Source: Haliotis cracherodii (Eukaryota). Taken from it: a stretch of 64,000 nucleotides of DNA. Where the stretch lies: NCBI RefSeq assembly GCF_022045235.1, contig NW_027266270.1, positions 21,824,001 through 21,888,000 of the forward strand, written 5' to 3'. Under the pieces are notes generated by a model that saw only the letters and a program-made list of their open reading frames with translations, was not told the origin of the DNA and made no database searches. Below, one piece after another: positions 1 to 64,000 of the stretch. The position numbers and the translations under genes were made by a program. Position 1 is the stretch's first letter. The number at the start of each line of letters is the position of its first letter.

Positions 1-2278
1 TTTAATTCCTCCGAAAATAATTGTACAGGATCAGTCGCGTCAATAAATAGATCAGGTTTCAATTTATTGTATGCGAGCATTTCAAATAAAGGCCAGTTGG
101 CCTTAGTGAAGTTCAATTTAGTTGAAAGAGGAACATCTGAAGGTAAGGCAGGTTTTAAAATAGTTGGGAAATGATCACTGCCACAGAGGTCTTCGTGGAC
201 GGACCATTCAAATTCGTTTAATAAATCAGAGTGAATGAGTGATAAATCCAGAGATGTACCGGGATGTAGATATGTGTTTGAACCATCGTTATAGATACAT
301 AAGTCATTGTTGGAAATGAAATCTTCCAAAAGTTTCCCCTTATTATTTGTCTGAACACTACCACAAAGGGGATTGTGCCCATTTAGATACCCAAAATAAT
401 ACATGGCTTTGGGAGTTGATCATAGAGAGTTTGAAGTTCAGACTGTCGGAGAGAAGAAGATGGTGGGATATATAGCATGCACAATGTAAAAACAATGTTC
501 AAAGTTACACGGATTGCAACAGCCTCAAGGGGAGTAATAAGTTGAACGGGGCTATGGAGGACGCCGTGTTTCATTAGAATTGAAGAACCCCTAGTGGCTT
601 TAGCACCAGGAGGTGAAAAGACGTTGTAGGAGGTATATCCTCTAATATCAAATTTGTCAGTATCCTTATAATATGTTTCCTGTAAACATATGGCAGATGG
701 CTTAAAATCCTGATTTTAGAGTTGTAACTCAGTATAATTATTCCTAAATCCTCTACAGTTCCATTGAATTAAATTTGATGAGTGGGTCATGGTGGCTCAC
801 TTGGTGATCGCTCACGTGAACGTGAGTAAGATGAACTCCTATCGCTACTGCCTGGCGATGGAGTCACCCCCATGTCTAAAGCACTTAAGGAGTTGTGAAG
901 AGATACTTCCGAAGAAGAGGTGGTTTTTCACATTTACCTTTCATTATTTTCGTCTCGGTTTGAAATACTGGGCAGGATTTGGAAGAGACCATGTGCTGGC
1001 ATTCACAGTTGGCACATTTGAGATCGTGAGTACAATCCGCACTCTCATGGTTGCCACCACACTGATGACAAACAACAGGGCGTCTACAGGTTTTCGAACC
1101 GTGACCAAACTTTTGACATTTATAGCATCGGAGTGGATTGGGAACATGCACCCCCACTCCGATGTTGACATAACCTGCTTTAATTGAATTTGGAACCGAC
1201 GGACGAGCAAAAGTGAAACGTTTGACGGCTTGTACTCCTTGACTTTTAGGTTCAGAAACAATTTCATCTTCTGTCACGTCTGAAAGGGAACGTGTCCTGT
1301 CACGAACAATGCCACCACAAGAGTTCAACGTCCTATGCTTAGAAACAGTAACCTCAATATTAGCAAAGTGTTTCATAGATGTGAGACTGCTGTTTCCTCG
1401 CACATTCCACCAGAAGAGATCCAGTACGCAATCGTGTGACATTTTTAACTTCTCCACAATATATATGCTTTGGGAATAGCAAAGGGATTTAGTTTCAGTG
1501 GTTCATGATCTGTTGCTTCGATCACAAGGAATCGAGTCCAGGAATCAGGAAGAGTATGAGCTTCATCAGACAAACTTGAGTCTAAATGACGTCTTTTTTA
1601 ACCAGAGTGTGAGTGAGCCATGATTATTTTGAAGTGATTCAGCAACCCTCCTCCCCATCCACCATGAGTATCATTATAGACAGTGTTGCAATGCACCGGA
1701 TCTCCAAGATGCAAACACCAGGGCTACAGGGTTGTTATACTCCAGAAAATATGACACAAACAGCAAGATCTGTATACCAAAATAAATGCCAGGCTGGTTC
1801 TGCCCATGACAAGAAATTGGATACATATTGAGTTTGGAGGTCAACATTACCAGATTGGCCCATGAGCCACCGCCTTCTGGCATGGGGCATTCATTGTACA
1901 TATAATTTTCAGTGAGAACATTCATTTACAGCATTCAAAGATACAGAACATGCTTAACGTTTTCCATACACAGGGCATGGCATGACCAGCCGATTGATAG
2001 AACCGGGCCCATTCTACCACCCGTCTAGGTGAAGTAAGGGTAGAAGTGGTGTTTGGGGCAAAAGAACACTGTTCCTAACTTCAGTGCCTTCAACCACCAG
2101 AATCCCGTCCTCCACCGACACAGGGGCGCAACCCACGGCAAACAGGTTGCCCAATTCGGTCGCCTTTTACGACCAGCAATGGGGTGCTGTGGACACATTC
2201 TGTCCCGGTTCTACACGGGGGAAAGCTATTAGCGTTACCCAGCACTCACCACGAGGAGGTTGCCAATAATAGAATAAA
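1..2278 (-). mobile_element. 5' part of an I/Nimb-group non-LTR retrotransposon: 5'UTR, ORF1 (gag-like CCHC knuckles), start of ORF2 (APE endonuclease); decayed, runs off window start
   Basis: ORF 885-1457 has PLRCYKCQKFGH..C..CHQCGGNH..C..CANC..H..CP zinc knuckles; minus strand near 785-680 reads LIQWNCRGFRNNYTEL..SAICLQETY (APE N-terminus); stops and frameshifts present. Confidence 0.9.
2225..2278 (-). ncRNA. HDV-like self-cleaving ribozyme (decayed P1) at the LINE 5' end
   Basis: Minus strand ggca-ACC-TCCTCGT-GGT-GAGTGCT-GG-gtaac-GCTAA-tagc maps onto P2-P3-L3-P3'-P1'-P1.1-P4-J4/2-P2'; CCUCCUCGUGG and GCUAA are HDV-like hallmarks. Confidence 0.7.
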
Positions 2279-2299
2279 CATAAATTTTATAAAGTATGG

Positions 2300-2790
2300 T
2301 TTCAAAAAGCATTTTGCAGACTTCATTTATGCGTTGCTCATTTTAGTCGTATCATGTTATTATTTTCTGTTATATAGACTACATATTAGAGATATAATCA
2401 GCTATACATCTGAATATAATTCTGCACAACCTCTCTACGTATATTTTATTTTGTTAATGAATTCGGCCATATGATATTGCTGGTATATGAATAGTCACAT
2501 AAATTCGAAATGTGAGTTGAACATGGTTTCCACTTTCCAGTAAGCGTTAATAACCTTTTCATTAATTATATATCTGAAACCCACTTAATATGATAGCTCA
2601 TGACAATGGACGCCCTGCATTATACAAGGACGACATATGCAGTATAAAGGCAATAAAAGGTATCACACTATATTGGGAATTGCTAGTCATGGACACTGAG
2701 TATGCTGGCAGCGCAAGACACGTGAGATAGCACACTTACGAGTGAGAATGGGCTGTTTTTCTTCACATTCAATTTGGGTGCTCATTTGAA
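2300..2790 (-). mobile_element. Penelope-like RT fragment (diverged second copy of 3730-4165)
   Basis: Colinear similarity to 3730-4165 (tctgcacaacctc..., gtcacat.aattcgaaat, ggcagcgcaa, cattcaa.ttgggt). Confidence 0.6.
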
Positions 2791-3049
2791 TTGTATAACA
2801 TAGCTGAATATCATTCTGGGTTTTGTGTTATGAAATACAGGCATAACAGCGTTCCTTTAATTCCTATAGATTCCTATATTTTTAACTTTCCCAATATTTT
2901 CTATATTGACATTTTATCCCTATACTTGACATATTTTTATGGCACAACTGACTACCTAGGTGCTTTAGATTTTTTTGATTTTTTTTTTGTAGGAGCAAAA
3001 CAAAAAGGTAGTGAAACGTTTCTGTCATTTCTCTGCGCTGAGGTTTAGT

Positions 3050-4170
3050 ATCCAGCCATGTCTCCCACATCTAGTCAATAATTATAACCACCACGGTCAT
3101 TCAGACATTCAGTTTGAAGCAAGATTAGGACTGATTATGAATTGAATGGACTGATATTGCTCATAAGGATGCTTCCCATGCATATAAATGTCAGGAAAGA
3201 TAGTGAATGTCCATTGACAATTAAAAACCTGTATCTGGTAAGCACAAATTTCCATTATACAGCTGTATCTTTAGTTGTAAGTCAAGGAAAATTCCTTAAC
3301 ACCCCTATTTGTTTCAAACGTTCCCCTATATTTCCCCAATATTTGCCCAGTTTTAGCAAAGGTGGCTTTGATGCATGTGAAATAGAAACCGACAATATGT
3401 CACTGTTAAAGATAAGGATGTGTCCAAATGCGCATGGGCTCTTCCAACTTTCATCGAAACTACTCGGTATATACTCTTCATGTTGAATATTAACATTTCG
3501 CATTGACAAAGTAAAAAAAAACCAGGTTGAACCTGCCCTTTAAAACCTTTTTACTAGATTAGTTATTTCTTATCTTTTGCACCGAATGGAATCGGTTTCG
3601 GTGGATGCCCTGACTCTTGTATGACATTGACGTTTAATATTTATTCGAATCCAACTTACGCACTAAGTATGATCTTTGGTTTGTTGTCCCCAAGGTCATA
3701 TTGTGGATACTAAGCTATCTGTATCTGTTTCTGCACAACCTCCTTCATAACATTTGATTTTGTCAAATAAAAACGTTATGGTGATTTCAGGCAATCTGAA
3801 TGGTCACATGAATTCGAAATTTGACCTGAAATTTGATACTTGGCGTGTTCATCGTTATATGAACGGTTGTGTTAATATATTTTTAATTATAAACCTGAAA
3901 GCCACTTAATATCGTTATAATTCATGATCAGTCACACCCTGCATTATATTAGGACGACATATTCAGTGAAATTACAATATAAGGTATCGCACTGTACCTG
4001 TTATTACTAGTTGTGCGTACATATACGTTGTGTATGCTTCGAGACACCGTGTAATCTGGCAGCGCAAAAAAGGTGAGACAGCAATGTTAGCTTGAGGTTA
4101 GGCCTCCTCTGTGAATGGATTGTTACCCTGTACATTCAAATTGGGTCCACATTGCCTTTGTTCTTAATAG
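3050..4170 (-). mobile_element. Penelope-like element, RT to GIY-YIG region, decayed
   Basis: Remnant G.AMGT-like RT motif near 4160-4130; ORF 3282-3509 and flanks resemble the PLE C-terminal GIY-YIG region (L.T..PxGLN-like at about 3170-3135). Confidence 0.6.
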
Positions 4171-4994
4171 AATGAACGTGTAATGAAATTGAATCCTACA
4201 GTAAGTCAGTCACCATTGATAATAGGGTTATACGTTTTTGTACCTATAATAACTGAGCGAGAGCCAGAACTATATTCAATGAAGTCAGTTTAGAGAACAT
4301 TAATGCGGCAATGCACATTCAGGATATCATCACTTTTAGTCAGAGGTTCCTGAGATATAAGATTTTATGTTAGTCGCTAAAGGTCAGTGGAGATTATGGT
4401 GATGCCGTAATAAATGACGTATTTGTAAAAAACAAAATTAGTTTAATCTCTGTTGCATTTGACCATTATGTGATTATTAGTGTTTCAATTTTAAGAAGAA
4501 CACATGGTGGACCTTAAGGTTTCCGAGAAATATATAAGTTTCTTGGTTGTTTTTTTTAATTTTGATTATATATGGACCTATTTTATTTTTATTTCACTTC
4601 AACAATTCGGCTTTTTGTAGGATATAAGATCCGAAAAGATTCTTTATTCATTTCGGTTGTGTATTTTGAAAGTAAAATTCCATTTTATAAACAGTGAACA
4701 AAGTCGTGTAATGATAAAGTGTCAGGTTCATACACTCATCTGGTTTAGAGAAGGAGTCACGACAGATCGGTGACAGACCAACAAACGCTGTACACTCACT
4801 TGAACTTTGAGGCAGAACTGAACTTTTTTGGCCAATAAGAAGTTTTTATGAGGAACATACCTGTACATCATTAAAAAAACATGGATGACACCAAACAGGT
4901 TTTGGGATAGTGTTCTTTACTTTATTTTTATCATTCTTGTTCGATCTATGACATAAGCTGAAAGTATTAGCGAGAAAAAAATCCATAATCATAA

Positions 4995-5565
4995 GAAATC
5001 TATACTGAAAGTTGTCAGAGTCGTATGTCGCTCTTTGAGATCTCGGTAGAAAGGGAACGCTCGAATGTACCTCAAAAGTTGTGAAATGTAAACATCAAAT
5101 GACGGAGCTGCATGAATAGCTCGACATATAGGGAAAGTTGACTAATGGTAAGGTGAAGTCATCTCTCTTGTCATACAGTCTTGTGGAAAGTGTGAAACTG
5201 TATATTTAGGCATAGATCTAAATATGAAACAGGCGGTCTCAACGGTCTCCTTTATTTCTTGTTCAGGTGGGTAAATCAGAGGAAGGGTATTTGAAATTGG
5301 ATGGTTATTTGAACGATATCAGATCATCGAAGCTTAAGTTAAACTTCTTTTGACTTTGCCAATCCGAGCAGAAATTCCGATTCATTTGCATAAAGAAAAC
5401 GATGAGCAAGAAGGGGAGCACATTTGGTGCCCATGGGAATGGCTACTTCTTTCCAAAATGTCTTACCCCAAACGTTTACCTGTTGTCAGTGAAGTCCAGC
5501 ATTTCACATACTGTTTTTTATCAGTAAATGGCAGATGGCATTTACTTTCATTTTTGGTAAATTGA
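4995..5565 (-). mobile_element. Penelope-like (Naiad-like) RT fragment
   Basis: Remnants of FNLSF..DDLISF..YLPLIYPPE.EIKET..SYLDL..LY.KRDDF.F.LVNFP; homologous to 50550-51200 and 53630-54350. Confidence 0.7.
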
Positions 5566-6059
5566 CCTCTGAAGATACATATGTGACTTTATCTACGGTC
5601 ACCACAGTTTGTTAAAAAAAAAGCCCACATGGCCCAAGGGGTGCAAGCTCCGACGTTCATACAGTTTGGCCCTCACTCTATAAAGGTTCATACTCCAATG
5701 AACTCACACAAAGTGAAGGTCAATTCTTAAGTAAATATAAAGATTTGATTATTACTATGTATGACTCCGAAGACGTATTCTGCTACCAATATGATGGTCA
5801 TAACCACAAGTGACTTCCCTACTTATTCCGTGCGTGATATTGTAATTGGCTGAATGCACAACTGAAAAGAGGAACCAGAATGGGAATAAACCTATTCTGT
5901 CCCATCTTTCAGTCATCCAAGTCTGTCTGAACTTCCATGATATGTCTGTCGTAGTTCCCACTGATAAACTCTAAAAGAAAAATACAATTAATTGAGTGTT
6001 TGATGGGAGAAAATGGTATGAGTTACATATTAAAACCATATTAAGGTCAGTATGTTAAC

Positions 6060-6770
6060 TGAGATACTTTTGGCATGACACATGAAGACAGGTCCAATTC
6101 CTTTTTTGACTGGTTTTCAAAGCTCCATTAAAAATCCGTACTCAGAACGACATATTGCAGGTTCTGCATACGTAACACCAAATCCCTGATCCTTGTCTCA
6201 AAGATTAACCATAATCATTAACACTTTCTATATATCCACAGACAGTATTTGAGACAAGTGGAATTATCACAATGTCGATTCTAAAAAATTCGAAGGATTT
6301 GCTTGAATTTGTGCAATCTCAGAAAATAACCAAATCAAGTTGAATTGTGTCAAAATATTTGATTTTACACCTTTGTATACATGTACCACAATCCCACACT
6401 ACAAACTTGGGGGAAAACTTCATTCCTTGATCGATGGGACATTTGTTCCTAAACGTGGTTGCCATAGCTATATTTACATCTCTATCTTCAGGTCGAGACA
6501 ATTTGTCAAAAATGAAAGCTAATATCATCTAAAATTAACTGATCAAACAACATGTGAAATGCTGGACCTCCTCATTGAAAACATCCATAGTGAAAGTTGG
6601 GGATAAAACATGGACACAAGAAGTAGTTATTGGCATTCCCATGGGCACCAATTATATTCCTCTTCTTGTTGATCGGCTTTTTATGCAGATTTGCCCACAC
6701 GCATTATTCAAAGAGCGGCATACAACCGTTGTTGATCAGGGTTTCATGTTTTATAGCAGACATCTCAACA
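6060..6770 (+). mobile_element. Penelope-like (Naiad-like) RT fragment, upstream half
   Basis: FDFTPLYT..IPH.KL (ORF 6340-6522) and IGIPMGTNYIPLL (ORF 6554-6796). Confidence 0.7.
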
Positions 6771-6779
6771 TTTGTTGCA

Positions 6780-7000
6780 TCAGTGACCAAAATTAAGTCT
6801 GATGCAATTCCCTGTTTTGTAAAACATGTTCCTAGCTTTTCGCAAGTGAACAAATGACTAACCGTTTTGCGTGTTTCGAAGGTATGCCACCGGTTGTGTT
6901 GTATCCACACCTTTTCTCGATCAGCTGGTGTCATCATTATTTCATGATGATTCACTAACAAATGCTGATCATAGAGTCTGAATCATACAATGGACTTTGC
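6780..7000 (-). mobile_element. Tc1/mariner transposase fragment
   Basis: ORF 6704-6961 MTPADREKVWIQHNRWHTFETRKT resembles the TP.xDR.I...H.R.R segment of the Tc1 at 26-27.6 kb. Confidence 0.4.
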
Positions 7001-7475
7001 TTTTAGCAGATATTTCTGATGATTATGGAGAATGTTTTGTGGCTTTTGTTTATATAGTCACGACATATGGGTTTCCTCTTTCTATGCTCATGTGTTTGAT
7101 GTTTGCTATAAATAGTTCACTAGGAAATGTACGGATAAGCCCTACTAACATGACAGTCTCCGAACAATCTCTTTCAAAATGATAACATATGTTTAAACAT
7201 CTGCAAATTGATAGAACAGAACATTTTTTTATGCTGACATTGTATTCAAAACACCGAAATGCGTGTAGATAATTGCTACGTTAAATCTACTGGTCTGTTC
7301 AGGTAATTGGGAGTATCATTGTAGCAAAAATGGTTAAAAAGTATGATAAGTTTTTCAACTTAGATTAGTTGCTTATATGAGTTATGTTGTGCTTCAGAGG
7401 TAAACTCTAAGGTCAAACTTCTCACCTACATCTGTTACACCTGGAGCCATATTCCTCAAGACTACACACGCTAAG

Positions 7476-7541
7476 ATGGAACTGGGCTGGTGCACAAAGA
7501 CCTTCAGGTGCCTCTTCATCTTCTTCAATGTCATATTTGCT
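7476..7541 (+). CDS. Tetraspanin exon 1 (start, TM1)
   Basis: ATG..MELGWCTKTFRCLFIFFNVIFA then gtaagt. Confidence 0.88.
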
Positions 7542-10500
7542 GTAAGTTGCTTTTCCTCCTCACCTAAATATAAACTTTTCTGAAACCCTCCTATTTGATA
7601 CAATTAAAGTCTGTTCAACTAGTTACTCAAGCAAAATTTACAATGTGTTTTTCTTTGTAACCTTGTCAAATAACTACAGCAGGAAACAGCAAATGTTATT
7701 ATTCAACAGAACCGTTATCATACCTTACTGAATTATATGATGATTACTATATATATAAAATTCATACTTGTCACGACATGGCTGAAATATTGCCGATGTG
7801 ACTTAAAGCATTAACTCACTCACTCATTAATTTCATGACGCATTCTATGCTATGAGATGGCACTCGCATTAGTTTTGTGACGCATTTCATGCAGACATTC
7901 ATGTGAACATTAATTTCAGATCCCCTCCTTGCTCATCCAATTTTGCCAAAAACGTTTCACTTAACTTCAGGTACATAAATGATCTGATATTAATCGGTAA
8001 TGGTCAAATAGCCTGTGACCTTCCACTGATTTATTCACCTGAGGTCGCCATAAAAGAGACGAGAGAAACAGCCTCGTCTGCTTCATATCTAAATATATGC
8101 ATACAGATTCAGAGTGACAATAATCTATCCATAAAACTTCAATGTTCCCTTCATGTTGAGCAATATCCTCTAAACTCAAGCCTTTGTTCTCTTCATTTCA
8201 CAACATTTGAGGTACAATTCAGATTTATATATTTACAGTGTATGCCTATCAGCAGAGATTTCATATGATTTTGTTTATATTTGTAATGTATGCAAATATA
8301 ATCTTTACGTTTGGTTACCATACCGGACAGGGCAGGTAATACGTCTTCACATATAAACTTAATGCTTTTAAAGTTAGCACTATGAGTGAGTGAGTGAGGA
8401 CACCGTAATACACCAGTATTACTACATTTACTCGTGAACTTTGTGCTCATAATACAATACAGGCCCGGAGAATCCAGCAAGCATTGAGTTTGTGACTACG
8501 AAGAGCCGAATTCGATTCCCCAAAGCTGTACAATGTGTTGAGTGTGTATTCTGGTATGGTTTTGTGCACTAGTGCTGAAATATCCTCTTACAAGAAGCAC
8601 ATTTGCAACTGAAATCTGATTTATGCATATTTTCTGAATATATTAACCGGGAACGTATTCTATGTCACAATGATAATGTATTGAGATCTTGAATCTTTAC
8701 AGATTGTCGGAATAGCCACAATAGGACTTGGCATTTTTTTCAAAGTGAACCCCTTTATTACTTTCATCACTCAAATTAAGCTGGATGGAAGTAGTACATT
8801 TCTCGCCAACAGCGTCTGGATCATCATTGGTATTGGGGCCCTTGTGGTCTTTGTCGGAGCTGCTGCCAGGAACAAGTATTTGCTAGGAATGGTATGAACA
8901 AACAACATTTTACTAACATTTTTCATAACAGTTTACTTGTTGCTGTATATAATTATAGAAAAGCGTGGGTAATTGTTCACCACTATATCCAATGACACAA
9001 TAGCATCCAAGCAACGATAATAGATCACAGAAATATCAGTTACTACAATAGCATCATAGCAAGGACTACAGTTCATGAGGACATGTACTGGCACAATTGC
9101 ATATAACAAAGATAATTGTTTACAGCATTATACATTGACACATTAGTGAACACATTAGCAAGGACCACAGTTCATTAGGGTATTTTCTGGCACAGTTGTA
9201 TTTAAGCAATTAAAGGTAATGCTTTACAGCATTATACATTGACACAAGACTGAAGAGTAGAAACAACCCCTTAGTCACCCCTAATCCTTTCAAATATATT
9301 GTATATGATTACTTACCATGACATGTTCGTTCACACATGACGCCCCTGATCACATCGATATCTGTCCAATTGAATCCCTTATGGTGTCATAATACTTAGG
9401 TATGAGTGAATGTTATTTTACAATACCGAAACAATATTTAAGCAACAGTTTAAAAACGCTATATGTAACAGACAAACCAGTGTGTGTAATAGCACAGGTA
9501 ACAGTCCATGCCCCAAGGGTACGTTGAAACTGCGTACCTGACACTGATTTGTAGCTCTTATGTAATGTTCATATCGTATAATAGTGTGCTCTTAATTATT
9601 CAGTACATCGCCTTTTCCCTGACCATCCCCATCGTAATACTGGTGTTCATCATATCGACAGCCATGTACTTTGGTCTGGTAAGTCTAACCCACGATGTGT
9701 AGGACATATCCTTTCATCATTTTAACACGGTTACCCCGCATAACAATTTAAAGAATGGCATAGTTCTTTTTTTACGGCAAGAATTATAATCTTAGTTCCT
9801 TTTGAAACATTGATCATAGACTTTTGGCCTGCCCAGGAGTCGCATCTCACATCACCAATCAAGAGGCGCAACTCACTACACCAATCAAGGGTTGCAGCTC
9901 ACGGGCCCATCCCACACACCCATCAACACTTAGAACACTTTCTCACTTTCAATATTGTTATACTTGTCTGTTCTCCACCTAGTGTGCAATTGTTTCTGAC
10001 GTTTGTCTTCTCTTGACTCATATAATTTTAACCTTTTGCTCAAAGTTTCACATATGCTGTCTTAGTGGGGATAATAGTTCCAGGATCTATTCGGGCATCA
10101 ACAAAATCATAGTATCAGAGACATGTAACGTCATTTTCGAGCGCCTTCAGGAAATACGTCCCAAAGGTGTTATCTTCAGAAGGCGGAGGATGGTGCTGAG
10201 GCTAGTCGTGAACTACTTTTTTCTGAACGACTAAATCACAGACATTTCTTTATAATTTATAACCTGTTCATACATATGTTTAATGTTTTCAGGAAAAGAA
10301 TAGAGACTATTTCAGTAGCACCCTTCAAAACCGTTTGCAGAACAAGTACAGCGAGAATGCTACCGAGTTCACCAAACATTGGGACTATGTTCAAAAACAG
10401 GTAACAGGACAATTTATGGTTGTCACGCCACTGAGTGATGTGGTTTGTCTGTGCAGGAACTGTACATGTAGCTCACTCGAGCAGATCAACGTTATTATCT

Positions 10501-13240
10501 AAGAAAATAAAGTAATTTCACGGATTTTTTTATGTTTATTTTAAGATTTGTTAAGACCGTATACAAGATGTTTATATTTGCTTTTCTTTGACATGAATCC
10601 CGTCATGTGTTAGCTGTAGATTACTGACTAGTGTTTTATGCACGGGGCAACATGTACATACATACATGGCCATGATATTGCCGAAATCGTAAAACTATGA
10701 TTATTGCAAAGGTTTTGCCTCTTTTATTAACATAACTATTCATATCCAATCTCACTTATTAAAGCAGAAAATGTCTTTGATTTGATAGCATGTCCTCCAT
10801 TATAAAAATGTATGTGCATTTCACATGCATATACAAGTAACAGACTTAAAAAGCCCTCACTCTACCTTTCAGTCTAGGGGTCCAATCTAACACCGAATCC
10901 TTATCTTTACAGTTACATTGCTGTGACGTTCGCGATTACAGAGATTATGATGCGGTGTTTACTGGCAATGATAAGGTGTGTACCGTGATTTCATTGTTTC
11001 AAAGAAGGTGTTGTAAACAATAATTAGTAATGAGTTATAGTTCGATACACAACTCATGCCTCCATTTTGGCTATAAAGTCGTGTCCATGGTGGTATTTGT
11101 AAACGTACCATGTTGGTTCATTAAGGCGTGGATTGTCACTTGCAACGGGTGACGTCATCATATGCAACATAACATTCATATTATGATTGTTATAGGTGTC
11201 ACTGAAAATTACAAGATTGAAATTTGACAAATGGTCATCACAATGTATATTAACGACCTTAGTCAAATAGAAAATAACCTGATGTTTAATTTACCAAAGG
11301 TAAACAGCGATTGAAGACAGTAGAATACTTTTTGCAGATACGTGTGGTCCTGATACTGTGGACGGTGATAATGGCCGCAATTCTGTCAAAAAGTACAAGT
11401 GAAATAGAGTTCAACAATAGTCAAATGTTTCCAATAAAGTATTACTTGAAAATAATTATTTTCTTACTGATAATGAGACTCAAAGAACAAAATTGACATC
11501 ATTGAACAACCCTAACAGGACATATTTAATATAGGTAGCAAAAAATAAAAACATGCAAGATCAATGTGTACCGAAGAACGTCAGTGCACACATAGGGGCA
11601 CCAACCGCTTAATGTTAAAATGGCAACATTCCCAATGAAGAATGTCAGATGGATCTGCAATTTGTAAAACATTCAGAGCTATATGGGCTTATTCTGCTGT
11701 GTATATGATACCTGCATGCCATGGGCATCGCTACACCCATGTTCGCAACGTATTTATGTATTATGTCATTCCCCGTGCACCAACTGTGTGACGTCATAAA
11801 GATGATTATTAGCGCGCCCTCAGTAAACTCCGCCAGGAAAGTGAGACGTGTTGTAAATGCACCTTTTTATAATAAAGGCATTGAAAAATAATGAACAATA
11901 ACAGCGGACTAAATATCATTAAAGCTAAGAAAAATGTAATTTTCGATTAACATGTCAAATTACTATCAAAGATGTATTATCAACTGACTAATGACGCACT
12001 AATAATCGCAAAACATGACAATTGATGTATTCTCAAACCAAACAGCCGTCCATACAGTCAAAATATTTGTAAAACATGTTTCAGGGGAAATTGCCAATTA
12101 GTTGTTGTGTGTCATCAGCTGATACTGATCATGACGCAAGTTGGACCAGCAGCAGCAACTTCTGCCCGAATCAGCTGATGTATTCTGAAGTAAGAGAGAG
12201 AGAGAGATTCTTTTCTAAAATTTCCGAGGATCATAACTCTAGCGTATCTTAAACTATATGGTTCATAAATATTTTATGCAAGATGTGGTGAATGGGTTAT
12301 CCGTACATCTCGTCCTAATGTTCTGGATGTCTTAGTCTCATCTAAATAACCAAAACCTATATAAGCATACACACATACCCTTCACAAATAAATACTTCTC
12401 GGAATTTATCGGACCATGGAAAAGTCATTATGGTAGTTCCGTGTTGATGTAAATTCTGTTTTGTTTTTACTGAACTATTTTTCCAACATGCAAACTACAT
12501 GCATGTGAACATCAGGTACGGCCATGTTTATGTTGATTTTGATATCGATACGCATGTGTCTGTGTATCTTACAGGGATGTTACTCAGAAATACGTTATTA
12601 TCTACGCCTCTTTGCGAACAGAGGCTGTGTTGCTGACACCGTTATCGTTGCGTTGGCAGTAAGTATCTTGTTGCGAGTTAAACAGACATTGATTAGACAG
12701 ATTATCTTTGAATAATTATATACGGAACACATGAGTGAAATATGACCCAAAATACAAAATATTTGTCCATACCAATTACAATAGCAATATATATTTTTTA
12801 TAGCCGGTTGTCCGCCACACTATCAAACAGTGAGTGTTTCTTTGTGCCCATATCCGGTTATATCACGGATATGGTACTGACAAACGTGGACACAATCAAA
12901 ACGAACCGGGATTCGAACCAACGATCATTGCGTGCCCAAGAGAGGCAACTTGGCACACTTATATAGAAACACGTACACATTGGTACAGTTGTATCCACCC
13001 ATTAAGATGTGCCTTCATCAAAGCGAATGATACACAGATAATGCTGACTATCCCTTAAGAGGAGACGCCTTAATTGTGTTTCTTATGCTGGACACATTTT
13101 AGAAACTCTGAAGGAAATTTTATGATAAAGATATAAAGTTAAAGATAATTTTACTTCTTTTTTCCCAGATCATCGGAATCATCATTGCCGCATGTTTGTG
13201 CAGAAGAAATGCTGAAAAGGAACAGTATTCTACATTATAA
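7476..13240 (+). CDS. Tetraspanin, divergent, 8 coding exons, 253 aa: join(7476-7541,8703-8891,9604-9678,10293-10400,10913-10975,12085-12189,12575-12658,13169-13240)
   Basis: All introns GT-AG, all phase 0, open frame: MELGWCTKTFRCLFIFFNVIFA/IVGIATIGLGIFF...WIIIGIGALVVFVGAAARNKYLLGM/YIAFSLTIPIVILVFIISTAMYFGL/EKNRDY...WDYVQKQ/LHCCDVRDYRDY.../GKLPISCC...FC.../GCYSEI.../IIGIIIAACLCRR..*; four TM segments, EC2 CC, PxSCC and GC motifs; AATAAA at about 13268. Confidence 0.92.
7895..8200 (+). mobile_element. Penelope-like (Naiad-like) RT fragment in tetraspanin intron 1
   Basis: ORF 7903-8268: NFRYINDLILI...LPLIYSPEVAIKETRETASSASYL. Confidence 0.7.
8703..8891 (+). CDS. Tetraspanin exon 2 (TM1 end, EC1, TM2)
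   Basis: tttacag acceptor, 63 open codons, gtatga donor. Confidence 0.9.
8990..9250. repeat. Degenerate ~48-bp tandem repeat in intron 2
   Basis: Recurring cacaatagc/cacaattgc...agcaagga...acag units, about 5 copies. Confidence 0.45.
9604..9678 (+). CDS. Tetraspanin exon 3 (TM3)
   Basis: ttcag / YIAFSLTIPIVILVFIISTAMYFGL / gtaagt; 75 nt. Confidence 0.9.
10293..10400 (+). CDS. Tetraspanin exon 4 (EC2 helices A/B)
   Basis: ttttcag / EKNRDYFSSTLQNRLQNKYSENATEFTKHWDYVQKQ / gtaaca. Confidence 0.9.
10913..10975 (+). CDS. Tetraspanin exon 5 (CCG-equivalent CCD)
   Basis: tttacag / LHCCDVRDYRDYDAVFTGNDK / gtgtgt. Confidence 0.85.
12085..12189 (+). CDS. Tetraspanin exon 6 (PxSCC)
   Basis: tttcag / GKLPISCCVSSADTDHDASWTSSSNFCPNQLMYSE / gtaaga. 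Confidence 0.9.
12575..12658 (+). CDS. Tetraspanin exon 7 (GC motif, TM4 start)
   Basis: ttacag / GCYSEIRYYLRLFANRGCVADTVIVALA / gtaagt. Confidence 0.9.
13169..13240 (+). CDS. Tetraspanin exon 8 (TM4 end, tail, stop)
   Basis: ttttcccag / IIGIIIAACLCRRNAEKEQYSTL*. Confidence 0.9.
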   Translation: MIGIIIAACLCRRNAEKEQYSTL

Positions 13241-13974
13241 TATGTGATATACTACCGATCAGTGTCGAATAAACAAGTGCACATTTGAAATCTCTATCCA
13301 CTATTACTATGCCGCCTTATGTAGTTATATTGGTAATTAAATTACAGTGATATTTAGAACTGTAATACTGAATTGAACTGTCCACATTAAACTAATAAAG
13401 CAAACTTTAGAAAACAATTTGGATTCACTTGAATCTTATTCATATTTGTCTTTTTATCTCTTAGATTTGCCAATAGAGCAATAGGTGCTACGCTCAGAAA
13501 TGAGGTAAAATATGATTTAATGACGTGTTCAAAGTTATTTCGCTTACATTTACAATTGAAAATGAAGAAATATTTCAAATAATGAAATATCCATCAATTA
13601 TATTTTGTGTACTTGGTCATTATTCCTAATTAATTGCCATAAGTTCAAATTGCAGTCAAACTGAAGAAGGCAGTTTAATAATAACACGTGTTTTTAATTA
13701 AGAATGGAATTTGAGGACATTTATATCTTGGAAGCTTAAGGGGTCTCCACGGAATTAACTTTTGAGTGACAGTGGTATGTGGTCAATGTATTCAGAGATC
13801 GTGTTATAAAACCTGGCTACAATTTCTATAAACCATATTATTAAAATAATGAAAGGATAAAGAAGGTAATACACGTGAGCTTGAAAGCATGTATCCTACG
13901 TGTTCTTACACCACATAATGTAATATTTTCTGCCAGTTCATCACAGAGTTTAAAGGTCAAGGTCATGAAACTGG

Positions 13975-14095
13975 AGTGCGAGAGTATTGTTTAACGCCGC
14001 TTTTAGCAATATTCCAGAAATATCACGGCGGGGGACACCAGAAATGGGCTTGCGACTGAACGCTTAAACCACCTGGCTATGTACCCGAACGCCCC
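13975..14095 (-). mobile_element. tRNA-derived SINE family A, internally deleted
   Basis: Matches 17003-17168 in reverse (aacgccgcttttagcaatattccag...ggggacaccagaaatgggctt). Confidence 0.8.
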
Positions 14096-14150
14096 TGTAT
14101 TTAACTGAAAGTGCTAATAACTTTGTTATTGAGATAAGGAGTGGCATTTG

Positions 14151-14411
14151 GTTGGTTGGTTGGTTTTTTAACGCCGCACTCAGCAATATTGCAGCTATGT
14201 GACGGCGGTCTGTAAATAGCCTGAACCAGACAATCCAGTGATTGATATCATGAGCATCGATCCACGCAATTGGGATTGATGACATGCATCAACCAAGTGA
14301 GCGAGCCGGGTCCACCCGATCCCGTTAGTCGCCTTTTACGACAAGCATAGTCGCCTTTTACGGCAAGCTTTGGTTGCTGAAGACCTATTCTACCCCGGAT
14401 CTTCACGGGTC
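14151..14411 (-). mobile_element. Non-autonomous retroelement family B (LINE-5'-derived head), full length
   Basis: 12-bp TSD gagtggcatttg (14139-14150 / 14412-14423); starts GACCCGTG; tail gcggcgttaaa+(ccaa)n. Confidence 0.88.
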
Positions 14412-14689
14412 GAGTGGCATTTGACTTTCCCTTATAATGTGATACAAATGTTTTCCGAAATACGCCTGTAATTATAATGTCATTAAACTGTAAGTTTTTT
14501 TCATGTTGCTCTTGGGATCGGATCTTCAATATGTTACTGCATTGTACGGTTGTCCATAAGAGACATTGAGTCTGTTTTTCAATATTTTGATATTTCACTT
14601 ACTGTTATCGTACCCTTTTGCAAATTAACACGATTTGTCATACATATATGTGATAAATCATGTATAAAGTAGATACTGAATCGCTGAAA

Positions 14690-14815
14690 AGTGAAGCGAA
14701 AATGTCAAAAACTAAAATAAAAATGTCAAAAATACAAACGAAAATGTCAAAAACAAAAACGAAAATGTGAAAAACAAAAACGAAAATGTCAAAAACTATA
14801 ATGAAAATACAGAAA
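14690..14815. repeat. 21-bp tandem repeat (aaaacgaaaatgtcaaaaaca, ~5.5 copies)
   Basis: Directly visible periodicity; produces the spurious FDIFVFV ORF. Confidence 0.8.
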
Positions 14816-15374
14816 AGTATTTCCACCGCGGTGATAATGTTAAAATTATTTTCTCAAAACGACGGCAACGGTAAGCGATATAACACATTGATGTGCCATA
14901 ATAATAACAACACAATATTGTGATTTATCTGTCATTGCAAGAAGGACAAGGTTAAATATCAAGGATGTTTCTAAAACGTCTACCCCTAACCTACCAAATC
15001 TTCACAACGGATATAACTAGGTACACGGCGATTGGCTGAATGCAGGTTCTATTTGTTTTTGTACCCAAACCAAAATTGTAACCAAAATACTTGGTGATTT
15101 AGTACCAAAGAAAACTATACTAAATATATACGATTATATATATTTTTTCATGTTTATAGCAAACAATGAGCAGAACATTATGATAAAACATTTCATCAAG
15201 TTCATAATATAATTATCTGTACGTGGTCCTTGAGTGAGGTCAATCCACATTGGCACAATGTATCTTTGCTACTGAAACACATTTTTTTTTTCTGGGAACA
15301 AAAGCATAAACCGGTTTGGGTACATACTCACAAGAAACTTTAGGTACAAAAATCCCATTATTTAAATAATAATG

Positions 15375-15375
<1 letters not shown>

Positions 15376-15412
<37 letters not shown>
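15376..15412. repeat. (TTA)n microsatellite
   Basis: About 12 units. Confidence 0.95.
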
Positions 15413-15413
<1 letters not shown>

Positions 15414-16583
15414 ACATATTTTATTGTCCAAAAAGACAAAGGGATTGGACACAAGTGCAACACTTATTACCGCCTTTTCCCTATATACAGTTATACAAAA
15501 TATTGCATAATGAAAATGAACAATTTACAGTTGAAGCTTCACATTGTGGAAACACCCAACTAATCAGAGCGTCGCTTACCAGATCATGAAAGTGACAGTC
15601 GGAATGTGATTTCTAATCATGCAACCTCGAAAACCTTAGCAACGATAGTTACGGGTTTAACGACTGAATCCATACAATCTGGACTATCTATTAGCCATTC
15701 CACAATGTTCTTTTGTTCAGGTTTCAAATTTTAAATCGAGAATTTGTCAAAATATGTTTCGAAGCGTAGTCGCCAATATGAAATTAGTGCCGAAAAGCAC
15801 GAGAAAGCAGTCTTCTGATTGGTCATTCCATTGGTCGGTCAAAGTTTGCGCAAGGTCCGTCTGACATGACCCGTAATGGGATGTCGTCAGGTCTTTGTTT
15901 AGCGGTAGCTGGAACTAAGAACAGGTTTTAATGAGATTGGAACTGAAGATGAAACTGGGCAATTTCTCTCCTACAGAGCCTGGAGCTGTAATGCTTTCGG
16001 TGTCATTGTGCTTGTTGTCTGCTGTGGCCGTATCGGAGCTGCTGCCATGAACAAGTCCCTGCTGACATTCGTAGGAAGAAGGAACATAGAATATTAACAA
16101 TGCATATGGATAGACAAATCAGCAAAATGATTTACAGCAATACACACTGTATGAAATGTAAACACAAACAAGACACAAGTCTACATATGTAGCTGTATCA
16201 AATATTGACATAGAAGTTATGAAATGGTTAACATATATATATGCTAACCACATGGCTGTATGAATCGCAAGGAATACATATTTTTTAACCCCAAGCTTTT
16301 GTTTTGGTATAGAAGTGACAGAAAGTGTTAACCCTGAATCGAATGTTTTCAACAGATGTGATGTAATCGTTGTTATCGCAGTTCACGCCAAAATTTCTAA
16401 CAATCTCCATTACCCAGGGTAGTATCATTATATACGCAATGTGCTGTGAGATACCTCAGACACACCCAGGAAGAAAGCTACTCTTGATTTTGTGTTGCTG
16501 TCTCACTGGATGCATCGGGGGTATTCAGCAGAATGTAGTGTATCTGATATACCCTGGATAATACAGGGATACAAGTCTAAACA

Positions 16584-16785
16584 AGTTCTGCTGTTAAACA
16601 TCATTAGACCCTAAAGACGATCAGCTGTTAAACACATTAAATCCCTAACACGTTCAGCTGTTAAACACGTTTAGACCCTAAATAAGTTCTGCTATTAAAT
16701 AAGTTTAGACCATAAAGACGTTCAGCTATTAAACACGTTTAGACCCTAAATACGTCCAACTATAAAAAGATTCTAGACCTAAACT
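16584..16785. repeat. ~34-bp minisatellite, 6 copies
   Basis: ttcagctgttaaacacgtttagaccctaaa.acg units. Confidence 0.85.
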
Positions 16786-17002
16786 TGACAATGTTTGTGT
16801 TTAGGATCGACACGTTTTTACATAGTACATTTACACAAAAGAAACCACGTCATGACAACAGTGTATATATCGACACAGAAAAGTTCTCTCTTAAGCGGTA
16901 TCTAATCCACGGTAGGACCACATCAAATTTCAAAACACTGCATGCAAAACACTGTTTATCGCATAAATACCATATTTTGATCCAACCTCTTCAGATGAAA
17001 CA

Positions 17003-17168
17003 GGGGCGGTCGGGTAGCCTAGTGGTTAAAGCGTTCGCTCGTCACGCTGAAGACCCGGGTTCGATTCCCGACAAGGGTACAATATGTGAAGCCCATTTCT
17101 GGTGTCCCCCGCCGTGATATTGCTGGAATATTGCTAAAAGCGGCGTAAAACCATACTCACTCACTCAC
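17003..17168 (+). mobile_element. tRNA(Asp-like)-derived SINE family A, full length
   Basis: A box tagcctagtggtt, GTC-loop, B box ggttcgattcc, (cact)n tail, TSD tcagatgaaaca. Confidence 0.92.
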
Positions 17169-19509
17169 TCAGATGAAACACCTTGCATTTATTTTGGGCG
17201 TGGATCAGTAATATTAATTTTGTTCACCTGGGTAAGAAACACAAGGTCTATTGCTTGTTATAAGAGGTAAGTAAACTGGTTTGGGTTTTCTGCATGGTTC
17301 GTAACTCTTAATATCAACCATTGGTGTGCCATACTCGACTGTTTACAGGCAGTCATCATATATATGGATCATTGCTGACAGTGGCATAAAACAACATTCA
17401 CACAATCAGGAGTTTAAGCAGCTTGATTTCCTGCTGAGGACCTCACTTTCTAGAACACATTTGTATATTTTTAACATCTTTGTTTTGGTTGACGGTCAAA
17501 TAGTTCAGTGAAATGTAATTATGTTTCAACAAATGTCCTAAACGTTCTCTAGATCTTGCAGTGCCTAACTGTATGCTGACAGTATGCTTTTAATGTTTCA
17601 GTACATCACCATTTTTCTTAATCACCACCTTAGGATTACTGGCAGTCATCGTGCTCGAAATCACGATTCTCCCGAAAGAACAGCTATGGCTAACATACAT
17701 TTTTGAAAAAGTTATCTTTCATTCTCCTGAACTCGACTACTTCGGATGTAATGTATGCATGCAGAAATAACAAGGATATTGAGCTAAAACTACCCTGCAA
17801 ATCAATCAACAGGCTCATAAGAACAGGGGTCTTTACATGTTTGTTTGTTTGTTTCCAAAAGATTGCATTGTCTCTCAGGTTTATCTACTTATGACAGAAG
17901 TGGTTTTACTCTGCTGTTCGAGTTCACATACTCTGATGGTGACCAGTAACGTTAGCATGTGGACAACAAATACTAGTAACTCCGACATAAGTAAAATGAT
18001 AGAATAATAGACCTGAAATGACGGAGAGCGGAATAGACCTATGAGTACATATGCTGTGAAAGTGGTTACTTCAGTATGTCGAGCTGGTGTTGAGGTTTGC
18101 ATCGAAATACACAATCTCTGTCTCAGAGACATTTCTGAGTATCTGTAAAAAACTGATCTTAAGAACCCACTCATAAAACATATGTCCAAATGGTTTTTAT
18201 AGATTAAGTACCATGAACTTCTGAAGACATCTTTGCAGAAATACAGATTCAGAGTTAACTCATCCAACAAGTTGGGCGGTATTCATACGCAGGTAAATAT
18301 AGCATCTGTATGTGCACAAAATGGGTGTACTGTAATAGGAAGAGTAAACTATTGATTCAACGAATGCAAATAACCATGGCCAATAACTATTTAAACAATG
18401 ATTACAACTTATATTTCAGTGTTGTTTATGTCGTAAAGATACTTTTAAGAATATATTCCAAACATTCAAGGTGAACATTAGGATGTAACACCCCACTGGC
18501 CATATTGCGTCGAGAACAAATTGTAAAATAACATCGTTAACCTAATACAGGAGCAATAAACGTGGAGAAGAATTCATTCTGTTTATGGTTGTCACTCCTC
18601 TGGATGACATGTCCTGGTTTCAATGAAGAGGGTATAAAACGTGGAACACCTTTCTCTTATCTTATCTATTGTCTTATGGACCTTATACAGGCCTCTGTAA
18701 TTATTTAAGTATTGTAACATGAAGCATGTCAGCTGTTAATTACTGATGATTTAATTTTAATGTTTCACATACAACATGCATTTATGCATAGTTACAGCTG
18801 AATTATCATGAACACAATCTTTCTCACTGTATTTTCAAATTTCCAAATACAAATAGCATGCTTTTACATAACTCTTCAGTATGAAATCTCTCAGTCAAAA
18901 TATTCCGTGACGACATGTTTGGTGTCAGAGTCGACTAAAATTGTAAACCAACGACATTGGGCGTTGATCAGACTGATATATATGTATGATATATATGTGC
19001 TCTAAATAAAGTTAATATGATAGCAAATATGTTGATGATAATCTGATAATGAATGGTAACCTGCATCTGTTCTATGTTCTAAGAATGAAATGAATTGAAA
19101 TAAGCCATAGATCTACCAAACTAAAGTGTCCTGTATGACAACCAACTTCTTTTTCCTTGTGACTCAGTAAAGGGGAAAAAACTCATGACTAGTTTCCATG
19201 ACAAAGAATGACGTAATGTTTACAAATTAAAATGTATACATATGAAGCAAGAGAGGTTTTAACAACCGATATATATTTCAGATATCCGAGATTATCATTG
19301 CGGCATGTCCGTGCAGAAGAAGTGTTAAAAAAGAAACATATTCTCAAATATGATCAAATATTTTTCTGATCATTTTTCGACATTCCCTGTTGGACGAATA
19401 GTTATAAAAACACCTTATTTTCACGTCATACAAGATACATTCAAGCGAATTCAATTCAGGAAATGTTATCCTCGGTAAAGTTCACGGTAGGACGTTTCAG
19501 TATCCACAT

Positions 19510-22435
19510 ATTCTTGCTTCCTTATCCCATACTGTAGTCACTATGGTTACACCAGTTATTGATCATAGGTTCTTGCTTCCTTATCTTATACACATGGCAA
19601 CTAGGTTACACCAGTTATTGATCATGGGTTCTTACTTCCTTATCCTATACACTTGTCACCATGGTTACACCACTTATTGATCATGGTTTCCTGCGTCTTT
19701 ATCTTATACACATGACAACTAGGTTACACCAGTTATTGATCATGGGTTCTTACTTCCTTATCCTATACACTTGTCACCATGGTTACACCACTTATTGATC
19801 ATGGGTTCCTGCTTCCTTATCCTATACACTAGTCACTATGGTTACATCAGTTATTGATCATGGGTTCCTGCTTCCTTATCCCATACACTAGTCACCATGG
19901 TTACACCAGTTATTGATCATGGGTTTTGCTTCCTTATCCTATGCACATGGCAACTGGGTTACATCAGTTATTGATCATGGGTTCTTGCTTCCTTATCCTA
20001 TACACTTGTCACCATGGTTACACCAGTTATTGATCATGGGTTCTTGCTTCCTTATCCAACACGCTAGTCACTATGGGAACACCAGTTATTGATCATTGGT
20101 TCTTGCTTCCTTATCCTATACACTTGTCACCATGGTTACACCCCGTTATTGATCATGGGTTTCGCTCCTTTATCCTATACACTAGTCACTATGGTTACAC
20201 AAGTTATTGATCATCGTTTCCTGCTTCTTTATCTTATACACATGGCAACTGGGTTACACCTAGTTATTGATCATGGGTTCTTACTTCCTTATCCCATACA
20301 CTTGTCACCATGGTTACACCAGTTATTGATCATGGGTTCTTGCTTCCTTATCAACACGCTAGTCACTGTGGGAACACCAGTTATTGATCATGGGTTCTTG
20401 CTTCCTTGTCCTATACACTTGTCACCATGGTTACACCAGTTATTAATCATTGTTTCTTGCTTCCTTATCCTATACACTTGTAATTATAACCATATTTACA
20501 CCCCGTTATTGATCATAGGTTATTGCTTCCTTATCCTATACACTTGTCACCATGGTTACACCCCGTTATTGATCATGGGTTTCGCTCCTTTATCCTATAC
20601 ACTAGTCACTATGGTTACACAAGTTATTGATCATCGTTTCCTGCTTCTTTATCTTATACACATGGCAACTGGGTTACACCTAGTTATTGATCATGGGTTC
20701 TTACTTCCTTATCCCATACACTTGTCACCATGGTTACACCAGTTATTGATCATGGGTTCTTGCTTCCTTATCAACACGCTAGTCACTGTGGGAACACCAG
20801 TTATTGATCATGGGTTCTTGCTTCCTTGTCCTATACACTTGTCACCATGGTTACACCAGTTATTAATCATTGTTTCTTGCTTCCTTATCCTATACACTTG
20901 TAATTATAACCATATTTACACCCCGTTATTGATCATAGGTTATTGCTTCCTTATCCTATACACTTGTCACCATGGTTACACCCCGTTATTGATCATGGGT
21001 TTCGCTCCTTTATCCTATACACTAGTCACTATGGTTACACAAGTTATTGATCATCGTTTCCTGCTTCTTTATCTTATACACATGGCAACTGGGTTACACC
21101 TAGTTATTGATCATGGGTTCTTACTTCCTTATCCCATACACTTGTCACCATGGTTACACCAGTTATTGATCATGGGTTCTTGCTTCCTTATCAACACACT
21201 AGTCACTATGGGAACACCAGTTATTGATCATGGGTTCTTGCTTCCTTGTCCTATACTATTGTCACCATGGTTACACTAGTTATTGATCATTGGTTCTTGC
21301 TTCCTTACCCAATACACATGTCACCATGGTTACACCCCGTTATTGATCATGGGTTCTTACTTCCTTATCCAGTGCACTTGTCACCATGGTTACACTAGTT
21401 ATTGATCATGGGTTTTTGCTTCCTTACCCAATACACTTGTCACCATGGTTACACCACTTATTGATCATGGGTATCTTGCTTCTTTATCCTATACACTAGT
21501 CACTATGGTAACACAAGTTATTGATCAAGGGGCCTTGCTTCCTTATCCTATACACTTGTCACCATGGTTACACAAGTTATTGATCATGGGTTCTTGCTTC
21601 TTTATCCTATACACATGGCAACTGGGTTACACCAGTTATTGGTCATGGGTTCTTACTTCCTTATCCTATACACATGGCACCATTGTTACACTAGTTATTG
21701 ATCCTGGGTTCTTCATTTCTTATCCTATACACATGTCACTATGGTTACATCAGTTATTGATCATGGGTTCCTGCTTCCTTATCCTATACACATGTAACCA
21801 TGGCTACACCAGTTATTGATCATGGGTTCCTGCTTCCTTATCCTACACACATGGCAACTTGGTTACACCAGTTATTGGTCATGGGTTCTTACTTACTTAT
21901 CCTATGCACTTGTCACCATTGTAACACCAGTTATTGATCCTGGGTTCTTGCTTCCTTATCCTATACATATGTCACTATGGTTACATCAGTTATTGATCAT
22001 GGGTTCCTGCTTCCTTATCCTATACACATGTAACCATGGTTACACCAGTTATTGATCATGGGTTCCTGCTTCCTTATCCTACACACATGGCAACTTAGTT
22101 ACACCAGTTATTGATCATGGGTTCTTGATTCTTTATCCTATACACATGTAACCATGGTTACACCATTTATTGATCATGGATTCTTGCTTCCTTATTATCC
22201 TATACACCAGTTATTGATCATGGGTTCCTACTTCCTTATCCTATCCACATGTCACCATGGTTACACCAGTTATTGATCATAGCTTCTCGCTTCCTTATTG
22301 TCCTATACACCAGTTATTGATCATGGGTTCCTGCTTCCTTATCCTATCCACATGGCAACTGGGTTACACTAGATATTGATCCTGGGTTCTTGATTCCTTA
22401 TCCTACACACCTAGCAGCTCGGTTACACCAGTTGC
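19510..22435. repeat. 59-bp minisatellite (~49 monomers) with a 420-bp (7-mer) higher-order repeat
   Basis: Monomer gttattgatcatgggttcttgcttccttatcctatacacttgtcaccatggttacacca; lines starting 20161, 20581 and 21001 are identical. Confidence 0.97.
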
Positions 22436-36300: not shown

Positions 36301-39300
36301 AAATTGAAATTCACTGGATTCTGTTTTACCAGAGCGTTGATTAAGAAGCTGTTGAACTATAAAACTGCAGAAGTCTCATTGGGAATAACACAGGAATTTA
36401 ACACAAGCCCAACTTTTTTCTCCCAAAATCAGAATCAATTCGATAATGAAACATCATGACAGTGCAGGAACCTTAAAGATCAGAACAACATAATCAATTA
36501 ATGATAGTTATATTGTAGGTATATTGTGGCATAAGCGTATGACAACTGCGGTATATGGCTGTGTGGAGAACGACCACATTTGCATGTGTATGTATTGACC
36601 AACATGCAAGGATGTTTCCATGGTTGAGATATTCAGTTGCGCGAAGAACCCGTACCGAACCATCAATACATTTGCTGATACTGCAAGAATTCACAAACAG
36701 AATGCCATTACAGCACAGCATCACTTTACCGTATATCACCTTATCGAAGCCGTATATCTTCCCTTTTCATTTGTTTTGTTTTACGATTAATACGACTACG
36801 AAAGTATTCGCACAAACAACTTTGCCACTATTTCTACGAAATGGAGACCATGAGTGAACCTTGTTTCATTTGCATTTTATTCCAAACATGAACGCCAGAG
36901 AATAATCAGTCTCTAACATCTCCAAAGGAAGAAAAGGGCACAATAATGATGAACAGTACACAAACGGATCATTGACAATTTGTAATGACACCAGATGTTC
37001 GCGAAAGGGCTAAGCATGTCCTGCTCTCGTGCTAGTGAGTGAGTGAGTGAGTTTGGTTTAACGCCGCTTTTAACATTATTTCAGTTATATCACGGCGTGT
37101 CAGCTTAATGTGGGAGGAAAGCCCGAAGTGATACAGGTCTTAGACGTTTACCACTTCGGTGAAACCCACGAGCACGGGTATGGTGCTGACAAACCTAGAA
37201 ACATAATCGGGGCGAACCGGGATTCGAACCCACAATCATAGGTTTCTGGCGTGCTCAAGGGACGCAACTCTGCACAGCGAATCGCGGCGCCTTAGACGAC
37301 TGGGTCACCCGTGCCCCCTCGTGCTAGTGGGTAAGGTGGTTTACAAAACTCCTTGTAAAGGTCATGGCATGGGTTACAATTTGAGACAATTTTGTTGCCT
37401 TTTGAGAAAGAATCTTGGTTAGATTTTAAGATTGCTAAAATGCTGCTAAAAGGGGCGACTCACTCAACCGCGATCCACTCATGAACAAAACAAAAATCCG
37501 GCCAATTTTGACATTACCGGTAATTACATTACAACTTACAAAAATACAACCCATGAAAATCCGGGTTAGAACTGATCGTTCGCAACTCACGCATGTCACA
37601 AGAAGCGACTCAAGAGATCCTTTATGGAAGGAAATATTCAATATATTCTTGAGGGTGTAGTGGCGGCAGCGATTTGTTCATTATGCTCAGCTCAAGACAG
37701 TAATAATGAAGTTTACAAAGTGACTTTGAAAATGATTATGGAAAATTGTAACAAAACAAAAACGGAACGTTAAAGGTCTATATGCCTCTTTTCCTAATGA
37801 TTGGCCTGGTTATCTGTTAGACAGCGTTGTTTTTTTAAGCAAGATAAAAATGAAAGACTGTTGAAAGAACTTTTCACCGCAAAACAAATTAGTTCCATTG
37901 CCATGGCATAACATTCTGTTACGTACGGAAGCCTTTTAGGGCCAATTACTTTTTGTTTTTTTTCGATACTATCTTGAAATGTCAAGAAACTTAGTTGAAA
38001 TTTCAAGATACTATCTTGAAATTTCAAGATTTAGAAGCTGAAATTTCAAGATACAGAAGTTGAAATTTCAAGATATTAAGTTGAAATTTCAAGATAATAA
38101 GTTAACATCCTAAGATGTAAAAATACGTTTGAAGTGAATAATCTTGAAATGTCAAGATCCTACGGAAGCCTTTAAGGGCCATTTCTTAAAAATTCGATAC
38201 TATCTTGAAATTTCAAGCTACTAAGTTGAAATATCAAGAAACTAAGTTGAAATTTCAAGATACTATCTTGAAATTTCAACTTAGTATCTTGAAATTTCAA
38301 GATAGTATCAATCAATCAATCTTTATTGTATGAAAGGCCATTGGCCCATATACACATACAGATAAACAATATTATTTACAGCTGTACAGCGCATTTTATA
38401 ATTATTTGATAACTAATATGATGCTTGACATATAATAAAGGTATCGTAATAACATTGGTAATAACCACAGTGGCAGCAGTAGTAGTAAAAAATACAAAAG
38501 GAATACAAAAGGAATGGAATGGAAATATCAAGTTTTACGTCGCAAAGGCTTTCAGCCATAACGCGACATTCAATAGAAAAGGATCTATCAGGAGGATCTA
38601 TCAGAAATATACTCATCATGTCAGGACAATTTGACAATTTAAATTTATATGCATTTCTAGTAGAAACAAACAGACAAAAATAAAATGTAGATACTCCTGA
38701 TCTAGATGCGAAAGTTTCAAAACAACTTATTATTTCTGGACATATCGGATTTACTAAGTAGTTTACTACGCACTCGTAGACTTTGATAGATGTATTGTAA
38801 TATCTTAGTTAATTTTTTACTAGAGATACCATTAAAAGATAATATTTTGTTCATGGAATAGTGGTTCTTAGTTATGTTAGGCATATATTTCAATCTTAGG
38901 TTGTCGTAAATTGGACATATAAACAAAAAGTGTAATTCGTTTTCAATATGGTTTTCGCAGAATGGACAAAAACGCATATCCTTAGGAATAGAGGAGAAGC
39001 GACCCCTGTTGCACATCAAATCATTTAACCCTAGCCTAAGTTTAATAAATGTGTCTCTAATTTTTCTCTCTGTTATAGTATGCAGGTAAACCTCTGGTGT
39101 TAGACAATATTTAAAGGTTTTATAAACGTCGTAGCGTGTACTGTTATCTAGTGACGACCTCCAATTTTGAGTAAACATTTCAATTGCTACCTGCTTAAAA
39201 GAGCTAAGAAAATACATTTTGTCTCCAACGCTTTGATTAAGCCAAACATATCCAAATCCGTTAGAGAAGAGTAAATGCTTAATGTTTGATGCCCAGGTTA

Positions 39301-42300
39301 CGTAACCAACATTATCACGATAGACAAGCATTTCGTAGCATTTTTGGGGGATTCGTTCCCGCGACATCTCTGTTATTTTTAGCCAGTATCTGAGTAAACG
39401 TAAATATGAACAAATATATAACGGGTATCTGCCACATTCGCCATAGACCATATGATTTGGAGCCGATTTAGAAACATTTAGAAATCTTTTACATGCAGTT
39501 AAGTGTACCTTTTCAATATTGTAATAGGTTTCAAAACCCCAGACCTCTGATCCATATAATAAGATTGGTTGAACTTGAGCATCAAACATTTTGAAGAAGA
39601 TAGTAGGTGAGATAACACGCAATTTATCTAGAACGACAAATAGATTTATTAGGGCCTTTTTTGCTCGTAGCGCGAGATCGTTAATCGAATAATATTAAAA
39701 CAAACAAACGGCCCTAAAAGGCTTCCGTAGTTACGCGATTCTGATTGGTTGTCATAGACTGATATTGAAGACGGTGTTCAATGGGAGCCTCGTGTTGACA
39801 CAATGCGAGGGTGGATTGACAAGTTCTGAGTCTGCATAGAAAGAATTTCGTAATAGTGAAATCTTTTGTAGAGATTACACAAAATCATAGAGATCTATCC
39901 ACAAACACTTGGTCATTTGAGAACATGTTTTCGCTGTGACAAGTTGCTAAAATTTATAGTTGTTATCCATATAGTTATACGTTTTCTTACTTACTTCTAG
40001 AATACCAATCAAACAGTTAAACATACACTCAACTCGAAGATCCAACACATTTACATCAACTTATGTAAAGAAATAATCAAGTGCAATGGTAAACCTCACG
40101 AAACATGTTTATGTATTTGGGTAAGCGCCACTGCTCACTTCTGTTTTATCTGTGCACACAGGTAACCTGGTAAGAAATTAATATATAATCAAGTCAACCC
40201 ATTATATACATTTCAGTCGACGCTCGTTTGTCAACAAACTGTAGAATATTCACGTGTTGTGCAAATAGCTTCTGACAGTCACCATGGTGACAGACTAATA
40301 AGACTCAGTTTCCGGGTCTCGTGTGTGCCTTCATTTTCATGATGCGTGACTGTGTGAGTATGATCCTACGCCGCTACGAAGTATTAACATTATTCCAGCA
40401 ATATCACAGAAATGTGGGCAATCGAATCCGGGCCTCCAGTCTGATAAACACACGTTTTAATCAATAGGCTGACCTACCGACTCCTCGTCAGATAAAGAAG
40501 AAAGACGTAGCCTCGAAACTCTCGAATAGATAAGGGGGTGGAAATATATATCGTGTGGGTTTAGCGTTGAAACAGTGAATTGTCTGAAAAAAGTTAATAT
40601 TCAATTTGTCATGCATATTTCGCAATACGTTTGTACTTCATGTTCTTATAAGTCACGGGGCGGTCGGGTAGCCTAGTGGTTAAAGCGTTGGCTCGTCACG
40701 CCGAAGATCCGGGTTCGATTCCCGACATGGGTACAATGTGTGAAGCCCATTTCTGGTGTCCCCCGCCGTGATATTGCTGGAATATTGCTAAAAGCGGCGT
40801 AAAAACCATACTCACTCACTCACTCACTCTTATAAGTCACAAGTCAAATCTGCAAATCTTACACAGAAAAAACTGTAGCTTTTCCGTCGTTTATACGCAA
40901 ACGGTAGCAACGACATTCATAATATTTTCCATGTTAATTTCTTTTCATTTCATGTGAACCATTCCTTGTCTGGCTACACAGCACAAGCCGAATGTTTGTA
41001 GTCGGTGTTTCGATCATGCTTTATAAACTGACAGCATTATTAATAAGGATTCATTTTGTGAACCAAACAAAACGAGACAGTTTCTTTGCTTGTCATAAAC
41101 AAAACTGAGAACAAAGATCCCTTGTTAACGTGCACTGTCCATACTGATGTGAACTCGCGTAGTACATTAATGATTATTTACCTGATGCCTTCAGAACATG
41201 GTCATGTGGGGAAATCCATATTTCGAAGAGACAGCTGTCTATATGTTACCTGGGTTACATGTCCAAAATATCTGTTATCAATCAAGCAAATATTTACTCT
41301 CTTTTGAACCACTATACTATTTTGTCTTCATGCTATGCACCAACAACGTCAAGTATTGTAACAGCTCAATGCCATCCTGAAGCGAGAATTGTCATTATGT
41401 TAATTAAAGTAAGGTTTCTGAAAGTGGATCCTACCTACGATGGTTTAATCCCTTCACTTTGTAGACACAACGATATCACTTGTGAAATGTATCATTTACT
41501 TCGACTAAGTCTTAAAATATGTAAAAGGCGATTATTATATTTGTTGGTTTGCGTCATTTTTGTTTGTTCTTACAATGTTGGGGGCCTGATAATGATACTT
41601 GTCTTCAATTAAACATGTCGGTGTTCAAACTACTATTTTAACGATAAAATCTTTGAAAATTTTGTTTTCGGTATTGCATGGTATGTAATCCTTTCGTCAA
41701 TGGATTCCATGAACCAAGATGGAATATCAAGCTTGCAGATATTGCAACAATTGTACTCTTTTGTTATATATTTCAAAGCAAGATATTGAAAATGAGTAAT
41801 AATTGCAGTCACTGTTCTCAATTTACTGACCACTAATTTAACATCGTTATAACCGTAGTTCGTTATAAGCATATATAGTCAGGATTCACTGCTAACAATA
41901 AATGGAAGAACAGTTTAATGAATTGTTTTTTGTGATGTCAGTAGAGCGTTCGATAAGGTTTTGCACAAACTTACTTCACACGGCATCAAGGTGAAATTAT
42001 TAAAATGGTTCAGGATCATTTGTAAAACAGAGTTCAGACGGTTACAGTTCTAATGTAACGCCAGTGGCGACCGGAGTACCACAAGGATCAGTATTTGGAC
42101 CTTTATTATTCCTTATTTATATAAATGATGTTGTGGCAGGTATTGACAGTTATATAAGACTTTTTGCAGACAAGTCAATACATGTAATTGTGGAAGATCC
42201 GACCATTGCCTCAAACTACCTAACTAATGACCTAAATAGAATTTCTACTTGGCCGAACAACTGGCAAGTAACATTTAATCCAAACAAGATGGAATCTTTC

Positions 42301-45300
42301 CAGTTCACACGTAAAGTAATTCCTATTCCTAAACCAGAACTAAAGATAAGAGACAATATCATCAAGGAAGTTCAATTCCACAAACATTTAGGAATTAGTC
42401 TCCAATACGATTGTTCTTGGGGTGAGCATATCAGTGAAATTGTTAAAAAAGTAAGTCCTACGATAAAATGTCTCAGAGGTATTAAATCAGGTTTAAATAG
42501 GAAAACATCAGAAACTATGTACACGTCATTTATACTGCCAAATTTTGACTACTGCTCTCACATCTGGGACAACTGTTCAAAGTTTGAAAAAACTAAACTT
42601 AAATTGAGCAACTCTGCACAGCGAATCGCGGCGCCTTAGACGACTGGGCCACCTGTGCCCCCGCAGATATAACAAACGCCTCTTAGTGAAGGAAGACATC
42701 AAACCAAATTAACTCCCTTTTACAAAATGTCCAATAACCTTGCACCAAGCTATCTCTGTGATCTCGTCCCGCCTGAAATATCAGGAACTAATGGTTACAA
42801 CCTTAGGAATAGTTCTCAATTACTCTAAATTGCAGAACAGCAAGATATGCGAAATCGTTTCTTCCTGATACCGCCAAACTCTGGAATCCTGCCTACTACA
42901 TATACTGAAGTCGGTAGATTGATAGACTATAAAAGAATGATAAAAGGTGATAAAAGCATTGCAACAATCATGATTTAAACTATGGCTCTAGGCTCAACCA
43001 AATTGCATTGTCAACTAATCCAGATTGTTCTTGTGGCTACCACCATGAAGACGCTTTTTACTATTTCTTTACCTGTACCAAATGCACCGGCATAAAGAAA
43101 AAAACATGTATTTTTACTCCTAAGGTTATGATCTAAAGTCTATTCTTTATGGAAATGCAAATGTTATAGCAAAGATTAATTTAGAAATACTAAAATCTGT
43201 TCATTTTATTTTATTTTTTCTCTAATTTTATATCCGTCTCTGGCAGACAAATTTTGTCTAAATGCAAACTATCGTTTAATCTCTCATGTTACTAATTTTT
43301 ACTTACAGCGTTTTACTTCAGCACGTTCGACAATATAATTTATTCATGTCAACTTCTTTATTATGAGGAACACAACGTTTCGCAGTATATGCTTACTCCT
43401 TCATCGGGTGAATGATTCACCAGATGTTCCTCATAACAAAGAAGTTGACATCCATAAATTCTCTTCCTTATGTGTATCACTTCTAAATGCCTTTCAAGGA
43501 CTTTACTCATTTAGACTGGGAAATCAAGAAGTATTGGTATTATTATACATGACCATATCGGATATGTAAGCTGTGAAGGTGATTTTATGTGTAAGGTGAC
43601 TGATCGTGACTGTACTCTAATTACAGACTTACATCCTACATTATATTTTTGATAGCCATAGTGGATGATTCAACTTTACACAAAAGGTATAAGGTAACCC
43701 ATATGCCTAATTGGCGGGGGGAGGGGGGGGGCGATGGGGCACCCTTCAGTACGGATTTGTTGACATGGTATTTGGGGTCTTAACGTGCTCACGGTAATGT
43801 ATTCACGCTTCATTTTGTGAGTGTATTTTCACAGCCCCCAATACACAGCTGTATTGTTTGCAGAAAAACGTGAGCAGAGAACTCAAGAAAATAAGGTAGG
43901 TGACCAGGCCATATATACATTCCCCTCGACCTAATAAATCAGAGTTAATCTGGGTTTAGAATCCATAATCAGCGCATCCTTGCACTGATAATGGAAACAA
44001 CTTTGTACGTCGACTTGATACTTTGTTCGTGCCCGCTTGTTAATCAACACCAGGGTTTGAGTGGGTAATCAGACTATTTGTAATTACGTAAGAGAAAACT
44101 GGAATATAATATAACATAATTAATTACTCTCAGACCTGTGATGCCAACTTCATATCCACCAGTCCTCCATCATGTTTACCCCATTCTTCCAAAGTCAAAT
44201 CTGTAAATATGGGACGTTTTTGTGTCTACGTATGTAGTTATCTCTGTTGCCAAAGTGATGACTCGATGTGAACAGCCAAAGATCGTTTGACATCAGGAAC
44301 TACAGGTTCATATCGTGTTCTATGACAAATATATTAATTGTTTGATAGGCATTACTTAGATGTTGACGGATGGCAAAGTAGACGCAATTTATGGATAACA
44401 ACCTCTTTAATACTGTAAAGGCGACGTTTGGTATAGATCCTTATACCGTTGTCAAGCAAGGCTGAATGAGGATCTTTGTACAGAATATATGCAGTAGGTA
44501 TAGTATCTCGGACCATATCAGCAACTGCCCTAATCACAACATCAACTGGGACAACGCCCAAATCTTCCATGACGTCTCTAAAAGAAAAATATCAGAAGCA
44601 GTCCACATTCGCTGCCACAAGCCCTCAATCAACAGAGATCAAGGCTATTTCATCCCATCCGCCTACTATATATGAACTCATCAAGCAATAATCACCCCAC
44701 CTATGCAAACTTTTCGTGTCTAATTGGCTTCATGTCCGATTGGCTTCCACCTATGTGTTCTCTGTCTATCATGTTGTGTCAGTATTATCATTCTGTTGTC
44801 ATTACTAACTCATGTTATCCCAGTCATGTATGCAATTGTTGTAAGTGTTAATCCTCTACTGTTAATCCTCCACCACTATATATATTCTGTACAATGTTCC
44901 TCATTCAGTCTTGCCTTACAACAGTATAAGGGCCCATTCCGAAACGCCGCCTTTACAGTCTTAAAGAAGTTGTTATCCATACATTGTGTCTACTTTGCCA
45001 AATATCTGTTTTGATTTGAATGTTGAATGATCAGAATCATTCGATATTATATATAACAAATGACGGCGGCATGTAAGTAATCTAATCTGGACCAGACAAT
45101 CAAATGATTGATATAATTATATTAACCTTCCCATGCAGTAGGAACACGATTACACGAGATCAATTAAGTAACTGAATCTGATCATCCGAACCATTTTGTT
45201 CCCTCTTACGAGAAGCGCTAACGTAGGTAGCTGGGGGCCTATGTAAACCCAGAATTCCTCCGGGGGTGATCAGTACGAACAGGATGAACATATTGTAACC

Positions 45301-48300
45301 TAAAACCCACAACCTTGTTATTTCTGACCTTCTCGCTATTTTCCGTTTCATAAATTCGCTAAATAGCATCTTCAAACTAGTGTTACTAAAGCCCATACAG
45401 CCATGAAAGAAATCTTTATTCTGATAGTACAGTGCTCTGTCGATGTGGCCTCGTAAATTGGAGGTATGAAGGTACATTGAACTGAAGATTTGAGACCTTC
45501 TGACGAATAAATTTTCAGCAACATTGCCTACATGTCCCATTTAATCGTCCAAAAAGATCACATGTTTTGTTGACATGCAGCACGTGTATTTTGGACAGAT
45601 GCCAACGAACAATAAGAAATGGTAAATCGCGATCAAAAACATGAATACAGCTACAGTTCACAAAAAAACACAGCTGAACAAAAAGAGAACGTAAAATGAC
45701 ATTTCACAGAATCCATAACAATTGACAGCTTAGTGAAGTGCCAAATACAAACTTGAATTTTACTGCTTCCTATACAAATATACAACCAGTGTCATCGTTA
45801 ATGGTATATATGAAGAGTGTATGCCCATACTTGTTTGAAAAAGAAAAACATTCTAGAGTGAGTGAGTGAGTATGGTTTTACGCCGCTTTCAGCAATGTTC
45901 CAGCAATATCACGGCGGGGGACACCAGAAATGGGCTTCACACATTGTACCCATGTCGGGAATCGAACCTGGGTCTTCGGCGTGACGATCGAACGCTTTAA
46001 CCACTAGGCTACCAGACCGCCCAAACATTCTAGACATCTTGTCCTTCCGGTCACCATGATGCAAACACCTTGACTAATTTTGTTGACTATCCTACGTATA
46101 CGAGGCGAAGTAGACCGAAATGGATAACAACTTACTTATTTTACTATGATAGCGACGTTTCGGTATAGATCCTTATACCGTTGTCAAGCAAAACTGAATA
46201 ATGAACACGGTACAGAAATATATATGGTAGGTGAAAGATTAACAGTAACAACAACTATCATTCATGAGGCAGTGTTCTGTACCAAGGTGTAATTTTCAAA
46301 CATGTAATCAAACACTTGTTCTAAGGTGAGGTGATGTGAAATGCGAGTTTGCTAAAAAGCATTGCACTTATATAGCGAACTTGTTTTATGGAAACGACCA
46401 CGAAACGAAATATACAGATGTTCTACCGTCAGTTTACAACCATCGCTGTTAATATAAAGATATAACTCACAGAGTATTATATTCAACACATCCTTGTACG
46501 TTTGCGAGCGTTTTTTGTCTGTTTGGAACTAACCATAAAGTTACATAATCATGTCTTATATTTAGATATGCCGTACTGTAATAGCAATCTGTGCTCTATG
46601 CCGTACTCTATAAAACGCTGTACTATATACGGTACCCTATAACCACTCTGTACGCTATATGGTACTCTATAATCACTCTGTAGTCTATACGGTACTCCAT
46701 AATCACTCTGTACTCTATACGGTACTCTTTAAGCACTCTGTACTCTTAACGATACTCTATAATCACTCTGTACTCTATGCCGTACTCTATAACCACTCTG
46801 TGCTCTATGCTCTATACGGTACTCTATAATCACTCTGTACTCTATACGGTACACCATAATCACACTGTACTCTATACCACACTCCATAATCACACTGTAC
46901 TCTATACCACACTCCATAATCACTCTGTACTCTATACTGTACTCTGTAATCACTCTCTACTCTATACGTTACTCTATAATCACACTGTACTCTATACCGT
47001 ACTCTGTAATCACTCTGTACTCTATACCGTATTCTATAATCACTCTGTACTCTATACGGTACTCTATAATCACTCTATACTCTATACTGTACTCTGTAAT
47101 CACTCTCTACTCTATACGGTACTCTGCAATCACTCTGTACTCTATACGGTACTCTGTAATCACTCTGTACTCTATACCGTACTCTTTAAGCACTCTGTAC
47201 TCTTTACGGTACTCTATAATCACTCTGTACTCTATACCGTACTCCATAATCACTCTGTACTCTATACGGTACTCTATAATCACTCTATACTCTATACTGT
47301 ACTCTGTAATCACTCTCTACTCTATACGGTACTCTATACTCACACTGTACTCTATACCGTACTCTGTAATCACTCTGTACTCTATACCGTATTCTATAAT
47401 CACTCTGTACTCTATACGGTACTCTATAATCACTCTATACTCTATACTGTACTCTGTAATCACTCTCTACTCTATACGGTACTCTGCAATCACTCTGTAC
47501 TCTATACGGTACTCTGTAATCACTCTGTACTCTATACCGTACTCTTTAAGCACTCTGTACTCTTTACGGTACTCTATAATCACTCTGTACTCTATACCGT
47601 ACTCTATAACCACTCTGTACTCTTTACGGTACCCTATAATCACGCTGTACTCTATACGGTATTCTGTAATCACTCTGTACTCTTTACGGTACTCTATAAT
47701 CACTCTGTACTCTATACCGTACTCTATAATCACTCTGTACTCTATACGGTACTCTGTAATCACTCTGTACCCTATACCGTACTTTGTAATCACTCTGTAC
47801 CCTACACGGTACTCTATAATCACTCCGTACCCTATACGGTACTCTGTAATCACTCTTTACTCTAAACCGTATTCTATAAAACACTCTGTACTCTATGCGG
47901 TACTCTTTAAGCACTCTGTACTCTTTACGGTACTCTATAATCACGCTGTACTCTATACCGTACTCCATAATCACTCTGTACTCTATACGGTACTCTATAA
48001 GCACTCTGTAGTCTTAACGGTACTCTATAATCACTCCGTACTCTATACGGTACTCTGAATCACTCTTTACTCTAAACCGTTTCCTTTATCACTCTGTACT
48101 CTATACGGTATTCTTTTTGTGTGCACGTATCAAACCTGAATTCATGTACACTATACACTACCATATACCAGTGTGTTTACCAAATGGAAGTAGGTGTAAG
48201 TGATGCCATCATACGGTATAGTATGGCGAGTGAGTCAGTTTGGTTTTAAGACGCCATAAGCACAATTGTAATAATATTCCTGCTGAGAACACGGGAAATG

Positions 48301-48613
48301 GGCTTCACGCATTTCCTTAGTGCGACATGAAATCCCCGCCTTCTGAGTGAGAAAACAACGTTTTATCCACGAGGCNNNNNNNNNNNNNNNNNNNNNNNNN
48401 NNNNNNNNNNNNNNNNNNNNNNNNNNNNNNNNNNNNNNNNNNNNNNNNNNNNNNNNNNNNNNNNNNNNNNNNNNNNNNNNNNNNNNNNNNNNNNNNNNNN
48501 NNNNNNNNNNNNNCGTACACGTACAAAACGGGCAACGGGGTACAGACAATTGATTCTTGACACTGACCTGAGCAGCACACCAGAATGCCGAGTAACCACA
48601 CGTGTAGCTCCAT
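25228..48613 (-). CDS. Type-I membrane C-type lectin + PAN/apple protein, 352 aa: complement(join(48613-48568,35184-34998,34265-34036,30212-29940,25550-25228))
   Basis: GT-AG introns with phases 1,2,1,1 give one open frame: signal MELHVWLLGILVCCSGTSA; CTLD (TWNEAKLICE..MWLAL..QPAN..FCVAM..WSLQNC..FICQ); PAN (DCATSC..ECWGFSY..TC..IC); CYCEC, coiled coil, RKLISVMDDRPSSQSIG, TM YIGVVFLSLVFGSIIILDL. Confidence 0.88.
26032..27653 (-). mobile_element. Tc1/mariner DD34E transposon, full length, transposase frameshifted
   Basis: TIRs aactgggcggcaaaagaaagtata / tatactttcttttgccgcttagtt flanked by TA; MPRLSQEQ..AIGM..IARRFGC HTH, GRPRVTT, LLTDGS, VMVWGGI, QHDNARPH-34aa-SPDMNPIE. Confidence 0.95.
27279..27356. 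repeat. (CT)n/(GA)n microsatellite inside the Tc1 transposase N-terminus
   Basis: Directly visible; encodes (RE)n. Confidence 0.95.
28169..28480 (-). mobile_element. tRNA-derived SINE family D, internally deleted
   Basis: Reverse match to 33324-33610; (cacct)n tail after gcgacgttaaac. Confidence 0.8.
28640..28850 (+). mobile_element. Tc1-like transposase N-terminal fragment
   Basis: HSTISRFWHRYQPHGALRDRHSSGRP (HTH + GRP). Confidence 0.6.
29630..29765 (+). mobile_element. SINE family C 3' remnant with a (CGAA)n tail
   Basis: acttcgggctttcctc...aagcggcgtaacccaaattcgctcacgaacgaac... Confidence 0.65.
29940..30212 (-). CDS. Lectin gene PAN/apple exon
   Basis: tcttttag / (G)DCWF...KICVG / gtgagt; 273 nt, phase 1-1. 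Confidence 0.9.
30961..31448. mobile_element. MITE with ~80-bp TIRs and 9-bp TSD (Mutator-like TSD length), probably nested in an older MITE (~30840-31483)
   Basis: catcttcccgaggcaag...cttgcctcgggaagatg; TSD agacaaaag on both sides; second copy at 57720-58263. Confidence 0.9.
31883..32140 (-). mobile_element. SINE family C, truncated, long (cact)n tail
   Basis: Similar to 37038-37317. Confidence 0.8.
32270..32490 (+). mobile_element. Family B retroelement
   Basis: cccgtaaaaggcgactatgcttgtcgtaagggccgactaac...gcggcgttaaacaacaaacaaac. Confidence 0.85.
33262..33320. repeat. Poly-C tract (G-quadruplex-prone on the minus strand)
   Basis: Near-pure C run of ~55 nt. Confidence 0.9.
33324..33610 (+). 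mobile_element. tRNA-derived SINE family D (central body resembles mollusc Meta-type SINEs), 3' truncated
   Basis: A box tggtccagtggtag, B box ggttcgatccc; body ggactggttggctcgg...gctagcactataaa; other copies 28169-28480 and 62670-63017. Confidence 0.82.
33622..33704. repeat. Short foldback element (28-bp arms, GC-rich centre)
   Basis: gtaactctccattccttacaaataatgg ... ccattatttttaaggaatggagagttac. Confidence 0.85.
34036..34265 (-). CDS. Lectin gene CTLD exon (3' half)
   Basis: ttgtag / MSQNMMWLAL...FICQRND / gtaagg; phase 2-1. Confidence 0.92.
34745..34990 (+). mobile_element. Family B retroelement, diverged
   Basis: gggttagaatag..gttgtaagaggcaac..ggatcgggtgatcaggctc..gcggcgttaaacaac. Confidence 0.8.
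34998..35184 (-). CDS. Lectin gene CTLD exon (5' half)
   Basis: tttttccag / GTSAYPS..TWNEAKLICE..FSK / gtgagt; phase 1-2. Confidence 0.9.
37038..37317 (-). mobile_element. SINE family C, full length (tRNA-Leu-like head, V-domain-like body)
   Basis: TSD ctcgtgctagtg; gtgacccagtcgtctaagggcgcc ... gtgggttcgaatccc; cgtgggtttc...ggctttcctcccaca; shared tail + (cact)n. Confidence 0.88.
37924..39729. mobile_element. Composite non-autonomous DNA transposon with TACGG termini, 6-bp TSD and 21-bp arrays (IS3EU-like); second left end at 38161
   Basis: tacggaagccttttagggcc ... ggccctaaaaggcttccgta; TSD gttacg (37918-37923 / 39730-39735); arrays of tactatct-tgaaatttca-act. Confidence 0.88.
38310..39686 (-). 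mobile_element. 5'-truncated LINE (RTE-X-like ORF2 C-terminus, 3'UTR, (ATTG)n tail) nested in the TACGG element
   Basis: 301-aa open ORF 38717-39622: FDAQVQPILLYGSEVWG, MVYGECGRYPL, CPFC..ENELHFLFICP.Y; aataaa+gattgattgattga tail. Confidence 0.88.
40350..40485 (-). mobile_element. SINE family A, degenerate
   Basis: gtgagtatg..acgccgct..attccagcaatatcac..aatcgaatccggg. Confidence 0.6.
40657..40827 (+). mobile_element. SINE family A, full length
   Basis: TSD tcttataagtcac; nearly identical to 17003-17168. Confidence 0.93.
41900..43200 (+). mobile_element. CR1/L2-group LINE RT and C-terminal fragment, decayed; interrupted by a family C head fragment (~42607-42663, minus)
   Basis: FCDVSRAFDKV remnant; ORF 42064-42639 GVPQGSVFGPLLFLIYIND..LFAD..HKHLG. 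Confidence 0.88.
43338..43460. mobile_element. Penelope-like pLTR remnant: 36-bp inverted repeat around a minimal hammerhead-like motif (minus, 43371-43412)
   Basis: cac-CCGATGA-a-ggagta-agcata-tactgc-GAAAC-gttgtg; arms tgttcctcataa.aaagaagttgacat..ataaatt. Confidence 0.6.
44350..45010 (+). mobile_element. Penelope (Poseidon-like) 3' end with inverted pLTR
   Basis: ORF 44466-44675 HNINWDNAQI..KRKISEAVHI..KPSINRDQGY (GIY-YIG C-terminus); 44355-44490 is the reverse complement of ~44875-45010. Confidence 0.8.
45858..46022 (-). mobile_element. SINE family A, full length
   Basis: TSD aaacattctaga. Confidence 0.93.
46120..46255 (-). mobile_element. Solo Penelope pLTR fragment with hammerhead-like motif
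   Basis: gcgacgtttcggtatagatccttataccgttgtcaagcaa..ctgaat shared with 44420-44468. Confidence 0.7.
46567..48112. repeat. 30-bp minisatellite (~51 copies) with a 360-bp higher-order duplication
   Basis: Unit aatcactctgtactctatacggtactctat; lines 46981/47341, 47041/47401, 47101/47461 and 47161/47521 identical. Confidence 0.97.
48228..48375 (-). mobile_element. SINE family A, degenerate, cut by gap
   Basis: gagtgagt..acgcc..gaaatgggcttcac. Confidence 0.6.
48376..48513. other. Assembly gap (138 N)
   Basis: N run. Confidence 1.
48568..48613 (-). CDS. Lectin gene first coding exon (signal peptide); exon spans 48642-48568
   Basis: tacttgcag acceptor, gccagcATGG context, MELHVWLLGILVCCS+g / gtcagt; phase 1 joins GTSA at 35184. 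Confidence 0.8.
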
Positions 48614-50404
48614 GCTGGCTCCGTCACATCCTCCCCTCCAATCTGCAAGTACAAACATTCATATGTACAGAGGAACCTCGCTGATCCGGACCTGGTTAAT
48701 CTGCTTTTCGGACGGTTACTTTTAGGAAAGTTTTCATATATACAAACAATACCCATCCGTAGCGATGGCTACGGAAATTTTGCGCGCAACGGTTCTGCTC
48801 GGATTGTTAAACAACAGTACTTTATACATGTACAAGGCTGGAATATAGATATCCAAGGAACGTATGCTAGGATTATATCGTATATGTATGTCTCTCTCGT
48901 ATAACAGATAAGCTGATAATCCATCATTCAGCCAGCCAGCCAGCCATCCATCCATCAATCCATTCATTGAAACGGAGATATATTAGTTACAACGCAAGCA
49001 GCCGAACAGAGGACCACTGAATCGAAGTACAATCAAACGGTCGGGCGCCATACTGAAAAGTGCCATGACGATATGGTACATCTCACAGACAGTCGCCAAT
49101 GGTATTAACCAATGTATGTAACACTGACAGTACTCACACAACGTCTCATGAGCTGTAATTCCAAGACTATTGTCCTGATTCAGGATATAGACAATACATG
49201 AAACAAAACATGCATGGCGACAATAGGGCTTGAGGAATATGACCATTTGTATCCCTGGCGTGATTGCAGTTTAATAGAGATATTACACGAGTAATGTGAT
49301 AATACGTACTTACACGATGTAAACTTTAATGAATTATTGGACATGAAGAAAATGCTTTACACATCCGCCAAGCCCATGAATCACATCGTCTGCTTGGGAG
49401 TATTGTTTTTCATATCCGTGCGTTATACGATTATCGCTACGGTCGATACTGTTGCTCGACGTCAATGGTTATATTTTCTGTTGTCATCGATGTATTGCAA
49501 TTGGCCAAGGGACAATTGGCTGCATCGAAATTTCGATCAATCAGCACATCCCAAGTAAATGATAACTGTTGGAATAAGATGAGCGCTCAGATGCCACTGG
49601 GGATGTTAGTAATAGTGAGCGAGTGACGTTTTACATTACCTTAAATAATATTACAGCAATAGCACGTGCGAACACCAATACTTGACCTCACACTGTGTGC
49701 CCGCGCATGCGTGGAATCGAACCCAGGACTCGTGACGAAGGTCTGGATTTTGGAACAATAAATAATAAATACAATAGGTCTTGCTTATTAAACTTTTTTG
49801 AATGTTTCTTGTCGTGAGAACAGAAAGCCGCTTTTACCAATATCCCAGCAACAGAATCCCCATGGGAACCACAGGGATGTTTAATACATTATGAGCAGAT
49901 ATCAAAACGAACCTGGCGACAAGCGAACGGTTTAACCTTCAGGTCACCTAGCCGGTGTCAAAGGTCACCGCTGTTAATTAGAGCGTACTGTCAACATTTC
50001 AGATAAATCATTCAGGGTATAGTTTTCACATGGTTTCTTTCCCATGAAGAGGTGAACGGGTAGAACGGCTGCGTGAGCTCATCGATATGGCAAGGGATGG
50101 ATACATAGTTCACACAGCCCCTCCTAACGATAACACTGCAAGTACTTAAAATTAAAAATAACATTCGATAAAATGAGGTCAATACAAATGTCTTGGAGAC
50201 ATATTCTCGAAGCTGTCTGTGTTTAGACAAATCTTAGCGGATTTAATTATTCTGTAAGCTTTCCAAACCTATCGCAACGTTTACTTACGACATTTCTCTT
50301 AGCTAAGACAGTGAACCCTTTGTGACAGAGGGAAAATAAGTTGGAGAGATTCCGATCACATCATCAGTTATTGAGGGAATTCCCTGTATTGAAATTCGTG
50401 TATG

Positions 50405-50547
50405 CGTGAGTGAGTTGGGTTTAACGCAGCTTTTGATATCATTCTAGTTATATCACAGCGTGTCAGCTTAATGTGGGAGGAAAGCCCGAAGTGATGCAGG
50501 TCTCAGACGTTTACCACTTCGGTGATCATGAAACGAGCACGGGTTCG
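50405..50547 (-). mobile_element. SINE family C 3' half
   Basis: Near identical to 37040-37180. Confidence 0.82.
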
Positions 50548-50549
50548 CA

Positions 50550-51205
50550 GGTTCCAGATGTTCGCGAAATGTTGAGCGTATCCTGCTCCACCGGTTGTAC
50601 CCATCACAAACACTTGCAAAGGCAAGTTAATTGTTCACATGAAAAAGACGGGAACATATGGTACAAGTCAACATTGGGAACTGCCTCGGACATCATTTTT
50701 GTCAGTGATGCGTCACATTTGGAAATGTCCTCCAAATGTCTGCCTTTAAAGTTTTTGAAAGCTTTACTGAGGTATTGAATGTTGTATCTTTTATCAAACA
50801 ACCACTGAGCAAGAGCCTATGTCGCTCTCGGTGGATAGCTGTGAAATGTAAACACGAAAGGCTGGAGCTGCAGAAATTTTGCTCAACATAAGGGAAAGTT
50901 GACTATTGGAAAGTTGAAGTCATCCCTCTTGTCATACAGTCTTGAGTTTTGTCACTTTGCATCTTTATGTATAGATCTTAATATGAAACAGATGAGGCGG
51001 TCTCACTGGTATCCTTTATTTCTAGTTCAAGTGCGATAATCACTGGAAGGGAATTAGCTATTTGATTGTTATTGAACGATATAAGATCATCGATATACCT
51101 GAAGCTTAAGTTAAATTTCTTGACCAGATTAACTTGTTTTGACTTTGCCATTCCGAGCAGAAATTCCGATTCATGTGCACAAAGAAACAGATCAGCAAGG
51201 AAAGG
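50550..51205 (-). mobile_element. Naiad-like Penelope RT C-terminus + 3' terminal motif
   Basis: FRYIDDLISF..LYDKRDDFNF..VNFP..YLSKAFKNFKGRH; ends with gtgatgggtac..ggagcagg..ttcgcgaacatctgg; no GIY-YIG downstream. Confidence 0.75.
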
Positions 51206-51370
51206 GTGCAGAATTTGCAGTTGCGAGACTTAGTAAGTGTATACATATATGGGATCCCCGATTTGGCGATGGTCTGTTAGTTTTTAAAAAAAAAAACACA
51301 GCTGCAGTTTGCAGTATGTGGCGTTAGTGATTTTATTTAACGTATGATAATTTAAGGTGTACCAGGATCA

Positions 51371-51799
51371 CGAGGGGTACGTGGGGTTTTATGTGTCCCG
51401 CGTTAGGTTTTATATCACGTCCCGGAATCGAATAGAATAAAACCTAATAAATCCCTTATACCCCACTTCGAAGCAAAATCCCACACGCTTTTTCCGAGTC
51501 AATGAAATTCACTGTGTAAGGAACATGGGGTTTTATGCGTCTTATGCGAATTTATTTTACCGACATGTTTTACACATTTTGAAAGAATTAACACAAATTC
51601 AAAATTGATAGAAAACATCTGTTCGATAGCGCTTAGATTACCTTGTGCTATGTCACGTAACTTTCTTTGCGTACGGGTTTTTGCTTCGAAGTGAGGTATT
51701 AGGGATTTATTCTCCCGCTGAGAAATCCACATCCAGCATGTTTTCTCCCTGGTGGGGTATAAGGGATTTCTTCTCCCTCTCATAAATGTATTGCCCTCG
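51371..51799. mobile_element. MITE-like element with internal inverted repeats
   Basis: aataaatcccttataccccacttcgaagcaaaa (~51446) vs ttttgcttcgaagtgaggtattagggatttatt (~51679); cgaggg...ccctcg ends. Confidence 0.55.
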
Positions 51800-51801
51800 C
51801 A

Positions 51802-52545
51802 GACTTACTTACTTACTTACTTTGGAGATTTATGCGTATTTCGCACTCGGGCCCGGCCAGGCCATTTAATGTGTTTCCGAAAGGGGCGAAGGTGGCCTGT
51901 GCAACACTAAGAGGGGGCTTTAGGGGTTGCTTATATATAATTTGGGAATTTTGAGATTTGGAATAGATGCCGATGGGGTTGGGGAGGAGAACTAAGGGAG
52001 CTGGGTATGGTGGATGTTTGTTTGTTTATGTGATTTTGATTTGGTAGGTTATTATGTTTTTAGATGCGTTATATTAGTTCCGTTTTGATTAAGAATAAGC
52101 CTAAGGCCTTTAAGTTTTCTAGTTTATTTTGTGGGTTTAGTATTGCTTCTAGAGTGAGAGCCTTGTTTAGATTGAGGGTGGTTTGTAATGCGGTTCGATG
52201 TGTGAGGTAGTGTGTGCAGTGGATGAGTGCGTGTTCTGGGGTTTCTGGTTGTTTGCAATGTGGGCAGTTACCTGTAGTGTGTTTTTTTTAATTTTTTTTA
52301 GGTGGTTATTTAGGTTGGTGTGTCCTGTTTGGAGTTAAGTGATTACTCTGTCGATTTTTTTTGATGGATGGGGAATTTTTGGTTTGGTTAGTGGTTTGCT
52401 GAGCACTTTTTTGATTTGGCTATTTGAGTTTAGATATAGGTTATGCCATTTTTTGGTGATTTTTTGCTTGTTTACACTTTTAATTTCTGATTTTGAGATG
52501 GGTAAGTTCAAGCTTATTTCTGGGATTTTGAGGGATAGCTGCAGA
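51802..52545 (-). mobile_element. 5'-truncated LINE 3' end (I-group-like) with (TAAG)n tail
   Basis: Minus reads ..KWHNLY..IDRVIT*LQTGH..CPHCKQPETPEHALIHCTHY (CCHC); 3'UTR; gtaagtaagtaag tail. Confidence 0.8.
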
Positions 52546-53237
52546 CGGGATACATCGCATTTTATCAAAATAACGTAAACCAATCAGATTTAGACATTCA
52601 GACATGGAGGTATGATACGATTATTTGTGCATTTCTTCTGAGCATCTAAATAGTAAAACAAATCTTTAAGAAAGTTGAAAAAAAACCTGACACCTATTAA
52701 ATCCATGAAAAAGACGCCAAAGACATAACAATGGGGCATATCCTGCATGTATGTTTCATTGTTATATGTACAGGATTTCTTTGTGATGTCCATTAAGCTT
52801 ACACTATATACCAGGACGAGAATTACGTGCATTATGTCGGCATGGCCGGACGTCAAACACAGATAGATTGCATCAAACACATTGATCAAACACCCTTTTG
52901 GTGGATGTGAAAAGGAAATCCTGAACATAACAATCGAACACACATTCATACAGTACAGGATGTTCCGCAACTGCGACGTGGTTTATGCAAAGCTGCCAGA
53001 GAGCAAAATCGATAAATTGGGAAGGAATGTTATAGGAATCAACCTACATAGATTGTAAACCGACACCGGTTATCTTAAGTATATTTACCCAACACTGAAG
53101 AATAATTTTGAATCGTTTCTGTTATGATTCGTAAGGGACTAAGCATTCATGGACTAAGTGATTTACAAACAGCATGCATATATATGATAGACAAGTTGTT
53201 TACCCCATTAGACGCTATATATTTCATACATACGCAT

Positions 53238-53398
53238 NNNNNNNNNNNNNNNNNNNNNNNNNNNNNNNNNNNNNNNNNNNNNNNNNNNNNNNNNNNNNNN
53301 NNNNNNNNNNNNNNNNNNNNNNNNNNNNNNNNNNNNNNNNNNNNNNNNNNNNNNNNNNNNNNNNNNNNNNNNNNNNNNNNNNNNNNNNNNNNNNNNNN
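53238..53398. other. Assembly gap (161 N)
   Basis: N run. Confidence 1.
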
Positions 53399-53624
53399 GG
53401 TAAATACAGTGTTTACAATCTGTATTATACAATCTTTACGTCAATCTAATAAAACTTCATGAATAGGCGGTCTTGAAAACAATCTATACACTGAAACTCG
53501 TTAGACCGGACCCGTTGCCTCTGAAACCACGAGTCCCGGACAAGTACTCCTCGAAACGTCTTCATAAGATCAAAGACGACAAAACCAAATCCATAATCAC
53601 ACGAAAACTCTTTAAATTAGAAAT

Positions 53625-54350
53625 GATAACGGGTGTTCGCGAAACATGAGCCTAACCTGCCCAACCGGTAGCACCCGTCACAAACACGTTCAAAGGCAAG
53701 TGTTCCCCTGAACAAGGGAACATCAGTTAACCTGACATTTTCAAGTCAAAATAGTGAATTTCATCGGATATCATTTTGGGCACCGATGCGTCAAATTTGG
53801 AAATGTCATCGACATGTCTGCCATTTAACCTTTGGAAGCTTTACTGAGGCTAAAACAAATTTATGGCAAGAGTCCTATGACGATCTTTGAAATCTTCGTT
53901 TAAAGACCATGCTCGATTGTATCCCCAATGTTGGCAAATGTAGACACCAAAGGCTGGAGCTGTTTGAATATTGCTCGACATAAAGGAAAGTCGATTTAAT
54001 GGAAAGTTGAAGTGTCCCTCTTGTCATACAGGTACATGGATCGCGATCTACACATGAAACAGGCGAAGCTGTTTCACTGGTCTCTTCTCCGTTCTAGTTC
54101 ACGAGGGTAAATCAGTGGAAGGAATTGACTATTTTACAAATATTTAACGATATCAGCTTGTCGATATAGTTAAAGCTCTCGTGTTTTGATTTTGCCAATT
54201 CGAGCAGAAATTCCGAATCAATGTGTTAAAGAAACAGATCAGCAAGGAGGGGAACACAACTGGTGCCTAATTCTTGCCTAAATGTCCCATGTCAAAAATG
54301 CACATAATGTATAAGTTAACTATGAGGAAGTCCAGCATTTGACATATTGC
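53625..54350 (-). mobile_element. Naiad-like Penelope RT fragment + 3' terminal motif
   Basis: Colinear with 50550-51205 and 4995-5565. Confidence 0.75.
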
Positions 54351-54626
54351 CAAAGTGAAATCACTAGTAATCAAAATTTGTTATTCCGGAACTTTGTGAA
54401 TCCGGATGATTTCATTTGGAGACAAAAGAGTTGCTTCACTGTATATCAAATAAACCTTAGAGGCGATGTTAAACAGTCATATTAACATCTCTCAATAACA
54501 TTTCCTTGTGATGTACATTTACTTTAAATTGGCGCATTCCTTTAATCCAAAACTGAAACATTAAAGTTAATATGATACAGTTGAAATATTATGGTACCTT
54601 TGAAAACAGCTATAGCAAATGCTTAC

Positions 54627-54840
54627 CTACTCTAGGCAAAGCACACACGCCATCATCCCCAGCGCAACTGCTGATACCTCCTTCGAAGTCGTCAACTCTA
54701 GCAACAGTGTTAACTCTTTATATATCGGTAAACAGGTAGGTGGTCGATATATTGGCACTGTTCTTGTTATTGTCAGGCGTTTGCCCTGGTTGTTGTGTGT
54801 CTGTAATTTTCCCTGGGTGACGTCAGACCATGGACTTTCA
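54627..54840 (-). promoter_or_regulatory. Candidate promoter and non-coding exon 1 (~54695-54627) of the lectin gene
   Basis: TATATAAA at 54724-54717; AG/gtaagc donor at 54627; kappaB-like GGGAAAATTAC 54813-54803; CRE TGACGTCA 54818-54825; the exon at 48642 has an acceptor, so an upstream exon is required. Confidence 0.5.
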
Positions 54841-55384
54841 CTTGGGATGTTGTTGATGTTAAAATGTTTAACGGAAAATGAAAAGTGAATAGTTGATTGG
54901 AAGAAGCACTTCATAAAGTAGTTGGGTCCAGAAGAAGAGAATGTACATGATTGTCATCTTTCACCGAAACCGTAATTTATAAATAAAACATTTGTTACTT
55001 AATCAATTTTTGATTTTAATAAACGTTATATCTATTTCTTGAAAAGCTATTTTTTAAGTTATTAACATTATGATTCGATTTGTTATTTTATTTTATAAAC
55101 AGTTTTAATTTTTCTTTTGGCTACAATATGTAGTAAAGATAACGGGTAAAAGTGAAATCACACACAAAAGCCGTACAATTAGTTGTATAACCCAAACGGC
55201 CAGAGAAATGTCCTGCAAACCAGTGGTTGATGTCATGAGCATCGGCCCGTTCTGTGGAGTCGATAGGATACACAGAGAGCCATATGTTAATAGCATTGTA
55301 CAATGTAACGTCACATCTACCATAATTGGTAAGTAAAACACGTGCGATAACGTCCGTTACCGAAATAATGTTCTAATCAACATT

Positions 55385-55445
55385 AAACTCACTCACTCAC
55401 TCACTCACTCACTCACTCACTCACCCAAACCCACTCACTCACTCT
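55385..55445. repeat. (CACT)n microsatellite, SINE-tail derived
   Basis: Follows cattaaac. Confidence 0.85.
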
Positions 55446-56934
55446 GCGTTTTATGACACCGTACTTTTAATGAGAGTAACCGACTTCATATATCTGGAAT
55501 ATTGATGAGTGCGGCGTTAAACAACAAACAAACAAACAAAATGTAGTGATAGTTGCACCAAAGGACAGTAAGCACAATATAGCTTTCTGGCTGTACATGA
55601 AATATAAAGTGTTAATGCTGTGCTTTCCTAGCATCCCCTTCAATGACGGGGCGAGTGACGTCGACAACAGCAAATGGTGTTACCGGGGGTTGCCATGATC
55701 ACATCAACATACCCGCACAATGTGCGGACTGCAGATAACCAGGCGGCGAGGAAGCTGGTCATTGATCATGCGTGGCTGCATTGTTCTCTTTACGTGATTA
55801 ACTGACTGTAAGAATCTGTTGAAAGAATTATTTCCCTGCAAAGGGTTAGGAGCGTATTCTTGTTAATAAGGCTTTTAAAGAGTAGCGGACAATTTAGGTT
55901 GTCCCATTGTGCTACCATTGAACTGTGCAGCTTAAATTATGTTTATTATTCTAGAGTGATAACCTAATATGACCTTGCGTACATATAAAACGCAAACTTG
56001 CATTTGTGTTATAATAACATAATTTAATCCATCATTATGATATGGCTCCATCACATTGCTACCCCTGCATATTTCATTATAAATATTCTAGACCCTTTGT
56101 AATATTCTGTTGACTGAGCCTGATAACCTAACTATAAATGGCCAATGTCCCAATAGAACACATGGTACTTCTTATAGCATCAACCTGCGTTTACCAAAGC
56201 TGTACCCGTGTCAATCTCTGTTATACTCTGAGGATGGTAAAACAATTCTTAGGTCAGCTCTATTTGTTCACCATCGTGTCGGCGTAAGAATTATATAGTA
56301 TCATGACGTCAGTTCGTAAAAATAAATGAGTACACCCACTTTGTGACGTCATCAGCACAGATAAATTATATGCAGCTCTATAGTACTCACTGATCATGAT
56401 ATCATATGGCTGTACTCTTGTCTTGTGTATTGGCCGGATCTCTTTAGTACAATAAAACATCTTGATCTTGATCTACGACATCGCATAGTCCACCTTTACG
56501 TGTACTGTAGTTGCATAGCTAAACATCGTCAGGTTAAAAGAATAGAGATAGGAATGACATGGTATTGTAATTACTACCCACGCCAACAAACATGCAGTAC
56601 CGTTTTATTTCATAGGCGTAGCTTGCACATGTCAACTAAACATCAGTATTTCACTACTGTTCAATGAGGCAAACTGGAATATTACTTTATTGCAAAATGA
56701 GAATTGATTAAATGATTCGGGGCTAAATCCGTTCAGTCAATCATTTATTTTCCCGACGTCGGATATTAAAGCATCGATTGAAATTGCTTCACTTTCACCT
56801 TTTCTAATCATGGCTGATGTTGTGATTCCTTCTATGCGTCTTGCTGGGTACCAACAGTGTGGGGGAACTCACAATACACATTTCACATCCGAATGATCAG
56901 TTATGGGACAATGGAGGGGCCTACTCATAATGAT

Positions 56935-57085
56935 TGAGTGAGTGAGTATGGTTTAACGCCGCTTTTAGCAATATTCCAGCAATATCACGGCGGGGGACAC
57001 CAGAAATGGGCTTCACGCATTGTATCCATGTCGGGAATCGAACCCGGGTCTTCGGCGTGACGAGCGAACGCTCTAACCACCAGGT
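56935..57085 (-). mobile_element. SINE family A
   Basis: Near identical to 45858-46022. Confidence 0.9.
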
Positions 57086-57429
57086 TGGTGTGGTTTTAGG
57101 GGTTGGGGGTTGTGGGGTTGGGGAGATGGAGCTGAGTCGGTAGTTTTTGTCACATGTTATCAATGGCAATGATTCAGAATCTTCACGAGATACACAACCA
57201 AGAGACAGAGAGTCAGAACTAAAAAGCCCAGTATTTCAAAAATGGATTCGAACATGATAATAAATAATGTTCCAAAATTCTGTAATGTCAATCGTAGAAA
57301 TGCAGCAGATATGGTAGCGGCTTGAAATGTTGCTTTAGTTCACGGTTATCCGTGTAAAATGACTAAACTAGTTACAGTTGAAAAAAACACCTGCAGTGTG
57401 ATCAGAGGATGCATATAGGTATAAACAGC

Positions 57430-58800
57430 TCACATGTTTGTCATTGAGGAGTTCAGGACTCAACGGTAACATGCTACGTATACTGGCAGGGATAAAGAGT
57501 CATTGGTATGCTGCAATTGGGGAGCACATATATGACAACGTCGTATGACACTATGGTTGCTACCGTCCAACAATCACCAGTAGTAGACAGGTAGACAGTG
57601 CAGACGATGGACAGTACCCGGGGAAACAGACCACGCGTCACCACCCCCAACGAACATCGGTATTTGTGTATTCTTCATTTGAGGAAGCGCTTCTTGACTT
57701 TGGCTTCACTGCATCCAGACATCTTCCCGAGGCAAGAGAGTTAACTGACTATAAAAGTCCACTTTCCACTCTTGCCTAACTAGGCTGGTATTATGGAGTT
57801 AGATTTTGGCTGGACTAACGAGTCTATGTATAGTCCAATCAAAATCGCCCACCGATATAGAAATCCGGTTCGTAAACTGTCATGCAGATTTCGGTTGATT
57901 GCAGGTTTTGCACAGCATGTGCACCCCCATCTCGTTGTCAACAGATATTTTCCAAATCTTTTAATGTTTTTAATCAAGGTGCTCACGTCATTTGATGCAC
58001 TTCGCGATGTAAGACCCGTTTTATCACAATATAGACCTTGATTGTTGATCAGATCGTCTTGACTGGGCGCCACCATTTCGTTTGAAGCTAACGTAAGTGA
58101 TGCGAGAGGTGGAATCTGATTGGTCCATAGAAGAGGCATGGAAGGGACTTAACTCGTAACAGCCACTGGTGGCGCTACGATCGAGCCCAGGAATTTCAGC
58201 CTAGTTCGGTAAGGGTGGAAACTGGACTTTTAAAGTCAGTTTATCTCTTGCCTCGGGAAAATGCATCAAAAGAACGTCATCATGGTATTCGGGTCTCTAG
58301 ACACTTCCATGGCGTCACACTGATACGTCGACATAGACGTCAAAGACGCAGTATACCACGGTGGAAGAACAGGGACGTGTTTTCTGAAGAGAACAAGTTG
58401 CAGCTCTTCACAGCAGATATCAGATTACGTGAGTACTGAAGACACTGTTCCATTTGGAGCTGGAACTGTAATGACCTGCGACAACTTTCATTGTCAGATT
58501 AGAAACCGACCTGATCCTGAAAACAGGCGCAATTTTATACAGGCGTAACTCAATACAGGCGCCAAATACCGAATGACAACATCCATCTGATGATCTCTGC
58601 ATGGCTGTGATCCGGTGATACAATACAGTGACTGCAAACTGACAATGTCCTCCAGTGTCCTCGTAATACTCGTAAGTCCTGTATTTTCACAACACTTTTA
58701 CTGCTACAACTTACAGCATTGCCTGGGGTTGAGGGTTTACCACAAATACTAGATCAGGTACCCTGTATATCAATTGAGCAATATAGGAAATGCCTATACT
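57430..58800 (+). mobile_element. Decayed Tc1 transposase interrupted by a MITE
   Basis: GNRPRVTTPNEHRYLCILHLRKRF before, and RWKNRDVFSEENKLQLF after, the insertion; homologous to the 26-27.6 kb Tc1. Confidence 0.7.
57720..58263. mobile_element. Second copy of the ~80-bp-TIR MITE (longer internal region)
   Basis: Colinear with 30961-31448; TSD degenerate. Confidence 0.88.
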
Positions 58801-59298
58801 CAGTAACTGTTCAAAGGTAATTCAGGCCACCTTTTCACAGATCACAGGTAATTTTTCCACAATTTCATAATCACGGAAAATAATCGTCTAAATTAGTTCA
58901 TATTTCATATTAGGGAAAAGGAATAATTCACTCTTACTCTGATAGTGACCAAAACCATATCATTATCAAGTTTATGTTTTTGCATGTATAAACTTGGACT
59001 GTATCTCATTTTATTGTAATATATAAACTTGGCGACAACTTGTCAGACGGACCATCCTGGGCTCTTTCTTATTGTTTGTGGTCCCCCAAATTTACTAAAT
59101 GGTATTCACGGTTTGGAAAATCAGTTCTAATATTATCACCTTGTTGTGCATCCATTCACAATCTTAACAAGTGTGACTTACATAATGGTAGCGTCATTTA
59201 TCGGGTGCAGACGTGGCCACTAAAACCTGTAGCTAATCCTCAGTCAAACAAGAATGGATGTATTTGAACTGAAGCAAAAATAAATAAGACTTAATATA

Positions 59299-59531
59299 AA
59301 CTACCGGGCAAAATAAAGTATACACTTGAAAATAAGATTTGACAATAAAATTACAAACATTATCAAAACGTTACTAGGTTGAATACAGTAACCGAATCAC
59401 TGCAAACTTAGGGTCCAAAACAAAAATATTATACCCGTATCAAATACGTCACCACCGAATAACCATTTCTTGTTAGTTTCATTTTAAGCCAAAATCAATC
59501 ATGGATGTGTACTTTCCTTTGCTCTCCAGTT
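59299..59531. mobile_element. Tc1-derived MITE
   Basis: Ends aactaccgggcaaaataaagtatacac / gtgtactttcctttgctctccagtt resemble the Tc1 TIR at 26032. Confidence 0.5.
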
Positions 59532-60189
59532 CACAAGTATTATACCCTTATCTGTCCTATCCTTCCTATGCACAACCAACATCATGACCTCTAATACAGC
59601 ATACTGTGTTACCAGCGATCCAGTTCAGTACACTAGTGATGTTATTCATTCTATTCATATTGTAAAATATCCCTTGTGTGGCGTTCTAATAAATAATGTA
59701 TGTGCACTTCAATCCCCTATTTCAGGACTTATCTTTTATTCCCATGAGACTAGACTGGTACTTAAGAATACAGATACAGAGTTTGGATGATAATGTTTGT
59801 ATTTGCTTCCGTTAATTTTGTCCATTGAGAATTAGGTCCATTAGTTTATTAAGCTTAAGCACACGCCGCAATGTACTGTTCAGAGAAAACCAGAAACGTA
59901 TTGTAAATTCAGTGAGCCAGTGTACAGTACTGTGCATTTATATTTCATGAAGAGTATACAGTGAAGAGAACAGTACAATGTACTGTTCCTTGTATATTCT
60001 TCATGAAATGTAAATGCTATGCGCCAAACACGTGCGTAGGGTGCCATTCCTGATTGTGACACTTTCAAGGAATGTCGACTAATCTTCGTGGACCATTATT
60101 TCTGTCAATCTTAGTGATTCTGCTTGCCATACAGTTGTGACATACTTGATTTCATTCATTGTTTTGTACACGATCTAGAAAAAGCGTTG

Positions 60190-60720
60190 TCTACAACGCG
60201 CGGAGCGTCAAGGTGCTAAAGGCGTAATTGACACTGGCAGTGGCCAACACTTTCAATGTTTCACAGTCTTTGATAAAGGAACATGTATCAACAAACCCAA
60301 AAGGATTACGTTCGACCCCGTTCATGGTGTCCCAGGTCGAGGAGAAGAGCACAGGGATCGATTGATCCGAAACCGGGCTCTCCGAAATCAAGCTGCAACA
60401 ATGAAATTTTGGCAAACTTTCATCAGGGTTCTGGAGTACGAGTTACGGGTCAGACGATTAGAAATCGTCAACATGCAGCTCATCGTCGTGCTCGACGGCC
60501 ACGTGTTGTGCCGCCCCTTACAAATTGTAACATTGCCAACAGATATCAATGGCGTACAAAACGTCAAACTGATTCACTTCGCACGTCCTTGATCATGTCT
60601 GGCGACGTCGAAACGAACGTCAAGCCAATGCCAACCTAAGATATCATGACAGATTTGGCAGTGGATCGGTTATGGTTAGCGGTGGCTGGACAGTACTATC
60701 CGGACAACATACTGATATCC
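60190..60720 (+). mobile_element. Decayed Tc1-like transposase fragment
   Basis: ORF 60283-60639 RVTGQTIRNRQHAAHRRARRPRVVPPLT; FGSGSVMV remnant ~60655. Confidence 0.7.
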
Positions 60721-62019
60721 TTTGTTACTTGTTTGCCTCCCGCCGTGATATTGCTGGAATATTGCAAAAAGCAGTGTAAAACCCAACTCACTCATTCTCA
60801 CTCCTGATCACTGGATTATTTGGTCCAGACTGTAGTATTTACATAGTGTGGCGTTAAACAACAAGTAAACAAAAGAAACCAAAATGCGTTTGCTTCAAAA
60901 TGCATTCCAGTTGATGCAGTAGTTCCTGGGGCTACCACATATACATTGCCTACTCATACGACACAGCCGGTTACACGCTGCTGGGTGATGTTAATGCACT
61001 CCAGGCTCCGGGGGCCCCTCTCTCCAGTAGAGTACTGTTGAATAGCTGTACCAGCACAAGGAACTTACTCCATACTTCCATAATAGGTAAATCCTGACAT
61101 TAATAACAACGCAATTGTCGAAATGAACACAGATTATCTTTGCACTACATCTGCATCATGCAGCTTCGCTGAACAAAAATAACAAGGGATCATGAATAGT
61201 TTATGGGGGATTTTGTTTTTGGCAGTGCAGACTGTGTTTCTTTAAATGTGTACGGTAGATAAAGTTTCTCATGATTTGGTGTGATACGGTACGATAATTT
61301 ATGGACATGTAACTTACGTTCTTACATAAAATGTAATGTGCACTCGGATGGTTGTAAAAGCACCTACCCCGCGTGAGTGCCGCGTTAAACAACAAACACA
61401 CAAATCAAAGAACAACTAGACTGATGTCTAGACTGACAGAAGTCCAAGTTTCCAATAGGAACTATTTAGATAATGTATAAAAAAAACTCAATATGTGTGC
61501 ATTTTCCTCTTCCCTGTTTGATCACGTGTTTATCAATGTAATATTTTATTTTCATTTTGTTTGCGTTTTGTCCGTTTTCTTGTTTTACAATTTAATAAAA
61601 TGGAGACTGCTCCAGTCTATCCAACTCCAATTTATTTTATGTCTTCCCAATTTCAGTTCCGTACAGAGACAATCATAGTCGATGCAGACTCGCAAAACAA
61701 GCTTGACAACAGGACTCCATCGATGTCACAGATGACACGAGACGTCCTCTACTGGTGCTGACACAATAAAAGTGGAATAAATGTCACTTTGTCCTCCGTG
61801 TCACAACAACAACTCACAAAGACATCATCCGGATGTAGAAAAAACAAACACGAAAACGCAGGGGATAATCGATTTATTGATATCATACAGTTTGCACCTT
61901 GGAAAATGTACCTATTTTCATTTGATAATGTATTGATCCTTGTATTAATTCTGTAAGTGGATGGACTGCGAACGCCATGGTTTCATTTAAGCAGTTCGCG
62001 GTTTATTATATACGATTTA

Positions 62020-62315
62020 TAAGATGAACGGGGTGCCGGAATTCGACGTGCAGAGTTGCGCCCCTTAGGCGCATCACAATCCACTGATTTCTGGTTCGAA
62101 TCCCAGATTCGCTTTGACTCGTGCTCGTGGTTTTCATCAAAGTAGAAGACGTCTGATACCAGCATCACTTCCCACACCAAACCGACAGTCATAATGCCTT
62201 GTATATCTGTAAATATTTAGAATTGATCTTCCGCAATCTCCCAGAGCAAGCTGACACACCATAATACAACTGGTATACTGTTCAAAGAGGCGTTAAACCC
62301 AACTCACTTTTACTC
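62020..62315 (+). mobile_element. SINE family C, diverged
   Basis: gtgcagagttgcgccccttag..ggttcgaatccc..aagctgacac..ggcgttaaacccaactcac. Confidence 0.7.
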
Positions 62316-62381
62316 ACTAAATGAATCACAGGAGGCTATGCCCTGTATACGTAGCCTGTGTCACTTCAGTCGTGCGGGCGC

Positions 62382-62500
62382 GAGGCGTTTGGGTAGCCTA
62401 GTGGTTAAAGCGTCGGCTCGTCAAGCCGAAAACCCAGGTTCGATTCCATTCAGTGGTACAATGTGTAAGGCCCATTTCACGTCCCTCGCCGTGATATTGG
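62382..62500 (+). mobile_element. SINE family A, 3' truncated
   Basis: gggtagcctagtggttaaagcg..ggttcgattcc..gccgtgatatt. Confidence 0.8.
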
Positions 62501-62669
62501 TAGTTTGAGGGATTCGAGCAAGATACGCTGAGTTCCACTTCAAGTATAATATAATCTAGATCTGTCTAATTAATTAAGGAACGGGCGGCCAAGTCCCCAG
62601 CACCATACCCAAAGAGGTAATCGGCTGTGACCATAATCACCACAGGCTTTCCCCCCACATCAAGACGAC

Positions 62670-62734
62670 GTGAGGTGAAATAGGATTAACGTCGCGTCCA
62701 AGATTATTGCATATAGCGACGTGCATATCCCTTG

Positions 62735-62781
<47 letters not shown>

Positions 62782-63017
62782 GCTGCTTGTACTAGTCCGG
62801 ACTAATGCCGATTTTATAGTGCTAGCCCACAGAGATATCATGCCGCAGTTTAACATGAATACCCCACTCAGACACAGAAAACTGACTCCGAGCCAACCAG
62901 TCCTTGTTTTAGCCCCTTAATGACGAGCTTCAGGCTGGGTAACAACAAGTACCATCGAACCCCGGACCTTCCGCTCTCCGGGCAGAAGCTCTACGAACTA
63001 GACCACGGAGGTGGTCC
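62670..63017 (-). mobile_element. SINE family D with internal (GT)n, nested in a family C 3' remnant
   Basis: TSD acatcaaga(c/t)gac; flanks rejoin as ggctttccccccacatcaag-atgacacgccgtgatata. Confidence 0.85.
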
Positions 63018-63144
63018 ACATCAAGATGACACGCCGTGATATAACTAAAATACTGTTAAACCCACCTCTCTTCATTGTTAGTACTCAATGCAGTTTCTAA
63101 ACTTTCAGAACAAAACTTTTAAACTTTGGTTCCAGAAAGGGTAT

Positions 63145-63615
63145 TACGGAAGCGTAGTAGGGCCACGGTGATTTTGTTTTTGTCTTAGTATCTCCTACGT
63201 AGGACTTACTATCTCCTACTTAGGACTTACTATCTCCTACGTAGGACTTACTATCTCTTACGTAGGACTTACTATCTCCGACGTAGGACTTACTATCTCT
63301 TACGTAGGACTTAGTATGGCCTAGAATCACTATCTCCTACGTTGGACTTAATATATCCTACGAAGGACTTACTATCTCCTTCGTAGGACTTATTATCTCC
63401 TACGTAGGACTTCCTATCTCCTACGTAGGAGATACTAAGTCCTACGTAGAGGATAGGTATTCTAGTCCACACTATGTCCTACGTAGGAGATAGTGATTCT
63501 AGGCCATACTAAGTTCTACGTAGGAGATACTAAGTCCTACGTAGGAGATAGTAAGTCCTACGTAGGAGATACCTAGACAAAACAAAATTCACCGTGGCCC
63601 TACTACGCTTCCGTT
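63145..63615. mobile_element. Non-autonomous TACGG-terminal (IS3EU-like) element: ~27-bp TIR, two opposed arrays of 21-bp units, 6-bp TSD
   Basis: tacggaagcgtagtagggccacggtga ... tcaccgtggccctactacgcttccgtt; TSD gggtat; unit tactatct-cctacgtagg-act, orientation flips at ~63425. Confidence 0.92.
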
Positions 63616-64000
63616 GGGTATAAACAGCAACAGCTTATTTTGTAACGCCATCCGTTGCTTCCTGGTCGTGACAAAACAAATGTTCAACTTATTGTGTTAT
63701 GTACATCTATATAGTTCACCAGTACATCTGTATAGATCATGTTTGCATCGGATGCGGGCTCACTGTTTCCTATGAATTTTCTATGAATGCACTGTCTGAT
63801 ATTTCAAGTTTGAACAATATTATATATCTTCCGAGTCAACAACTATCCTAACAAGAGCAAACAATACCTTCCGTGCAATTGCTACTTGCTATTTGAAAGG
63901 ACTCTTAAGGTCTATGGTATTTGTTACTGATGAATATGCATCGCGGGTGATGTATTGAAAAACACACTTTCACATCCACGTACATTGAAAATAAACACCG

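What the first reader, a model, noticed from the sequence alone, without database searches (positions are those of the whole stretch)
63145..63615. Cassette-like 21-bp arrays: same scaffold, swapped 10-bp palindrome, in two TACGG elements
Seen: the elements at 63145-63615 and 37924-39729 share termini TACGGAAGC-N5-AGGGCC (N5 = gtagt vs ctttt, mirrored at both ends), 6-bp TSDs, a T-rich spacer, and opposed arrays of a 21-bp unit TA(C/G)TATCT-[X]-ACT. X is a perfect 10-bp palindrome that differs almost completely: CCTACGTAGG vs TGAAATTTCA. Known: TAYGG ends with 6-bp TSD typify IS3EU transposons, and 21 bp is two helical turns. Inference: phased transposase-binding scaffolds whose palindromic core and TIR spacer are replaced and then homogenised across all units and both arms. 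This could be a specificity code, or an undescribed array-rewriting mechanism that lets subfamilies escape silencing.
Basis: partly seen in the sequence, partly recalled or inferred. Interest (0 to 1): 0.75.

Follow-up and report, generated by a model that had tools for sequence, protein, structure and literature searches.

The report
IS3EU-type transposons with swapped palindrome arrays
Two small non-coding jumping genes carry rows of 21-base repeats with a shared 9-base spacer and a family-specific 12-base palindrome, and longer relatives with the same rows encode their own cutting enzyme, so the rows are probably its family-specific docking sites.

Summary
TACGGAAGC-N5-AGGGCC occurs 882 times in this 1.18-Gb genome, against 1 for the reversed control. 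Elements carry 6-bp target duplications and 21-bp arrays.

The unit is a conserved 9-bp spacer, CTTA(N)TATC, plus a 12-bp palindrome T-N10-A. With this spacer I found four discrete palindromes:
- A: TCCTACGTAGGA
- B: TTGAAATTTCAA
- C: TGGAAATTTCCA
- D: TCGTGGCCACGA

A and B cores were never adjacent (0 places, against 714 A-A and 1223 B-B).

Every class also has longer copies. There the array sits between the terminus and a decayed integrase-type (Pfam rva_4) transposase gene with an HTH-like N-terminus. Termini (TAYGG..CCRTA), the 6-bp duplication and the enzyme type fit the IS3EU superfamily. The window elements are its non-autonomous derivatives.

Palindrome distance tracks transposase distance. 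B and C share 58% protein identity and differ by one symmetric step. The other pairs share 39-45% and differ at 6-8 of 12 bases.

This favours lineage-specific transposase docking sites evolving stepwise. That is inferred, not shown. It does not favour a special array-rewriting mechanism.

The parts
63139..63144 (.). left 6-bp target-site duplication GGGTAT of element 1
63145..63164 (+). left terminal inverted repeat TACGGAAGC-GTAGT-AGGGCC (family A)
   Evidence: 0 mismatches
63165..63192 (+). T-rich linker that ends in the first spacer (..CTTAGTATC)
63193..63430 (+). left arm: 11 units of spacer CTTA(N)TATC plus core TCCTACGTAGGA. One unit has a 25-bp spacer variant. The spacer orientation flips at the core at 63419-63430.
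63431..63567 (-). right arm: 5 units in the opposite orientation (GATA(N)TAAG spacers), two of them with 25-bp spacer variants
63568..63595 (-). right linker, the mirror of the left linker
63596..63615 (-). right terminal inverted repeat, 1 mismatch at the outermost base
63616..63621 (.). right 6-bp target-site duplication GGGTAT
37918..37923 (.). left 6-bp target-site duplication GTTACG of element 2
37924..37943 (+). left terminal inverted repeat TACGGAAGC-CTTTT-AGGGCC (family B)
37974..38092 (+). family B array: 6 units of core TTGAAATTTCAA with GATA(N)TAAG-type spacers (21 or 22 bp)
38093..38160 (+). non-repeat centre also seen in other family B copies (L025, L030), followed by one more core
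38161..38180 (+). second, nested family B left terminus (N5 CTTTA)
38205..38300 (+). array of the nested copy: 5 units, with the spacer orientation flipping at the last cores
38307..39660 (-). unrelated insert. It holds an (ATCA)n run at 38307-38321 and a 301-aa ORF at 38717-39622 on the minus strand with no Pfam match. That it is a truncated non-LTR retrotransposon is my inference only.
39710..39729 (-). right terminal inverted repeat of element 2 (N5 CTTTT)
39730..39735 (.). right 6-bp target-site duplication GTTACG

Best explanation
What it is. The element at 63145-63615 is a 471-bp non-autonomous, foldback-like derivative (MITE) of an IS3EU-type DNA transposon, here called family A. The element at 37924-39729 is a disrupted family B relative.

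Shared anatomy. At least four related lineages (A-D) share one end architecture:
- a TAYGG terminus with conserved outer and inner blocks;
- an unconserved A/T-rich linker;
- an array of 21-bp units, each a conserved 9-bp spacer CTTA(N)TATC plus a lineage-specific 12-bp palindrome.
In longer copies, about 60-120 bp after the array, an integrase-type transposase gene begins. Its N-terminus is predicted to be a three-helix, HTH-like domain.

Proposed mechanism (inferred). The arrays are multi-copy subterminal docking sites for the transposase. Each palindrome is read by a dimer of the lineage's own N-terminal DNA-binding domain. The terminus blocks and the spacer are read by, or constrained by, parts common to all lineages. 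The 21-bp period, two helical turns, puts the bound dimers on one face of the DNA.

Evolution. The lineages diverged stepwise. A changed half-site and its mirror spread through the arrays of a master copy by ordinary concerted evolution, under selection for binding. Non-autonomous copies keep only the termini and arrays. Because each palindrome is its own inverted repeat, recombination between two cores can flip the spacers in between. That would explain the foldback form and the opposite spacer orientation in different lineages.

Shown versus inferred. The anatomy, the copy numbers, the TSDs, the link of each core class to its own transposase lineage and the scaling of core distance with protein distance are shown. 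Binding, dimer read-out, specificity and the flip mechanism are inferred.
For: - Termini: 882 exact terminus matches in the genome against 1 in the reversed control.
- TSDs: 6-bp TSDs in 32 of 44 paired elements at 1 mismatch or fewer, against 1 of 44 in the control.
- Period 21 dominates in all four classes. Neighbouring cores exactly 21 bp apart number 99 (A), 115 (B), 15 (C) and 37 (D), and the top spacers are CTTACTATC, CTTAGTATC and CTTATTATC or their complements in every class.
- Core classes are discrete. Searches on the spacer scaffold that exclude the known cores returned only class D and mutated A/B units.
- Arrays are never chimeric: 0 A-B neighbours against 714 A-A and 1223 B-B places. 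None of the 71 sampled termini was mixed.
- Coding partners exist for each class. For D, L076, L077 and L079 include a 7.2-kb copy with both ends, arrays at both ends and the TSD GTTGAG. For C: L080-L082 and L087. For B: L084 and L089. For A: L088.
- Pfam rva_4 integrase core was hit at E 2.5e-17 (D), 1e-15 (B) and 2.6e-22 (C).
- A conserved N-terminal motif is aligned in A1. It is modelled as three helices with pLDDT 81-86 over residues 11-40. It aligns to winged-helix/HTH DNA-binding domains, including the arginine repressor and several transposases, at Z 5-6.6.
- Protein identity is 58% for B-C and 39-45% for all other pairs. B and C cores differ by one symmetric step and share N5.
- Between lineages the linker next to the array is unalignable, whereas the spacer keeps 8 of 9 bases.
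- Some B MITEs (L015, L056) keep the first 20 bp or so of internal sequence that follows the array in the coding B copies.
- The 25-bp spacer variant of family A arrays is also present in the coding A copy L088.
Against: - No binding data exist, and nothing here shows which protein, if any, touches the arrays.
- Every transposase copy I could read is decayed or truncated. All three D copies share an in-frame stop in the N-terminal region. The C copies carry a HECT fragment or deletions. The A copy has internal tandem duplications.
- The HTH call is weak. Foldseek gave no match at E 0.001 or better, and the VIA Z of 6.6 is below the tool's own caution line of about 8.
- If the conserved spacer were read in a fixed direction relative to the terminus, its flip between lineages would be hard to explain. 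A and C read CTTA.. inward, while B and D read GATA.. inward.
- The more distant lineages keep the 21-bp period without a clean palindrome. F has no palindrome in its unit, G only a partial one, and E has a mismatched centre.
- Only 71 of the 882 exact termini were read. They came from the first 30 places listed, all on contig C1, plus 30 of the 34 rare-N5 places and the window.
Confidence: 0.6

Rival explanations
1. The arrays are neutral, satellite-like expansions inside transposon ends with no binding role. Palindromes arise and stay perfect through replication template switching at quasi-palindromes. The shared spacer only reflects common descent.
For: - Array length varies widely between copies. 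Paired elements measure 121-1174 bp, and D arrays run from about 10 to about 38 units.
- D arrays show a 42-bp higher-order alternation typical of satellite dynamics.
- Lineage F has a 21-bp unit without a palindrome.
Against: - The linker beside the arrays has diverged beyond alignment between lineages, while the spacer keeps 8 of 9 bases and the period stays at 21.
- Arrays sit at both ends, next to the terminus, in every lineage, including coding copies.
- Dispersed copies show no excess of palindrome-restoring double changes: observed 2, 0, 0 and 1 against expected 0.79, 0.97, 0.15 and 0.70. Palindromy is therefore not maintained in place by a repair process.
Confidence: 0.12
2. A dedicated rewriting or cassette-exchange process replaces the palindromic core, and N5, in all units and both arms at once. 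It creates new subfamilies that escape silencing.
For: - A, B and D cores differ at 6-8 of 12 positions on an unchanged spacer, with no intermediates between them in this genome.
- Arrays are never chimeric.
Against: - Close lineages differ by single steps. B to C is one symmetric step; B to E is one central base; and a variant of A (TTCTACGTAGAA) is one symmetric step away.
- Core distance scales with transposase distance, as expected for slow co-divergence.
- N5 CTTTT occurs with two different cores.
- No donor cassette or partially rewritten array was seen.
- Tandem arrays are homogenised by well-known unequal exchange and conversion (general knowledge).
Confidence: 0.06
3. The conserved spacer and terminus are the transposase sites. 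The palindromes are bound by something else, such as host dimeric transcription factors or chromatin proteins, or they serve as regulatory or insulating modules that each lineage picked up.
For: - The spacer, not the palindrome, is the part conserved across lineages whose enzymes are only 39-58% identical.
- The cores resemble common dimeric factor sites: GAAnnTTC in B and C, and an ACGT centre in A. This resemblance is recalled, not tested.
Against: - Each palindrome class is tied to one transposase lineage, and B and C differ both in the predicted recognition helix (ISNRT versus ISERT) and in one half-site base.
- A host factor gives no reason for classes to stay unmixed within arrays.
- The spacer direction flips relative to the terminus, which is odd for an oriented transposase site.
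Confidence: 0.15

Closest known systems
[quoted passage not shown]
   Same: - TA..TA termini and 6-bp TSDs match (PMC10045372 passages). So does the TAYGG..CCRTA form of the termini reported for fungal families (PMC12730594 section 3.1.3 passage).
- The transposase is integrase-related (Pfam rva_4/rve; weak IS481 match at E 0.0012).
- Gene fragments are captured, as reported for GingerRoot (PMC6839031 passages). Here it is a HECT fragment.
   Different: - The GingerRoot paper's main text has 0 occurrences of 'subterminal', 'tandem repeat' or 'palindrom', and no held paper contains both 'IS3EU' and 'subterminal'. I therefore found no description of phased 21-bp arrays with lineage-specific palindromes.
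- Repbase entries and paper supplements could not be seen.
Lemi1 / Emigrant (pogo-like transposon and its MITE, Arabidopsis)
   Same: [quoted passage not shown] The authors argue that this limits mobilisation by distant transposases (abstract of PMC1636448). This is the functional model proposed here.
   Different: - The superfamily differs (Tc1/mariner-pogo).
- No phased palindrome-plus-spacer unit is mentioned in the abstract.
- Binding is measured there and only inferred here.
piggyBac / piggyBat transposon ends
   Same: The read-out is two-part. One motif is bound mainly by the transposase core, and a 19-bp palindrome is bound by two C-terminal domains, one from each monomer of the dimer. 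The authors note that many uncharacterised transposons have arrays of subterminal repeats (PMC11707139 passages).
   Different: - The enzyme family differs and the TSD is TTAA.
- There are a few sites per end, not arrays of 5-38 phased units.
- Subterminal sites there can be inhibitory, a possibility not excluded here.
Drosophila Foldback elements and CACTA (En/Spm) subterminal 12-bp motifs (recalled, no call)
   Same: They have long inverted arms built of short tandem repeats (Foldback), and repeated short subterminal motifs in both orientations bound by an element-encoded protein (En/Spm TnpA).
   Different: The termini, TSD lengths and transposase families are different. The resemblance is in architecture only and was not tested here.

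Membership tests
IS3EU superfamily | Termini 5'-TA..TA-3', in described families TAYGG..CCRTA | tested here: met
   TACGG..CCGTA at both window elements and 882 times genome-wide. Definition taken from PMC10045372 and PMC12730594, passages read.
IS3EU superfamily | 6-bp target-site duplication | tested here: met
   18 of 44 paired elements have a perfect TSD and 14 of 44 have one mismatch. The control hexamers one step further out gave 0 of 44 perfect. The D copy L079 has GTTGAG on both sides.
IS3EU superfamily | Autonomous members encode a DDE transposase of the integrase / IS3-IS481 type | tested here: met
   Pfam rva_4 and rve matches in ORFs directly downstream of the arrays in the B, C and D copies. 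The A copy aligns to them by blastp. The IS481 model matches weakly, below its cutoff. The two window elements themselves encode no transposase.
IS3EU superfamily | No HHCC zinc motif upstream of the catalytic core | tested here: inconclusive
   The N-terminal 95 residues align without a conserved His/Cys pattern and model as helices. All copies read are decayed, however.
IS3EU superfamily | Transposase groups with reference IS3EU/GingerRoot sequences in a tree | not testable with these tools
MITE (non-autonomous derivative of a DNA transposon) | Short, non-coding, TIRs and TSD, many copies, termini shared with a coding element | tested here: met
   Element 1 is 471 bp. Paired copies measure 121-1174 bp. 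The termini and arrays match the coding copies L088 (A) and L089 (B).
Drosophila-type Foldback elements | Same superfamily and TSD as FB elements | not tested
   Only the inverted arms of tandem repeats are alike. The termini, the 6-bp TSD and the linked transposase point to IS3EU instead.

The most novel reading that the evidence does not exclude
IS3EU-type transposons use a two-part address at their ends. One part is a conserved terminus and 9-bp spacer common to all lineages. The other is a 12-bp palindrome read by a dimer of the lineage's own N-terminal helix-turn-helix domain, repeated every two helical turns. Changing the palindrome together with the recognition helix splits one transposon into lineages that no longer mobilise each other or each other's MITEs. 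This lets at least four lineages coexist in one genome. The palindromes also act as built-in inversion points that create foldback MITEs. If so, this would be the first cis-element model for this little-studied superfamily, and a natural set of matched protein-site pairs.
Probability: 0.4. Interest if true: 0.6.

Novelty: new variant of a known kind. Interest (0 to 1): 0.5.

Why it matters
[quoted passage not shown] This genome offers four co-resident lineages with the same end scaffold, different palindromes and their own transposase remnants. That gives a ready-made comparison for asking how a DNA transposase recognises its own ends, and how new, mutually exclusive transposon lineages and their MITE swarms arise. 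The palindrome and recognition-helix pairs, such as B and C with one half-site base and one helix residue different, make the question directly testable by binding assays. For genome annotation, the 21-bp arrays explain a class of dispersed short 'satellites' as transposon ends.

Tried and rejected
- Chance. Rejected by shuffles and by reversed-pattern controls.
- More core classes on the same spacer. Three exclusion patterns found only class D and mutated A/B units. In one search the control (10) exceeded the hits (2).
- A link between N5 and the core sequence. A shares the 5-mer CGTAG between its TIR and its core. By my rough estimate such a 5-mer match would arise by chance about one time in four, and B and D show nothing similar. 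I dropped the idea.
- NCBIfam gave only a sub-threshold IS481 match.
- The N-terminal 93 residues of B gave no Pfam family.
- Foldseek gave nothing significant. VIA-align gave only middling Z.
- The 301-aa ORF inside element 2 has no Pfam match, so 'LINE fragment' remains my inference.
- ARAGORN found no tRNA in the high-copy repeat upstream of element 1.
- Earlier scan notes held nothing on these arrays.
- The paper 10.1266/ggs.18-00024 is not held.
- Supplements of PMC6839031 and PMC12730594, which may list TIR details, are closed and were not seen.

Full report
OBSERVATION. The pattern TACGGAAGC-N5-AGGGCC matches at 37924, 38161, 39710-39729(-) and 63145. At 63596-63615(-) it matches with one mismatch at the outermost base. 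That is five matches where shuffles give 0.02. The flanking hexamers are GGGTAT/GGGTAT and GTTACG/GTTACG. Tandem Repeats Finder reports period 21 in both elements.

A unit-by-unit parse gives 16 cores in element 1. Seven are exact TCCTACGTAGGA, eight have one mismatch and one has two. Eleven units read CTTA(N)TATC-core. The orientation flips at the core at 63419-63430, and five units follow in the opposite sense.

Element 2 has 12 real cores, 8 of them exact TTGAAATTTCAA. It is a composite: a second left terminus is nested at 38161, and a 1.3-kb unrelated insert follows. The insert holds a 301-aa minus-strand ORF with no Pfam match.

The symmetric part of each unit is 12 bp (T-N10-A).

GENOME-WIDE PICTURE. 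The window lies in a 1.18-Gb assembly of 80 contigs. The terminus pattern occurs 882 times (434 + 448), against 1 for the reversed control.

I read 71 distinct termini with 320 bp of inward sequence. They came from the first 30 listed places (all on contig C1), 30 of the 34 places with rarer N5, and the window.
- All 20 termini with G-type N5 (GTAGT and point variants) carried a repeated palindromic 12-mer. It was TCCTACGTAGGA in 18 and its symmetric variant TTCTACGTAGAA in 2.
- Of the 41 termini with CT-, CA-, CG-, TT- or CCTTT-type N5, 28 carried repeated TTGAAATTTCAA and 13 had no palindromic 12-mer repeated twice or more.
- None of the 10 termini with CCA-type N5 carried a repeated palindromic 12-mer.
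- No terminus mixed core types.

Across the genome, perfect A-A neighbours at 21 bp occur at 714 places, B-B at 1223 and A-B at 0.

Of 44 paired elements, 18 have perfect 6-bp duplications and 14 have one mismatch. The next hexamers outward gave 0 perfect and 1 with one mismatch or fewer. Some pairs in that table are mis-paired nested copies and were not removed.

THE UNIT. Anchoring on cores, the centre-to-centre distance is 21 bp for 99 (A), 115 (B), 15 (C) and 37 (D) neighbour pairs. Minor classes sit at 22, 37 and 42 bp. The 9-mers between cores are CTTACTATC, CTTAGTATC or CTTATTATC, or their complements, in every class.

Searching the genome for spacer-N12-spacer while excluding the A and B centres uncovered a fourth perfect palindrome, TCGTGGCCACGA (class D, 13 of 15 hits, control 2). 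Two further exclusion patterns returned only mutated A or B units. Class C (TGGAAATTTCCA) appeared in L002 and in several longer copies.

A fifth MITE family, E (N5 CCATT and variants), has the unit TTGAAAATTCAA-GTTCTTATC. Its core fails palindromy at the centre, and its spacer matches at 6 of 9 bases.

CODING PARTNERS. Class D arrays led to long copies.
- L079 has both termini (TACGGAACCGTAGAGGGGAC), 7.2 kb apart, with arrays at both ends in mirror orientation and the TSD GTTGAG.
- L076 is about 8 kb, with about 21 and about 38 units.
- Downstream of the left array, L077 has a 216-aa ORF that matches Pfam rva_4 (integrase core, E 2.5e-17) and rve.

Searching the genome with that protein gave 31 matches. 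I fetched the upstream flanks of 13 of them. Four had class C ends when L080 is included (L080, L081, L082, L087). Two had class B arrays (L089 with its terminus, L084 without). One had a class A end (L088).

Others belong to more distant lineages. F (L083, L086, L092) has the terminus TACGGTGGCCCATAAGGGAC and a non-palindromic 21-bp unit. G (L093) has the terminus TATGCAAAAGCCTATTAGGGCC and a 21-bp unit with a partial palindrome. Three flanks (L085, L090, L091) showed nothing recognisable.

ORFs of B and C also match rva_4, at E 1e-15 and 2.6e-22. NCBIfam's IS481 model matches only weakly, at E 0.0012 and far below its cutoff.

All copies read are damaged. The three D copies share an in-frame stop. 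The C copies carry deletions or a HECT-domain fragment (PF00632, E 9e-11). The A copy has internal tandem duplications.

WHAT FAMILY. Published definitions fit. IS3EU families have TA..TA termini and usually 6-bp TSDs, and group with GingerRoot (PMC10045372, passages). Fungal IS3EU elements 'end with TAYGG..CCRTA' and make 6-bp TSDs (PMC12730594, section 3.1.3 passage). GingerRoot has TA..TA termini, mostly 6-bp TSDs and captured gene fragments (PMC6839031, passages). Placement in a tree with reference transposases could not be done.

HOW IT PROBABLY WORKS. The N-terminal 95 residues align across A, B, C, D and G. They share the motif Y..LGL...EIL.FLA..HG..IS.RTLKR.L.

The model (mean pLDDT 73; 81-86 over residues 11-40) has three helices in residues 2-47. 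Foldseek found nothing at E 0.001 or better. VIA-align placed residues 1-56 on winged-helix/HTH DNA-binding domains: arginine repressor (Z 6.6, rmsd 1.7, 52 aligned), AhrC, PadR, and the DNA-binding domains of Mos1, SETMAR, ISCth4, Tc3 and Mu transposases (Z 4.8-5.4). This is below the tool's caution line. I treat the HTH call as likely, not shown.

Protein identity over 160-230 aligned columns is 58% for B-C and 39-45% for A-B, A-C, A-D, B-D and C-D. B and C share N5 and differ by one mirrored base in the core. They also differ in the first residues of the predicted recognition helix (ISNRT versus ISERT). The more distant pairs differ at 6-8 of 12 core bases.

The linker between terminus and array is unalignable between lineages, yet the spacer keeps 8 of 9 bases. 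This pattern suggests that the spacer and terminus are constrained in all lineages, and that the palindrome is the lineage-specific part.

I therefore favour arrays of transposase docking sites with the palindrome read by a dimer. This is the same logic as two published cases. Lemi1 proteins bind cooperatively to Emigrant subterminal motifs (PMC1636448, abstract). In piggyBac, a core-bound motif sits beside a 19-bp palindrome held by two C-terminal domains (PMC11707139, passages).

AGAINST A SPECIAL REWRITING MECHANISM. Close lineages are one step apart. In dispersed copies only about half of the A and B units are exact:
- A: 91 of 188
- B: 102 of 188
- C: 12 of 27
- D: 11 of 84

The variants are ordinary asymmetric changes. 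Palindrome-preserving double changes are no commoner than chance: 2, 0, 0 and 1 observed against 0.79, 0.97, 0.15 and 0.70 expected. Palindromy and uniformity thus belong to the founding copies, not to a process acting on every copy.

AN UNEXPLAINED POINT. Read inward from the terminus, the spacer is CTTA..TATC in A and C but GATA..TAAG in B and D. The orientation has therefore flipped at least twice. Each palindrome is both a direct and an inverted repeat of every other one, so exchange between two cores would invert whatever lies between them. That would also make the foldback MITEs. This is my inference and is untested. It sits awkwardly with any oriented read-out of the spacer.

AGE OF ELEMENT 1. 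I laid contigs of four runs on 62700-64000. The runs are one of the same organism label (X2) and three of other labels (X10, X11, X12).
- In X10, one contig bridges the left junction (62965-63212).
- At the right junction, contigs of X2 and X12 reach 31 bases into the terminus. Those of X10 and X11 reach 27 bases, short of the tool's 31-base rule.
- The flanks differ from the window by 17-20 letters in about 412 bases in the three other organisms, and by 3 in X2.

The insertion therefore looks old and shared. No empty-site joint was among the rows shown, and 623 joint rows were not shown. Depth over the arrays is high in all four runs, so family A exists in the relatives too.

LITERATURE ON NOVELTY. 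'IS3EU' occurs in 62 held papers, of which 20 were listed. 'IS3EU' together with 'subterminal' occurs in none. The GingerRoot paper has no occurrence of 'subterminal', 'tandem repeat' or 'palindrom'. [quoted passage not shown] Repbase Reports and paper supplements were not visible, so the architecture may be recorded there.

VERDICT. The elements are new members of a known superfamily. Their end architecture, a conserved spacer with a lineage-specific palindrome in 21-bp phase, was not described in any paper I could search. The 'specificity code' reading is the best supported and remains unproven. The 'rewriting mechanism' is not needed.

Noticed in passing
L094:285-650 (minus strand); also L080 about 2659-2934 (minus strand): Class C transposon copies carry a HECT ubiquitin-ligase C-terminal fragment (PF00632, E 9e-11) just after, or fused to, the decayed transposase ORF. 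It looks like a captured host gene fragment.
   Followed up: partly
window 62790-63095: A very high-copy repeat lies directly upstream of element 1. Summed contig depth is 10^5-10^7, against about 20-30 for the unique flank, in all four runs. Similar sequence interrupts the MITEs in L058 and L071. ARAGORN finds no tRNA. It is probably a SINE, which is my inference.
   Followed up: partly
L076, L077, L079 (class D copies): All three copies share the same in-frame stop codon in the N-terminal coding region. The D family seems to have spread from an already defective master, presumably mobilised in trans.
   Followed up: no
L088 about 900-1885: The class A coding copy has its N-terminal coding region tandemly duplicated several times. 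The peptide ..RSLKRMNLYRRGKYSHIVDIALTCLAHVNGIIVSKRE.. is repeated, forming a coding minisatellite.
   Followed up: no
L076 7810-8600: Class D arrays alternate two core variants (..GGCCACGA and ..GGCCTCGA) in a 42-bp higher-order repeat. Only 11 of 84 D units are exact palindromes.
   Followed up: no
L083 1310-1420, L086 1400-1510: Lineage F has an 18-bp perfect palindrome, TTTCCACCGCGGTGGAAA, inside a larger inverted repeat. It lies between its 21-bp array and the transposase start.
   Followed up: no
L080 972-1974: A class C copy is interrupted by an insert with ORFs that look like a Tc1/mariner-type transposase. I judged this by eye and did not run them against Pfam.
   Followed up: no
window 63298-63335, 63440-63514 and many family A loci: A recurrent 37-bp unit variant has a spacer of 25 bp (CTTAGTATGGCCTAGAATCACTATC and relatives). 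It is also present in the coding A copy L088.
   Followed up: partly
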